A stretch of DNA of 63,957 nt, counting the filler, from Perkinsus chesapeaki ATCC PRA-425 (Eukaryota; Protista; Perkinsozoa): assembly GCA_013115145.1 (NCBI GenBank). It is 9 parts of 9 records of this genome, joined end to end, with 100 filler letters (N's around TTAATTAATTAA, not from the genome) between each part and the next. Parts side by side here need not be neighbours in the genome. Positions count along the whole stretch, not along the records: positions 7,370 to 16,885 come from JAAPAO010000933.1; 8 more parts are not named here. The stretch is one strand, 5' to 3'. Positions 1 to 63,957 of the stretch are shown in pieces (positions within the stretch are counted from its first letter, which is position 1; each line of letters starts with the position of its first letter). The notes under the pieces are model-generated. The model had not been told where the DNA came from, did not search any database, and worked only from the letters and a program-made list of their open reading frames with translations. Position numbers and translations under genes: made by a program.

Positions 1-1489
1 TAGACGCACCTACTGCATAGTGGGTTGTTTTCGTACAGTGAGCTCAGCTGATGGTCTTCCCGATAACCTTTGGGGTACGTGTTCTCTTTGGGGCCGCGAG
101 TTATGCTGTCCCCATACACTATGCGTGAAGCATGAGCTGGAGGGCACTTCTTCTCCCGCTTTGGAAGCTGGTGGTTGTCGTTTCAAGATGTCCAAGCAGC
201 GCAGAAATATGGACAGGCTGTTTGAGGAGTCGACGCTGCCCAGCAACGCCAGGCACGGATTGAATCCCAGCCAACGTCACAAGAAAAGGGCCGCTGCTGT
301 CCCAGCCGAGACTTCACAGGAGCCTAGTGCTGGAGATGAATCCAGCGAATGTAATACGGGAATAGGTGAAGTTTCGTCATCCAGCTGCTGATCTAGGGAA
401 TTGACCATTGGGTTACACCAGCTTTTCTTCGATACTTGGTCCGCTCAGGTGCCACTAGTGCACGGGCAGAGGGTACATCAGTTAGTCCACCGCTGAGACA
501 TGAGAGATTCACTGAAGAAGATCCACAGTGGCACACAGCGAGCAGTCAGACGTCTAACGAGCAAGATCAGGGGGGTTGCAACTCGTAGAGGGCAGCTGAT
601 TCGACATGTACTCGAGACCTGATGTACTGTCGTTGCAGGGAATGGACGCTTTTTGGATAACCAAGGGTTCTAACCTACAACTAATGTACCATCCACGTCT
701 CATTTGACTCATCGGCGATTTGGCTCACTTGGCAAATCAAAAGTACGTAGCCCATTTTGTATCCACTATTGTCAGGATCAAAACGATAGTTATTCAGGCT
801 GAATCACTTCCCAACCTGCCTAGCTTGGCTGCCGAGCGACCGAAGCGTCGGAAGCGCCTTGATTATAAGACATTCCGGAAAAACGGTACTCGTTGTTATG
901 TGGATGAACCAGGAACTTAATGAATGAAGGTACGCATCGGGAACCGCTCCCGGGGAACTCCCCGACAGAGCTCTAGGTCGGACGAGTCGAGTAGAATCGA
1001 GCCAGAAAGCTCGAGTTCCCCAGATGGGTTCGCTCGCTCGGGCTCAGCCCGCGGCAGTTCCGCCAAAACTCGGCTCGAACTTCGAGGTTCGAATTGAGAA
1101 GCTCGAGTAATCGACACATATAATTAACACAATCGAACTCTGATCAAGCTCCCTGAGGGAGCCCCCCTCACATTACTTTCATAAACCTGAACCACGTGCA
1201 GTGCACGTCGTGCACACTGAATTAGTCGCCTGTCATCATGGGAGTCTTATCATGAGACTCTCATGTATATCAGCCGCTGATAATCAGCGGCAGACTCGAC
1301 GATGATGGTCACACTCAGATCGACTATCATAACACGTTAACAATCTTAGAGCGACTGCTCTTTAAAGTTTCATTCCGTTCAAGTTGAACGGTACGCTCGT
1401 ACATCGAAGTAGCGTGCCACGTGTGCAACTCGCTAAGGCCATCCGGGCCGGTGGGACTTGCTCGTGCATCCCTGCCTAACTACCGCTAT

Positions 1490-2110
1490 TCCTTGTACTA
1501 TATCCTTGCTCGGAACACCTATTCACAGAATTGTGACTGATTTATTGAAGCATCGGCTCAAAGTATATTATAGTTTGTCAAGAATAATCCACTGGACTTC
1601 GAAGTTCATAGATTTTCCCCACCGCCAATATTTTACCATAAGCGCAAGCCTCTGTTGGCCTAATTACCAATATTCCTTGTACTATAACCTTGCTCAGGAC
1701 ACCAGGTTAGGTATCCAGAACTGTAATTAATACATCGAATCATCGCGTCCAAGCGCGGTACAGACCGTCAGAATGAATACCTAGACTTCTAATTTTGCGT
1801 GCTTGAGGCGCTGCCAATCGTTGCTATTCCTCATAGTATATGCTTGTTTGGAACACCTAACTTGTCTCACAGAATTGTAAGTAATGTACTGAAGCATCGG
1901 TTCAAAGTATGATATAGTTTGTCAAGAATAATGCACTGGACTTCGAAATTCATATATTTTCCGCACCGCCAATCTTTCACCATCGGTGCAAGCCTCTGCT
2001 GGCCTAATGACCGATATTCCTTGTACTATATTCTTGCTCGGAACACCTAACTTATTTTACAGAATTGTGACTAATGCATTGAGGCATCGGTTCAAGGTAT
2101 AATATAGTTT
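1490..2110 (+). repeat. Degenerate tandem repeat/satellite, about 175-190 bp core unit (TATTCCTTGTACTATA...GGAACACCTA...ACAGAATTGTGACT...GAAGCATCGG)
   Basis: Core starts at about 1496, 1823 and 2015, with a variant start at about 1670; copies roughly 80-90% identical by eye. Confidence 0.85.
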
Positions 2111-2412
2111 GACTCGGACTTGCAGATGCATAATAGAAGATCATGACATTTGATGACGCCAGAGAAATAATAAATAGGATACACGAGCACTATAATACAG
2201 TGTATTCTATACACCCACCATTGATTTTTCGTCCCTACCCGTTCCGCATAGTCCGAGGCTCCCGTGGTAGGTGGAGTACGAGGTTTGAATATTTCCGGTA
2301 TATATATCTTCTGATTACTTGCCCACCACTATTGGACTTCGGCTCCCAGTCGTTGGACTTTTTTAGACACTGTTTTCACCGAACTCTGCCTCAGGCATAA
2401 TCGATCAGCTTT

Positions 2413-2460
2413 GTACCGAGCCCCCGAGTCAGAAATACCGAGAGCCCCCGAGTCAGAAAT
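2413..2460 (+). repeat. Short tandem duplication (about 23 bp x2)
   Basis: TACCGAG(AG)CCCCCGAGTCAGAAA occurs twice, followed by a degenerate third TCTGAAATACCGAG. Confidence 0.8.
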
Positions 2461-3058
2461 GGTATCTGAGACCCTGTATATCTCTGAAATACCGAGTAGT
2501 ATGGCAAGGCTCCGTCGAGGCTCGGGGAATACGCGGGAAAAATGCAAATTTGACCGAACCCGGCCGAAAATCGAGTCGAGCTTCGAGGCTCGGCCGAGCC
2601 GAGCCTAACTCCGAATTCTGCTTCACTTGGTGAAATCCACTATTAGATTAGAAACGGGCAACCCTAATTGACCGACATTCTGCATGATGAGCCGTCTTTT
2701 GGCTAGGCTATCTACCACTATGGATTTCCCGTACCTGTACTACAGGTCCTGTAGCCAGTGCTTGTGTTGGAGAGTCATCTTCCATGAAGTTTGCACCAGT
2801 GATGCAGCTGCTGCATTGCAGCATCACAAAGAGCCACTTCGAACCGAGAAGTCTTCAGTGAGAGCGTGTGTGAAAGGCTGCGACATAGGCCATGTCACAT
2901 GGCCAATCCGAGAATGCTTGGAATCTTGTGTTTCATCGTTTCTTCCGTACGATGAAACCTTCCTTCCTGGGCATAGATTTCGATCCATATACAGAGAAAG
3001 CCGTCGTCGACATACATATAGGAGCCGAACGGCTTTGATATGGACACCGAAAAGGTGG

Positions 3059-3292
3059 TTCGAAGTTCGTAGATTTTCCGCACCGCCAATATTTCACCAT
3101 AAGCGCAAGCCTCTGTTGGCTTCATTGCCAATATTCCTCGTACTATAACCTTGCTCAGGACACCAGGTTAAGTATCCAGAACTGTAATTAATACATCGAA
3201 TCATCGCGTCCAAGCGCGGTACAGACCGTCAGAATGAATACCTAGACTTCTAATTTTCCATGCTTGAGGCGCTGCCAATTGTTGCCTATTCC
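3059..3292 (+). repeat. Near-identical direct copy of 1598-1831
   Basis: TTCGAAGTTC.TAGATTTTCC.CACCGCC...GAGGCGCTGCCAAT is shared, including the CAGAACTGTAATTAATACATCGAATC segment. Confidence 0.9.
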
Positions 3293-4669
3293 TTCTAACT
3301 TATAACTAATCGAGACTGCTTTTGATCATAAGATCTGATGATTCTGGTGAAGATCACTATGTGAGCAATACGTGAACAATTCTTTCAATGCAACAAGGGC
3401 AGAAAGTAGTTATGAAAAACACCTCTTCCTGCTGTACTTGTTACAGTACAGATCCTACCAGTACCATTAACAAGATATCCATTTGTCATTATCGTTACTA
3501 CAATCTTCACCACTATGATTAAGAGAATTATACAGTAAATAATGAAATATTGAATAGGCTATATTGAACTCATGCCAAGCACATCTACGGTGTACACTTA
3601 AATATCTTATTTTTTCGTGGTACTTTCGAGCTTGACAGATGTGCAACATATTACTTCAGTCTGGCAGTTTGTTGGCAGCAAAGCAAACAAGCATTCTTTC
3701 TATCACAGTACAGAAATTGTGTAACACGATTACTCAACAAATGAACAAAGATTATCACCTTAAAGTCGCTATATTATCCATAAAGAGATCAATCATAATA
3801 ATACCACAGCAACCGTTTCTCAAGTAAGCTGAACTAACCAGAGGTTCCGGAAGCATCTAGTTATAAATGGTTTGTCTCGTACAGTACGTAGTAGCGAGTA
3901 AAACTTCTGCTAATGTGACTCAAGGTTTACATTCTTCAAGAACAATTTTAGTAACTCATACACGATATTGATCTTATTGGTATACTAATTAATTATTTTT
4001 AACATCTACTTAAAAACATCTACTACTATACTACATGTACATATGCATCGTCAACGTCTGGAAGACTATCCGGCTCGGTCGATTCGACCGACTGCTTGCC
4101 ATGAATTAATGTGCCTACAACTTTTATAATACTCTGTCTTATCTATATGTCTATATGCAGTCTGATTGCATAGGTGAATTTCATCTAACACACTGCGTAA
4201 CTGTTGTGAACAACTACAGGTAGATTATATCCTATGCATCTCAATAAGACAGTCCTTTTAATGACACTGTTTTATTCTATGACAAGCTTTTAAATATACA
4301 TTGTTACAAACTACTACGAATATATATTTAAATGTGTTTTCTGGATACAAGCTAAGTTCTTAATTAGTATAGAATAGCATGTGTCATATCGCCATAACTA
4401 TCCCCATACGGCTATATGAATTACGGGTCGATCTCTGTCTGTCTTCCTCTTCCTCGTTCTCGTAATTGCTTTCATTATTTTCTATATCTTCGTCTGCTTC
4501 TGCATCTTCGTGAACCACCGTTGAACGACCTAAGAAAACGATATTTAGTTATATAAAGTTATTGTGATGTCTTAAACTTGAAAAAAGTTAATCATAACTG
4601 CTACTAGTACTATTACAAAAGCCATTATCTTGTATATTAGAACAGAAGCCTTTCATTACCAATCCCCTA

Positions 4670-5670
4670 CTACTTACCTATTACTTGGCCCTGTACAGGC
4701 GGCAAATTCTTGGGTTGATACCGTAGAGCTTGTGCAACTTCATAATCTTCAGTACTTGTGTATGTTGGGACGAGCTCAATAATATGAAAATTTTTAGCTT
4801 GTGCCACACTGAAATCCTCCCCTTCTATAGACGATTTGACCCAGCCCGATACACTCCACTGACGAATCTTTTGTAACACTGCCGAGCAACACTGCTTAAT
4901 TTCTTGCACGTCGAACGATTGCCAAGCAGTGGCTCGTATGGCCGAGTCCTGTAGGAAATACGAGCTAAAAGTGAGACCCGTCACCACAGAACCATTGAGA
5001 TATAATTCGACTTCATCTCCTCGTTCTCCCCCAATGATATCCATGTCGCACTCAAGAGCATAGCCAGGCATTGACGGCTTGCTAACACAGCCGCAAACTG
5101 CCGTTCCTGCGGTGGTAGGTAATCTGTTACATAAAGTTCCTCCACATGTTGTCACCAGTCTGAAGCTTCATAATTTCAATTCGATTTTTTTAGATGGAAT
5201 GTACTATATGCTGTGCTATTATAAAGTAGAGGTAGAGAAGGTAGAGGCGAAGAAGCTTCATATTTCATCATTTGTTGCCGTACCCGGATAACCGGTGTCG
5301 CTTTGTTCTCATCTAAATATTGCTGTATGAACCGAGGTTCAATCAAGATTATAAGGTCACCCACTCTAAAGTTCACATCATTCAGCATCTGCTTCGTGAT
5401 ATCAGATGTCCTTAAGAATACAACACAGCATGCCGTTGAAGTAACATCACCAAGCAGGATCATCCTATCATATTCAACAGGACTCAGAGAAGGACGTCCA
5501 AGTCCACGTTTATAGGTATATAATGACATCCGTGTATTTTTATCAGCTCTGCGGATGTTTAAAAGCCGTAATGGTAGTTTAGATTGGTCACAGTCAACAC
5601 CTTGTAAAGTCTCGTTCAACGTGATGGTCTTATATGACTGAATCGTACTTAATGACAAAGACATACTCAA
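4670..5670 (-). pseudogene. Intronless orphan protein (about 330 aa, possibly OB-fold-like, Cys cluster TCGGTLC...CGC) broken by a frameshift and a stop
   Basis: ORFs 5670-5176 and 5155-4670 join if the 7-A run (5185-5191) had 8 A; one in-frame TGA (5170-5168) remains. Fold is a guess from the beta-rich pattern. Confidence 0.55.
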
Positions 5671-6055
5671 GAAATTACTGCCCTATACAGTATCACGAGC
5701 GATCCTCTCTTTTCGATCCCTCCAGCATTTACGTATTTATATTACGTGTACCATTTGTACGCATGCGTCTGCTTTCACAGAGCCATCGCCTTGTTAATCG
5801 ATTTCATGTTCTTCATTACTGCCAGCATGCTTCACCTGCACAGTTACGACCTGTAGACTGTGCAGTGCAGACGATTTTTTGTTGATCCATATTCAATATT
5901 CCATATTCCATATTCTTCACAAATTGCCCTTTTAGTCAATCCTCTAGTCTTGTGAATCGTGGGACCTACTTTTTTTACCTCGTTTTATTTGATTTACTAT
6001 ATATGTCGTTTCTCCGTGTGACTTTCTATATAACTTTGTCGACTCCATCCTAGTA

Positions 6056-7085
6056 ATGAACGTGGCACTAGGTATGATGATAACTCATTGTATGAGGGTT
6101 ATGTTCGCGTGTGGGCTACAATCGTATCTAGACGATTTCTATGCACTGGAGCCCAGGAGCGTCGTCCAGAGCTCATTCGACGCGTTCGGAGTGCTTAACC
6201 GGCTGCTCGGTGTGGAGATAAAAGAAGAGAAGGACGTAATCCTAGCCTGTCGGGCGAAGGTCCTCGGTATCGTCATAGACGTGGGAGAGGAGACGGAGGT
6301 ACGGTTCGAGTTAGATGAGCAGAATCGAGCTCAACGTCAACCTAATGGCGACGGTCAGACACGCGTTGATGGAAGGGTTCCCCGAAGGTGCCGCAGGGAG
6401 GAAGCTAGCGGGAAGGTTGAGCCTTGCATGTAGCACCTTCAGTGGCCGATGCGGGAGGGCGTACGTGCGCACGCTCATACGCGAGGGGTTTCGCCGTGGA
6501 CTACCCTCAAAGTCGCAAAGGAAGGAGGTCGAAGGAGCAATGCGGGGAATCTTCCGACTGTTGGGAAGCGGAAGTGGTGGCCACAGAGGGAGAGTTGTGC
6601 GGTTTTCGAGCGAACCGCAAGAGGAGGAACCGGAACACGTCGTGGTGTACGCGGATGCGACGGGCGACGGAGTCATCGGGGGCGTGGCAACAGCCGCCGA
6701 TGGAAAGGAGGTCTGGTATACAGAGTCCGTAGTTCCAGAGTGGTACAAAATCGGACTGGAGAGCCGGAGGCAGCAGGTGGTAGCCTATGAGCTGTATGCC
6801 GTAGCTGAAGCCGTCGCCACGTTTTGTACTGACAGGCGGCGGGACTACGTAGTCTTCACTGATGCGGAAGCAGTGAGGTTAATGCTCAAAAGAGGGTCCA
6901 GCGGAGCCTCGGACGTCAATGATGTAGCTGGACGTATATGGGAACACCTCGCGGAGGAACGAATCAGTGTGTACTTCCAGCGAGTGAGCAGCGGCGCCAA
7001 CCCGGCGGACGCTCCGTCCAGGCGCGAGAAAGTCCCAGATACGTGGCAGAAGATACAAGCGGTAATGCCCACCTATCTAGTGTAG
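6056..7085 (+). mobile_element. DIRS/Ngaro-type retroelement fragment: C-terminal RT plus thumb and RNase H, 5'-truncated, one frameshift
   Basis: SYLDDF and KVLGIVID, then (frame change near 6310-6320) RKLAGRL, VYADAT, YELYAV, VFTDAEAV, SGANPADAPSR. Confidence 0.85.
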
Positions 7086-7269
7086 CACAGTAAGACGAGC
7101 CATCGCAACGGTTAACACCGTGTGACAGTAATGCCGGGCAACATGAGCAGGCAGGAAAAGAGGGTTGAGTTGGTAGTTAGTCAATGAGGCGCCACGAAAG
7201 GGCTGGAGAACGAAGCCGAAGGACACCCGAGGCAGGGGCTCGGCAGGTGAGCTAAGGCAGAATGAGAAG

Positions 7270-7369
7270 NNNNNNNNNNNNNNNNNNNNNNNNNNNNNNN
7301 NNNNNNNNNNNNNTTAATTAATTAANNNNNNNNNNNNNNNNNNNNNNNNNNNNNNNNNNNNNNNNNNNN
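7270..7369. other. Artificial contig linker (N-run + TTAATTAATTAA + N-run)
   Basis: 100-nt block with a six-frame-stop palindrome in the middle; identical at all eight gaps. Confidence 0.98.
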
Positions 7370-7525
7370 GTGTACGGGTTAAAAGTGGGGGTGTGTACGA
7401 AGTGAAAGTGTACGAGCTTTCGGTGTACGAGTTGAAAGTGTATTGGTTTTCGGTGTACGGGTCGTAAATGTACGAGTATTCGAGACATGAGTGGAAGGTG
7501 TACGAGTATTCGGTGTATGGGACAT
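7370..7525 (+). repeat. Degenerate about 17-nt tandem repeat with a GTGTACG(A/G) core
   Basis: About 8 GTGTAC/TGTACG cores at roughly 17-nt spacing at the contig start. Confidence 0.7.
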
Positions 7526-7645
7526 GAACACCCCTCTCAGTCTAACCCGAGGAATTCTGGGAAGTTCTCTCGGCCCAATCCGAGTCCTTCTAAGCCCTCT
7601 TCTCAGCCTGTTACTAGTGCTGTGGCCACTCCTAAGGTGAACTAA
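7502..7645 (+). CDS. Possible S/P-rich C-terminal tail of the YR element's gag-like ORF
   Basis: Open frame ...CMGHEHPSQSNPRNSGKFSRPNPSPSKPSSQPVTSAVATPKVN* ending just before the first T-rich spacer; identity inferred from position only. Confidence 0.3.
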   Translation, partial: TSIRCMGHEHPSQSNPRNSGKFSRPNPSPSKPSSQPVTSAVATPKVN

Positions 7646-7798
7646 AATATACGTGTAGTTAGTTTTGCATTTTTTTATTCTAGATTGAATAGTTTCTAAT
7701 TTAAAGGTTTTGTTAAATGTTTGTGAGTTATAGTAAGTATTTCTTAAGTTTTTTTTTCTGAATTTTTTTTCTTAGTTTTCTTATTTTTGTTTATCGCA

Positions 7799-9256
7799 AT
7801 GCCCCATAAATGTTCGTCTTCGAGTATAAAAGCTCGAAGGGAAGACTATCGTTTGAGGCGTTCAATTGCTAAGGCTACAAGATTTGCTGTCGTCGGGGCT
7901 AGTGCTGTTCTGAGTTCAGCTTTACCTGATTGTGATTCCAGAATCAGTGTTTCTTCTCAAGAAACGTTGTGCCCTTTCATGAAGTCCTATCAAGAAAATG
8001 TTGATGACTTGGTTCAGTCAGCCCAGAATTTACCACCGGTGTTAACTTTTTTTACGGATGGTTCTGGTTTACCAGACAAATGTCCTTTATCTTTGGATGG
8101 TTGTGGTTCCAGATTGCATCATTATTCCAACCCTATTACTGAGATCTTTGCATCAACTATATCGTCGTTTGGTATTGACGAGGTTTTCCAAACTATTTCT
8201 GATAATGGTGGGAGTGTGATGGATCCTGATAGTCTTCATGATATATTATCACGAGCGGCTGATACGTGTCGAAAGGTATTAGGTGATTATTTCCATATAT
8301 CTCCTACTAAAGCAGCTTGTGGGGCTGATTATTATGATACCTTATTTGTGAAATTACTGGAGAAGTCGAATGATCCGGATTCTTCTCTTCAGTCTTCAGT
8401 GTTAGATTCCGGTGGTTTGCCAGCTGGAATAGTTAATGATATTCCAAAGTCTAATATTTTGCCTGTATATACTCCTAAGTTAAATAAGATTCGTCAACAT
8501 GAACCAGAGCAAATTGTTGAAGCATTTGATTCGCATTATCGTAGTGTGGATGATGCTGGTCTTATATTATGGGAAATAGTACAACGGGATATTCGGCTGG
8601 GTCATATGCGTGATGTTACAAATGATATGGATCGTTGTACTTTTGTCAAATGTGCTATAATTGCTAAGGGTTTGGTGCCTGATGATGTTAGTTTGGCAGA
8701 TCCTTCAGTTTCGATTCGTGTGGTGGAGCAAAATGGGGTTAACCGGAAATGTGTTGATGATAATTTGTTGCATGAAACACCGTTGTTACCACGTTTGGAT
8801 GATTACAAGCGTGCTATTCTGGAGGCGAGGAAGGCTGAGCTGAAATATGGAGAGAAATGGGGCATGTTTTGTCTTGATTATTCTGGTGCGTTTAGAAATT
8901 TACCAGTTGCATTGTCGGAGAGGTCATATTTATCTATTCTATGTGGATGCCCTGATGGGAAGTTGATGGCAGCGTCTCATTCTCGATTTCCTTTCGGTCT
9001 TCGAAGTAGCCCCCTTTGGTGGGGAAGATATGCTGCAAGTCATTTACGGATTTTCCGTTGGCTTACTCGTGCATATCGTAGTATTCCAATGGTATATGTA
9101 GATGATCTTGTAATATTTGCTCCTAGAAACACTTTGTGTTTCTTAGGAGCTCTTTACACGCTAATGTTAGTTGTCCTCGGTTTCCCACTGAGTTATCCTA
9201 AACTAACGATTGGTAAAGAATCCAATAAGATCGTGGGATTTACAATGAAACTGTGA
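7799..9256 (+). CDS. Reverse transcriptase (fingers/palm) with a long N-terminal extension; ends right after the primer-grip G
   Basis: LDYSGAFRNL, RFPFGLRSSP, YVDD, YPKL..., KIVGFTMKL*; first ATG at 7799. Confidence 0.92.
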   Translation: MPHKCSSSSIKARREDYRLRRSIAKATRFAVVGASAVLSSALPDCDSRISVSSQETLCPFMKSYQENVDDLVQSAQNLPPVLTFFTDGSGLPDKCPLSLDGCGSRLHHYSNPITEIFASTISSFGIDEVFQTISDNGGSVMDPDSLHDILSRAADTCRKVLGDYFHISPTKAACGADYYDTLFVKLLEKSNDPDSSLQSSVLDSGGLPAGIVNDIPKSNILPVYTPKLNKIRQHEPEQIVEAFDSHYRSVDDAGLILWEIVQRDIRLGHMRDVTNDMDRCTFVKCAIIAKGLVPDDVSLADPSVSIRVVEQNGVNRKCVDDNLLHETPLLPRLDDYKRAILEARKAELKYGEKWGMFCLDYSGAFRNLPVALSERSYLSILCGCPDGKLMAASHSRFPFGLRSSPLWWGRYAASHLRIFRWLTRAYRSIPMVYVDDLVIFAPRNTLCFLGALYTLMLVVLGFPLSYPKLTIGKESNKIVGFTMKL

Positions 9257-9411
9257 ATTATGTTACTTACGAGTGTGTGTATCATAATGATTAGTAATAT
9301 TCTTGTGCAGTTTTCCGATTTTTTCTCTTGTGTTATTGTAAGTTGTAGTCCCTATTTGTGGAGTAGTTAATGCTGCAGTATCTTGTTTTTTCTATCTATT
9401 GTATATACTTC

Positions 9412-10191
9412 ATGGCGTCCATTTCTGTTCCAGTTGAAAAGGCGTCCATTATATGTTCTGATATTGATAGGGTTTTGAATACTGGTGTTATTGCGTTGCC
9501 TACAGCACGCAAATTGCGTGGGAGGCTACTGTGGTATGCGCAGCTTGCTCCGTATTTAAGATCATATACTGGTCCTCTCACAGCGGCTATAGTTTATATG
9601 GAGAGGTCCGGTAGACCATCTACATCTATTGGAAAGACGCTCCGTGCGGATCTGTCGTTGTGGAAAGTTCGTATATCTTCTCTGCAATGCGTAATACTTC
9701 CACAAATTGGATCGACGAAAGCGGTGTGTGCTTCTGATGCCTCGACAGTTGGTATTGGCGGTTGGATTAGTCTACCTTCAACTAATGGTGACCGACTCAC
9801 TCACTATTTTCAGTCCGGTATTGACTCTCTGCCGTATTCTTTAAAGGAGCTAATTTTATCCAATCCTGGTTCACCTCGTGCGGGTGACATAACTGCATTG
9901 GAATTACTTGCAGGCTGCTTGTCTATTTGCTTAGCGATAACCCTTGACTCGTCTCTGGGTTCAGTTATCTTGTTTTCCGACAATGATCCTTCAGTAAAAG
10001 CGTTACGTCGGTGTTATAGTTCAGCCCCAAGGGTGTCTCTCTTACTTCGTCAACTGGCTCTCTTCTTATCAGGTTTACCGATCCCTGTGTCGTATCGTAT
10101 TGAACATATACCTGGGAAGAGTAATTTTGTTGCGGACCAGTTGAGTAGACTAGGTTGTACTTCATTTATACCGCCTAACTGGGAAAAGTAA
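9412..10191 (+). CDS. RT thumb plus DIRS-type RNase H as a separate ORF
   Basis: MASISVPVEK, RKLRGRL, ASDASTVGIGG, ALELLA, LFSDN, HIPGKSNFVADQLSR; an upstream in-frame ATG at 9370 is also possible. Confidence 0.9.
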   Translation: MASISVPVEKASIICSDIDRVLNTGVIALPTARKLRGRLLWYAQLAPYLRSYTGPLTAAIVYMERSGRPSTSIGKTLRADLSLWKVRISSLQCVILPQIGSTKAVCASDASTVGIGGWISLPSTNGDRLTHYFQSGIDSLPYSLKELILSNPGSPRAGDITALELLAGCLSICLAITLDSSLGSVILFSDNDPSVKALRRCYSSAPRVSLLLRQLALFLSGLPIPVSYRIEHIPGKSNFVADQLSRLGCTSFIPPNWEK

Positions 10192-10428
10192 GATATTTCT
10201 GAGGCGTTGTTATTGCTTGATCCTTCTACATAATACTTTGTTGTCTATGACGAGATCGTTTATCGTGTGTTGGCTCTTGCACGAGTTCTATATTCGGCAA
10301 TGTTGTACATAGATTGAATCTATTTCTACTGGATGTCATAATGAACTTGGGTTTGTTGTTTGTAATTGATGATATGTACTACACCATGATCCTGTGTTAT
10401 TGGCAGGTTTCTTTCATTATAGCCATAA

Positions 10429-11517
10429 ATGCAGAATTCGGGATGGGCCCCCCTCCGGTCTCTCTCATGGCAGCCGCTTGGTGTACCCTCGGTTTCAAGT
10501 CCTCGAGTCCCTGTAAAATCTTCGGTTTCTTCTAAAGCCCAGCAAGCGGTTGTGGCTGCCTCCACATCAGATGATAATCAGTTGAAGAGTTTTGTCGCCT
10601 CTGCGTTTGCAGAAAGTACCCACAAGCAGATGCGTTCCGCATCGGTATTATATGAATCTATCTGTGGATCAAAGAATCATGATCCTTACCCAGTCAATTT
10701 GGACAAGTTACTGTTGATGGTCCACGCTATGACTCAAGCAAGCTATTCGGTTGGAACTATTCAAAAGTATATTTCTCAAATACGTAGTCAGGCATCTCGC
10801 TCCCGCCTCCTCATACTTGATGAGGTTGATTCCTCTATTGTTACTCTATCTCTCAGAGCTGCAAAGAAGGTGCTAGGCTCAGCTGTTACCCATGCGACTA
10901 CTTTATCTCGGGAGGATGTCTTCTCAGTTTCGTCAGTTTTGAGACGAACTTGCCCTGAAGCAGCAGACCTCTACCTCTTGGGGGTGTCTGGTTTATTCAG
11001 GCTCGGTGAACTACTCCAAATGGAGGCGGGTCATATTAATCCGTGTTGGCTTCCTACGGGTTCCGGTGAAATGTTTGGTATCTCAGTTTTTGTGAAAAAG
11101 TCCAAGACCGATGTTTTCTCTCGAGGTTGCTACCGCAATATTGCTTGTATCTCTGAGAGCGGTGACTCCTTTTCTTGCTCATCGGCATTTTGCTCTGCAC
11201 ACTCAATACTGATCCGTTCTAGAAGTGCTGTCTCTCCGGATGATCCGTTATTCCGAGTAACCAGGGATGCATTTTCGGGCTTACTTCGGCAAGCTATTGT
11301 AGAAGTATGCGGAGTTACCCAGAGTGGCTCCCCTACTTCCCATTCGATGAGGCGGTCTGGAGCAGTTATGTGCTTCCAGGGTGGTATGCCGCTTACACTT
11401 TTGGCTGAATATGGGCGGTGGTCCTCCACCGAGTGCCTGGATAAGATTTACCTTCGAGATGGCCCACATTCCCAACAGCTATTCAGTGCGTACGTACTCC
11501 GTGCCTGGACGAAATAA
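10429..11517 (+). CDS. Tyrosine recombinase, catalytic set intact
   Basis: GLFRLGEL (R), KKSKTD (K), HSMRRSGA (HxxR), GRW, KIY (Y); N-terminal SAM-like domain (STHKQMRS...TIQKYISQI). Confidence 0.95.
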   Translation: MQNSGWAPLRSLSWQPLGVPSVSSPRVPVKSSVSSKAQQAVVAASTSDDNQLKSFVASAFAESTHKQMRSASVLYESICGSKNHDPYPVNLDKLLLMVHAMTQASYSVGTIQKYISQIRSQASRSRLLILDEVDSSIVTLSLRAAKKVLGSAVTHATTLSREDVFSVSSVLRRTCPEAADLYLLGVSGLFRLGELLQMEAGHINPCWLPTGSGEMFGISVFVKKSKTDVFSRGCYRNIACISESGDSFSCSSAFCSAHSILIRSRSAVSPDDPLFRVTRDAFSGLLRQAIVEVCGVTQSGSPTSHSMRRSGAVMCFQGGMPLTLLAEYGRWSSTECLDKIYLRDGPHSQQLFSAYVLRAWTK

Positions 11518-11883
11518 GAACCAGGCGATTATAGTCAACCGTCGTTGATAATCAGGTTGTCGGCCATTCACATCGCCAGTGGCGATATGTTAGTTATTGT
11601 GATAGTTTCGGTGTAATACTTGTGACTTGTGTCGTGAATATGTGCCCCTCCACGCAGCACAACAGGTGTAACCCTCGCTGTTCCACCGAGGGACTGGGCC
11701 CTAAACTTAACCTTCTGTGCTCCGAGTTTGGGCAGGGGATGGCTGTAGTCACTGTGGGTTCACCCTGGGGGTCGACGATTGGCCCCCTGGGCAACCCTTG
11801 TGTGACTTGCGTTCCGTCATCGCGGTGTCAGAGTCATCGCGGCGACCGCAACGCACCCTGCCACAACTCGGAGGCCAGAGGTT

Positions 11884-13962
11884 TTACCTAGGAAAACCGC
11901 AGCGCATAAAGATAAGTACCATACCTCTAACCAAAGATTCGGCCTTGGTATCAGGAATGGGAGTGAAGTCACAGAATGCCGTATACCAGTCCGTGCAGGT
12001 CAAGAGTTTACCACCAGGACCAACATGTAGTACGTCGACTCCAACTCGTTGCCATGCTGCTGCCATACCTTCCACAGGACGCCGCGTCCCATGAGGTGCA
12101 AGCTCACGTCCTTGTTTGGTAGCAGTGACTTGGCACACCTCACAGGCTCGACAAATACCACGGCATATATTTCCCATTTTTGGAAACCAGCACCAGTCCG
12201 AAAGGAAAAACTTCAGCTGTCTTGTATTAGCATGACAGTCAGCATGAGCTTGCATCACTAGAGTCTTTCGGCAATGAACGGGAATTAGAAGTTGCTTGAC
12301 AATTCTGCCAGTAGGGCTAAACCTTTGAACCCTAAATATGACTCCATCATCGTCAGTAATAAAACCACTACCTTTCACCAACGCTTGGCATTCAGGACAA
12401 GTCTGCTGTGCCTCGCGAACCTCATCAAGATCACAATATCGGGGACACTGAAATGGCTCAATCGCTATGTCATCGTCACACTCATTATTAGTAGCAATAA
12501 TATCACTCGTCACATCATCCAGAGAGCCTAACGAGCTATCGATAATGTGCACAGGATCGTCATTAGTGATATTCCCCACAGCGAGATCCTGTGGTAGGAC
12601 TCTAGCCATTGAGTCTACAAGCGATACAACCGAGAGCCTAGGTACCCATAGGGTAACCGCAACAGTACGATGATATTCAGCTATCATCCTTAGCTCTAGC
12701 TCATCGTTAGCATGATCGTTCTCTACCGTATGCCAATAACGGTCTCCGACAGCATTGGCATTGTCTCCAATCATCACCACCGGAGAGGTGCACAATGGAA
12801 GGAACCTATGCAAGGCCAACAATTGGGCTTTCCTTTCTCGGAAGGTTGATGAACGAGCCATATCCTCTACCGTCACCAAACCACCATCGAGAGAAAGCGG
12901 GAGTAACAGACACACTTCATCGTTGGCCAGCTGAATATCAAGCTCGGAACACATCCTTAAAGCCAAGGCATCTAACGCTTGATGCCAACCAACAGCGTGA
13001 GGACCAAAGTGAGCGACTCCATCCTTCTTTACGACAAGCAGCTGGAATATAATAGCGGCCCAGGCGTCTTCATTGCAATCCACCATGATAGCTGTACCCA
13101 TAACGTGACAACCATTACCATTTCCAAGAACATAGAGGCACGCTAACCCACTCAAGTAATATCGAGCTAGCTGCTTGACTAGGGATGTTGCCTTCGAACT
13201 TCTAGGATCGACTCGTTGAAGTCTACGTAGAATAACCTTAGCATCAGGAGAAAGCCATCTTGATAGCCATTGAAACCTACCAGACCAACTTCGGATCCAG
13301 CTCTTCCTGGACTCCAAGTCATGGAACTTGCTGAAGCTTGTACAGCTTTCTTCAATGGCAGCGTCAGTCAAAGAAGGTACTTTCACTTTCGGAAAAACCT
13401 CACTTCGATAACAACGAATACCACAAAAATCAACGATATCACCAGCTTCACATTTGTTTAGTGCCACCATACAACCATACCGAGCAAACAAATCGACCAC
13501 AACTTCTTTCGCTTGTAATACACATCTCTCATTCCCCCCTCCTATCAATATGTCATCTTGAAAATGAACAAGCCGTATCGGCAAACCCATTTTTCTACAG
13601 ATGACTCTAGCTTCATCTAGAATAGAACCGACAACCCTCGAGAATAGTATCGGACTATAGCGCCATCCTTGTGGAAGAACTACACATACTCATAGGTGCT
13701 CATTACCATCTTGATCTGTGGTCCTACAAGCAAACAGAGGCCAGAGATTGCTATCGAGATGAACCGATGAGAAGGCATCGCTTAGGTCTACTTTGACGAA
13801 ATACCGTCTCATTGATGGCGGCCATAACCGTAGAATATTAAGAGCTCCATCTTGAGATTGGGTGATGTCGGTACTCCTCTTTGTGGTCTGAGCGATGTCG
13901 GACTTCATAACCCATACATAACCATCGTCTTTATCGGGTGGAGATCTCGGTACAAGCTGCAT
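11884..13962 (-). pseudogene. Pol remainder: RT, RNase H, integrase zinc finger and partial core
   Basis: KVDLSDAF; HL*VCVVLPQGWRYSP (13962 and 13590 ORFs share a frame across one TGA); HFQDD; MVDC...IGDN; HADCH...CRACEVC; VGVDV. Confidence 0.9.
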
Positions 13963-16159
13963 ACTGCTGACTCAACAGTGTTGAGCTCTCGATTTGAGAA
14001 AGCTCAACAGTGTTGAGCTTTCTCAAATCGAGAGTAACCCTAAAGCGAGCCTTAACCTCCTCATCACTCATAGTGCAGATATCCACCTGCGTTAGCGGCT
14101 TGGCTGAACCATGCTTCTTATCGACCCATACTACTTCATTAATCACTGTAGCTTCTTCAACAGTTGCCTCACGAAACTTACACTCTCGAGCTGCTATGCC
14201 GATTCTCCGATGGATAGCCATCTCACGAGTTCGGTTACGCTTCCGTCGGGGCTCGGTGAAAGGCATAACCGAAATTCCACTGAGAGCGGGACAGGAAACC
14301 ATGAATCCACTATCAGAATGCGTAATAGCGCATTGATTCCTCACATCGATAGGATGTAGAACGTCGATCTTCTCATCGTACTTGTCATGGAATGTAGTCA
14401 GGAGAGGGTCTTGAACTCTACAGGTCGTTCCATCAAGGCATTCTATCAATATCCGCTTCAGATCCACTGAACGCTTGATAGTTTCAACACCTATGATGAA
14501 ATCCGGAGACAAGCCTTCAATCACCTTGACCTCAACATTCTCCACAAGAGTAGATTTCACTTCGTTCTCAATGTTCACTTTGAAGCAACCAAGTACTTGA
14601 GCACACTCACCGTTACCAAATTTAACGTTGCTACAAGAGTTGAGGGATTCACCAATTATATCCGCCGCCACCATCTCTCTAAACAAACCGGCATTGATAT
14701 ATGCAGAACCATATCCGCCAGTATCAAGTAGGGCAGGAAGTTTAGCAGCATAACCAATATCACCATTTGCTTGCCTTATTATGAGGTCCACAGTACATGC
14801 ACTGTCTCCTGCAAGAGCCAGTACATCACCAACAACACCAAGATTCTCAAACCGTTTACTATCAGCGCTGTTAGCAGAGGGAACCTCCTTCTCAGCCTGA
14901 GGTTTAGCAGCTGAAGCAGGAACTGAATTTTGGGACGTATCTGACTGAGTCGTCGAAGTGCTCGAAGGGGGCGCCGCAGTAGTCGACCGTAAAACAGGAC
15001 AGTTACGTCGTAAATGTGGGCCGTCACAATGCCAGCATCGGAGGGGTCTCTTTGATCTAAACGTTCTCGGACCATTCACTTCAGCTTGTGAACTGGAAGG
15101 GACTTCTGCAGAGACATTAATAGTTGCTGGAGTAGGCACTGGAGCCGCTTGTGCAGGTTGATCTTCATCCACAACAGCATTCACTGTGGAGTCTGTACCT
15201 GCATTGGCTCCCTCCCACAAAGTCAATTTAGAACATAGGTCATTAACATCCCTCACGTGAGAGTAGGTAGCCTTGACCGTCTTCTGATAGTTAGGCTTCA
15301 AACCTTTAATGAACTTATCCAAGATCTCGTCTTGAGTTACAGACAAACCAATACATTTGCCTTCCATAATTCCTTCTCGTAAACGGCCAATATAATCACC
15401 AATTGGCTCATTACTACGTTGCTTAACCTGTGCCAGGCGATTTCGGTAGCGAATACTATCATTTGTTACATCAAAAGCTGACCGTAAGAAGCTCTCAGCA
15501 GCAATGAGACGATCCTCTATCGAACCCTCCAATAGCAAGTGTTTCTCCTCAAGGATATCGGTCAATTCACTCGTAACACTTTGAGAAAGACACCTTAAAA
15601 GAAACCGCCAGCAGTTATCAGGAGAGAGTCCATATAGTTTACATGTCTGCAGCCATTCACGTAGAAAGAAAGAAACAGGTCTTGGGTCACTTCTTCCCGA
15701 GAATAACTTGCCACCAGCAGGCAATGGCAGTGTAGACACCACTCCCATAGATCTCACATTAGTAGCTTCATCAGTCAGAGTTTGCCTATCAAAATGATAG
15801 TCAGCTGCACTAACAGTGTCATTGCGGCTGGTTTCTGAGGGAGCAACATCTTCTGGAAGATGTACATGATATCTACTCACATTGCCGTCGGGGTGACCTC
15901 GTTGCAAATGTCTAGCACTAGTCGCCTTAGTAGATGTGAACGTGTACCAAAGATGTCGCAAGTGCAACATCTTATTAGCATCTTCACCAGAAACTTTACC
16001 AATCAGCAAATCAACCTCATCTTGACGAAGATAAATGACATAACGTGCGTCCAAACCAGTTGCTTCGGCAAACTCCTGGCGGGCAGTCTCCTCCGATAAA
16101 TCATCAATCCTGCATCGGGTACCAATGTGATGATTTCCCTCTTGACTTAACAAAACCAT
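13931..16159 (-). CDS. Gag - zinc knuckle - aspartic protease - start of RT
   Basis: CWHCDGPHLRRNC knuckle, LLDTG, DFIIG, RVTLDLRKLN. Confidence 0.9.
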   Translation of the reverse strand: MVLLSQEGNHHIGTRCRIDDLSEETARQEFAEATGLDARYVIYLRQDEVDLLIGKVSGEDANKMLHLRHLWYTFTSTKATSARHLQRGHPDGNVSRYHVHLPEDVAPSETSRNDTVSAADYHFDRQTLTDEATNVRSMGVVSTLPLPAGGKLFSGRSDPRPVSFFLREWLQTCKLYGLSPDNCWRFLLRCLSQSVTSELTDILEEKHLLLEGSIEDRLIAAESFLRSAFDVTNDSIRYRNRLAQVKQRSNEPIGDYIGRLREGIMEGKCIGLSVTQDEILDKFIKGLKPNYQKTVKATYSHVRDVNDLCSKLTLWEGANAGTDSTVNAVVDEDQPAQAAPVPTPATINVSAEVPSSSQAEVNGPRTFRSKRPLRCWHCDGPHLRRNCPVLRSTTAAPPSSTSTTQSDTSQNSVPASAAKPQAEKEVPSANSADSKRFENLGVVGDVLALAGDSACTVDLIIRQANGDIGYAAKLPALLDTGGYGSAYINAGLFREMVAADIIGESLNSCSNVKFGNGECAQVLGCFKVNIENEVKSTLVENVEVKVIEGLSPDFIIGVETIKRSVDLKRILIECLDGTTCRVQDPLLTTFHDKYDEKIDVLHPIDVRNQCAITHSDSGFMVSCPALSGISVMPFTEPRRKRNRTREMAIHRRIGIAARECKFREATVEEATVINEVVWVDKKHGSAKPLTQVDICTMSDEEVKARFRVTLDLRKLNTVELSQIESSTLLSQQYAACTEISTR

Positions 16160-16270
16160 TGTTAGAGGGATACGGAGGAGGACTTCTTAACATAAAAGGA
16201 ATATTACGTGTTACAGAAGGCTAGTGAGAACAGGTATTGCGCAGCTTAGCTCATAATACATCACACAATT

Positions 16271-16282
16271 GAGGGACAACCA
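16271..16282 (-). promoter_or_regulatory. Putative primer binding site TGGTTGTCCCTC
   Basis: TGG-initial motif 1 nt after the LTR end and about 110 nt before the gag ATG; priming tRNA not identified. Confidence 0.55.
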
Positions 16283-16283
16283 T

Positions 16284-16615
16284 TGTGTAACATCAACAGC
16301 TCCCTCAGTTCACTACAGTTTTACGCCAAATTTCGGTTTTGCCGATCACGACGGATCGGATGGACTCAGAGGTCTGTTACCTAAAATCTAATCATCTCTT
16401 AAGGTCATGTTTCGTCCTCACCACAAGGACTCATCAGTGGCTAACAGTGCCAGACACACCTTAAGTGCACCCCATACAGGTGGTTATCCAATTTACCCAC
16501 AGGTATGGTACCTAACCCTAGAAATTCACTATCATTAAGGAAGCAATTCCAGTATAGGTCTGTTACCAGGATAACAACGATGCGTAATAAGGTATGAAAT
16601 CAGCTGACCGCCACA
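16284..16615 (-). repeat. LTR (about 332 bp) with TGTG...CACA termini
   Basis: On the minus strand it starts TGTGGCGG right after the PPT GGGGGAA and ends TGTTACACA one base before TGGTTGTCCCTC; only one copy is visible, so boundaries rest on these signals. Confidence 0.7.
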
Positions 16616-16885
16616 TTCCCCCATTACTACACCTTTTTAACATCAAGTTCGCACTTAGGAACATCAATTTCGTCTCGACGGGCGAATTTGAGCGCACGAA
16701 TCTGAAACGGAAAGATCCACTTCGCCGTTAGGATTTTCAATTTCGCCATAGGATTGCATCCCTTTTGCGGAACTCTGAGGATTGCGTGGCTGCCTACAAT
16801 ACATCAGCTCCCGTAAGCTCTGTTGATATTTTCCTGAGCCATGCATGGTCTGACAGCGGTTGGTGGAAACAGGCTGCACTTTTAA
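16616..16885 (-). mobile_element. 3' end of an upstream Gypsy copy: integrase GPY/F tail and polypurine tract
   Basis: 16797-16627 reads VGSHAILRVP...AKLKILTAKWIFPFQI...KKV*; then GGGGGAA PPT at 16622-16616. Confidence 0.7.
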
Positions 16886-16985
16886 NNNNNNNNNNNNNNN
16901 NNNNNNNNNNNNNNNNNNNNNNNNNNNNNTTAATTAATTAANNNNNNNNNNNNNNNNNNNNNNNNNNNNNNNNNNNNNNNNNNNN
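16886..16985. other. Artificial contig linker
   Basis: Same 100-nt N/TTAATTAATTAA/N block. Confidence 0.98.
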
Positions 16986-18114
16986 TGGGTTCCTCCGGGG
17001 CCTCTGGGTCTTCCGGGTATGACTCCTCCGTGGGTTCCTCCGGGGCCTCTGGGTCTTCCGGGTATGACTCCTCCGTGGGTTCCTCCGGGGCCTCTGGGTC
17101 TTCTGGATACGGTTCTTCCGGATACGGTTCTTCTGGATAGGGCTCTTCTGGATAGGGCTCTTCTGGATACGTAGGAGCACGAGTCGGGAACGTAGGAGCA
17201 CGAGTCGGGAACGTAGGGATCGGGATCTCAATCGTAATTACCGTGGGAAACGGAACTACCCCGGGGTTCGGATTTACCGGGGGGAGCGGAACTACCCCGG
17301 GGTTGGGATTTACCGGGGGGAGCGGAACTACCCCGGGGCTCGGATTTACCGGGGGGGTTGGAATTACCGAGGGGTCCGGAATTACCGAGGGGTCCGGAGT
17401 TATCGAGGGGGTCTGGAACGGTCCAGTGCTTGCGGTTGTTGCTGTAGGCGGAGATCCTGTAGTCGGCTGTGTTGCAGGCGTTGTAGTCGGCTTTATACCA
17501 GGCGTTGTAGTCGGCTGTGTTGCAGGCGTTGTAGTCGGCTTTATTCCAGGCGTTGTAGTCGGCTTTGTTGCAGGGCTTGTAGTCGGCCTTGCTGGAGGCC
17601 TTGTAGTTGGCCCTGCTGGAGGCCTCGTAGTTGGCTTTGTTCCAGGCCTTGTAGTGGGCATTGCTGGAGGCCTTGTAGTCGGCCTTGCTGGAGGCCTTGC
17701 TGGAGGCGTTGGTGGAGGCCTTGCTGGAGGCTTTGCTGGAGGCGTTGCTGGAGGCGTTGGTGGAGGCCTTGCTGGAGGCCTTGCTGGAGGCATTGCTGGA
17801 GGCTTTGCTGGAGGCCTTGCTGGAGGCCTTGCTGGAGGCTTTGCTGGAGGCCTTGCTGGAGGCCTTGCCCTAGGCCTGGCCCCAGGCCTTCTAGCCGGCT
17901 TTGCCCTAGGCCTGGCCACGCCTAGCATACGCACGTCTATTAGATCACCTACGCCAGCTTCAGAGTCACTACTCAGGGCTCCCAAGTCATTCGAATGACT
18001 GAGAGCCAGGTGCTCTGAAGTAGCCTCGAGATTATCGTCAACTTGAAGCTGCACCAGGGCCCTAACGTACACCGGGGCGACGAGGCTCCCCAACAGATAA
18101 CCGTTGATGCGCAT
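16986..18114 (-). CDS. Secreted/surface Pro-rich modular repeat protein (extensin/mucin-like), 3'-truncated by the gap
   Basis: Signal-like MRINGYLLGSLVAPVYVRA, then PPARPPAK, PTTTPGIK, VVPLPPVNPNPG, APTFPTR, PEEPY and EAPEEPTEESYPEDP repeat blocks. Confidence 0.8.
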
Positions 18115-19194
18115 TCTTTGGAGAAGAAAAACTGTATAGATTGAAAATTGCCAGATTCAACTCAAAAGGAATTGTACTTAGCTTCTCCTCATCATCCTTC
18201 CCTCAGTAACAGCTAAGCGTATTAGCTTCAAGCTGAAGGCCAGCGTGGTTCAGGTCCACCAAGAAAAGGCGCTACTTCCGGCATAGAATCTCCTACGGTC
18301 CATCTCGGTTTGCTAAATGAAGCCCATAACATACTGTAACAGTATTACTGTTACGAGTTAAGTCACCATCTCCTCCTCCTACGTAATTATACAAGAAGGA
18401 TCTACTGGCCATAGCTATCAGAGTACTATGTCCGCCGCGGATAATCCGCGTATCGTAGCATATCGTAATGCTAGAGGTGGGACCCCCTTGGAGAATCACT
18501 TTTGCACTCGGAGTCCGAGTCATACCCTCAATGTCGTGGAATTATTGATAGCCATCATTCATCATCAGGCTGCAGTAATTTGCTTGTAGAGGTGATGCAC
18601 ATTGCTCCGAAGCAGATCACTATACGCTGCTGAGCACATGGAGCTAAGCTAAGCATAACGGTTCTGGTGGGTATAGGGCGCTCGGTAACAACAAGAGTTT
18701 TACTCGGTTTTACACTGTATGGATAAGCTTCAACTTGACGCTTTCAAGTGTTACTGCGGAGAACCAGCAGCCGGAAGTAGTATCTCATTTCAGCGCGGGG
18801 ACTCAATGACATCGTATAAAGGAGACAAAATAGGTGTAGATGCGGAGGCAGAGCATTTCGCGAATTTTTTTATAACCCATTTTCTCGATATCATAGCTTG
18901 GGTGGGCAGTAAATGGCATGCGATCCTTCGGCTCGCAAACACACTTCTGAAGACTGAAGGTTGAAATAGGTTGGAAAACATGTGCTGTCATACGTGAGTG
19001 TTAGCACTGGGCCAGAGCCTCTGGCGCATAATAGTAGGCTATGAACACTTGTTGCGGATCGCCCACATGCTATTCCTGGCTGGAGTTCTCCTGGAACGAC
19101 TTGCTATTACGGTTACTGATACCTTACAGAATATGAAGACGTTAATTCCCACCGTCGACACGTAAGCCCCCCTCATCAGAGCTCGATGGCTTCC

Positions 19195-19428
19195 TGCACG
19201 CACGGTGTGGGCGCGCTCTCTCGAGGGCCCCTCCCCCGAGCCCGCGGAGGCCTCACGTCTTAGTCCCGATATTTTGGCGAAACAGGAAGCCGGGCACCCA
19301 GGCCTCCGTGTCTCAAGGGCGAGAAGGAGTCCTTAAGAGACTCGTACAGACTGTTTAATGCTCTTTGAAAGCGTGGGTCTTCAATGAAGAATCGCGCTTT
19401 CAAAGAGCACGCCCACACGGTGCGTGCA
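19195..19428. mobile_element. Candidate small non-autonomous element with 19-bp inverted ends and a subterminal 15-bp hairpin
   Basis: 19195-19213 versus 19410-19428 (18/19 inverted match); perfect stem 19359-19373/19395-19409; A6 at the right flank. Confidence 0.5.
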
Positions 19429-20040
19429 AAAAATCTTCACCCGTAGAAAATTGTTGCAAGCAAGGGTAATTCTTCTGTAACTGGTAGAACGCAAGATTCT
19501 AATACAGCTGCTGACGAGAGGTGTATACAGAATAATAATGAGATTTAGATATTCTGCTATGTCGGCTATGGTCTAGTAAAGAATAGTGAGAAAGCAAGAT
19601 ATCAAGTCACTTAGCTAAATACCTTCAATACCTTCAACAAAATGGCTACCTGCGTCACACTGGATGCTGGCCGAACTCGGGAGCCAGTATAGCAGCTTCC
19701 CAGCAGCTCTCTCTTTCGTTTTTCGTTTAACATGATGTCCAATCAATGCTCTCGTTATTCCCTGACGCAAAGATCTTCTTGAGATCTAGTTACACTTAAA
19801 CGTCAGACGTTAAGTGCCTTACGTGCACCACCTCAGTGTAGTGTTCGTTGTTCTTAGTGTTATTTAATCGACCACATTGTAAGCAAGCCTTATCATGCTG
19901 TGACTTGGGCCATACCAATTGGGCGTTCTTTAGGAGCAACGAGGTCGCGAGTTGAGTAAGTACCGACCTTCAGGGGTACTCTTGTGCTTACTCACAAACA
20001 CAAAATTACTGTAATGCTAGAAACATATACAAGATGCAAT

Positions 20041-23000
20041 CTAATTATCATTTCTAGGCACCCCAGTTCTCAGAAATATCAAAACCATACCTGACACGAA
20101 AGTTGTCTCCGAATTGGTTAATGAATCATAGCGGACGAACCTCTTCGTATAGAAGTCGTTGTAGTCCAAACGATGTGTAAGATTCTGAACATATGTACCA
20201 CCGGCGCTTCCTCTCTCTGTCGTGCGACTTTGAAGGGCTCCTAGGAACCCTTTAAGATGCGAGTCGAAGGTATCACTGAAAACTCGCAAGTAATGTGGTG
20301 GACCAATACGCCGTATGCTACCGGAATTTTTCGATCATTGCTTTGTAATGCTTAGCTGAAACCTTATTGATATAATGCTCTCTTGTAGCCTGACATAAAG
20401 AATGCCCACATTAAGGACCGCTGCGAAAAACCTTATTCCAACTCTCACATTCAGTCGGCTTTCGCGGGCTGTGCTCCCAGCAGTGGACTCTAATGGACCG
20501 AGGACAGCGCTCGCCTCGTAATAACTGATATCATCTCTATTTTTACCAAGCCCTACAATAGATATCTCGCACTGTAACATTTATGAAATAATTTAATGAA
20601 TGCTCTACCCGATTCTCCAATGGTGAAGCTACCCATGTGCTTCGAATATAGTGAGCAAGTGGATAGCATCTTCGCCAAGTACTTGTATAAAGACACAGAC
20701 TCAGAAGTCAGCAGCATTTCCTAAAGATTCAATCGCCCGTCACAACAGGCATTGCACCTTCAATAGAGTATCCAGAAGATTTTGGAAACTGGACATCACG
20801 GCTTCGAGCGACGTTGGCTGGTTAGAACCGTACCAAGCCTTAGAGTCAGGTGAACATGAGGAGGGCTCAAGCATTTGTAGGAACCTATGACGCACATTAC
20901 AACACTAAAGGAAACTGGTGGTCGCCTACGACTCGAACTTTGGTTGTATAACCTCTGTTGTGGCGTAATATATGTAATTAGTTACAAACTGCTTCATGCG
21001 ACATAACAACACTGACGACTCAAAGACCGCTTGGAGGCCTGATTTAGGCTACTGGGGGCAAGCGGCTACAGAGAGGCACCCTCAGTATCTTGGCCAGGCG
21101 AATAGAATGGCTTAGTCGACTGGAAATCCAACCACACTTCCGAGAGACGATTTTGAACCCATCTGAAATGCAAGTCGGATAATCTTCGAAGCAACATTTT
21201 ACTCGAGCTTACCGGCAGTAACAAAGGTGTCTGAATATAACTTGGAGTTTAAAGACTGCTGGTGTTGATAACACAAGCGATAAAGGCCATTGAACTTCTC
21301 GGAGACCAAGAGTGAAACACCTGATTAGATAGGTGTCCTTATAAGCTGGTGACGCCGAATATTATCAGATCCTACCGAATTCCCGTCGGTGCTCTAGAAG
21401 CGTCGCCGCTGCGTTGCACAATACTATATGGAGTGTAGCTTCTCGAGGCAAGTCTAAATAGGCAGACGGTCGGATGAGGAGAGTTTGCTGTTGACTCACT
21501 TGCGTGGGGTTTCTTCAGTAAGGAAAGTCTGCATGCAAGCCACCACTTCGCCACAGTACGGATCTGTGTGGGTACCTAAATTAAAATGGATTGACGGAAG
21601 ATTCCCTACAGTGCTATTCATACTGCTGGCGGTGGACCGTATGGCCAACTCTAGGAGAGTGTTTATCCTATTCATATCGACTGAATCCACCAGCTGAGCC
21701 TCGAGTTCATCCCCAGCGGTGTCGAGGAAATGAGATAGCCAATCACTTCGACAGAGTAGGAAGTGATAGTGAATGGAAGAGAGTCTGGCCTGAACAATGT
21801 CACAGTTCACTGCGGAGGTTTCACAGCCGGAGGGCATCACGTTTATATTATAATATTCCATTCAGGGTGCCAGTATGTAAACTTACCTTTAAGTCAAGAG
21901 ACTTGATGAAGAAGGTGTAGAGCTGCTCGACTGCCCACTTCTGTGCCTTATCAACCAGAATAGCCAGCGACCGTCGCCAAGCTTCGTCCATGGGTGTGCC
22001 CCTACAAACAGCAGGGGTTGAACTGGGAAGGATGCGCTAATCGAACGTTACGGTAAAGAGCAGAGTTTGAGGATTTCCGAGGGAGGAGTTGGCAGGAAAG
22101 TGTTGGTCTTGAGAACCTAAAGACAACAACACAGCTCAGAGCGAGATAGAGGTGATAATATAAACCCCTCCACAAAATTATATCACATACGGTTGTCCAG
22201 CGCTAGCCCATCTAATACAAAGAGTTTACCGTTCATTTTTTGTCAGTTGATCCTTCGGGGTGTATGAATCACGATAGTCAGGACATCACAGTCATGACAA
22301 AAAATGAACGTTAAACTCTTTGTATTAGATGAGCTAGCGCTGGGAAACCGTATGTGACATAATTTTGTGGAGGGGTTTTTTATATTCCTATTTGAGCGGA
22401 ACAGTCTGTCTGGATGCATTGGCTCACCCGTAGGGCCCTGCCAGCTTCCAGGATCTTCCTCTCCATTGTGTTGTTAATAAAGAAAGGCGTTAGCTCCGTG
22501 ACAATCAAGAATCTTTCATTCCAGAACCTACTCAGAACCAATCATCCACCGCTAGCACTATAGATTAGGATACTTTTCTGCCTCCTGTGAGCTGCAGGGT
22601 AAGTCAGGCGCAGTGTCCACTATTAAGAACTCCTGCTGTTGAACTGGTGGACTGGAGACAAGTCTAACACAAAGCTTCATACTTAGGCATTAATGGGTCA
22701 CTCTGCATTTACCGTCCTTGCAGCATCCAGTCATATAGAAGAGACAGAAACGGTGTTACTGTTGCGGACAGGAGGCGGAGGTGCAGGGCACCATCTAAGG
22801 ACAGAAGATGCTTCTATAACGTATGACTCGCTTACTGAGACTGCGAGCCGACATTTGAGCCACTTTGGAGAGAACCCAGTGTGAATCCTGTTATACTGTA
22901 AGCAAGTCGTCACAGTCCAGACAATTTCGGAGGAATTTGGCAAATTTCACCTCGCTTCCGCGGGAGCCGACATTTCGAGCTAAAGTGAGGCCACCTAGCG

Positions 23001-24382
23001 AATATTGCCAGATTGTGCGAATCAGCTCGTTTGTCGAATAAACAACATTACACATCTAGTGGGGATATACAGGAACGACTCTTCGCAGGGAAGCCGCCCC
23101 ACCACTGCCAGGCTGCGTCACTATCACGAGGCCATGTTGAATAATAGTGTGAGCAGCCTCTAGACAACCGTACCATGAACGGTCGTCCTCTGATCGTATA
23201 CGCTATCAACTATAGCTCCTCCGCGTTTATGCCAACACTTTCTAAGTACTCGGCATGCCAGGTCTAACTCTTGGCTGGTTGAGAGGAGGCATAACCTAAA
23301 GAGAATGTTTAGTAGCAAGCATCCGGGAATGACACACTTCACCGCGCTGAGGGTCATCTCGGAACTTCCCTCAACCTTCGATCGTAACTCAGCTACTCTC
23401 AGATAGATATCAGAAATCTGGAAAGGAAGGTGGAAAGGGAAGTGAGATCTGCAAGCGATTGCTGACCAGGCTGTTGAGCTCTTCACACAGCCCTTCACAT
23501 ACAGAGCCAAATCCCCAGCCTTCATGCTCCTGAAGATCCACGAGAAAGAATCACGTTGGGCTAATGTAAGCGCTGACGCTGATTGATCTGCGGGAAGCTA
23601 CGGGGACTCTCGGAAGTCGGAGGAGGAAAGCTGGCAAATACTCCAGAATCGATCTCACACAGAATGCAACACAGAACATAATGAACGAATGAGAATGCGA
23701 ACAGAATGACAAGCCTTCGACTGGCTTCCTCCTTGGAATCCAAATGATCCGATCTTGATAGTCTGCTGTATTTCCACATAGTCGTTGTACGATAAGATTT
23801 TCGAAGGTCGACAAGAATTCCCCTCCCGGTATCGCGTATGTAGTCGACAGTATTTATGGCGTATTTGTCAAGGCCATCGTTACCTTGATAAATGTCTTAA
23901 CAAACTGAAGTTGCTCGAGTAGCGGTAGCATCTGAGTTGCAACTTGTTGTAGGGAGATATCACAGCCACCGAGGCCACATAGCATTAGTCGCCTTCGAAC
24001 TGCCCAAGGTGATGATCTGAAAACACCGTTGATAACTAAACGAGAATCTGCCATCATTCTACAACTCAACCCTATAGTGTACGGAACAGAACCCTGTCGA
24101 CAAGTGAATCTCATTCAGCCCAATCCAGTCGCTTCAAGTAAAGTAACTCCTATCATTCCTTACCCTTCATTGGTAGCTTCTTCTGGCGCTCTCCTGTGCG
24201 TCGCCGATCTCTCGGTGATATGAGAAACTCTCCCACCTAGTATGGCCCCGAGTATTTCTAGTATTAGTAACTGTCAACAATGATTCAACAACCTGCCATG
24301 CTGGAACTCTCTGACCCTCTCCTGTGCCTCGGTGGACATCGTTGAGAAATCGGGCCTCGGCAATAGGGGCACAAACGGCCAT
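20041..24382 (-). CDS. TUBGCP2: Gamma-tubulin complex component 2 (Spc97-like), multi-exon; 3' end approximate
   Basis: DISLQQVATQMLPL; LSSIHYHFLLCRSDWLSHFLDTAGDEL...INTLLELAIR; NLTHRLDYNDFY; start ATG at 24382. Confidence 0.75.
22162..22378. mobile_element. MITE in a GCP2 intron (about 84-bp TIRs, about 49-bp spacer, TA-rich flanks)
   Basis: 22162-22245 is the reverse complement of 22295-22378 with about 5 mismatches. Confidence 0.85.
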
Positions 24383-24802
24383 GGACCTACCCAGGAGCCC
24401 TCATCAGGCGAAGACTGAGTGAGGCTATGGGAAAATATGCATGGTAAGGTAACTCGGATGGTACTACAGACTAATAAATGACAGAGGGCAGCATTGTTGC
24501 ATTACAAGCCAAAGCGTGTGAGCAAAAAATATCTGTGATTGCGCTGCGGTTAGTACCATTATCAGCTGGTTAGGGTTGACGCATATAAAATTATATAATA
24601 CTTTTCAAGGATTAATATACTTTGGTTTACAGAACTCCTGAAGAATGGCGGCGAATGTATGCTATGGAGTAAAAGTGACGATGGCACATCAACATTAAGG
24701 CCGAGTAACTAGCATGCTCAAGTCCCCCATGCTGCTGGGGGACTACTACACAAATTTTAGTGATGAATACTAAGCAAAACTTCCTTTTAGGTCCCGCACG
24801 AA

Positions 24803-27710
24803 TTACGCGACGGGGCGTACTGAATATTTCATATTCCCACCTTCCTCCTCCTCATCATTATCTTCTAATACCCCGCAAGAAGGCAGTATCATATCTATGC
24901 GACCAATGAGCCAAAGGCACTCCTGTCGTTTGGACGACTCTCTGCAGTATAGAGCAGATGAATGTCCCGAAGACGCAGTCACATCGGCCACTGATAGGTA
25001 CCTGAGATCCTTAAGGTTCATTTCGACTTCATCACAACTTACTGTCCCCATCTGTTCCTCAACAGCACGCGCGGTGACCGGAGCGGAACAGCTTCTTTCG
25101 AGTCCAAATCATCGGGGCAGACTATGGTCCATCGGCACAATTCAGGCAGCTTCAATTTCGACAGCCCTCCGTGAGCAGAAACAGGCTGAGAACGATTCGA
25201 GGGTCGCGTAATCACCGCAAGTGACTACGAGAGCCATCGCCCCAACCGAGGCTTCCTTATCGATACACAAGGCCACAGTGATGACTGATGTGGCCTTTGA
25301 GCCGCCGGCAGCTTCATCAGCTGCAGCACCAGCGAAGGACGATGCAATACTCAGGGATGAGTGGACCTGGTGGGAGCGGTAGGGTATACAAATGAAGAAG
25401 GAGCTACTTTTTTGACAAGAGCAACCGAATCACCGTAATGGAGAGCTCCTTCGCTTTTGCCAGGGCAGACTACTTTCCACTGTGATGAGTGACCTGAGTC
25501 GAGTTTCTGATACGTCCACTTGTCATCACGACTTGTTTCAATATGCACACACTCTGGTAAACAGCGTCCACGACACCACAGGTAGAACGGTGGAGTTCAC
25601 CGCTACAACCCGCAATAGTTGTCACTGCATCACTTCATTGTACCGCGATATTCCTATTGTGCAGATCTTAGCAATGCGAGTCAAACTGGCTCATTCAGAC
25701 TGAGGAGCACTATAGAGGCTCACTTTCTGCCGCCACTGCTCAGCTGACCTACCTCATGTTTGATACTGGCAAAGTCAACGGACTCGGATGTCCTACCACC
25801 GCAGCGAGGGAGCGGTTTTCTGGCTTCCACTTGATTATACCGAATTATCCCCTGTAGCTACAAGCTGAGTATTTCAAGACTACAGCGAACTATCGTGCGG
25901 CGCGTTCTGAACTCTCTGCGCGGTAGTTTTCCACATAATTTCGTTACTCCTTAATCAGCTCGTTACCCCCTATCCAAGGTATTCAGGTTGCTATGCAGCA
26001 GCCAGCTCTTGTTGTCGGGGAAAGGGATGACACAAAAAGGCCCTTCCCTCGCTTTTGAATCACCCCCATAATATGTCCCTTACCGCGGGTATATCCATCG
26101 CCAGCAGCTGTATGGAAGGGATGGCTGCCCATAGCTGACACCTTCAGTCTCTCATTAATATCGACTTTGGTCGGCAACCTACTAATGGTTCAACAAAGGT
26201 ACATAGCGGCATCAGCAGCAGCACCGAGCCTACCCGGTGAAGCTGCTATCATCCACCAGTTTACACGCCAGATACCTGACAACACCACGCAAGATTCCTC
26301 TCCTGATAAGAAACAGTCCATCTAAAACGGAATATTCAGAACGGTGCTCTTTCATTCATCATGATGAAGAGAGCGCTGAAACAGTGACAACTACCATACT
26401 AGACACACTAGTGCAGAAAATAATAGAGGTACTAGAAAAACTGGAGCCACGAGTCTCAAACCCGAGTTGCCTACCCGCTGCCAGTAGCACTCTTAATTCC
26501 AACGTCCGTGCCATGCCTAAGCACAACACAACATCGCCAGATGAAGCAAAGGCAGCGGGGGCGGAACTCTCACCAGAATCCTCCGCACTCTGTAGATTCT
26601 TCGCTCTTTGCCTTTTCAACGGCGGCAGATGGCGCCTCCATTTCGATAGTGATTCACAGTCGGGCTACGCACACTTCCAATCCGCAGTGACAACGCGACA
26701 CAAAAGGGGACAGAAAATCCATTTTACAGTTATAAGATTTAACGGAAGAGTAGAATAATGGCGATGCTGCTGCACAACTGAGGAACGGTAGAAACTCATG
26801 AGATGGGACCGGGGCCGCAATAAGGAACTGCCCCAGACTAGTTAGATAGACAGACAGACTGGTTTAGAGCACAGCAAGGAGCATAGAGAAGTAAATAGCA
26901 AATTACGCCACCGAAGAGGGAGGTAACGCCAAGTGGTCAGCTGCCGCAATCGCTTCAACAGAGGTCGGTGCGTCTCCACCTGCTTCAGTAGATGGCGTCG
27001 TGGGAGCCTTATCGACAATGCTATCGCAGGAGCTAACCTCATTAGTTGTGGAAGCTGTATTAGTAGGCGATTGTTGATCCTTCTTTACACTAATCCTCGC
27101 TGCTGCTGCTGCTGCTGCTGTACCAGCCGTATCCATAGAGCGTGCTGCTTTGCTCGCAGGTGGCACTAGCGTATCGGTGGAATCTCGCCCATTCAAAGCG
27201 TTCTTTTTCTCTGCCCTATCGCCACCGTTATTAGCCTCCTCTGCCTTATCGTCACCCTTCTTTACAGCGTTAGCCTCCTCCGCCTTATCGTCACCCTTAT
27301 CCAGTTGTTTGCTTTCATGTTTGTCCTTCTCCTCTTCACTGCTCTCCAGCCCCAACAGATCGGCCTCTTCCACCTTAGGTTCCGTATCACCATCCGTCAT
27401 CGTCGCTGCCGGTATACTAGACCTGGCCAAAGCTACTATAAATGCACTCAGAGCCGCTTACTTCTTCATTCCCTGCGATACCACATTTGACGGAGTTGCC
27501 ACTGATAAGAGCGACATAGCGTTACCGGCAGTCGCTATGCTGCTGCGTAGCATCACACCTGATACGAGTGAGGAACGTGAGATGCTCCCAGAACGAATTC
27601 AGTTGATGGTTGCTTCCGCTCTGGGAAGATAACGAAATGCCAATCCCTGCTCCGCATCATCAGAAGCGCCTCTAGATCCTCAAGGAGCACATTTCTGTGA
27701 GGACCATTCA
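24803..27710 (-). CDS. Multi-exon gene, possibly eIF2B/IF-2B family (beta-like) with a long low-complexity insertion
   Basis: RKQPSTEFVLG; GDVVLCLGMARTLELRVLLAAGRQLGF; CKLVDDSSF; acidic KGDDKAEEAN repeat in 26903-27430. Resemblance is weak and the exon chain is not fully solved. Confidence 0.35.
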
Positions 27711-27849
27711 GTAAGGGAGTCCTCTAGTAGCTAGTATGTGACTAGTTGTGTACGAGCGTTTTGATCGATTTGGGCCGTTTCACTCGCTTCCATTATGCCT
27801 GGAAAACTGTCCCCTTGTTGCGTGTCACAAATTACTGCTAAGAGTTTAG

Positions 27850-29100
27850 AGGAGCAGTGGCTGAGAAAAGGGAGACGAGGTATCCATTTGGTCATCCGAG
27901 TCATCCCGAATGACAGTGCTGCACACGCAGCCTCGGCGCATGAAAGCGCTCAGTAGCACAGACAAGTACAGTGCGAGTGGATTAATCATAAGAAGAATAT
28001 TATTATCGCAACTTCGGTTTGCTTCAAAAATCTCAGACTGGGGAAGGGACAAGTGTGACAATATGAAAGCAAATTGCTCTAACGCTTCAACCATGGGAAA
28101 AGGTTACTGCTAATCAACTCTGTAGGCTACCAACTATCTGAGATTCAACTGAATCAAATCCCTCAGCCCCCCTCCCACCTGCATCTTTGCCATATTTCCT
28201 GGCCGCGGCTTTGGAGACTTCATCTGCTGCCGCACCTTGAAGCTCTGTCTTGGCCGAGTTGAGCCCCGAGAATACTCTGGCAACCCCTGTCACTGCTGCA
28301 CTGCCAACCTGAACAGACGATATGAGGGCAAACAGAGGCGGTGTATCCCGTTGATGCTACTAAGTCTTGTAGAGCGAGCCAAATCTAATTTGAAATGATT
28401 ACCAGCCCTTCTAAGAAAACATCGTTCCGATCAGACTTGATTACTAAGCCTATAATAACATCACTATCTGGAATCCAGTGAATTTCTAAAAGAGGCGGAA
28501 GTTGGAACTGAAAGAGTGGAACAGAGACCACACGTGGCCCATATGTAAAATGCATTACACAATTTGTGGCGCATGTTGCCTCTTTACCTTATCTGCCGCC
28601 ACAAAGTTCTTATCATCCTTCATCTCCTCCCGCAGCCCTTGTAACTAAACAGCACAGTTTCCCCCGGTAGGTTAACGCATCCACGATAGCACAACACCTT
28701 AAGACTCCTGATTCCGACACCTAACTCGCAGCAAAATCGAGTAACTGCCCCCTGCCAATCGACCAAAATACTTCAGTAATATTATTTTATCATTCAATTA
28801 CTAAATACAACTACCCTACTGCACTTACCGCTGCCGTTCCTGCTCGAACAAGATATCCCCCAACCGTCCCAACAGCTGAGTTAGCCGCTGACGCCACCGC
28901 TTCACTGGCCGACTTCAAACCCTCTGATAGAGAGTGGTAAGCACAGTAGAGAAGATAATGCACACTCACCGAATACAGCTCTGGCGTCGTCATTGCTGTC
29001 ACTGGCAGCTGAGTCGGTGGACTGTCTAGCTGATGGATCCTCGGGAACAGTGTAATCTGAGAAAGACGGTTTGAGCTATCAAATTCGCAGCATCTCGGCC
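27850..29100 (-). CDS. Senescence/spartin-associated-domain-like protein, multi-exon
   Basis: LSEGLKSASEAVASAANSAVGTVGGYLVRAG; VGSAAVTGVARVFSGLNSAKTELQGAAADEVSKAAARKYGKDA (resembles the KYG motif of the senescence domain). Confidence 0.5.
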
Positions 29101-29465
29101 GGACGCCTAGCGTTGAAGCCAATCTAGACTGTTGGAGAGGAAACAGTGGAGTAGAGAGCGATTTTCGTTACCATTAGACTAGACTATCAATTTATCTGGT
29201 TGGTCTGATAGAGGTCCTATCCAACTCCATCAGATAAGGTTGGACCAAATATGTTGAATGCGCTCTACTTGGCAATGATACACAGCGTTAGAAAATCGAT
29301 GAGTATCAATCAGCCCCAAAACTACAGTACGCGCAATCTAAAGCGCGCGTTTGGTGTCACCGGCATAACTTCTTAACTGGATGACATATCGACCTGAAAT
29401 TTTGCGTAGACACTCTCGTAATATAGTTCTATTGTTAAAATGCTTCACAGGCGGAATTATCTGAA

Positions 29466-29565
29466 NNNNNNNNNNNNNNNNNNNNNNNNNNNNNNNNNNN
29501 NNNNNNNNNTTAATTAATTAANNNNNNNNNNNNNNNNNNNNNNNNNNNNNNNNNNNNNNNNNNNN
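29466..29565. other. Artificial contig linker
   Basis: Same 100-nt N/TTAATTAATTAA/N block. Confidence 0.98.
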
Positions 29566-29870
29566 ATAGGGGAATAGTAAAGGGGGGTTAATAATAGGGG
29601 AATAGTAAAGGAGGGTTAATAATAGGGGAATAGTAAAGGGTTAATAATAGGGGAATAGTAAAGGGGGGTTAATAATAGGGGAATAGTAAAGGAGGGTTAA
29701 TAATAGGGGAATAGTAAAGGAGGGTTAATAATAGGGGAATAGTAAAGGGGGGTTAATAATAGGGGAATAGTAAAGGAGGGTTAATAATAGGGGAATAGTA
29801 AAGAAGGGTTAATAATAGGGGAATAGTAAAGACGGGTTAATAATAGGGGAATAGTAAAGAAGGGTTAATA
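29566..29870 (+). repeat. 28-nt G-rich minisatellite (ATAGGGGAATAGTAAAGGRGGGTTAATA), about 11 copies
   Basis: Read directly; one shortened unit; runs into the contig edge. Confidence 0.95.
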
Positions 29871-30063
29871 ACCGTTTTATGTGCACTACAGCTTCACGCC
29901 TACTATAGTGGCCACCAATCTCGCGACAATTGGCCAAGTTGACGAAATGTTACCAAGTGTAAATGGTTTACAGTAAATCCCTTTGTTTGTTACATGTCTA
30001 GACGGAATCCATCTTTCACAACAAAACACTAAATACGCGGTATTCTTGTGAAACCAGGCAGCA

Positions 30064-33000
30064 GTGTCGCCGCGGATTCAGAAACAGCAGAGAGCAATAC
30101 ACATACCGCGTTTTACGCGTATATTATCCTGTATTTTACGGTGTATTGCATTTCCGGGATACACCACTCTTGAGATTGGATTCCAGTGTAGAAGTGATAG
30201 CAGCTTGAACTTGTATATTGGCAATATCACTTCGAATGGGCTGATCTTCGTATTACCTATTCCCTTGAAATGTGCTCCGCTGAAGAGAGAGATCTAGTTA
30301 GAAGAACGCTGTCCCATCTGCACTGTGGTTGTTCATCGGTATTGTCAGATACGCAGATTATACAGCATCCGGCAGAGGCCTTAAATGCATTGAGGACTTC
30401 ATTTCGACTAGAGTTCTACCGATGTAACTTAATTATTATTATCATTATTATTAGACTAGGATCAGGTATGGTAACACCCATTCGATAGCATCGGCAACAG
30501 CACGTCAAACCACCTTTTATCGTTCTGAAGCTCGGGAGAAGGTTAGGGCATATTTCAATGCTAATCATGAAGATTCTGGTAGTAGGGTAGTGGGGAAAGT
30601 GGATTGAATTTGCCGGGGAATCGTCGGCCTTGCCGTTATAAAAATCCCTCAAGGGCCATTCTAAAATTGCTCTTCTGTGATGGCTTAGCTTGAGATGTGG
30701 GGGCGGAGGGTAAAGATTTGTTCCTGGTGAACGTAGTCATAATCCAGGATGATGTAAGAGATACGCCAATCTGTACGGAAGCGAGGAAGGATAGGCTTGG
30801 CCTTCGCCGGTCTATTTCAATATCACGTTCAACTATATATTTGACAGTCGATGTTGGACTGTACCGAAGTTAACCTTAAAAATATCTTTCAGTTATATTC
30901 TGTGGTGCGGGCGCTACTGGTGCATCGGCGAAGTTCCTTCAAATGTTATGGAAAAGTCGAGGCTTCGATCAACAGGGGAATGACGATGAGAGGAAACATT
31001 TCAGAGAAGATAGGTATTAAATGGCGCGCGGGAAAATGAGGGCTTGTGCTCCTCGGGGGGCTAGCTAAATGTTGTGGTCGAAAAGTCGGTAGTGTTTCCA
31101 ATCCTGGCGGATCGGTTAAAATGAAATTTAGTATCCTCGGTTCCGTTGGGTGCTTCCGATGCGACTAGTGGGAGTGCTATTTAATGGGCGCGTGACTTTT
31201 ATCAGGTGGGGTGGGTGTGAATGTACACTATGTGGAGTTCGGTTGAAGAATGAGTCCGTTTATCGATCCCACGTTAAAACTGTTATGCATTTGGAGAAGT
31301 TGAATGATGATGATAAAGAAAAAAAGAATAATAAAATAACCAGAAGAAGAGCGGTAAGAAGCTGACAGGCTACCACAGTCCTAGTAGTATAACAAATCCC
31401 TGCCTTTGAAGTCAAGAGGTCACCTACTCTATCAGTTGGTATTCAGGGGCTCCTTCAGCAACCCCAAGTATCACCTTTCTTTTCCTATTAGTCTCATATT
31501 ACCATTGTTATTGATATAACTCATATCTGGGTTTCTGTCGGAAAATAATGTTTCTGGAGTAAAGAGGAACATCGTATGCATTCGTATTAGCAAAGCTCGG
31601 CGATTCTCTTTCATCTTCCCCTGTTAATCTGCCCAGGGTAGTGGTAAAGCGACGAGGCCTGGGCTATCCAACAACCGTTCAAGCAGTGCACTACTATCGG
31701 TAGCTGGGCACTTCGATGTTGGTCCAGCACGGGCAATAGTGCATACCCTCTACAGTGTTAACTTGCCGTATTACCTGACGACTATCTATCTTCATGATGG
31801 GTTTAGGTATTGGTGTTGGACCCAGTAAATCATCACAGCTCCACTTTACCATTTCGCGAGATAATCAAACAGTTTCCAATAGTAAAGGGAGGATCAGCGT
31901 CAGGTAGGATTAGACAAGAAGCTGTGATTCGATGATCATATCCCCCTCGGCTTCTGAGTAAATATTGTTATACGGCTGGAGGAATACAGAGCAAATAGTA
32001 CGACAAAGCTTAACGGTACAGCTACGCTTTGGTGAACTGCTGTTGGACTGTGAAAAGTGTGCTTCGAGGGAAATGAATCTTCACTAGGTTTACCGTTTGT
32101 GGTTTATGAATGGGCGTTAGGGTCCATTTAATAACGTGACTAATACACATAGGAAACATCTTGTATTATAGTGCATTGTGAATGGTAATATATTATAACA
32201 AGTTTGCACATAAGAGATATATTAATAAATGTGATGGTTCGGAGTGCATTTCATTCTCAGTTGCTGGTTCATCATACAACATATCTAATAATGTGGATGG
32301 CAGTATCAATAATATATTTGAAACTGAGCTAGTGGTAAGTGATGGGATTGATTGCTTATTTGGAAAATAGTATTGTCAACAAAAATTATGAAATAAACCG
32401 GTCCACAAAATTATATCACAGACGGTGTTTCAGCGGTAGTTCATCCGATACAAGGAGTCTAACGTTTATTATATATTATTTCATTTTTTTCGTTCTTTTC
32501 AAAGCGTTTATTATCATTGGTTATGATTATATGATCATGATATTATTAAATGATCATAATATTATTATATATATAAATATTGATCTCCCAAATAATCGAA
32601 CCGGATGACGAAAGTGTCATGGTTTTACAAAATCCGTTCTCAATTGTTATCATTTCGCTATGCCCCAAGTTTCGTATTATTAATCGTAAAATCGGGAAAG
32701 TTATAACAGAAGAACTAGTTTGCCTAATGGTTTGGTTAACACTGTACTGTAACAGTATTACTTTGATTCTCGAGCTCCCTGCAGCTTGGTCCCTGCAGTA
32801 GCTAGTTCGTTATAACACTTACATGTATATCTGTTTAATTGATTATAATGCATTCATGTTGGAACGCTACACAGTGTGAACCAAACCGTTATGCGAATTC
32901 GATGACGTAACTTGTCCTATTTTCGATATACGATATAATATAATTGTTACGGTGGATATGATTACACGAAGCCTCGTCTCCAAGTAGCTTATCTAGCTGC

Positions 33001-36000
33001 TGCTGCTGCTGCTCTTCATTGTTGTATGATAACAACTTGTCTGGAGTGACTGTGTAGCATATGGGGATTCGTATGCCACTTTAGTTCTTAACACTGTATC
33101 TATGTCAATACTAGCTCACGAGAACGCACCACAGTTACTGCCAAACATACTATTAGGAGGCTACTAATCATTCGCTTTATTGCGCCATTTTAAATTTTAC
33201 CTACCTCTGCCATCATGGAGGGTGTCATACCCGCTCACCACTGGCGACTTGGTCGTAATATGTGACGCTCGTTTGGTAATTCTTTATCGTATTCATTTCT
33301 GTCAGGAGCTACCATTGAATCATAACACTGGAACAGCTGATATCGGTGCATTGGAAGATGTTCTTAAGGAAGTAAGCGGAGCGAAGCGATTCATGTTTCA
33401 CATTTTTGTTTCGTAGATCGCTCATTTCAACGAGAGTACAGCCACGGATACTACAGCGGTTCCAATTGTAGTTCTGTCAGCTTGCAGTAACGTAACTGGG
33501 GCCATGCTGGATGTAAGCGGACAGCTAGAGGTGTCAGAAAATAGCAGGGGCGCTTTGTCAGATACCTACGGTGTCTACACTCATTCATTCTTATCATGGG
33601 TTGGCTTGCTGGGACTTGGCAGCAGCAAGCAGTAAAATAAAGGCAAGTTGACGGGCGGAGCGGAGCGTTTCATGAACACCGTTTTCAGGTTGACATGAAT
33701 CCTGTATCACACCCACAAGGATATATAGACTTTGCCTTTGTGTCACCACATAAGCTCCTCGGTGGTCCCGGCAGTAGTGGGATACTTTTGTGCAAGAAAC
33801 GTCATCAAACGAACGCTATACCGGCGGTTTGTGGCGGAGGAGTGGTCTTCTATGTCAGCCCAGTGTCACATAGTTATATACAAAATCATGAAGAAAGGGA
33901 AGAAGCAGGTGGGGGTTAGTTCACTTGGGATGAAACGGTTTATGATAGCTCGGAACAATTTATGGGAATGAATTTTTTGTGTGTAATCATGGTTGTTTAT
34001 AGTTAGTCCTTAAAAGACAGTAGAATTGCAAGTGATTAAATTATGTGTTGCTCGAGTGTGGCCTATGAGGTAGTGCCATAGGATTTAGGAGCATCTTTCA
34101 AACTTTGAGATTAAAAGCGTGCGCCGATTGTGCATGCTGACGCACTACACAGATAAATCTATGACGATCTGATAAAGGTCATTTTTAGTGATGCTAAATA
34201 CGCGTTTATTGTTTAAGGACTCCCATACCACACTTTGCACAATTAACCGAACTTTGTTGTAAGGTACTCCGGATATCCTCGGATGCATCAGAGCTGGAGC
34301 TGTTTACCATCTCCATAGTATGTTGGATCATGATATGATTGCTGAGAATGAGAGAAGGATGGCTACACAGTTGGTGGAGAGGTTATCAAAATGCAGCAAG
34401 ATTCATATACTCGGGCCAAAGGTGGGGATGAGGTTCCATCGCTGTTGCTATTGGCGTGTTTGGATCGGCTGGGTTAGGATCGATCGCTGGCGAGAAAGCT
34501 AATCATTGTTGAAATGTCCGCTCCATCCGCAAGTGTGAATGTGGTCATCTATCCGTACTTGAATGCGTAGAATGAAAATAGGCGATAGTACACGCTTGGT
34601 TGTAGAAGTATACGATGCCAAAGCAATATTGTGTGTTCGGCACGGTTGTTAGATATTATTTCCCTTTATAAATTAAGAAGTTACTTATATATTATTGACC
34701 TTCATTTCAGGACAGGAGTCACTGCGCCAGTATAGTGTCATTCAACATCCTCTATAATGAAGATGATACCACGAAGAAAGGACTGTAAGCAGTTGCAAAG
34801 GGCTTCCGACTTGGGGTTCCGGCGATACTTATGCCATTCGAGCCGGAGAATTACACTGCCACTTAAAGTTGGTGGAATTATCATCCAAGTAGCAAATGTT
34901 CTGATATATGACGTATAGGGCAAATGCCACTGCAAGCGATTATTTCCCTTTAACATTGGGAGCTAAATGAAGTTATTAAATAGGGAAAGAAATTTCTGGA
35001 TTTTCTCGCGTCATAACTCACTCTCAAGAATCGTCTTGCAAGTATCTGTGAGCTGCTTTCTCCAATGGTTGCATAATAAAATAATCATCATCATTCAGAT
35101 ACCTTCATTACAACTTCGTTGGTGCCCTGTTAAACGATGTCTTCGGTGTTCAAAGCAGAGGAGGTTGCGCGTGTGCCGGACCGTATGCCCACAGCCTTCT
35201 TGGAATCAATAATGACATGGCTGTCAGATTCGAGAACGCTCTAAGTAAGAAGCTGACAGCTTTACTGAAATGCGTTTAAAGGCATTTTATACATTTGGAG
35301 TGTGTCTGGAACTCGCTGTTATTATAAGTAAACTGAGCATCTCTCGATCCGTGCATCGTCATCTCCCACGTATAAGCTCCGTAGTACCGAATCAACGCAG
35401 CACTTTTGATACTGTCTGAAGTAAACTAGCTTGAGCTTACGAGATGCTGCGTGTTCAACGAGAAAAGCGGCGGCGCTGACCATAAAATAACAGAATGCAT
35501 GACGCGTGAAGTGTTGCTACTTTCCTATTGCTATTAGGAACCAGCGGATGTGAACTTATTCGTCCTGGCTTTGTAAGAGTTGGTGTACACTATTCGATGA
35601 CACAAGAGGAACTTGACGTCCTGGCCGGTAAGGAGGGATTAGAGAGCCTTGCATGTTTGGAAGTGCTCAGGTTCGATATTGTGGGTTGCCGAGAACGGCT
35701 GGAAGTTGCTTGGAGCGTACACCTTCAGCACGTCGACTGGTGAATGGCATCATCAGTTGGATAGGAGAGATAGAACGAGAAAGTGAGGGCGCTGGATGAT
35801 CTGTGGGGAAAAAATCATGGAAAAATGAGTGTAGCTGAAATAACTCGAGTTCTTGGGGTCTTCTTTCTAACCTTAATCGCGAGGCTCCTAGAGTAATGGT
35901 CATTCAACAAGCCCGAATGAGCTAGGTTTCGTACGTAACCACCTGCGCGAGTGTATGACGGTTTTGAAACCGTCTTGAAACAGTCAATTGCGCTTCTCTT

Positions 36001-38393
36001 TAGGTGGTTGTCAAGCGAACTCGGTTGGTCTCGAGTGTTGGGCAGCAGCAATGACATCGATATTGGCACCCCATCTGTTGAAGGAAATACCGATGATATC
36101 GATAGTCTTATTAAGAAAGCCGATCATATTGTAGAGGAAGCATATTCAGCGGGACAGGTGAGACTTTCCGAGGTGGTTAGAAGCATCTTACCTCCTGACG
36201 AGTCGGAGAATTACGCATGACTACTTGTCTATATGATTGGTCTGGTATGAAAGCATTAATTTCTGTGTCATCATTAGTATTCTTTCTTGCATGTATATGA
36301 CTAATATGTGGTTGCTATATCTTCTTGATGATACGCCAGATCAATTCCCATCCACTCTGTGCCCACTTTTGACTAGTTCACATGCCGTAGGTCTCATGTC
36401 GGATGCAGCGCAATCTTTAATATTAAGCACAGTAATTTCCGGAAGCGTCCCATGTGATGGACGCTAACTCCGCGCCCGACGTCGCCATTTGTTACTAGCG
36501 TAACACAAGAATTGAACTTGAGCCAAGATGGCTACATTAATCTCTCCTCTCTACTTCATGACTAAGTCTCGAGCGCTGCACGTGTGCAACGCGCTCTAAG
36601 ACCGAAATGTCATACTCGCCCAAGGGATCGATAATGTGAAGATCTCTCACACCATCGTCCACTATACGATGGTTAGCTATTTCCGGGCAGTATCGCGGGG
36701 GCTGTAGGCCAGAAAAAGAAGGCTCGATGAAATTTTTGTGTTGTTTCGTCGATGCTGTTGCTCAGGTTCCCTTCTCCGCCGTGAAGTGTCCGCTCCTTGA
36801 TTCCGATTTAGCGGACTTGGTATGGTTTGCTTTACCGACCGACTGCAAGTGGTCTTTGGAGGGTGCGACCTCTTCCTCACCAGTTCCTAAAATCTGTACT
36901 GATCCCACTGTTCCTTTATTCAAGCCCAGTAAGGGTGATGATACCATGGTGAAGAGGTAAGCGACATACCCTATACCGGCTTTGTGATTAGCTTCGGTAA
37001 CGCAGGACTAACTGCATTCTGCAACGGCGTTAACTGTGCGTTCCGAATTTTAATAGATTTTATGGTGTCATCAGCATTTTCACTGCGCAGTTGCCTTCCC
37101 GCTATTGAAAATATGGGCTACCAGCAACCGACGATAACGTTGTGTCGTCCTCATAGGAATAGTTTGTTAGCTCACAACTTTTCGTGAATATCATATTAAA
37201 AAATCGCCGTAAATTGCACCCCGCCTTTCAGAGCTACTGAGAGCATATTCAATGCATCTATTTGGTCAATGAGCGAAGAGGAGCGGAAATCCATTATGGA
37301 TTCACACAAGGCTGGGAATGGCGGACAAGAACGGTGGTCTAAAAAACGTGAAGTAAGTCTGCTGTATTCGCTCAGTTATTCATGGTCAGGATCATCGTTC
37401 ATGTTCTGTTCGCTTAAAAGTTGTTTTTCTCAGGCATCGACTGAGCTTGTCGCCCCCCACGTTAAGCTTCATCCAAGCGGGTTCCCACAAGTCTCCATCA
37501 CCCCCGTGGTGTCCAAGAAGCTTCGCTTACTCATCGGAACTGCTGTACGTGATTTCCAAATGATCAACGAGGGAGATAAGATCCTTGTCGGTCTGTCTGG
37601 TGGCAAAGACAGCCTTACAATGCTCCACCTTTTGCTGGCGTTAAAAAAGCGTTCTCCAGTGAAGTTTAAGATCGGAGCTGCTACCGTTGATCCTCAAACG
37701 CCGGAGTACAATCCAGAACCTCTGAAGAGGTATATGGAGGCTTTGGGTGTGGAGTATCACTTCTTATCGAAGCCTTTGATTGAGATGGCGAAGAACTCCC
37801 TTGACCCTAAAAAGCCTAGTTTATGCAGCTTCTGTGCTAGAATGAAGCGTGGTATGCTTTATTCGTGTATGAGGGAGTTTGGCTATACTTCACTGGCACT
37901 CGGGCAGCACTTGGATGACCTCGCTGAAAGCTTTGTGATGAGCGCCTTCCACAACGGCACCTTACGAACAATGAAAGCAAATTACTATGTGCAGCAGGGT
38001 GACTTGAGAGTTATTCGACCACTGGTTTACTGTAGAGAAAAGCAACTCGCTGAATTCGCTGCTGAGAACCGATTGCCTGTTATTTCTGATAACTGCCCGG
38101 CGTGCTTTGCCGCACCGAAGGAGAGACATAGAATTAAAGTCCTTCTCAGCGAGCAGGAGTTCGACTATCCTAGGCTGTTTAATAGCTTGTTGAGTACGAT
38201 GAAACCGCTGATGGCTATTAAAAACGCTGGAAAAGCAAGCGATATCGCCAAGGGGAAGATCGCGGCTGATGAGATAAAGTTGGTGAAATGCAATACTTCA
38301 GATGAAGACACCGACCAGGCTGCCGAGGAATGCATGATGTCGTGCAATGTGGAGGGAGCGTGCTGCGCTATGCCATCGAAAACGACCAAGTGA
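30064..38393 (+). CDS. ttcA: Fusion gene: class V PLP cysteine-desulfurase-like domain (with inserted C2H2 finger) plus TtcA-type PP-loop tRNA thiotransferase; many exons; 5' start uncertain
   Basis: Exons give YADYTASGR, YGNTH, VIFCGAGATGA, CTLC...H...H, DPVNHHSSTLPFRE, SACSNVTG, VSPHKLLGGPG, SRGGCACAGPY, RPGFVR, LVWFALP, then in frame (GT-AG 36958-37231) SGGKDS, CSFCARMKRG, GQHLDD, IRPL, CPAC. Confidence 0.88.
36517..36538 (-). other. Spliced-leader relic (AATGTAGCCATCTTGGCTCAAG) heading a degraded retrocopy inside an intron
   Basis: Last 19 nt identical to the Perkinsus 22-nt SL (ACCGTAGCCATCTTGGCTCAAG); followed by TTCAA (no GT donor), a 28-nt UTR and ATG at 36488. Confidence 0.85.
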
Positions 38394-38598
38394 CTTAGAC
38401 TTTTACCACTACTGTTAATAGTTACTGATCATAACGTATTATTGTATCTATTGTGTTGTCAAGAAGTATCGAAAACAAGTTTCCCAGGGTCACTAGGCAG
38501 ACAGGCCCGAACACGATTGCGATGAAAAAAGTCAAGGAAAGACGTTCGCGAAGTTTGGTCGTCCTGGTTTTCGCGCAGAGAGCCAGTGAGGCGGTGTA

Positions 38599-38889
38599 GT
38601 GTCATTTTCTAGCAATCCACGGTTCATGCGAAAGTTTAATTTGGAATCGAATAAGGAGGCACTAATATGGATTATAATAAAAGATGCATGTTTGCTTCAG
38701 TACCGTAGGATTTCAGAGTTGGAACACGCACTGTCGGCAACTGAACTGGAAGTGTCGGTGCTTCTTGGCGATAAAGGGCAACTCAAGAACGACCTGGAAG
38801 AATGTCGCGAACGAGTTAAGGAATTGGTAAGGCTGGTGAGGATCGTCGAGCATTATGAATTGTTCGGTTCAGGAAGAGAAATTGAATAA
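38599..38889 (+). CDS. Hypothetical coiled-coil fragment
   Basis: RRISELEHALSATELEVSVLLGDKGQLKNDLEECRERVKEL heptad pattern. Confidence 0.25.
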   Translation: MSFSSNPRFMRKFNLESNKEALIWIIIKDACLLQYRRISELEHALSATELEVSVLLGDKGQLKNDLEECRERVKELVRLVRIVEHYELFGSGREIE

Positions 38890-39052
38890 AGTCAACTCCA
38901 ACCCCAGTGGCAAACCTCCCACAGCAAGCTCCGAGACCGAACATGTATTATACATCGTTTATAATTAACTATGACTGTCTACATTTCTAGTCAAAGCTCC
39001 GTTGCAGGTTGACAGTGGCAGCTCAAAAAAATTCACCATTCCGGAGTTCTTC

Positions 39053-39352
39053 TCTGAGGAAGCGTGTTCCACTCCGGAACCGGCTAGGAAGGCACGTATA
39101 GCCGCGGCTGGTTCGGAAGAAGCGTGTTCCACTCCGGAACCGGCCAAGAAGGCACGTAAAGCTGCGGCTGGTTCTGAAGAAGCGTGTACCACTCCGAAAC
39201 CGGCTAAGAAGGCACGTAAAGCTGCGGCTGGTTCTGAAGAAGCGTGTACCACTCCGAAACCGGCTAAGAAGGCACGTAAAGCTGCGGCCGGTTCTGAAGA
39301 AGCGTGTACCACTCCGAATCCGGCTAAGAAGCCACGTAAAGCTGCGGCCGAT
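39053..39352 (+). repeat. 60-nt coding-type tandem repeat x5 (SEEACTTPKPAKKARKAAAG)
   Basis: Five consecutive 60-nt units in ORF 39002-39508. Confidence 0.95.
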
Positions 39353-39394
39353 TCCTCGAAACGGCCTCGGTCGACCAGGCCAATAGAGGTAACG

Positions 39395-39694
39395 ACCCTA
39401 CCCGGAACAGAAGCACTTAGTCGACGTTGTAACCCAGTGTTGCCACGACGCTCATCAGGGTGCAATCACCGCCTGTCGCAACTGTTTACCCGGTGTTCGG
39501 AATGGTAATAGTACCTTAGTAGACTTTATTATTCGACTGATTTCCATTTATTTTAGTGCGCTGTTATTTTCACCTGGTGAAGAACATGAAAGACGACAAG
39601 AAAAAGTTCGGAGACGCAGATTGTTGGTCCCCTCCCTTTCCAGACCCACTACTAGATGAAACACGACGCTGGGATGGCATGAGGTATACGAGTA
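39395..39694 (+). mobile_element. MULE/Mutator-like transposase fragment with an intron
   Basis: PYPEQKHLVDVVTQCCHDAHQGAITACRNCLPGVRN + GT-AG intron (about 39506-39555) + VRCYFHLVKN (D...CxxH signature). Confidence 0.6.
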
Positions 39695-39794
39695 NNNNNN
39701 NNNNNNNNNNNNNNNNNNNNNNNNNNNNNNNNNNNNNNTTAATTAATTAANNNNNNNNNNNNNNNNNNNNNNNNNNNNNNNNNNNNNNNNNNNN
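39695..39794. other. Artificial contig linker
   Basis: Same 100-nt N/TTAATTAATTAA/N block. Confidence 0.98.

Positions 39795-39867
<73 letters not shown>
39795..39867 (+). repeat. (TAG)n microsatellite
   Basis: About 24 units. Confidence 0.97.
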
Positions 39868-39877
39868 TTATTATTAG

Positions 39878-41465
39878 ATGTGGTTATTATGGGATGAATA
39901 TGAGACACTATGTCGAAATGATGGTTTAATAGAAGGCCTTACTGATAGTAAAGTTAGAGTTGCTAAAGTTGGAATAAATAATAAGAATAACAATACGAAT
40001 AATAATAATAATAATAATACTAATACTACTAATATATCTAGTAATAATACTAATACGTATGTACCTTTGGATGATCCAGAAAAGGAAGCTAAACGGAAGA
40101 AAAGGAGGGATTATAGGGAAAGAAAGAAATTAAAACAACAAGTAATAATAAGATATTATTATTATTGAATAATAATAATTATATAAAGAATGATGGTAGT
40201 AGGCTGGTTTATGGAAAAGTAGAGTTAAAGATGATAATAATCCTAATATATATATAAGTGGTTTACCAAATGATTGTACTGTTAATGAATTATATGATTT
40301 ATTTAAATTAGCTGGTATTATTAAAACCGATCTTGAAAGTGGTAAATATAAAATTAAAATATATGGTGTAGATGAAGGTAGACCTAGAGGTGATGCATTA
40401 ATAACATATCAATCAATAGAGTCAGTACCTATAGCAATTGATAGATATGATGAATATGAAATAAGAAAAGATTGCCGGTACTAATAATAATAACATAAAG
40501 TAGAAGTATATTGTTATTATTAGAATACATGTAGCTAAAGCATCATTTGATATCCATGGTCATGATAATAATAATAATGATAATAACGATGATAATACCA
40601 CTTTGGCTGATAAATTAGATATTAATACATTAAAAATAATGGCTAATAGGAATAGTAAAAGGAGAAGTAAATTATTAGAATTACGTAAAAAAGAGTTAGA
40701 ATCAGCAACTAGTTGGGAAGATGATCTTGCTGGTAGAGATAGAGCTTGGAAGCCTATTATTGTTCTTAAAGGTAGTAGTAATATTATTAATACTACTACT
40801 AATACTATATAGTATTAAGGTATGTATAATGAAGAAGAAGCAAATAGTGATAATGCAGATGAAATATATGCAACTATAAAACAGGATATACAAGAAGGTA
40901 ATAATACATTAATAATAATCATCATCATCATCTTGTTTCTTCTTCTTGTTGTTGTTATTGTTATTGATGTCAGAAATATCTAGATTTGGTTATGAATATA
41001 AAAAAATAGTTATTATCGAGAATTCTTTGGATGGTTATGTTTGTATAAGATTTAAAAATATGGATCAAGCACAAAACTTTGCAACACATTTATCATCAAA
41101 TAATTTAACATTATCTGGTAGTAGTAATAATAATAATATCAATAGTATCAATGATGTTTTCAATAATAGTATTAATAGGTGGACAACATCGTAAAGCAAA
41201 TGATATGTTCTTTTATGATGGTAGAGATCTTAAATCCCGTCCAATTATACCAGCTCCAACACCATCAACAAGTAGTGTTATTGATAGTAGTATAGAAGGA
41301 GATGATAGTAGACGACAAGATATTATAAATAATAAGAATAATGATATTGATGATGATGATATTGATGAGATAAGGAAAGAATCATGGGAACAGTTTTTAG
41401 GTGTAAATGATAATAGTGATTCAAGTGATGATGATGAATTTATTATACATAAAGAAGGGGAATAA
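39878..41465 (+). CDS. HTATSF1: HIV Tat-SF1/Cus2-like splicing factor (RRM + UHM), multi-exon, 5'-partial
   Basis: IYISGLPNDCTVNELYDLFKLAGIIKTDLESGKYKIKIY...GRPRGDALITY..ESV..AI; second domain IVLKGMY...QEEISRFG...DGYVCIRF...FYDG. Confidence 0.8.
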
Positions 41466-41729
41466 AGAAATACTATTCCTGTTAAGAATAAGTCACATTA
41501 TTATTATTATTACTTAACTACTTTATACTTCTTCTTAAAAGTATCTTGCGTTTTTCTTCCATAAGTAGTACCCTTGTCTATTTTGTGTTATTATTGTCTA
41601 CTTTCCCATTCCTACGCTTCTTCTGGCTAGCTATTATTATTAATATATTTCCTATTATATTTCTTATTATATTTATTATTATAGTTCCTCCTCCTTCTCC
41701 TCCTTTTACTTTCTTCCATATTTTCCCCT

Positions 41730-44242
41730 ATGACAACAGCAAGAATAAATGCAATATCAAGTATGGTTGATAGATGTGTTGATACATCATATAAAGATAT
41801 TGATGATGATAGTGCAGTGTCTTTATTTGGCAAACATGTATTCTCAACACGTGTTATGCAATCTAGATTACCAATGAATGTTTATAATCATATATTATCA
41901 TGTATTAAAACACGTAATAATTACTTATTATTATTACTACTAGTAATAATAGTAATTATTATATTTTATTATTTTTATAGGTTCTATGATAGATCCTGAT
42001 GTTGCTGATGTTGTTGCTACGGCTATGAAAGAATGGGCATTAGAAAATGGTGCTACTCATTATACACATGTATTTTATCCTTATACTGGTTCAACTGCTG
42101 AGAAGCATGATAGTTTTATTGAACCAAGGGGTGATGGTACAGCATTTACTAAATTTGATGGTAAAGCATTAATGCAAGGTGAACCAGATGCAAGTTCATT
42201 TCCTCATGGTGGTATAAGAGATACTTATGAAGCTAGAGGTTATACAGCTTGGGATGTTACATCACCAGCATATTTAATGGATAAAGGTGATTGTCTAACA
42301 TTATGTATACCAACTGCATTTGTATCTTATAATGGTGAAGCTATTGATCTTAAAACACCATTACTAAGATCAATGGATGCAGTATCAATAGCTAGTAAAA
42401 GATTGGTATCACATTTTGTTAATGATGATGAATATATTGATGAAGTTATCAGTTATGTTGGTCCAGAACAAGAATACTTCTTAGTTGATAAGAAGTTGGC
42501 TGTTCTTAGACCTGATCTTATTACTTGTGGTAGAACTTTATTTGGTACTAAACCATCTAAAACACAACAATTTGATGATCATTATTTTGCTGCTATACCA
42601 GATAGAGTATTAAAGTTTATGTCTGAAACTGAAATGAGATTATATCGTTTGGGTGTACCAATTAAATGTCGACATAATGAAGTAGCTCCTGGCCAATTTG
42701 AATTGGTACCATTATATGAATCGGCTAATATAGCATCCGATCATCAACATTTGGTAATGCAGATATTGAGGAATACTGCTAGTAAACATGGTTTCAAATG
42801 TTTATTACATGAGAAACCATTTATTGGTGTTAATGGATCTGGTAAACATATCAATTGGAGTATTGGCAATACAACTCAAGGTAATAATAATAATACCCAC
42901 CATCATCACTTGTGTATTATTCCCTATTATTAGGTAATTTCTTCAACCCAACTGAGAATCCATCATCTAATCCAATGTTCCTCATGTTTGTATCTGCTGT
43001 TATAAGAGCTGTTGATATACATGCTGGTCTATTAAGAGGTTGTGTAGCATCAGCTTCTAATGATTGTAGATTAGGTGGTGAAGAGGCACCTCCAGCTATA
43101 ATATCTATTTATCTTGGTGATCAATTAAATGATGTATTTGATCAAATAAAGCATTGTGTACCAGCTCATGAACGAAATGGTTCTGGTGATTTTTCATTAG
43201 AAACAAGAGTAATAATAATTAATATTATTAATACCTAGATTATTATTATCATGTTGTTTGTTCATCAGGTAAGACGCAGTTCATTATCATTGGGTGCAAG
43301 TACATTACCCGATATAACTAAAGATGCTGGTGATCGTAATCGTACAAGTCCTTTTGCTTTTACTGGTAATCGTTTTGAATTTCGTGCTGTTGGTTCTGAA
43401 CAATCACTTGCACCTGCTACTATTGTATTAAATACAATTATGGCTGAAAGTTTAGAAGTATTAACTGATATGCTTGAAGAAAGACTTAATCATGGTGTTG
43501 CATTAGAATATGCTGTTAAAGCTGTTATACGTGATAATTACCGTGAACATGGCAGAATAGTATTTAATGGTGATGGTTATTCTCAAGCATGGAGAGATGA
43601 GGCTAAGAGACGTGGTCTTAAAGATCTTAAACAAGCACCAGAAGCAATAGCTGAATATGGTGCTCCTGAATCAGTTGAACTATTCGAAAAATGTAATGTA
43701 CTTAGTAAAAGTGAACTTATGGCTCAAGAAGAGGTATTCTTGGATAAATATACTAAAAAGGTTGGAGTTGAGGTGAACTGTGCTTTAAAGATGGTTCATG
43801 GTATGATATTACCAGTATGTAGAAGATATCAATCACAATTAGCTAGAGATATGGTTAATATGAAAGAAGCACTTGGTGAAGATGCTGCTTCTACTGTTAA
43901 AGATGATTTATTATATTTAACCAAGATGATTGATGATATGTGTGATAAAATGAGATATCTTGAAAAAGAAAGAGATGAATTAGAAAATATGGAGCAACAA
44001 GAAGAACATGGTGGTCATGATGATCATGATGATGATATTGATAATGAAATGAATCGTGCTAAGTAAGTTGCTTGTATTATTATATTTAATATATATTATT
44101 TAATTTATTATTCAGGTTTGCTGCTAAACATTTAGTCCCATCATTAAATGCATTACGTGAACCAGTTGATAAATTAGAAGGTATCGTATCAAATGATATG
44201 TGGCCACTTCCAACTTATCAAGAATTACTTCATATGAAGTAA
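41730..44242 (+). CDS. glnN: Glutamine synthetase type III, 5 exons
   Basis: [27 protein letters not shown]; [22 protein letters not shown]; GPEQEYF; [10 protein letters not shown]; [16 protein letters not shown]; [11 protein letters not shown]; [22 protein letters not shown]; WPLPTY; stop at 44240-44242. Confidence 0.96.
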
Positions 44243-44499
44243 TAGTAAAATGCTTTCCTGCTACATGACTGGATAACATAACTCTATACATGCTATTATC
44301 ATAATGGTTATTATTATCCTCGTCGTCGTTGTCGTTACCCTTGTTATGGTATGTAACTATAGCTACTACTTTGGTATTATTACTAGTCTTCGGTATATTA
44401 TACCGAGTAACAACAACAACAAGTTGATTTTTCTTACTGATGTTGTTGTAAATAGTATTCGGTAACTTATTATCAGCATCATCATCATCATATTTAAAT

Positions 44500-47281
44500 C
44501 ACTTGTGCAATTGTCGTTATGGTTGTCATTTAGTCGTAAAGGTATTTATGAGTATTCCCGTATTGGGAAAGGCTGCCGCTTCTGCTGCTTTTGCTGTTGC
44601 CGCTGTAATTATTAGTAATATTGCTACAGGTTTAGCTATTTATCCATTATTAATAATAACACCAACAACAGCCAGTGAGCCAGCCAGTCAGCATCATCAT
44701 CATCATTTTACCTTATTTTTTGTCGAATATTCAACTTCTTCCGTTATTATTATCATTTTGTGTTTTAATAAAGTGTATTCCTTCTCAAATCAATATTAAG
44801 ACGAGTGAAGGGGCCAGAAGAAGAGACGAGTTGAAAAGATATCAATGAAGTGATCTTAACGGTAAAACAACGGTACAAGACGGCAGCAGCAGCAGCCACA
44901 ACAGCAAGAAGTATAGAAAGCTGATTACATTGAGCATGATTACCAACCTACTAGCGACTAGTTGTTACCGAATTATCGGTAATAGTATTGATATAGTATG
45001 AACAATCAAGCTACCAGTAATAACACAACAATAACGTAGTAATTATGATGACAATATCATAATCCTAATCAACATGAACTACTTGTATATACATGGTCAA
45101 TTGGTGGTAATAATATTGATGGTATAACAACCCGTTTCAATCTCTTTAGATGTATATCGTATCTTACCTATAAAATACCCTTTTATAAATAATTATCATT
45201 CATTTCAAAATAATGGTTACTACCAATGGTTTATCCCCACTTCTCAAAACAGAATCTTTATCTAATATAAGTTTAATTGCTTTTTCTATATATATCAAAC
45301 AAATGGTATCCTACAAGTAGATATAATATATTATCATAACTATATAACTTACCGAAGTACTTCTGTTGTCAGAAGATGCTGATGCTGTTTCATTTATATT
45401 ATCCTCTTTAGGGTAGCCACTGTTGTCTTCTGTAGTGGTAGTACAGGCACCTAAATGTCAATTAAGGTTGTTGTTTAATTGAATATCCTTTTTAATACCT
45501 TCTAATAACAATTCAATAGTATGATTAAAAGAATAGGATTCCAATGCTTTAACAAAATTATATAATGGTGGTATAACAGGTTCATGTTGTTGTTGAATAA
45601 TATATTGTGATGGTGGTAATGGTAAAAGATAACCTATACCATAAATAATATCATACCTAAATACACTATAAATACATTGAACTAATAATATTATCATCAT
45701 ATTACAATGATAATATTGTTATTGCTTTCTTATGATGATCTTCTTCTGATTTATCTTCTCCATCATCATCATCATCATCGTGTATAGTTATAATATCGCC
45801 AAATTGATTTATTAATGCTCTCAGACTATCCTCAATGGATGGTTTAAGTGTTAGATAGAATAATGCATACGATAGTAACGGTGTAGAATCCTCTTCATGA
45901 CAATATCGTCGTTTTGTCGAATCATTGTGATCCTATAAAAGATAACAACAAAACATAATAATTCTTATTATCTTATTATTATTACTTGTATTCTTTTATA
46001 TGTTGTCGTTGGTATACTTTTTATACTAGCCGGTATGACATTATATTTTACTAGTGTATTATTATTAATCTCTTCTAATTGTTTAGAAATATTATTATTC
46101 CTCTTTGCCCTCATTAATAAGAACATGCTTATATTATCTTTATTATTATTATCATCTTTTTCTTTCGTATACCTCATCAATATTATTATTATACTTATAT
46201 AACATGATCATTATTATTATTACTTTTCTAATATCATCCATTCCTTTATTATATCATCCCTTATATTATCTCTATTCTTATCTATTACATTTCTTAATGA
46301 ACTTGTTAAATATTTACACCTAATTAATCATCATCATCATAACATCAATATAATAATATAAAGTAGTAGTAGTAGCAGTAGTACCAAAGTTTAATTGCCC
46401 AGTGAGGTAATGGGTTATTACTATTATTCCAATAATTTAATAAAATATTGTCCAATGAAGGCGGCGGCAAATGGCAGCAGCAGTGGTCATTGTTAATGTC
46501 ACCATTCTTTTCTTTATTTATGTAATATTGGCCATTCATTGACGGCCATGATGATTTACATATATGTATTAATAATGTTATTATAACAATACAAGGGTCT
46601 AATAATACTGTAACATCATCATCATCTTTATTAATATTAGACTTCCTCTTATTATTATTTATAGATAATATATTGATAAATAATATATTAATATTATTAA
46701 GGGGTATATTACACCATATATCTGGTACAGTCTGATATAATAAAAAATTACTATTACTTGTCGATAATAATGATAATGAATATCTAAATATATCAATATT
46801 TACACAATCTTTATAATGTTATAACATTTATTACTACTTTTGATCATATATTTTATTTATCCATATATTTGATAAATCTTTACCATTTATCCATCCAATA
46901 TAATCATCATCATCATTATTATTAAAGGTTGATAGACAGAAAGACGTATTAAACTAAAACGTAATTAACAAAAAGTTATGTATAATATCAATGTATAATA
47001 TTACCAGTTGAGTAACAATATATTCTAAATCATCATCATCATCATTACCATGTTTATTATTATTATTTGAATTATGATTAGATAATCCTTTATTATTATT
47101 ATCATCTAATATTTTTATATCATCATCTATTTTATTCATACTTCTCGATATAACAATATTATGAAGTGCATTGTTAAGTATATCAATTAAATTATTGGTA
47201 ACATTATTTATATAATCTTCTTTATTATCCTGACATTTTAACACTCACTGCTGTGTATAACAACTATTACACCATCACCAC

Positions 47282-47333
<52 letters not shown>

Positions 47334-47680
47334 CATCCATTTAGTTATACACTGTAATCTTTGCCCTAAACACTCCCTTTGTAAATGTATCATTTTTTTA
47401 ATAATAACAACATTATTATTATGTTCATCCTGGTTTTTTATTAAAATTTTATTGTTAGATACAATTGCTTCCAACAATTGTGACATCCTTTCATCAAATA
47501 TATTTAATACAATCTAATAATAACATGTAAAATAATATTGTATTAATAAATAATAATAATTACCTTATTAATCATTATATTCATATCATCACCTTTATTT
47601 AATTTATTCTTTTTCTCTTCGAATAAGCCTTCCAATGCATCATCACCTATTGAGGAGGTCATAACATTATCATAATGAAT
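44500..47680 (-). CDS. Hypothetical Asn/Asp-rich multi-exon gene
   Basis: Minus-strand coding-like patches (MTSIHYDNV..., MSQLLEAIV..., YQTVPDIWCNIP, EEDSTPLLSYALFYL, FRYDIIYGIGYLLP) separated by AAT-rich introns; no family recognised. Confidence 0.4.
47281..47334 (+). repeat. (CTA)n microsatellite
   Basis: About 17 units. Confidence 0.95.
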
Positions 47681-47814
47681 TGATGTCATTGCATTAATTA
47701 TTATATAAATATAGAATCAGTACGCATTATCAGTATCATCAAGCTTGTTTGCGCCCCCTTTGCGCACTTACGACTCACTCTCACTCAAATGCCAAAATCC
47801 GCGTCCTCCGGCAA

Positions 47815-47914
47815 NNNNNNNNNNNNNNNNNNNNNNNNNNNNNNNNNNNNNNNNNNNNTTAATTAATTAANNNNNNNNNNNNNNNNNNNNNNNNNNNNNN
47901 NNNNNNNNNNNNNN
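47815..47914. other. Artificial contig linker
   Basis: Same 100-nt N/TTAATTAATTAA/N block. Confidence 0.98.
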
Positions 47915-49018
47915 AGCAATGGGCCCAGCTAAACCATCATCTGGTGTCGTTGTACTCGTTGGAGTCGTCTCAACTGCAGGGGTTGTGTTTTGAGTTACGG
48001 GGAACTCAACGTCAAAGGCCGAGTCAGGGTCGGTCGGGATGTCTGGGCCGGCCAAAGGGTCGATCAGGGCGTAGTCGTAGACTACACCATACCTACCATC
48101 TGCTTGTGGTGGAGCGGGAGGTTTAGGACCAACCGGGGCGTTAACATCCACGTCGGGCAACGGAGAACCTGGGCGTAGAACGGGGTCTCGTCGTAGAATA
48201 CCAAGGGCTTCGGGAACAACATCGGGCTGGACCGGGTCGATAGCGATGTGGTCAGCGGAGAGTACACGTGTTTGCAGGGTGTCCTTGTGCTTAACCTTAA
48301 GGACCTTATTTTCTTGACCGGGCATTTGACCAATAACGAACCAGTCAGGGCTCCACTTGGGCTCGAGCTTGTTTCCGGCTTGAGGGCCTAAACGTCTGAC
48401 AAGAACTCTTTGTCCTACGTAAAATTGGCGAGCTGAGGCCTTCTTGTCGTAGTAAGCGCGAGCGGCGGCGGAAGCTGAGGCGTGGGCTTGGTCAACCATG
48501 TCGTCCAAATGCACCGAAAGGGCTTGTACATACTCATTGTAACCGAAGGGGTCGAAGGAGAATCTATCAAGGGCCTGAACAGAGGGTAAAAAGACTGACT
48601 TCGGTTCCCTACAGAACATCAGCGTGAACGGGGCAAACCGTGTCGCTGAATGCACCGCACTGTTATAATGCCATAACAATGAGGGAAGGAACGAGGGCCA
48701 TTGATAGGAGTTAGTCACATGGGTTCGGAGGAGTCCGAGTAGAGACCGGTTAAAGCGTTCAACTAGACCGTCACCCATAGGGTGATAGGGGGTAGTGTGG
48801 CTTTTCTCGACTCCGAGCCGTTTAAGGACCACTTTGAGGATGTTAGACTCGAAGGCAGGGCCTTGGTCGCTGTGCACGCGGCCAGGTGGGCCGAATACAC
48901 TGAACAGGTCCAGGAGAACTCTAACAACCTCCGCAGAAGACTCGGACTTCACTGGGATGGCCGTGGCCCACCGGGTGAAGTAGTCTTGGACAACTAGCAA
49001 GGACCGAATGTCCTCATC
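47915..49018 (-). mobile_element. Ty3/Gypsy integrase fragment with intact DDE core and GPY/F tail
   Basis: VQDYFTRW, HSDQGPAF, GLVERFNR, VGQRVLVR...KLEPKW; fills the whole contig. Confidence 0.95.
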
Positions 49019-49118
49019 NNNNNNNNNNNNNNNNNNNNNNNNNNNNNNNNNNNNNNNNNNNNTTAATTAATTAANNNNNNNNNNNNNNNNNNNNNNNNNN
49101 NNNNNNNNNNNNNNNNNN
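49019..49118. other. Artificial contig linker
   Basis: Same 100-nt N/TTAATTAATTAA/N block. Confidence 0.98.
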
Positions 49119-49299
49119 TTTTTTGTTTGTCCATCAACCACTAACTAACTATTACATTATGTCCCCGAAGGGTGGTGTTGAAGAGTATAGTGATGTAATC
49201 AGTGATGGTGACACTACTGATCAACAGAGATCTGATGGATCTGATAGGCGCAAGGAAACTTGTCAAGTTGGCTACGGCTATTAGTTGATTATTAAATGT

Positions 49300-50480
49300 C
49301 ATCATCTTCCTCTAATTATATTAGCAATAGAGATGGTGATCAAGGTAATCACAACTGTTATCATGGAAATATAAAGCACTGAAAAAAATTGTCAATACCA
49401 CTGAAGAGCTCGAAAAGATACGAAATAGGTTGGCTTAGGATATCCTACATTAGGGTTAACTTCCCGTCACTACTAAATTGAATGAAGTCAGTATAGCTTA
49501 TACCTCGGATAGGGACTTCATAAATAGCCGCAGTACATATGATTTTTACCAAGGAGGAAGGAGGCGAGTTAACAAGACTTGCTGCCATTTAATAATAGCA
49601 TCCTGGCAATGGTTGTTGAATTTTAATGTATCTCCCTCAAAGATATGTTACCTTGGTCGTCTTGCTGCTGTATATTTTTTCTAACTCTTTCTGCTTTGTA
49701 ACTGTATATTACTACTTCACTGTTGGGGTGCCCAACAGTAATATATATTGGCAGACCAACTTGGGATGTCTTATAAGATCCTGCTTTAAAACTAATAACA
49801 CTGATGCGAGAAACGAATACTTCCAATTTTCCCCGGAATTTCCTTAATTTTTCCCGCTCCACACTAACATACGAAATCAAGCTAGTTTTCCAGTACCACT
49901 GTCCCCTTCAGATGAAGGTATGGTAAGCGCGTCATCGTCGTCCTCCTCGGATGAAGATATAGAAACGGTCCAAGTGGTTCGAGGCTCCAGCAGCTCATCA
50001 AGCACGCGTGTACGTGAAGTCGAGCAGAAAACTAAGAAGAGGGCACGGAGTGAGTGTGATAGACTGGGTGGTGATGAGCTCGACAAAAATCAATTTAGCT
50101 AGTCTTGAATTTTACTCGTTTTAATGTTCGAATGCTTCCCAAAGTCGACCTTAGTCGTGGTATTCTTTGGAGGCAAGTCAAAGAAAGGGGGCGCCACTGT
50201 TTGACAGTTAAAGGCATTTCTAAAAATGGAGCAAGTATTTTGGATTGGCAGTAGATATTAGCTAATGCTAATCCAGAGGATATTTACGAGCTTTATCTGA
50301 TACTTGAACCTCGTAGATATCCTCTCCTTCAGCTTAAGTTTTCTATTGTATTTCCTTCCGGTATTGAATCTAATTATATATTAGGATAGGGGTTAGTTTC
50401 AGACCTCTCATCAGCTCATCATCATCCTCCTGCAGCTCCCGTGGTGGTGGATGAATCGGCGACATTAGAGCATCATCATC
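49300..50480 (-). CDS. Hypothetical multi-exon gene, divergent from the cullin
   Basis: Spliced-looking patches (FNTGRKYNRKLKLKER, PFLEMPLTVKQWRP, KFNNHCQDAIIKWQQ, acidic SSSEEDDDD); no family recognised. Confidence 0.3.
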
Positions 50481-50659
50481 CGAGCGCACGGCGAAGAATA
50501 ACAACTAGTGGGGAAAGTGTAAAGATGCCTGATAGGCTGCCTCCTACAAGGAGATATACAAAGTGAGGATGGGGGGGGGGGCGGATTTGATTATTTCTGG
50601 GTTGTAGATTGAATAAATTGATCGCCTATAAGCCTGGACAGACTGCAGTGTACCATCCG

Positions 50660-53600
50660 ATGCTGGAGAGGAAGCTGGTGCTTAAGCCTTTGCAAGGTGA
50701 GAATAGCTTAGCAGGATACAGGTCCTGTCTTGCCGTCGAAAGGTTGTGGGTTCCAAACCCGGATAAGGTCGTTTTGTTAGTCCATCCCCCGGACCTTCCC
50801 GCGGACTTTGTAACCTCGGCATGGGAGGACGGTTTGCGAGACGCTGTACGAGCTAGTTACGGCTGTGATGGTAGTATTGATAGCAGCCGAATGAATCTAG
50901 AGGAGACATACCGCACCGTAATATAGGGAGGAATATACGACTACTACTATACAAAATTCACATACGCAAGCTCGACGTCCAATAGTATCAGTTCGGTGAT
51001 TGATTCGGTGCAGTTAAGATTTTGGATGTCAACGTTTCGACCAGCTGGAAGAAATCCATAATTTAGTGGCGCGTGACTTCGCTATTACCTGAGGGTTTGG
51101 GGATCCGGTATAAAGAGTTTGAATGACTCTCCCTCAATCCCGAGAGCCGATGAATTGAGGAAGACTGTGGCTCAGTGAATTCAATGCTTCGGGGTTGATG
51201 CCGTCACTGGGAATCGAACCTGGGACTCCGGAGTGGCAGAAATCGTCGTCCTAATTATGGTTGAAAGACATGCGTGTGTTGATGAGGAAGTGTCTCGAAA
51301 ATCATACAATCATCGAATTCATTTGAATCAATAATCACTCAACATCTGCCATAATGAAGAAGTGCATGTTTCCGCACTGAGCCGATATTCCCACGGTGGT
51401 TTTATTATGGGGAGTGATGGCAGGTATCTTTGGCAGGTTGAGACTATATGTCGGAATCATCGCCAACTGGAGCTGTTTGATCTGCTTAAAGAGGAAGTTG
51501 CGAATCATATTTTTTCAATTGTTAAGTAGGCGGCAACTTATCGAAGGTATCTTAGGTGTTGTTAAGGTCAGTGGCATGTCGAGAGGTTGAGGTTAGTAAT
51601 GTCGAGGAAGCCACTGCGTATCTTAGATTGGTGCAAGATGCATGGAAGCGACATTTGAGGGACTTGGTGAGACTTTGTGGAAATCTAGCAACATGAAAAA
51701 ATTGAAGGCATTCTTCGAAGATTCCGGGCTCCTGTCGCGACTGATATAATTTCTATGGCTCCTCGATGCGTTAATGCCAATGCCAGCTTGCTGATATCCG
51801 AACTACACTGAACAAGGTTGTAGTGGTTCATATTTTAGGGATTGGTAAGAAATATCTTCCTTGCTCTGGACAACTTCTTGACGGCTGCGGGTGGCTCGTT
51901 CCACACGGATGAGAAAGATTCTTCTCGCACGCGGAAGAATTTGCCGATTGGGTTGAGGGAGATGGGCTTGGGAATGCTCAAGAGGGATATGGTGAGCTTG
52001 CGCATGCGTGCATCGCGCACTGCGAAGAGTATCTTTCAGTGCGATTCGAGCTATAATAAAGATTCTGTTATTGCGCGTGCGTGCAGCTGTCTCCTCACTT
52101 GTATAGAGCAGGACAGGTCTGAGGGTTTGTCCGAGGAGTCTCGATGGACGCTTTATGGAGATGTTGTTGTGATGATAAGGTAAAAAGAAAGATACAAAAT
52201 AGGTTAACTTGGAGACCCCTTGCAGATCGTTGGATATGTATAAAGAAATGTTTGAAGGGCCTTTCGAGAAGGCCACTAACGATTATTATGAAGAGGAGGT
52301 AAGTATTTCATTCAAGATGTTTCCAAATTCTTCTGCATTATTTTTATAAGACGACGATGATAACCGCATTCGCCTCGGTGTGCATGGGACCGTTATTATT
52401 CTTTTTGTCGCTTGTTATTAAATTCGGCGATGGCTCTGGAAATGAGGGGAATTGATGTGAAGCCCATACGGTTGAAAGTGGTGCTTCGCTCCGCTAAGAT
52501 AATGTTGCATTTTTCAGTCCTCCTCTAAGATCGATATCCTCTCCACTGAAGAGTAAGTCATATTTACTTATCGAATAAAAATATCCTCGGGCGGAATTTA
52601 ACCGGGGACCTTTCGGTGTTAGGTACCTCAACTACGTGGAGGATGTGTGGAAGAAGGAAAGATCCTTAAATGATGCATGCAAGCTTCATCCTCACACTTG
52701 GCAAGACACCGATAAGATTCTTCGAGACCAACTGGTAGCTTCGTATTCGCTTCGCTCCGCTCAGTTTTTTGTCAGCTCGTCATGCATAGCGCATCGTTGA
52801 CCAGCAAGGATCGTTTGTTGGAGTTGATGGATGCTAAGCCTGAGCCGAAGATCGATGCCACGAAGACTTTGCTTAGATTCTGTGAGGTGAGACTGCTGCC
52901 TTATTCCTGTTTTCCTATCAAGTACTACTACCATTCCTATTTTTGACACATGGGAATTAGTAAGATTAAGATGAATTAATGTGTTAATAGATTTACTTAA
53001 ACTTCAGTAGGTGTAAATATTGTACCTCATATAGAGTATTTACTCCTACACAGGCCCTCTACCATTGTATTCATAGTCTGTACTCCTTTATCGAGAGGCA
53101 TGGTGCTGCCAGTGTAGGGCTAACCAGCAGCTTTAAGGAAGCACTTGCGCCGAGACCTTATATATATTAACAAGCTGCTATTATAGACTATTATTTATAG
53201 TAGTACTTGAATAACTTCCATCAGCATTATATGTCATATATCGTTAAATGCGATTACTAAGACAGGTTACAATGAGTCAGAGAATAAGAATGATGATACT
53301 ATGGAATATTATTTCCCCGCGGAGGGAGGGACTTAGAGAGCAATTTCCGGTCGGTTTTCGCTCAGAAAATATTAGCCTTACCGAATCGAAGGTCTTCTGA
53401 CCGGCTGTCTGTGTTTTATCAGACAGTTCACGTAACGTCGGAGTTGAAGTCGGCATGGTCTTATGCAATACGCAGAATAGGAGAAGATCTTATGAAGAAG
53501 TAAGTGAGATTCAGTAGATCTCGCCTCTCGAGCCCCGGCATATCTTGCACGCTTAACCTCAAGATACTTGGCATATAATACCTTGGCTGAAGGTGTTGGT

Positions 53601-56600
53601 TTGATAAAGGACTTGTTGTCTTTGAAGGAGACCCTCGATTCCATGTTATCGGATACCTTTGAAGATTCAGAGCTCACCGTGGCGTTCCGAATGTCTGCTA
53701 AGGAAGCCTTCGAGGTGAGAAGAAGAAGAAGGCTGTCTCCTTCCATTGTGTGCTTGTCCATACGGTCCCTGCCCCCCGCTTCTATATAACATCCATTCCT
53801 CATCACACAACCGATCTGCGCATTAACTAACTGCATTCTTCAGCTCGGCCTCGCTCTTCAGCTCTGCAGCTGGAGTCACGGTTTCTAATTAAATTCCGCG
53901 AGCTGTAGATTCTGAGGGCGTTGTTGCTCATCAAATAACCTCTAACGGCTCACTTAGGGAATATCGCGTTTTTTGGAACGTCCAAAAGGAACGGAAAAAG
54001 GAATTATTTTCGTGGCGCGCGAGAATATAGAGTTATATGTAAATATGTCAGGCATTCATGAATGGATGCGAGCAAGTGAATAAGCCGGCACATTTGTTGG
54101 CAAAGTAAGGGGCGGGGAATCTTCGAGGTCGACCAAGTAAGATACAAAATAGCTCAAGCTGCATGGCAGGTATTGTGATGATTCTATTGGGTCATATGTT
54201 CGTAATATGAAGAATGCCTTGACAGCTGAGGAGGTTGAAGCCAGAATGGACTCGGTTATGACACTCTTCCGGTAAGACAGGTCATGTGCGCGTCACTTTA
54301 TCAATCTCGGAGGTCAGTTCCAGGGATGTTTCCAAATGTTCGTCTCTATTTATAGGGACTAACCCTCTCAGCAAAATTTTTCCGAATTTCCGCTTAGTTT
54401 CCCCATTTTCCGGCTATTAGCAGCTCGGGTATATTCCGATAGTATTTGGCGTAAAAAATCTTCTCAACAGCTCGGTTATACTCATATTTGTCGAAGTTGA
54501 TAATATGTATCATTCCCGTCTCCATCATCGCTCTGTCCGCAATATTGTTTATACAGCCGTGGTTATGTCAATAACAATAAAAGCTGTTAAAATAATGCTA
54601 AGCAGCTGATAGGTATAATGATAATACATGTCGTAGGGTAGCCCTGCTCGGGAAAGGTTATCTGTCAGTTTCATATCGGCGAAAGATATTTTCGAGGCTC
54701 ATTATAAAAACGATCTTGGCAGAAGGCTCTTGAATGCCCACACAACCCGAGGGACCGATGAGCCTCTTACTGGTAGGTCATGGATACCGCTGATGCTGTA
54801 TGAAACTGGTGTGCAGATCATTCTTCGTATAGAGGTAATGAAATGGAGAAGTTAATGCTGACAAAATTGAGGAAAGAGTGCGGAGGTGAGCGGAGCGATG
54901 CAAGGAAGATTCAAAAAGTTCGTTGTATACTGCAGCGGTCTAGCAGCGAGAATGATGTATCGAAAAAAGAACTGTACGAATAAGGTCGAGACTCTCTTCC
55001 TCGTGTGTCATTCCGTAGTAAACAGTTACCGTAACTGAGTTACCTAACCGCGATCGACTTCGCAATTACCGCCCCGTTCGTATAGGGCAAGTAGCATTGT
55101 TCATTCTGTAACAGCTGGCACGGGTAGACTTCGTTTTGGTATTTTTTGTTTAGGTGGTTTCACGTCTAAATTGGAGGGTATGTATAAGGACATGGACTTG
55201 AGCTGTGGACTGAACAAGGAGTTCGCTGAAAAACGTAAACAACAACAGGAGGGGAATCGAGAAGAGCCTCAGTTTGAAGTAAACGCTCATACCGACTTTT
55301 TCTCATTTTTATTTCTTCAGGCCATGGTATTGACGTCTGGAATATGGCCCAGCTATCCTCAATGGCCGAAGAATGTAAGCATTGTTATTGCGTTCATATT
55401 TTCCTGTTAGTGGTGTATATTTTTTATGAGTTTGGTTATTGCCTGCTAAGCGCTTGATTGCCTATAAGCTTCTTCAAAGTGTCGTTCTAAATGCTCAGTG
55501 GCTCTCCGATGTTGTTAAAGAAGGGGATATTGCATTCCGCGTTTTATTTTCTTTGTCAGGTCCCCACTCTCCCGTCGAGTATATCATCCTTACAGCAAAG
55601 GTTCTCCCAATTCTACGTCAGCAAGCATTCCGGACGTACACTCACTTGGATGCCATCGTTGGTCAGTATTAGCTATTCGAGATTTTCATTCTCGTCGATG
55701 TATCCATTATGCTCCTTATTGACACGACCGTTCCCGAAAGGGCGCTCAAGCTCATCCGCACGACTGAAACATGCGGAAAAAATGATTACACTGAGTTTAA
55801 TCGGAGGAGGGAATATTTCATACTACACAAGTGGCATTGGCAAACGTCTTCCCTCACGAAGAGTCGAACAAAGTCGTCGGAATGTTTCCGTATTCGTTTG
55901 GCGCACACAAAAGTCGGACTTCGAACTTTGCGAAAATTTCCGAATTTCGGGGTGCATGTCGGTGAATTCCGACCTCCCTGGTCACAGGGAGTGTAGGCAG
56001 CAATTTACGATGTTTTTTCGTCATCTAATGGAGCTGCTATTCTCGTCATCTTTTTATGATAACTATTCAGCCGTATGTTGTAGCTTGTGTGTTTTAGGGT
56101 GGAGCGGTAGTCCGATACACGACAGGGACACGGTCAAGTGTTAAAGATCTCGTCCTCTCAGCAGGGCAAGCGATAGTACTGACTGAAGTGTTCAATACCG
56201 ACACCAGTGCTACAGCCATGAAGATAAGCGAGGGTGTGTCTAAGGTCGCCGGTTCGATCCCCGGTGATGACAATTAATAGTTACTGGCTTGCCAATGGAG
56301 GAGATGCGCCGAATAATGTTCCCGATCGTCTATAAAGTTAGGGTAAGGCAACTTCGTGAGTTTTTTACCCCTGAAAATATTAGGCTGCGTTGACTCGGTT
56401 ATTTTCAGATACTAAAACGGTCCAGCGGTGGTCCAGAAGACAAGCAAGTTGATCCGACAGAGACGTACTCGTTGAGTTCGGACTTCCAAGATAAGAGGAG
56501 ACGCATAGTCGTTCCTCAAGTAAGCCGATCGCCCAGGTTCCATTCCTGGTGATGGTATTTTATTTCATTATTTTCACAGATGGCTGTGCGAGATGAAAAA

Positions 56601-56935
56601 GCGGAAGTACGGGTGACGGAGAGTCGAGTGAACGAAGATCGGCAGTATGCTGTGACACGTTAAGCGTTTCTTCGCAGTGTGCCTTCCAGGTTCCTCCTCG
56701 ACGCAGCTCTGGTGCGAATAATGAAGTCCAAGAAGACTCTATCCCATAACTCGCTGGTAGCCGAAGCTTTAAAGGAGTGCAGCGCTACATTTACGGCAGA
56801 GATTGGAGAGGTTAAAAAAAGGTACGTCCCGGGGATCGAACCTGTGCATCATTTTTCAGGATCGAATCGCTGATCGAGCGAGAATATTTAGAAAGAGATG
56901 TGTCCAATCCAAGCACGTATCACTACCTTGCGTGA
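50660..56935 (+). CDS. CUL4: Cullin (CUL4-like), many exons
   Basis: RKLVLKP..PDLPADFVTSAWE..LRDAV..NLEETYRTV; FLALD..LREMGL; DIFEAHYKNDLGRRLL; KLEGMYKDMDLS; VLTSGIWP; FY.SKHSGRTLTW; EDRQYA.LDAALVRIMKSKK; KKRIESLIEREYLERD...YHYLA*. Confidence 0.92.
51199..51265 (-). pseudogene. tRNA-Gly(GCC)-like remnant or SINE head in a cullin intron
   Basis: Minus strand TTCTGCCACTCCGGAGTCCCAGGTTCGATTCCCAGTGACGGCA has an anticodon loop CTGCCAC and a T-arm/B-box; the D-arm and acceptor 5' strand do not pair. Confidence 0.5.
56228..56270 (+). other. tRNA T-arm/B-box-like fragment (GGTCGCCGGTTCGATCCCCGG) in a cullin intron
   Basis: CCGG-TTCGATC-CCCGG T-arm; no full cloverleaf. Confidence 0.4.
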
Positions 56936-57879
56936 TTTCAAGCGTTTTACCAACTTAGAGTTGTGTTGTCAAGACAGTGGGAGGAGACTATCAGAAACCA
57001 ACGGAAGAGCGCGACAATGAAACAAGCATCTGAGATACTTTATATACGTTGAAGATCTCCTGATGAATAACTGAAAGAGAAAGCGCCAAGTTTAGACGAA
57101 GTACTTTGCCCAACAGGCATGGTAGAGCATTATCAATGGATACTGCTGATACACTGGATATAGCTGGATACTGTAGTTAGGTTGTTACCAGTGTATGGTA
57201 GTTCAATAAACAGAAGATATGCAACTGTCGATTCCGATACCAGAAATACCTTCAGTCTCTGCGACTTCTAGTGAGGATGGCGCACAAATGATTAACTTAT
57301 ATAATCATCACTACCATAGGCCCCGATGTGTCGCCACGAACGAGAATGATGGATTCGGAGGAGCTGCGTTTGAAGCTGTTAAGAGGGATGAGGTGCTTCG
57401 AGAGGCATGCTTGTTGACGATAAGTCGTCTCTTTAGAACGTTTGCACGTCACATCCCTGAGGAAGTGCTGGTAAAGCTGTCCCAGAGCAACGCGATGCAA
57501 CGCCTTGAAAGCGACGGTGTCACTGGGAAAGTGCATAAGCTACGAGTTGAGGGGCCATCATCCTGGTTTGAAGCTGGAAAACATTTGAACGGCGAATTGT
57601 TACATTCTGTAGGTTCCTTGTAACACTACGAGATGTTTCCACTTCATCGGCGTTGCTTCCATCTAAGCTTATAACAGGAATAGGCATGAGGCCTCCTGGA
57701 AGGTGCACCATTACGTTAAGGCCAGCAGCTGATGTTGGGTGAGGAAACTTTAGGTCTACCTCTGAAATACGTTTTAGATACCTTATTGATCTCATGGCCG
57801 TTCGTGACGTGCTTGGCGAAGGTCTTTATTATTTGGTTATTTCCCGCATTGTTCTATCCAAAGCGGCGTCTCTACCAGT

Positions 57880-59167
57880 GACCAGTCTTATGCCGATGGG
57901 CCTTCTCGGGAAGGGCACCTTTGGGGCTGTCAAGCGCGTGAAGGTAAACTTCGTATAGTTAGGAATCATTTGTGAATGCATTTGCGTCAGCTTCTGCACG
58001 GTGGCGAGTCCGAAGACATGTCCGTTGAAATGGCTTTGAAGTGTGTCAAGAAAGCCAAACGGGGAAGGGCCCTCAAGTAGCACATGTGCTCTTGTGCCAT
58101 GACACTCCTCTTTGTAGGATATTGGAGCGGGAGCGAGACCTGTTGAAAAAGGTCGATCATCCGTGTATAGTACGACAAGCTGCCACAATGCAAGATGAGA
58201 AGTGAGCCTTGTGGGTTGTCATTCATAATGTTGTCTGGCAGGTACGTGTACTTCCTTCTCGAATGTTGTGCTGGTGGAGATCTCCACAGTTGCATGCGAC
58301 GTATCGGCCTATTCTCTTTCGAAGCTGGCAAGTTCGTGGCAGGTCCCTTCGCATGAACTTGCCAAAAATCACTTTCCATGCTTGTTAGGGAGTGTGCACT
58401 CAGCACTTCACCACCTACACGAGTCCCATCGAATGATATTCCGAGACCTCAAGCCTGAGAATCTTCTCGTCGACACTCGAGTGCGTCTGTAACGTTCCTC
58501 AGTTAATCCACGACGCCGCGTGTCAGGGGTACATCAAACTAGCGGATTTCGGCACAGCCAAAAAGTTCGATAAAGGTGCCCCGAGTAGAACGTACTCGTT
58601 AGTCGGCACTCCCCACTATATGGTAAGTTTCCAGCATGCGACTGTGAGGACTTTTTGAATCCCTCAGGCGCCAGAAGTCGTTCTAGGTTTGGCTTACAGC
58701 TATGAATATGATTACTGGTCGCTTGGAGTTATCCTGTTTGAGTGTATGTTTGGTCCAAAGCCCTTCGGGGAGGAGGTGCGGTCGAAGTCGAGAAGGAATA
58801 GGGATTGCATTCATCATTTCAGTTTCACGATTCGGAACACCTACAAATATTCCATACAATTGCCTGTGCCGATCAGCGGCCATTGTCTATAAAACACCTC
58901 GCTACGCCACAGTTGAATGAAGATGAGAGGATGCTAAGCCAGAAGACAATATCCGCAATGCTCACATATGATCCGAAAGCGCGGCGAGGAAAGGTCAAAC
59001 AAATCTTAGAAGTAAGTTTTCACGCAACATATCCAAGGGCTTTGCTCCTTCGCTCATCTGTTCCTGTTGTATCTCAGTTCGGTATGATGGCTGGATATGA
59101 CCCCGCTCGGATATGGTGTCGATCGTTCGTGTCACCACTAATAACTGCACTTGACAATGGTACATAA
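57880..59167 (+). CDS. AGC-family Ser/Thr kinase (PKG/PKA-like catalytic domain), multi-exon; ORF 57219-57623 may be its N-terminus
   Basis: LGKGTFGAV, MALK, ERDLLKKVDHP, LECCAGGDL, RDLKPEN, LADFG, GTPHYM|APE, DYWSLGVILFE. Confidence 0.88.
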
Positions 59168-59830
59168 TTGCCGATTTAGTTGGATGTTGATTCCTTCGGT
59201 CTTTGGTTAAAGTGATGAAGCTGGTCTGACCATTCACTTAGTTTCCACGTGGGGGAACACTGGGCCGACTTGCTCTACGTTAAATTCGCGTACATTAGCG
59301 TCATTTATCATCAACTGTAGAGAGATAAAAACACCACTTCGGAGTCTGAAGTTCGGGCAGCTACCAGCTATAGGAAAACTCTCAGCGCGGACTTGCAATG
59401 ATACATCGTAACAGTGTAGAACACACTCAAGAAGTTAACAGTGCCACGTCATTCACATCCCCCCATTTACACCCTCGTGTTGACTCCTATGTACTTGCTT
59501 TTTCACGCATGACCTAGAAACCTATGTACAATCTCCATGATTGCACCGAGACCCGCAAACCCCGAAAACCCGGTCCCATGAACTAAGCAACACAATACCA
59601 ATAAACCAAGAAAGCTACTGCTGTTATCAGCATAGAGCTATGGGCTAATCACAAGAACTACAGCATGCAGAGTGATATACTTGAATGGCGAGTCGGGAGA
59701 GAACCCGCTCGAAGTGAATGATTAAACTTCGATAAAAGGCAATTCCGGATTCCGGATAATATGATCAATTATGACGTAGCCCGATATGGGCTCAGATAAA
59801 ACGGAGAGCGATGGACTAAACTGGTTAGAT

Positions 59831-60051
59831 CTAGACAGGAGGCAGGGTAGTTGCCGCCTGAGTGGTAGGAGCTACAGTAGTTGCCGCTTGAGTGGTGGGA
59901 GCTACAGTAGTTGCCGCCTGAGTGGTAGGAGCTACAGTAGTTGCCGCTTGAGTGGTAGGAGCTACAGTAGTTGCCGCCTGAGTGGTAGGAGCTACAGTAG
60001 TTGCCGCCTGAGTGGTAGGAGCTACAGTAGTTGCCGCCTGAGTGGTAGGAG
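59831..60051 (-). CDS. C-terminus of a Thr/Ala mucin-like protein (TTVAPTTQAA x7, then TTLPPV*), 5' part lost in the gap
   Basis: 30-nt tandem repeat; unit variants are synonymous in this minus frame (CAG/CAA, CCT/CCC); TAG at 59833-59831. Confidence 0.75.
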
Positions 60052-60151
60052 NNNNNNNNNNNNNNNNNNNNNNNNNNNNNNNNNNNNNNNNNNNNTTAAT
60101 TAATTAANNNNNNNNNNNNNNNNNNNNNNNNNNNNNNNNNNNNNNNNNNNN
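60052..60151. other. Artificial contig linker
   Basis: Same 100-nt N/TTAATTAATTAA/N block. Confidence 0.98.
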
Positions 60152-61257
60152 TTAAAAGCGCAAGGTCACCTCCTCGAAGGAAGCTGTAAATGGGCCCAAC
60201 CACCTCTCAGCATGGAAGCTCCCGTCAGAATAACATTGGAAGCAAGCAACGACACGGGGCAAGAAAAGACACTCAACGCTCCGGTAAGAGGTATGTTTAG
60301 TTAGAGGATAGTGCGTATTCCCAGATGAGTGGCCTTGCTTTACTTGCGGTCGTTACAGGCACATACTTCTAGAAGAACAACAATAGGGTAGCGAAGTGGT
60401 ATGATGCAGATGTACTCCGTCGGCGTTTCTCTGTAGTGCAAAAACTGTACTACAAACAAAATGCGGATTCTGCATGCTTGCACACACATGAAACGAAGTA
60501 GCTAATGTCTATTTATTAGCATAGGCTAGGTCATTCTATGTGCACTAGTTTGAGATTAGCTGTGCTATGATCTTAGTATAGCTTTGTCAGTCTAGGTAGC
60601 TGAGAATGGTTATTTTTGCACTGTTCTTTGTAGTTCGTTATTAGCTGTATGATCTACACAGTTGCACTCGTATCTTAGGATTTTCCGCGCCCTTAATAAG
60701 CCTTAGGTTGGAAGTTCTTCCTGTCAATCATCACACATTCGGCTTCGCCTCTGGTTACAACAGTTTGTCTTAACCCCTTACCGCACCTATTCATCGACTC
60801 CTTTCAGGGAAGGCTTTCACCGTTGTTCTGGCGCTGCGTTTTACAAATGGTCTCGGCTTACCTGGCCCTAACCTACTTGCTACTAAGTTACCTTATAGAA
60901 TTAGCACGTTGTGCTGCTAGGTTTCTTAAAAACCGTTCTCAGCTCTGGTCGAGCCGCGGTAGCTTTGACGAAAACCACCGATGTATAATCAATGATATCA
61001 CCATCATGGTAGAGTCATGCAACTAGCGTGATGACACACGTCAGATTGTTCATCACCATTTGATAGTCTTGCATCCCTACACGTCCCAACACCAAGTGTT
61101 TCTGTACTGGTGTAGTGCACAACGACTACATGCCGGCAACGCCAGAACTCATGAGGGGGACATCAGGCTTGCATGGTTTGTAGAATTTCTTAATCAGCAA
61201 TGCCTAACGACATTCAACGACCCCTTATCATCTCAACTAGGCAACGCAGATATGTAG

Positions 61258-62345
61258 GCCGGCATTGGCCTTGCCAACTTAGTGCGTCGGCAGAAAATAC
61301 ACCGTCGGAATACTATATCCTTTCTTCACAGGTGTTCAATATAGGAGGCATTTCTTGTGGCTATGGAATGAATCAAGCCATAGAAACGCTGGTTTCACAA
61401 AGTGAGTCTCGTTAGTGATAACATACGAAATACCGATGCTTTTGAGTGGTATGTTGAAGCCTATGGATAGTTCAGGTCATGGTCAGGGAGACGATAAACT
61501 AGCATCTATATGCATGGCCAGAGGCATGCTGATAGCGACAGTCCTCTCGGTGAGAAAAGCTCTCCTTCATAGATCATTTGTATACTTGTCTGGCTAGACT
61601 CTCCTCTTCGGACTGTTGCAGCTCACAGAGGTGTTGCTCACACTGCTCGGACAAAATCCCATTGTAGCTAACCATGCAATGAGATACGTGAGGAACCGGG
61701 AATGGAGGACCGTTCATACTCAATACTTCACCAGGTTAACTCTGCCAGTATTGGTATATGGCCGGCTATACAATTTGATTGTATAATGAGATTTCTATTA
61801 TGTTATCATCATCCTCATATATGTACTTGGATATATGCTATAACATCATCATTACACGTAAGGCATATTACCCGGTAAAAGGGTGCATAGGCATTTTAGG
61901 TCCTTTGGTGTTATATTCTAGTAACACCACAGAGTGGCTTGGCCGGAGCTGGTGTGGCGATGGCTATCACCTACAGCAGTACATTGCTGCTTGGCTTAGG
62001 GTATCTACACTCAGCGTTTCAGCGGGCAAACATATCAGATACCTCATTTTTGCAATGATTAATCCATCAATATCAACTATTCCTGGTGATGCGGCATCAC
62101 TGATGCCCTTCCTAGATTTACTTGGTCTATGTTCCGTGGTTGGTGGGATTATCTTAAAATAGGTATACCATCTATGATAACTATGTGCTCTGAATGGTGG
62201 GCTTATGAAATAGCGACTCTTGTACGATTCGTCCCCGTAAGCGTCGTCAGGTGATTCAACATTGTGTCAGGTCATAGGCCTATTACATGACTCGAATCAA
62301 CTAGCCGCTCACGTGTCGATATGCAACATCTTCGTTATTGTAAGA
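61258..62345 (+). CDS. MATE (multidrug and toxic compound extrusion) transporter, partial multi-exon
   Basis: AGIGLANL|VFNIGGISCGYGMNQAIETLVSQ; ARGMLI; LLTLLGQNP.VA..AMRY; CSEWWAYEI; QLAAHVSICN. Confidence 0.85.
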
Positions 62346-62705
62346 GAACCATTAGTGTACCACTCTATTTGCAGAGTGATGCTTCATGAGTTGGCCGAAT
62401 CCTTACCTATCTATTAGATGTTCATGCTGAGCTACTGTGATAAAAACGCAAGCTTGACCCTTTAATGTGATTCAATTCTTTTGAGTACAGCACAGTTCAA
62501 TGGAGACAGTGAAGCTTAGCTTGCACAACAATTTAGCACGCATGCGCAAGGCTGTCTCTCCTGCACAAATTCTTCAATACTATATCATCAATAACTAATG
62601 TAGATGACAAAGGAACGGTATGAATACAATTACTGTCACCATATGTAAACAATGATCATTACAGTGAAAAAACGAATATCATCACACTCCCTCAGCCGAG
62701 TATAG

Positions 62706-62805
62706 NNNNNNNNNNNNNNNNNNNNNNNNNNNNNNNNNNNNNNNNNNNNTTAATTAATTAANNNNNNNNNNNNNNNNNNNNNNNNNNNNNNNNNNNNNNN
62801 NNNNN
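62706..62805. other. Artificial contig linker
   Basis: Same 100-nt N/TTAATTAATTAA/N block. Confidence 0.98.
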
Positions 62806-63957
62806 TGAAAGTGGGTAACGCCGTCCATGATTCGATCGTAGGCTGGATTTGTTCTCGGTCCTGCGACACAGCCGCCGTTTAAAACACCTTACTCAGTCCA
62901 CAGCAACTGCCTTAGTACTGCATGCTTGTACAAACAGCAAGTAATGGACAGCGCAAAGTAGACCGTCCGGGCACTGTACGTAAGCGTCAATCGTGAGGAT
63001 TGCACATGGGTCTTCATATACATTACTGGAAAGCGCCATAAGTGATACGAGCGCTGTGGGAGGCAGGATCGGGCTACTGTTGATGTTCCCTGATGTATTC
63101 GTTCAATGACATAGTTACAGTACATCGTCACGAAAAGTGCCACGGCGCAGTCTATGCCGCGTCCTCTAGGACCGTGGCATTTAGCTGTTGGCTACTGAGC
63201 AGCTTAGTCTAACCGATATAGCGGTCATAGTGGGATTTAACATTCAACTCGAATCCTGTTAGGATTATATTTTATCATTTCGCGGAGTCGGTTTTTCCTA
63301 ATAGACTGGCCTAGATTTGAATCTAGCCAGAATGCATGTCCAGAATTGGACTGCGAGCTTCCTGCGTGACGCAGGAACATCTTTCCACTGATGTGTTGTT
63401 GTCTCCCCGGTAGTGCAAACTCAGTACATCATCAAGACAACCCCAAGAAGCTTCCAATGAATCCCGCGCTTCGTACACTCGTAGAGTAAGCGAAGGCCTG
63501 TTAAGAGCAGGGCTCAAATGTGCCGCAGGGAATTTCCGCATCAGTAATCCTTGCAGGTTGGTACAGGTGACAGCAACAACTTTGAAGGTTCGATTGTGTC
63601 TTTCTTATCATCTGCTTCGTCTTTTTTCCTGTGCGGCCCACCGATACATTTGCGAGTCGTTGACCCTGGTGGATTCCGATCATCGGTCACTGATCCCAGG
63701 AATACGGCTTGGGTTTGGCTCCAAGGGATCGCATGTTGATTTGAAGAACAGGACATTGCTGACGGTCACGTCACCGTAACCAGAAAATGCATTCTCCAAG
63801 TTTTCACGCACATAAGAGGACTTTGATTATTCGGATTGCCGATATGTGGTTATTTATGCAGGAAGCCCACTTGAGCCAGGCGTGGAGTGGTCTGAGGAGT
63901 GACAAAAATACAACTCACGTCTCTTCTTGCCAATTTCATATCAGCCGTAGCTAAGCT

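Follow-up and report, generated by a model that had tools for sequence, protein, structure and literature searches.

Retroelements code compactly, through overlapping ORFs, frameshifts, read-through and polyproteins, the usual reason being that several proteins must come from one capped RNA, and it is by frameshifting, read-through or overlapping ORFs that they set the Gag:Pol ratio. In the known tyrosine-recombinase (YR) elements, reverse transcriptase (RT) and RNase H (RH) are encoded in one ORF, and the ORFs are "frequently extensively overlapped" (PMC6681497; PMC3266345). Ngaro-like elements (order DIRS) follow the order gag - RT/RNase H - YR, lack a methyltransferase, a protease and a DDE integrase, and carry B1-A2-B2 split direct repeats; DIRS1 has a Ty3-like RT/RNase H and a YR together with a methyltransferase, inverted terminal repeats plus an internal complementary region, and overlapping ORFs. 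VIPER/TATE are three-ORF YR retrotransposons, ordered gag - YR - RT/RH with an unbroken RT-RH, whose hosts use polycistronic transcription, SL trans-splicing and polyadenylation for all mRNAs (PMC6681497). They are phylogenetically unrelated to the Perkinsus host lineage, and in the VIPER/TATE literature that we searched, neither SL-resolved element mRNAs nor a split RT was found described. In the SL-resolved operons of nematodes and trypanosomatids and in dinoflagellate gene arrays, all of them made of host genes, the downstream cistron receives its SL at a pyrimidine-AG and poly(A) is added shortly before the next acceptor. From Perkinsus itself, a genus of parasites of oysters, one DIRS1-like entry is on record, for P. 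marinus, with "GenBank 2010" as its sole reference (PMC3266345).

The element described here lies on the plus strand at 7520-11890 of the window, the whole 63,957-nt stretch analysed, which comes from Perkinsus chesapeaki ATCC PRA-425 (GCA_013115145.1, hereafter "this genome") and along which all coordinates run. It is a YR retrotransposon truncated at its 5' end, with four ORFs that do not overlap: a gag tail, RT fingers-palm (open frame from 7787), thumb plus RNase H (open frame from 9370) and YR (Table 1). An ORF scan placed these where the initial annotation had them, including the RT end at KIVGFTMKL-stop and the next start, MASISVPVEK, at 9412; the annotated span of 7645-11517 held for the ORFs but not for the 3' boundary, as the element runs on to ~11890. 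The gag tail annotated as ending at 7645 was recovered in part, in that ~7520-7645 is gag-like through a weak, low-complexity match (SGKFSRPNPSP.. versus PSKFSRPQSQP.. in the sister element L077), but neither the remainder of gag nor the 5' terminus is present: a tandem repeat, closed by stops in every frame, occupies 7370-7520, and the window copy is therefore without gag. No second near-identical copy was found in the assembly. Pfam matches comprise RVT_1 (E 6e-6), RVT_3 (weakly) and Phage_integrase, the last missing the Pfam cut-off, and the catalytic motifs are intact, as had been noted from the window alone: RT D161 and Y234-x-D236-D237 (YVDD) are invariant in the family alignment, as are RNase H D109, D190 and D242, with E164 near-invariant to complete the DEDD set.

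Table 1. Features of the window element and of its ORF3 transcript (window coordinates)
Feature	Coordinates	Strand	Basis or signals
gag-like ORF1, C-terminal tail	7520-7645	+	frame to TAA 7643-5 resembles L077 gag C-end
Spacer 1, T-rich	7646-7798	+	predicted trans-splice acceptor AG 7774-5
ORF2, basic N-terminus, ~200-aa family-specific N-domain, RT fingers/palm	7799-9256	+	Pfam, profile
Spacer 2, between RT and thumb-RNase H ORFs	9257-9411	+	holds SL acceptor AG 9377-8 seen in cDNA
ORF3, first strand past primer grip, helical thumb, RNase H	9412-10191	+	HMM, AlphaFold, Foldseek
ORF3 monocistronic mRNA: SL, 33-nt 5'UTR, ORF3, 142-nt 3'UTR, poly(A)	9379-10333	+	cDNA contigs
Minor internal SL acceptor AG in ORF3	9963-9964	+	X2 contig 9963-10333
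Spacer 3	10192-10428	+	poly(A) site 10333; predicted YR acceptors AG 10405-6, 10421-2
ORF4, tyrosine recombinase	10429-11517	+	Pfam Phage_integrase E 0.004; R..HxxR..Y by direct reading
3' non-coding tail	11518-11890	+	35-nt match to L077 repeat end

The order gag - RT/RH - YR, without a protease, a DDE integrase or a methyltransferase (no Pfam match to the latter in the window element), is that of Ngaro-like elements, though here RT/RH occupies two ORFs. A YR in place of a DDE integrase is conserved across all sister elements and comes last in each of the five lineages that share the split RT, which differs from the VIPER-like order. The Ty3-like RT/RNase H and the YR are shared with DIRS1, but the element is not DIRS1-like in the strict sense: neither a methyltransferase nor inverted terminal repeats, an internal complementary region or overlapping ORFs were seen, and ORF3 stops 237 nt before the YR ATG. 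At the 3' end, the last 35 nt of the tail (11852-11886, ..CTCGGAGGCCAGAGGTTTTA..) are 85.7% identical by blastn to the end of a 162-nt direct repeat that L077 carries twice at its own 3' end (9154-9318 and 9543-9707, spaced 389 nt), a doubling that recalls the B1-A2-B2 arrangement; no A1 repeat was found in L077, nor any terminal repeats in C22 or C2870, two further sister elements. A gypsy-like ORF on the minus strand terminates at 11884. The element is best explained as belonging to a clade of Ngaro-like YR retrotransposons that is specific to Perkinsus and has four separate cistrons; it differs from known YR elements in these cistrons, their fast-evolving spacers of 80-240 nt and the broken RT.

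The RT break is common to four other lineages with 38-53% amino acid identity to the window element. The five split lineages (the window element, C22 and C2870 in this genome; L077-79 in GCA_013115135.1 and others; L076 in P. marinus) are 38-65% identical in pairwise comparison and span at least three genome assemblies; the nearest relatives of the window element are in Perkinsus assemblies, and three of these assemblies annotate the region as genes of 387, 491, 211 and 415 aa. The RT stop falls at one alignment column in four of the five lineages, with RT ending in ..GF(T/N/L)xxx-stop, and all five have the RT ORF, a variable spacer (81-225 nt, with no alignment possible between lineages) and an ATG-initiated ORF3 (M..SISVP, ISISVP, SITVP, SISVPP or IVSVP), as well as a conserved ORF2 start (M-P/A/T-x-K-R/C-S..). 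The stop, spacer and ATG first remarked at the window locus are thus kept in four further lineages, all of them split, and none has a continuous RT-RH ORF. The split elements are monophyletic, with support of 100/99 in both trees (RT and RH); their sister group is the unbroken L036+L038, and the clade is embedded in relatives whose RT-RH frame is continuous. The two trees are congruent. Across gag, RT, RH and YR, pN is 0.25-0.47 versus a saturated pS of 0.69-0.83; ORF4 is 45-54% identical to the YR of C22 and L077 (pN 0.36-0.43, pS ~0.76-0.81). The split layout is ancient, arose once and has been maintained by purifying selection in five lineages. Throughout the family in this genome, pol and YR are non-overlapping with spacers of ~95-240 nt, and the sole readable gag-pol junction of the family (L006) has a spacer of ~300 nt, indicating that the operon-like organisation is older than the RT split.

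Spacers 1, 2 and 3 of the window element measure 153, 155 and 237 nt, and the AGs that the initial annotation had placed after T-rich sequence near each ATG were borne out on reading the sequence, at 7774-5, 9377-8 and 10421-2, or 23, 33 and 6 nt ahead of the ATGs. Pyrimidines make up 11 of the 12 bases ahead of AG 7774-5, with no ATG between it and 7799, and 10 of the 12 ahead of AG 10421-2. Over 13 spacers in five elements, a pyrimidine-AG stands ahead of every ATG, with a score sum of 122 versus 85.7 +/- 12.6 after shuffling (0/2000) and reached by 0/20000 resamples of internal ATGs; by this sequence measure the signal exceeds chance. The corresponding SL junctions at 7776 and 10423 are predicted ones.

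For ORF3 there are also RNA data, consisting of cDNA contigs from RT-PCR libraries (runs including X1 and X2), which cover the ORF3 region of the window element only and can give neither strand nor abundance. An X2 contig at 9377-9849 has CCGTAGCCATTTTGGCTCA directly 5' of it, so that the SL is joined at AG 9377-8 and the exon begins at 9379, precisely the junction that had been predicted there. Contigs at 9386-10333 (X1) and 9963-10333 (X2) continue into A12-13 after 10333, where the genome reads TGTCAT, and the poly(A) tail is thus untemplated; it lies inside spacer 3, 88 nt ahead of AG 10421-2, as in SL-resolved operons. ORF3 of the window copy is therefore present as a discrete cDNA with an SL at AG 9377-8 and poly(A) at 10333, its 5'UTR containing zero ATGs. 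Because this copy is without gag, what drives its transcription may lie outside the element. The shorter X2 contig is itself preceded by TCCGTAGCCATTTTGGCTCA, but at a depth of 2.8 versus 19.4 at the main site, and AG 9963-9964 is probably a cryptic by-product.

In the contigs the SL letters spell canonical DinoSL (CCATTTTGG), whereas the genome's own SL is CCATCTTGG; the host genome holds 30 matches of the PmaSL1 type, a Perkinsus SL whose sequence was taken from PMC3101222, versus 0 in the control. The letters therefore come from the PCR primer, and they prove amplifiability with an SL primer rather than the native 5' sequence. There is little likelihood of mispriming at AG 9377-8, where the contiguous match is limited to the last 2 nt and 5/8 nt match overall. 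All eight runs with matches, which stem from two studies and several labelled organisms, contain only the ~950-nt ORF3 cDNA, whose identity in the four runs examined is 99.7-100%. One cDNA in so many settings suggests carry-over of a single product; the libraries are possibly not independent, and the RNA evidence may amount to a single observation.

That the SL letters are primer-derived, and that one cDNA recurs in eight small libraries from two studies, would suit an alternative that we consider unlikely but the strongest of those weighed, in which the downstream ORFs are translated off full-length RNA (by reinitiation, leaky scanning, internal entry or from internal promoters) and the SL-cDNA arose as an artefact of PCR or contamination, or else through promiscuous trans-splicing as a minor by-product. 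The internal site at 9963-4, clearly non-productive, shows in the same sense that trans-splicing or priming can strike cryptic AGs, and of the 13 pyrimidine tracts, the one at the acceptor found in cDNA, AG 9377-8, is the weakest (6/12). However, the untemplated poly(A) sits exactly where ORF3 has ended and the acceptor predicted next has not been reached, and a start 33 nt ahead of the ATG suits a processed monocistronic mRNA. Pyrimidine-AGs precede all 13 ATGs in a host that trans-splices SL, and reinitiation would have to bridge stop-containing spacers of 80-240 nt, a long distance for that mechanism.

ORF2 terminates directly after the primer grip (..VGFTMKL-stop), its profile aligning to Ty3 RT residues 72-264 (E 2e-8), and ORF3 takes up the remainder, matching the HIV-1 thumb (248-275) and Ty3 RNase H in HMM comparisons. 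In Foldseek, the AlphaFold model of ORF3 (pLDDT 93.4) matches Ty3 RT (4ol8_B) best, over 246 columns, and after it CaMV RT and RNase H1. The cut falls between the primer-grip strand (...FLGYSI in Ty3 RT, residue 264) and the part made up of a strand and the thumb helices (HIV-1 RT 248-275); no residues are missing at the break in alignments to relatives with an unbroken frame, and ORF2 and ORF3 jointly match the Ty3 RT fold. Co-folding ORF2(200-485) with ORF3 gave an ipSAE of 0.41 against 0.03 for the best control, with 90% or more of the contacts shared between runs and a partner pLDDT of 79; the score is weak, the mark for weak support being reached by 51/78 solved complexes and 2/108 mismatched pairs, and scores of 0.60 or below occurring in only 5/78. 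From these models we infer that the two proteins may assemble into a two-subunit RT. The Ty3 RT homodimer and HIV-1 RT p66/p51 (structures 4ol8 and 1rtd) are also two-chain retroelement RTs, but their chains come from one gene, via dimerisation or proteolysis, whereas the Perkinsus fingers-palm and thumb-RNase H chains come from two genes and would need to complement each other.

It is very improbable that a cis-intron, stop read-through or frameshift instead yields one conventional RT-RNase H protein. The window does offer in-frame GT..AG pairs (donor 9213/acceptor 9433; donor 9233/acceptor 9378), but both candidate introns would remove the near-invariant primer-grip G-F motif, and one also the first strand of ORF3; as originally reported, no GT-AG intron rejoins the frames while sparing the primer grip. 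Nor is a GT conserved at the RT stop, where C2870 reads CTCTGAATT. Recoding finds some footing in L077, where 27 open in-frame codons lead from the RT TGA into ORF3 and read-through is thus possible, and in the three copies from this genome, where ORF3 lies at -1 to the RT frame in every case. However, in-frame stops stand 0 (C22) and 14 (window, TAG 9364-6) codons ahead of the ORF3 ATG, and a frame relation of -1, -1, -1, 0, and 0 with stops between fits no single recoding rule. The ORF3 ATG is conserved in 5/5 lineages, and the mapped cDNA contigs, whose coverage starts at 9377, contain no cis-joints.

Still less credible is domestication of ORF3 at the window locus as a host thumb-RNase H gene with no role in transposition: only ORF3 is visible as cDNA, and the copy is without gag, but the neighbouring ORF2 and ORF4 are intact, the RH tree is congruent with that of RT, and the four-gene unit recurs at other loci and in other species. 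Decay of a dead copy by a private nonsense mutation and insertion, which the 5' truncation and single occurrence of the window copy might have suggested, is refuted by the sister lineages, as the identical break occurs in five lineages of 38-65% identity from at least three assemblies and every ORF of the window copy is intact with pN far below pS.

The best explanation, to which we assign a probability of about 0.72, is an ancient four-cistron layout with an SL-processed ORF3 mRNA, together with a proposed precursor, further proposed mRNAs and a proposed two-subunit RT. The whole element would be transcribed as a single precursor, from which host SL trans-splicing and coupled polyadenylation would release capped monocistronic ORF2, ORF3 and ORF4 mRNAs, while unprocessed RNA would serve as gag mRNA and genomic template; the ORF2 and ORF3 proteins would then form a non-covalent two-subunit RT/RNase H. 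Unlike the host genes of SL-resolved operons, a mobile element needs unprocessed RNA to survive as RT template, and with the precursor either kept or processed, processing efficiency would set the Gag:Pol ratio. Extended to the clade as a whole, this becomes a reading that we favour by a small degree: expression control would have been handed to the host SL machinery, which leaves the precursor whole or cuts it, and freedom from polyprotein logic would have made it possible to split RT between primer grip and thumb, the subunits reassembling. A full-text literature search did not find expression of a retrotransposon by its own SL-capped mRNAs together with a split RT described; if the clade-wide reading is true, these elements would have, as far as that search shows, the first split-gene RT found in nature among eukaryotic retroelements and would represent the first "retrotransposon operon".

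A Perkinsus lineage of retrotransposons, in a host that trans-splices SL, thus appears to have dropped the logic of compact coding and become an operon. If confirmed, the element would provide a natural test of where an RT tolerates a cut (palm versus thumb-RNase H), useful for split-RT engineering, and would warn annotators that "orphan" Perkinsus genes of 211-491 aa are pieces of one element. It would likewise mean that host RNA processing reshapes the architecture of mobile elements, and would give a concrete function to SL trans-splicing in Perkinsozoa, whose role there has been called obscure (PMC9399869).

The YR retrotransposon lies on contig C3430 of the 41.7-Mb assembly (window 7370-16885), and ORF calls, sequence reading and Pfam agree with the initial annotation on where its ORFs and their preceding AGs stand. 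Of the putative gag tail ending at 7645, the part from ~7520 onward does resemble a gag C-terminus, but what lies upstream of it is a tandem repeat rather than gag. Because that repeat carries stops and only ~7520-7645 is gag-like, the window copy has lost gag together with its 5' end; the repeat stands in place of the gag body, and may be the reason that the contig ends there. At its 3' side the element extends to ~11890; there, it shares a 35-nt motif with the repeat that a related element has at its 3' end. No ITR or A1/A2 pair was found in loci L073, L074 and L077, the sole terminal-repeat-like feature being a 162-nt repeat present in two copies at the 3' end of L077. Next to the YR element is a frameshifted Ty3/gypsy-like LTR-type element (window 11884-16159, minus strand), whose integrase core breaks off at ~11884-11890, exactly at the 3' end of the YR element; one of the two seems to have inserted into the other.

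Features of the YR retrotransposon and of the adjoining Ty3/gypsy-like element, in window coordinates
Feature	Position or length	Strand	Remarks
Tandem repeat	7370-7520		15/30-nt period, unit GTGTACGAG..; contig edge to gag-like tail; stops in every frame
Gag-like tail	~7520-7645	+	resembles gag C-terminus; ends at 7645
ORF2 (RT fingers-palm)	ATG 7799 to 9256	+	Pfam RVT_1
ORF3 (thumb + RNase H)	ATG 9412 to 10191	+	Pfam weak RVT_3 (RNase H-like); extra in-frame ATG upstream, 9370
ORF4 (YR)	10429-11517	+	Pfam Phage_integrase
Spacers 1, 2, 3	153, 155, 237 nt	+	between neighbouring ORFs
Pyrimidine-preceded AGs	7774-5, 9377-8, 10421-2	+	sequence reading
Gypsy-like gag and protease region	within 11884-16159	-	742-aa ORF; Retrotrans_gag, weak
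Gypsy-like RT fragment	13690-13962	-	different frame
Gypsy-like RT end, RNase H, integrase zinc finger	within 11884-16159	-	568-aa ORF; Integrase_H2C2

The position of the break was read from separate alignments of ORF2 and ORF3 against 14 relatives from the same genome, each with one unbroken RT-RNase H frame of 680-770 aa. The ORF2 terminus (..VGFTMKL) shares a column with ..LGF-x-V/L of the unbroken relatives, the ORF3 start ((M)ASISVPVEK) aligns to their ..I/S-I-x-V/I-P-x-x-K, and the only difference at the break is a loop of 3-8 residues. In profile comparison, the ORF2 part aligns with Ty3 RT residues 72-264, the match stopping at FLGYSI. ORF3 matches the HIV-1 thumb helix (RT 248-275) over positions 23-50 of its profile and Ty3 RNase H at its C-terminal end. 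Its AlphaFold model (pLDDT 93.4) combines a single strand and four helices with an RNase H fold, with Ty3 RT ranked first by Foldseek (246 columns), and the catalytic residues of both RT and RNase H are invariant across the family alignments. Alignment, profiles, predicted fold and catalytic residues thus point to an enzyme cut cleanly between palm and thumb, with nothing missing.

A DNA search of the genome itself returned no second near-identical copy, so the comparison of copies rested on divergent lineages; the sole other DNA-level match in the assembly is a 283-nt fragment, 91% identical (L002, G000:C2072:18956-19238), that corresponds to window 8363-8645 in the N-domain of ORF2. Conservation of the RT stop, the spacer and the ORF3 ATG in other copies and Perkinsus assemblies, on which the initial annotation had staked the split, was borne out in four further lineages. 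C22 and C2870, both in this genome, share the four-ORF arrangement and are 38-45% identical to the window element in RT and RH. The RT ORF terminates in ..GFTLVV* in C22 and ..GFNMSL* in C2870, and the ORF3 starts are MPGSDVQISISVP and MAIGESKLTSITVP, respectively. A homologous-protein search with ORF3 gave no match at E<=1e-5. By exhaustive protein search, its nearest relatives anywhere are short stand-alone proteins on contigs from Perkinsus assemblies, with four annotated genes (387, 491, 211 and 415 aa) in GCA_013115135.1, GCA_013115865.1 and GCA_013115895.1, and a decayed copy in P. marinus (GCA_000006405.1) retains the spacer and the start MPIVSVP. Across the five lineages, the window element included, spacer 2 has lengths of 155, 86, about 190, 81 and 225 nt and defies alignment, except that C22 and C2870 share a short alignable stretch surrounding an AG. 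In C2870 (L074, reverse-complement 4923-4970), ORF3 starts MAIGESKLTSITVPP and then meets a frameshift in a C/A homopolymer run, attributable to a lesion private to this copy or else to faulty assembly.

Maximum-likelihood trees built separately from the RT and RH portions agree with each other: both group the four intact split elements together (100/99), place two unbroken elements as their sister and set this clade within the family. Between lineages, pS is 0.69-0.83 (saturated) versus pN of 0.25-0.47 for gag, RT, RH and YR; since dS is saturated elsewhere, the sole usable dN/dS is that of C22 versus C2870 RH, at 0.17. The shared break, the single clade and a pN well under pS show, by sequence comparison, that the split has long been transmitted under purifying selection, and this removes private decay of the window copy as an explanation. 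In all lineages a conserved basic motif, M-P/A/T-x-K-R/C-S...K-A-R-R, stands exactly at the ORF2 ATG, which argues for independent initiation of ORF2 over a gag fusion. Two public gene models from Perkinsus assemblies (P0004 and P0007) splice pieces of the element together, joining RT palm to thumb with YVDD skipped and RNase H to YR; these joints are probably prediction artefacts due to the unusual four-cistron layout.

Among ways of rejoining the two halves, read-through to a fused protein is possible for L077 alone among the lineages: there (GCA_013115135.1 JABANP010000497.1, 6719-6805), the RT TGA is followed by 27 same-frame open codons up to the ORF3 ATG, an open stretch with a chance of about 0.27. 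Relative to RT, the ORF3 frame is -1 in every one of this genome's three copies and 0 in both L077 and P. marinus, the latter having stops in between, and an in-frame stop precedes the ORF3 ATG immediately in C22 and by 14 codons in the window. Given these differing frames and stops, no single frameshift or read-through rule fits, and the -1 relation as a recoding signal fails in L077 and L076 (the P. marinus locus). Candidate cis-introns, assessed by hand, were rejected: the only AGs between the RT stop and the conserved SISVP of the window are 9362-3, 9365-6 and 9377-8 (the next is 9432-3), and donor/acceptor pairs 9213/9433 and 9233/9378 keep the frame but remove the near-invariant primer-grip G-F, while donor 9253 (a GT inside the stop) is out of frame with acceptors 9363, 9366 and 9378 alike. 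C2870 has no GT at its RT stop. Sequence reading thus sustains the earlier observation that no GT-AG intron rejoins the frames with the primer-grip motif kept.

A run search with a 4-kb query found eight small cDNA libraries from two studies, covering 11-19% of the query; in the four examined, all coverage is confined to 9377-10333. In X2 (a 454 'RT-PCR' metatranscriptome), one contig spans 9377-9849 with zero mismatches and is preceded by CCGTAGCCATTTTGGCTCA, a 22-nt leader whose terminal AG is the genomic AG 9377-8. The exon therefore starts at 9379, precisely where an SL junction had been predicted for ORF3. Contigs of X1 and X2 match the genome up to 10333 and then run into 12-13 A where the genome has TGTCAT, which marks the tail as a post-transcriptional addition. 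The resulting mRNA of 955 nt comprises SL, a 33-nt ATG-free leader, ORF3 and a 142-nt 3'UTR, with the 9370 ATG removed, and its poly(A) site lies 88 nt ahead of the next predicted acceptor. Identical internal pieces occur in X3 and X7, from the other study. A shallower second X2 contig begins likewise at AG 9963-4, a cryptic site within ORF3.

The PmaSL1 leader ACCGTAGCCATCTTGGCTCAAG (PMC3101222) has 30 matches in the genome versus 0 in a reversed control (native PmaSL1/2 sequences are CCATCTTGG / CCATCTGG), and at the variable position none of the 30 has the T of DinoSL. The leader sequence on the contigs is hence that of a DinoSL PCR primer, and what the contig shows is a 5' end amplifiable by SL primer. 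Mispriming at AG 9377-8 could have produced the same cDNA but is improbable, as the priming site shares only the 3' AG with the primer (5/8 nt matching). The same cDNA, and nothing else of the element, recurs in eight very small libraries that are labelled with several different organisms; this looks like carry-over of one product, and we therefore count the cDNA evidence, which carries no strand or abundance information, as about one observation.

Acceptor-like signals extend beyond ORF3: when the 45 nt ahead of each ATG were scanned in 13 spacers from five lineages, the best AG had a mean of 9.4 pyrimidines in the 12 bases before it, and the score sum of 122 was reached in 0/2000 shuffles (mean 85.7, sd 12.6) and 0/20000 resamples of internal ATGs from the same ORFs. 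None of the three window spacers has an ATG between the start-proximal AG and the ORF start. No SL relics occur inside the fetched YR-element loci. In P. marinus (L076, GG672728.1), two SL-like 16-mers (GCAATCTTGGCTCAAG and GCAATCGTGGCTCAAG, + strand ~2434 and ~12376) lie on the strand opposite to the decayed YR element that they flank, ~9.9 kb apart, each with ~50 nt of conserved sequence downstream. Elsewhere in the genome under study, ten exact 21-nt SL copies were inspected (L063-L072; e.g., C8:829, C8:7019): six lack a following GT, with a short leader and then an ATG in its stead, several share conserved sequence on both sides, and copies repeat ~6 kb apart on one strand (pairs on C61, C919 and C2061, 5.7-6.6 kb). 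They resemble relics of the leader within a repeated unit, one retroposed or carried by a retroelement, rather than genes for SL RNA, and BLAST found no similarity of the ORFs that they precede to the element's proteins.

The element thus has four cistrons, a conserved split and one ORF3 cDNA bounded by SL and poly(A); resolution of the polycistron by SL trans-splicing, as first proposed, is supported by that cDNA for ORF3 and plausible for the remaining cistrons. One precursor RNA would either be left intact, serving as gag mRNA and template, or be cut into separate ORF2, ORF3 and ORF4 mRNAs by SL trans-splicing with polyadenylation coupled to it, with protein ratios set by processing efficiency. 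The ORF2 (N-domain, fingers, palm) and ORF3 (thumb, RNase H) products would then associate, for which the prior is high because both are adjacent domains of one enzyme. Co-folding lends this association weak support: ipSAE was 0.41 (0.40-0.42 over three runs sharing at least 90% of contacts; partner pLDDT 79) versus 0.03 for the best control, on a scale where the mark is reached by 51/78 solved complexes and 2/108 mismatched pairs, and scores of 0.60 or below by only 5 of the 78.

YR-element ORFs are described as 'frequently extensively overlapped', with RT/RH as one ORF, and P. marinus appears in that review literature only as a GenBank entry (PMC6681497; PMC3266345). The full-text literature searched (Repbase and subscription journals lying outside its coverage) described neither a retrotransposon whose RT is split nor element cistrons resolved by SL trans-splicing. 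Its closest statements are that transcripts of schistosome retrotransposons 'might bear the SL' (PMC5832876) and that trypanosome L1Tc produces unspliced transcripts (PMC1874656). Gene order and absence of a methyltransferase are Ngaro-like; unlike DIRS1, the Perkinsus element is without methyltransferase and overlapping ORFs, no ITRs were found, and it differs from VIPER, whose order is gag-YR-RT/RH. We class it as a YR retrotransposon that is unusual in its expression strategy and has a split-gene RT. Among ~50 YR-element pol genes in this genome, pol and YR are non-overlapping, with spacers of ~95-240 nt, in 11/11 inspected loci (from ten unbroken elements), and the one readable gag|pol junction (L006) has a spacer of ~300 nt. 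Judging by these spacers, an operon-like layout seems to be general among Perkinsus YR elements, with the fission of RT from RH a further step, taken once.

Follow-up and report, generated by a model that had tools for sequence, protein, structure and literature searches.

A Perkinsus chesapeaki gene joining a SufS/CsdA-like PLP domain to a TtcA-type PP-loop domain

Does a eukaryote encode, within one chain, both a desulfurase-like enzyme and the tRNA-thiolating enzyme that such an enzyme could supply with sulfur? The question is raised by a locus of Perkinsus chesapeaki ATCC PRA-425 (GCA_013115145.1), lying in a window of 63,957 nucleotides, which is the whole stretch of DNA analysed here (parts of nine records joined end to end with filler). 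The initial annotation of this locus proposed a class V PLP domain fused to a TtcA domain and left open whether such a fusion had been described before. Our analysis establishes the gene structure, the identities of the domains and the conservation of the catalytic residues, and it shows the fusion to be widespread. The explanation that we favor as a whole, namely, a single gene of at least 18 exons encoding a four-part protein that acts by the s2C32 mechanism set out below, is probably correct.

Exon structure and the junction between the modules

On the + strand between positions 30302 and 38393, we identified at least 18 exons, the joining of which gives a frame of 3,048 nt that is free of stops up to the terminal stop codon. 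The 17 introns of this model are canonical and phase-consistent (16 GT-AG and one GC-AG), and the predicted product comprises at least 1,015 aa, with an incomplete N-terminus. The features are as follows:

30052..30249, + strand: candidate 5' coding stretch in frame 0 (...LNLYIGN...), weakly similar to the N-terminal 'LRxxxIG' of orthologues; uncertain
Between 30052..30249 and 30302, + strand: possible 52-nt GT..AG intron, read from the sequence; uncertain
30302..30423, + strand: exon at the start of the PLP domain, ..YADYTASGRGL..VLP (profile 55-81, E 8.5e-10; tblastn)
30466..30578, + strand: exon YGNTHS...ARQTT...REAR, with a 42-nt intron upstream (profile 82-117, E 8.5e-14; splice sites)
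30893..31013, + strand: exon ..IFCGAGATGA.. (profile 118-154, E 2.6e-6)
31206..31353, + strand: C2H2 zinc-finger exon within the PLP domain (Pfam zf-met; profile 152-196, E 2.3e-12)
31807..31881, + strand: exon with NHHSS, alternative 3' end at 31903 (profile, splice sites, alignment to SufS HHAN)
33306..33371, + strand: short 66-nt exon (Perkinsus and dinoflagellate orthologue matches; splice sites)
33417..33512, + strand: exon ..VVLSACSNVTG.. (profile 247-272; tblastn)
33562..33642, + strand: exon with the WD aspartate, an invariant Asp (profile, splice sites)
33643-33688, + strand: the sole GC-AG intron (splice sites)
33689..33908, + strand: exon with the PLP-binding Lys, SPHK, FVSPHKLLGGPG (Aminotran_5 E 7e-6; profile E 2.9e-36)
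34264..34421, + strand: exon GTPDILGCIRAG... (profile 370-422, E 7e-17)
34711..34784, + strand: 74-nt mini-exon ..IVSFNI.. (weak profile match 425-440; phases fit both neighbours)
35099..35244, + strand: exon with the candidate persulfide loop, RGGCACAGPY (profile E 5.7e-26; alignment to the SufS Cys)
35538..35627, + strand: exon ..RPGFVRVGVHY.. (profile; homology match)
35671..35782, + strand: exon ..GWKLL..TGEWHH.., C-terminal extension of the PLP module (profile; homology match)
36004..36157, + strand: exon WLSSELGW...SAGQ, fusion-specific structured extension (conserved in L001; R-x-W invariant)
36766..36956, + strand: exon with LVWFALPTD, where the N-terminal module has its last structured element and the tether starts (orthologues; L001)
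36957..37231, + strand: 275-nt intron GTAAGC...TTTCAG at the questioned junction (splice sites)
37232..37352, + strand: tether exon, ATESIFNASIWSMSEEERK... (comparison with L001 and P0255)
37353..37433, + strand: in-frame 81-nt intron GTAAGT...TCTCAG (splice sites; L001 equivalent)
37434..38393, + strand: TtcA-type PP-loop domain, acidic Cys-rich tail and stop (Pfam PP-loop E 9e-17; profile E 1.4e-150)

A family profile of 956 positions, built from 44 full-length fusion proteins, is colinear over its positions 55-952 with 16 successive stop-free stretches of the + strand, and this colinearity, together with the per-exon E-values (2.9e-36, 5.7e-26 and 1.4e-150 at best), is far beyond chance. 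The locus is also colinear with complete fusion proteins of 970-1,078 aa, among them the transcript-derived MMETSP P0243, TSA P0242, Digyalum P0244 and Diplonema P0148. The proposed fusion of a PLP domain and a TtcA-type domain in one eukaryotic gene is thus borne out by the profile colinearity and the open 18-exon frame, and the motifs SPHK, RGGCACA, SGGKDS, CxxC and CPAC, on which it was based, were all found in exons of the + strand. The initial exon list was incomplete, missing, for instance, the zinc-finger exon 31206-31353 and the mini-exon 34711-34784, the latter being 69-83% identical to Perkinsus proteins. A search upstream of 30302 found neither the initiator Met nor the 5' end; the candidate 5' stretch contains no ATG, and the 5' end of the gene adjoins a satellite at the edge of the sequence piece. 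As read from the DNA, this is a real, intact, intron-rich eukaryotic gene.

At the junction between the modules, the donor GAG/GTAAGC places the exon end at 36956 and the acceptor CCTTTCAG precedes the exon start at 37232, and therefore the intron spans 36957-37231; the in-frame canonical splice proposed initially stands, with a donor that had been placed one base too late. The split codon AG+A yields the R of ...MVKR/ATESIF and the frame is kept. Downstream, the 374-aa 'ORF' at 37269-38393, previously read as continuous, hides the in-frame 81-nt intron 37353-37433. A genomic contig of a related species (L001), used for comparison, conserves exons 36004-36157 (through the same ...SAGQ/GT donor), 36766-36956 (80% nucleotide identity) and 37232-37352 as well as the TtcA exon; the sequence of intron 36957-37231 is not conserved there, and a shorter intron occupies the same place.

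We considered whether the locus could instead hold two adjacent genes, one for a PLP enzyme and one for a TtcA starting from the Met at 37269, or a decaying pseudogene. The ATG at 37269 indeed starts the 374-aa ORF, the long model lacks an identified initiator Met, the public Perkinsus models cover the PLP part only, and no sequence from the fusion locus was found among the RNA runs listed. However, the tether exon of L001 (...TESIFNSSIWSKSEEERK...) carries a Lys where the locus has the Met and contains no Met anywhere, so that this Met is not a conserved start, and the L001 counterpart of intron 37353-37433 contains a stop and shifts the frame, so that splicing is needed to keep it; because of these three features, the TtcA part cannot stand alone in L001. 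Furthermore, the linker exon with LVWFALPTD is present in TtcA-bearing transcripts and proteins of many other species, the Perkinsus chesapeaki protein P0255 extends beyond the PLP domain and reaches the tether exon (TESILNARIWS), and all 3,048 nt across the 18 exons are stop-free with every splice site canonical. Two genes or a pseudogene are thus very improbable, and the locus is very probably one gene in which the PLP part is fused to the TtcA part. Nevertheless, separate products may also be made from the fusion gene, because shorter transcript isoforms occur in relatives, with either the PLP part alone (P0249 and P0252) or the tether and TtcA alone (P0006, P0008 and P0019).

Domains of the predicted protein

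Profile matches identify the N-terminal module as a class V PLP domain of a SufS/CsdA-like (type II-like) kind. Pfam Aminotran_5 (PF00266) matches exon 33689-33908 alone with an E-value of 7e-6 and the orthologues with 1e-25 to 1e-44, the closest solved structures are those of SufS and CsdA (E 2.5e-17 and weaker), and the top NCBIfam model, scored on orthologues, is of the SufS family. On orthologues, this SufS-family model (TIGR01979) yields 99-135 bits, far under its cut-off of 475, and the selenocysteine lyase model SclA also matches the domain (E 1e-11 to 1e-16). A type I (IscS/NFS1) identity was considered and rejected, the IscS models scoring 20-24 bits (E ~1e-5) on P0216 and giving no matches on P0127. 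The Lys of S-x-H-K aligns with the PLP Lys of SufS, NHHSS is the counterpart of the SufS HH(A)N histidines, and the second Cys of RGGCACAGP in the orthologue P0127, whose loop motif is identical to that of the locus, falls on the RAGHHCAQP Cys of 8d8s, 5b7s and 6mri. The HH, the D, the S-x-HK and the R-x-G-C-x-C motif with both of its Cys are invariant in 84 fusions. From its sequence, the domain belongs to a distinct subfamily, for which a literature search found no assayed member, and we infer that it acts as a cysteine desulfurase.

The domain has the fold of SufS, CsdA and CsdB and, like these enzymes, the PLP Lys, the HH, the Asp and, within an R-x-G-x-x-C loop, a Cys at the catalytic position, but this loop reads GGCAC in the fusion and GHHC in those enzymes, and the fusion additionally carries an inserted zinc finger and a C-terminal extension of ~150 residues. 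The extension is common to stand-alone bacterial relatives of 550-580 aa, which were not found beside ttcA in any of the three loci checked. Desulfurases of the SufS type are usually paired with an acceptor protein; no SufE or SufU partner is known for the fusion. The inserted zinc finger (C-x2-C-x12-H-x5-H) scores 23.3 bits with zf-met PF12874 (gathering cut-off 21.2, E 7.7e-5) and 19.4 bits, under the cut-off, with zf-C2H2_jaz; its exon length is not a multiple of three and, therefore, skipping would break the frame. The finger, which may have a role in holding tRNA, was absent from the animal and oomycete fusions scanned, distinguishing the locus from them.

The PLP domain is followed by a fusion-specific helical extension of ~110 aa and then by a flexible tether of ~50-80 residues that precedes the TtcA domain. 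The R-x-W motif of this region is invariant in the 84 fusions and the WF..P motif nearly so. In the AlphaFold model of P0243, the counterpart of the LVWFALPTD exon is ordered, and residues 717-764 after it have pLDDT <50.

The same kind of comparison identifies the C-terminal module as a PP-loop domain of the bacterial TtcA type. The NCBIfam TtcA model NF007972 is by far the best family match (E 2.9e-67, 227 bits, under the equivalog cut-off of 272), compared with 39.7 bits for NcsA (E 3e-10, cut-off 500) and 48.2 bits for TtuA (E 8e-13), and the domain is 55-60% identical over its whole length to bona fide gammaproteobacterial TtcAs. Pfam PF01171 matches exon 37434-38393 (E 9e-17), including SGGKDS, and this motif, CxxC and CPxC are invariant in the 84 fusions. 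The CSFC and CPAC cysteines align with the cluster cysteines of TtuA PH0300, the nearest solved structure (E 2e-12), and correspond to Cys122, Cys125 and Cys222, the essential [4Fe-4S] ligands of E. coli TtcA (PMC4081106). Like the locus, the U34/U54 2-thiolases Ncs6/CTU1, NcsA and TtuA belong to the PP-loop and [4Fe-4S] superfamily, but these proteins bear N- and C-terminal CxxC...CxxC zinc fingers. As the initial annotation held, such fingers are absent here: no CxxC pair precedes the PP-loop, and the C-terminal tail reads C-x3-C-x5-CC, which is not the canonical motif. An Ncs6/CTU1/NcsA identity, a possibility raised at the outset, was rejected on the bit scores and the missing fingers.

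Spread of the fusion and its earlier description

The same fusion occurs in many eukaryotes, with more than 100 proteins listed from alveolates, oomycetes, euglenozoans, a cryptophyte, ciliates and many invertebrates, and public databases hold annotated fusions of this kind for dozens of eukaryotes. In a phylogenetic tree, all 124 TtcA domains taken from fusions cluster in a single clade with a support of 0.976; the nearest bacterial TtcAs lie outside it, and the animal fusions and the TtcA domain of the locus both lie inside.

The fusion is not new: an 'IscS-TtcA' gene of Aplysia californica has been described together with the first eukaryotic s2C32, found in tRNA-Lys(UUU), the link between gene and modification being correlative (bioRxiv 10.64898/2026.09.27.754811, 28 Sep 2026), and this answers the question of prior description. 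For the substrate, given as unknown in the initial annotation, tRNA C32 is now the leading candidate in view of this preprint. The gene of the mollusc (LOC101861551) resembles that of the alveolate in its CsdA/COG0520-type PLP domain, its long linker and its TtcA-like SGGKDS, CSFC and CPAC; its PLP Lys is kept, and the preprint names the same C-x-C pair as a candidate. In contrast, the acidic Cys-rich C-terminal tail is a feature of the locus protein. The readings also differ: the preprint gives the PLP part the name IscS and states that no catalytic Cys was identified, whereas here the domain lies far closer to SufS/CsdA than to IscS models and the second loop Cys occupies the position of the SufS catalytic Cys. 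Likewise, the linker is not featureless here, with its (nearly) invariant motifs and the fold predicted by AlphaFold for an orthologue.

Proposed sulfur transfer and alternative functions

In the proposed mechanism, the PLP domain would take sulfur off L-cysteine and, at its conserved C-x-C loop (RGGCACAGPY), hold it as a persulfide. The CSFC and CPAC cysteines of the tethered TtcA domain would bind a [4Fe-4S] cluster, to the free iron of which the sulfur would pass. With ATP, SGGKDS would mediate adenylation of C2 of tRNA cytidine 32, and the oxygen at C2 would be swapped for sulfur, yielding s2C32; the zinc finger, which is of a dsRNA-binding class, may help to grip the tRNA. Both the direct hand-over of sulfur between the domains and tRNA C32 as the target are inferred. 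That the fusion is a desulfurase-fed s2C32 synthase is the moderately favored interpretation. The protein would be a 'self-contained' thiolation enzyme in respect of sulfur; TtcA requires a [4Fe-4S] cluster on three Cys (PMC4081106), and the Fe-S machinery of the cell must therefore still provide the cluster.

If the fusion is real but its PLP domain does not feed the TtcA domain, this domain could be a selenocysteine lyase or another C-S lyase, or a cluster-repair, regulatory or structural module, and the sulfur for thiolation would come from an ordinary NFS1/IscS-type desulfurase, in the bacterial fashion. Consistent with this possibility, the domain scores far under the cut-off of every curated desulfurase model, SclA matches it as well, and the stand-alone bacterial relatives are unlinked to ttcA in the three loci checked. 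Nonetheless, we consider it unlikely, given that none of the 84 fusions deviates at the PLP Lys, the HH, the Asp or the Cys that occupies the SufS catalytic position, that two steps of one pathway would be the simplest reason for a fusion kept stably in several eukaryotic supergroups, and that E. coli TtcA relies on a desulfurase for sulfur in vitro (PMC4081106). A target other than tRNA C32, be it another position, another RNA or a uridine, appears less likely still: the score under the TtcA equivalog cut-off would be compatible with it, and a change of substrate could be brought about by the dsRNA-type zinc finger and the long extension, but the identity to bona fide gammaproteobacterial TtcAs is 55-60% over the full length of the domain, no other family model matches nearly as well as TtcA, and s2C32 is present in an animal carrying the same fusion.

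Returning to the desulfurase-fed s2C32 synthase, a broader scenario can be offered tentatively, as one that may well not hold: eukaryotes would have acquired the fusion gene once, long ago, and its product would make s2C32 in cytosolic tRNAs with its own sulfur supply rather than through the NFS1-based relay, the dsRNA-type finger gripping the tRNA in the alveolate/ciliate/euglenozoan version. In that case, s2C32 would be a widespread modification of eukaryotic tRNAs that has been overlooked because the classical model organisms do not carry the gene.

Bacterial TtcA (E. coli and Salmonella) has the same PP-loop ATP site and cluster ligands as the locus, namely, the central CxxC and a third Cys, but employs a separate type I IscS with IscU, whereas the PLP domain of the locus is type II-like and lies on the same chain. 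ThiI, the s4U8 synthase with a fused rhodanese, is also a PP-loop tRNA thiolase with the sulfur donor on the same chain. The module fused in ThiI is a persulfide carrier loaded by IscS, whereas the module fused at the locus is the PLP desulfurase-like enzyme itself.

Gene model and the splice junction ahead of the TtcA domain

The piece at 29566-39694 is eukaryotic DNA, with a G+C content of 31-54% per 500-base window (mostly 38-48%); its + strand contains numerous short open stretches. Its largest ORF (37269-38393, 374 aa) encodes a PP-loop domain (Pfam, E 9e-17), and a word search with this TtcA ORF retrieved many proteins from eukaryotes that are extended at length on the N-terminal side, among them the fusion protein P0013, which also contains an Aminotran_5 domain. 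In tblastn comparisons, TtcA-bearing proteins matched the PLP exons of the window at 34263-34412, 35097-35249 and 35510-35842, and also a linker exon at 36763-36897. Furthermore, in a profile derived from 44 fusions (956 positions), 16 ordered + strand stretches cover positions 55 to 952, and the locus is colinear with full-length fusions from 30338 to 38390. The gene model consists of 18 exons (30302-38393) with a summed length of 3,048 nt, zero internal stops and a terminal stop codon; its introns, 16 GT-AG and one GC-AG, measure 42 to 1,424 nt. Splice sites are canonical ones picked to match the orthologues. The exons were joined solely for counting length, stops and motif positions; searches were performed exon by exon, and structure and complex predictions were based on the full-length fusion orthologue P0243 rather than on the joined model.

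Segments and splice features of the fusion gene
30424-30465, +, short intron
31206-31353, +, C2H2 finger exon (Pfam zf-met, 23.3 bits against a threshold of 21.2)
33372-33416, +, short intron
33513-33561, +, short intron
33643-33688, +, GC-AG intron with AAG/GCAAGT consensus, the only one of its kind in the gene
35628-35670, +, short intron
36004-36157 and 36766-36956, then 37232-37352, +, linker equivalents
36956, +, end of the exon before the junction (...ATGGTGAAGAG), followed by GTAAGC
37231, +, end of the intron (CCTTTCAG); the downstream exon begins at 37232

Very short introns (42-49 nt) thus lie beside much longer ones in the same gene. At the 5′ end, no ATG is present in any + frame from 30002 to 30250, and nothing there clearly corresponds to the M-x-R-Y N-terminus that the orthologues conserve. 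A 28-bp satellite (eleven copies, 95% matches) occupies 29566-29871, at one end of the piece. Recognisable coding sequence begins ~180-430 bp downstream of it, and the satellite may be the reason that the 5′ exon and start codon escaped detection.

The initial annotation inferred a PLP domain and a TtcA domain on one chain, an architecture that proved correct given the colinear orthologues, the open 3,048-nt model and a genomic contig of a related species. The junction on which it drew has consensus splice sites and reads in frame, with the split codon AG+A yielding the R of MVKR/ATESIF, but its intron coordinates (36958-37231) were off by one base, the intron spanning 36957-37231. The related contig (L001; 3.2 kb, Logan SRR12548988) shows 91% TtcA protein identity and ~78-80% exon DNA identity to the window. 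It retains exons 36004-36157, 36766-36956, 37232-37352 and the TtcA exon, as well as the donor after ...SAGQ, and the introns have diverged. The tether exon of this contig reads ...TESIFNSSIWSKSEEERK..., with a Lys at the position of the window's Met 37269 and zero Met in the exon, and the following intron holds a stop and shifts the frame. In that species, therefore, the TtcA part cannot stand as an ORF of its own, and this comparison is the strongest lineage-specific test of the single-gene reading. In the window, the 81-nt intron 37353-37433 (GTAAGT...TCTCAG) is in frame by chance, which explains the apparent long ORF from 37269.

The only sequencing runs listed, two small ones that were assumed to be RNA and comprise 5 million letters each, contained none of the sampled words and gave only chance matches of 18-32 bases. 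In the transcriptome assemblies of several protists, a single gene or cluster is represented by the full fusion, by PLP-only ORFs (P0249 and P0252 versus full P0150 and P0148) and by tether-plus-TtcA-only ORFs (P0006, P0008 and P0019 versus full P0243, P0242 and P0244); the shorter forms may reflect either contig truncation or genuine alternative isoforms.

Domains of the fusion protein

Among the NCBI curated models, TtcA (NF007972) was the best match to the TtcA ORF by a wide margin (E 2.9e-67; 227 bits, below the equivalog cut-off of 272), ahead of TilS-N (66 bits), TtuA (48 bits) and NcsA (40 bits). The domain contains the motifs SGGKDS, CSFC and CPAC, and its cysteines line up with the cluster ligands in the structure of TtuA PH0300. 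In Escherichia coli TtcA, the essential [4Fe-4S] cluster is bound by three cysteines, the central CxxC pair (Cys122 and Cys125) and the more C-terminal Cys222 (PMC4081106). As originally noted from the sequence, the terminal zinc fingers of Ncs6/CTU1 are missing: the CxxC...CxxC fingers are absent, and NcsA scores 40 bits against 227 for TtcA. The protein ends with an acidic stretch and a Cys-rich tail (C-x3-C-x5-CC) encoded at 38300-38390. A late-tail C-x(1-9)-C pair is found in 28 of 97 fusions and is absent from all 63 short bacterial-type TtcAs compared, and the tail could be a lineage-specific metal or persulfide site.

For the PLP module, analyzed in the orthologous fusion protein P0127, the closest solved relatives by sequence are the type II cysteine desulfurases SufS, CsdB and CsdA (E 2.5e-17 and weaker). 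The Lys of S-x-H-K (STHK in P0127, SPHK in the window) aligns with the PLP lysine of SufS, NHHSS aligns with the SufS HHAN, and the second Cys of RGGCACAGP aligns with the catalytic Cys of RAGHHCAQP. Across 84 aligned fusions, the HH pair, an Asp, S-x-HK, R-x-G-C-x-C, SGGKDS, CxxC and CPxC are invariant, and RxGCxC(A/S)GP is matched by 91 of 101 fusions. The best NCBIfam model for the module is the SufS family, although the scores of 99-135 bits fall far short of its cut-off of 475, and IscS models reach only ~20-24 bits; hence, the module represents a distinct SufS-like subfamily and not IscS. Stand-alone bacterial relatives are numerous (550-580 aa, 40-42% identity); their annotation goes no further than class V-fold PLP enzyme, and this large family seems uncharacterised. 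Three such homologues (loci L002, L003 and L004; 547-578 aa) are 40-42% identical over the full module including the C-terminal extension, and their gene neighbours are unrelated. No ttcA or other sulfur-relay gene lies within 6 kb of these three (from Euzebya, Marinobacter and a Gemmatimonadetes MAG), and no bacterial precedent for a PLP-TtcA pairing was found in this small sample of three loci.

The C2H2 finger is located between PLP-domain segments, and skipping its 148-nt exon would break the frame. It is present in 40 of 101 fusions, those of the window's relatives, Diplonema and ciliates, and absent from the oomycete and animal fusions. The AlphaFold model of P0243 (mean pLDDT 83, pTM 0.70) is ordered from ~30 to 715, including the finger and a ~110-residue helical extension bearing (nearly) invariant R-x-W and WF..P motifs, disordered at 717-764, and ordered again at 765-1020 (the TtcA domain), with a disordered tail. 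This pattern suggests that the ‘linker’ consists of a folded extension and a ~50-residue flexible tether; Pfam and NCBIfam contain no family matching the linker exons. A complex prediction with the P0243 PLP module (40-605) and TtcA domain (770-1040) scored 0.00, which counts neither for nor against docking.

Distribution and proposed relation to s2C32

On taxonomic spread, a point raised in the initial annotation, a protein search with P0013 detected the fusion in many eukaryotes. Nearly all of the 120 matches listed for P0013 combine PF00266 and PF01171, most being 750-1,050 aa long.

Named sources of fusion proteins (examples)
Alveolates: Symbiodinium, Durusdinium, Cardiosporidium
Ciliates: Stentor, Blepharisma
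Euglenozoans: Diplonema, Euglena
Other protists: Guillardia, Plasmodiophora
Oomycetes (many): Phytophthora, Pythium, Aphanomyces, Saprolegnia, Albugo, Bremia
Invertebrates (many): Trichoplax, sponges, cnidarians, echinoderms, a tunicate, molluscs, an annelid, ticks
Close relatives, transcript-derived full fusions (cluster look-up): P0243 (1,078 aa, MMETSP), P0242 (1,053 aa, TSA entry), P0244 (976 aa, Digyalum)

In a FastTree phylogeny of TtcA domains, which is unrooted and has a bacterial sample biased towards relatives of the query, all 124 fusions, including that of the window, fall into a single clade (support 0.976) that excludes the nearest bacterial TtcAs, and the window groups with dinoflagellate sequences. 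In the PLP exons, identity reaches 60-80% with proteins of Perkinsus marinus and P. chesapeaki, above the values for dinoflagellates, which places the host among Perkinsus-like alveolates, apparently apart from the sources of those proteins. The public Perkinsus models from these two species (P0251, P0254 and P0255) contain PF00266 only and seem to skip the zinc-finger exon. The P. chesapeaki model P0255 enters the tether exon (TESILNARIWS) and then stops, suggesting that public Perkinsus annotations truncate the fusion gene; the practical value of this locus is the corrected gene model.

The modification s2C at tRNA position 32 was long viewed as restricted to bacteria and archaea. A preprint of 28 September 2026 describes the first eukaryotic s2C32, in Aplysia tRNA-Lys(UUU), together with an ‘IscS-TtcA’ gene (1,177 aa; CsdA domain and TtcA-like domain) conserved across 28 species of mollusc and, according to its authors, more widely; the catalytic Cys is not identified there and the linker is described as poorly conserved (bioRxiv 10.64898/2026.09.27.754811). 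Beyond that account, the PLP domain here is SufS-like rather than IscS-like, a candidate catalytic Cys is put forward, an inserted zinc finger is noted in some lineages, and the linker is resolved into a folded extension and a flexible tether. Further full-text searches turned up neither a second description of the fusion nor any biochemical work on it, and a literature search on s2C in protists returned nothing relevant. The question of prior description, left open initially, can therefore be answered: the fusion is present in databases and in one preprint and is not new, so that what this locus adds, a corrected model and a zinc finger confined to some lineages, is modest.

The best-supported reading is that the desulfurase-like domain would hand sulfur to the tethered [4Fe-4S] TtcA domain, which would make s2C32. 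The initial description of a ‘self-contained’ enzyme is overstated because the cell must still supply the Fe-S cluster. If sulfur mobilisation and thiolation indeed reside on one conserved eukaryotic chain, this would explain the s2C32 found in a mollusc, and such an enzyme predicts where else to seek the modification: in alveolates (oyster parasites and coral symbionts among them), ciliates, euglenozoans, plant-pathogenic oomycetes and numerous invertebrates.

Downstream reading frames

Directly downstream of the TtcA stop codon, an ORF at 38599-38889 (96 aa) has weak coiled-coil-type Pfam matches, all below cut-off, and may belong to a neighbouring gene as one of its exons. Further on, an ORF at 39002-39508, with no match in Pfam, contains a 60-bp tandem repeat (39053-39348; 4.9 copies, 94% matches) that encodes a 20-aa unit (SEEAC.TP.PAKKARKAAAG) with a high content of Ala, Lys and Pro; the reverse strand is likewise open across the repeat.
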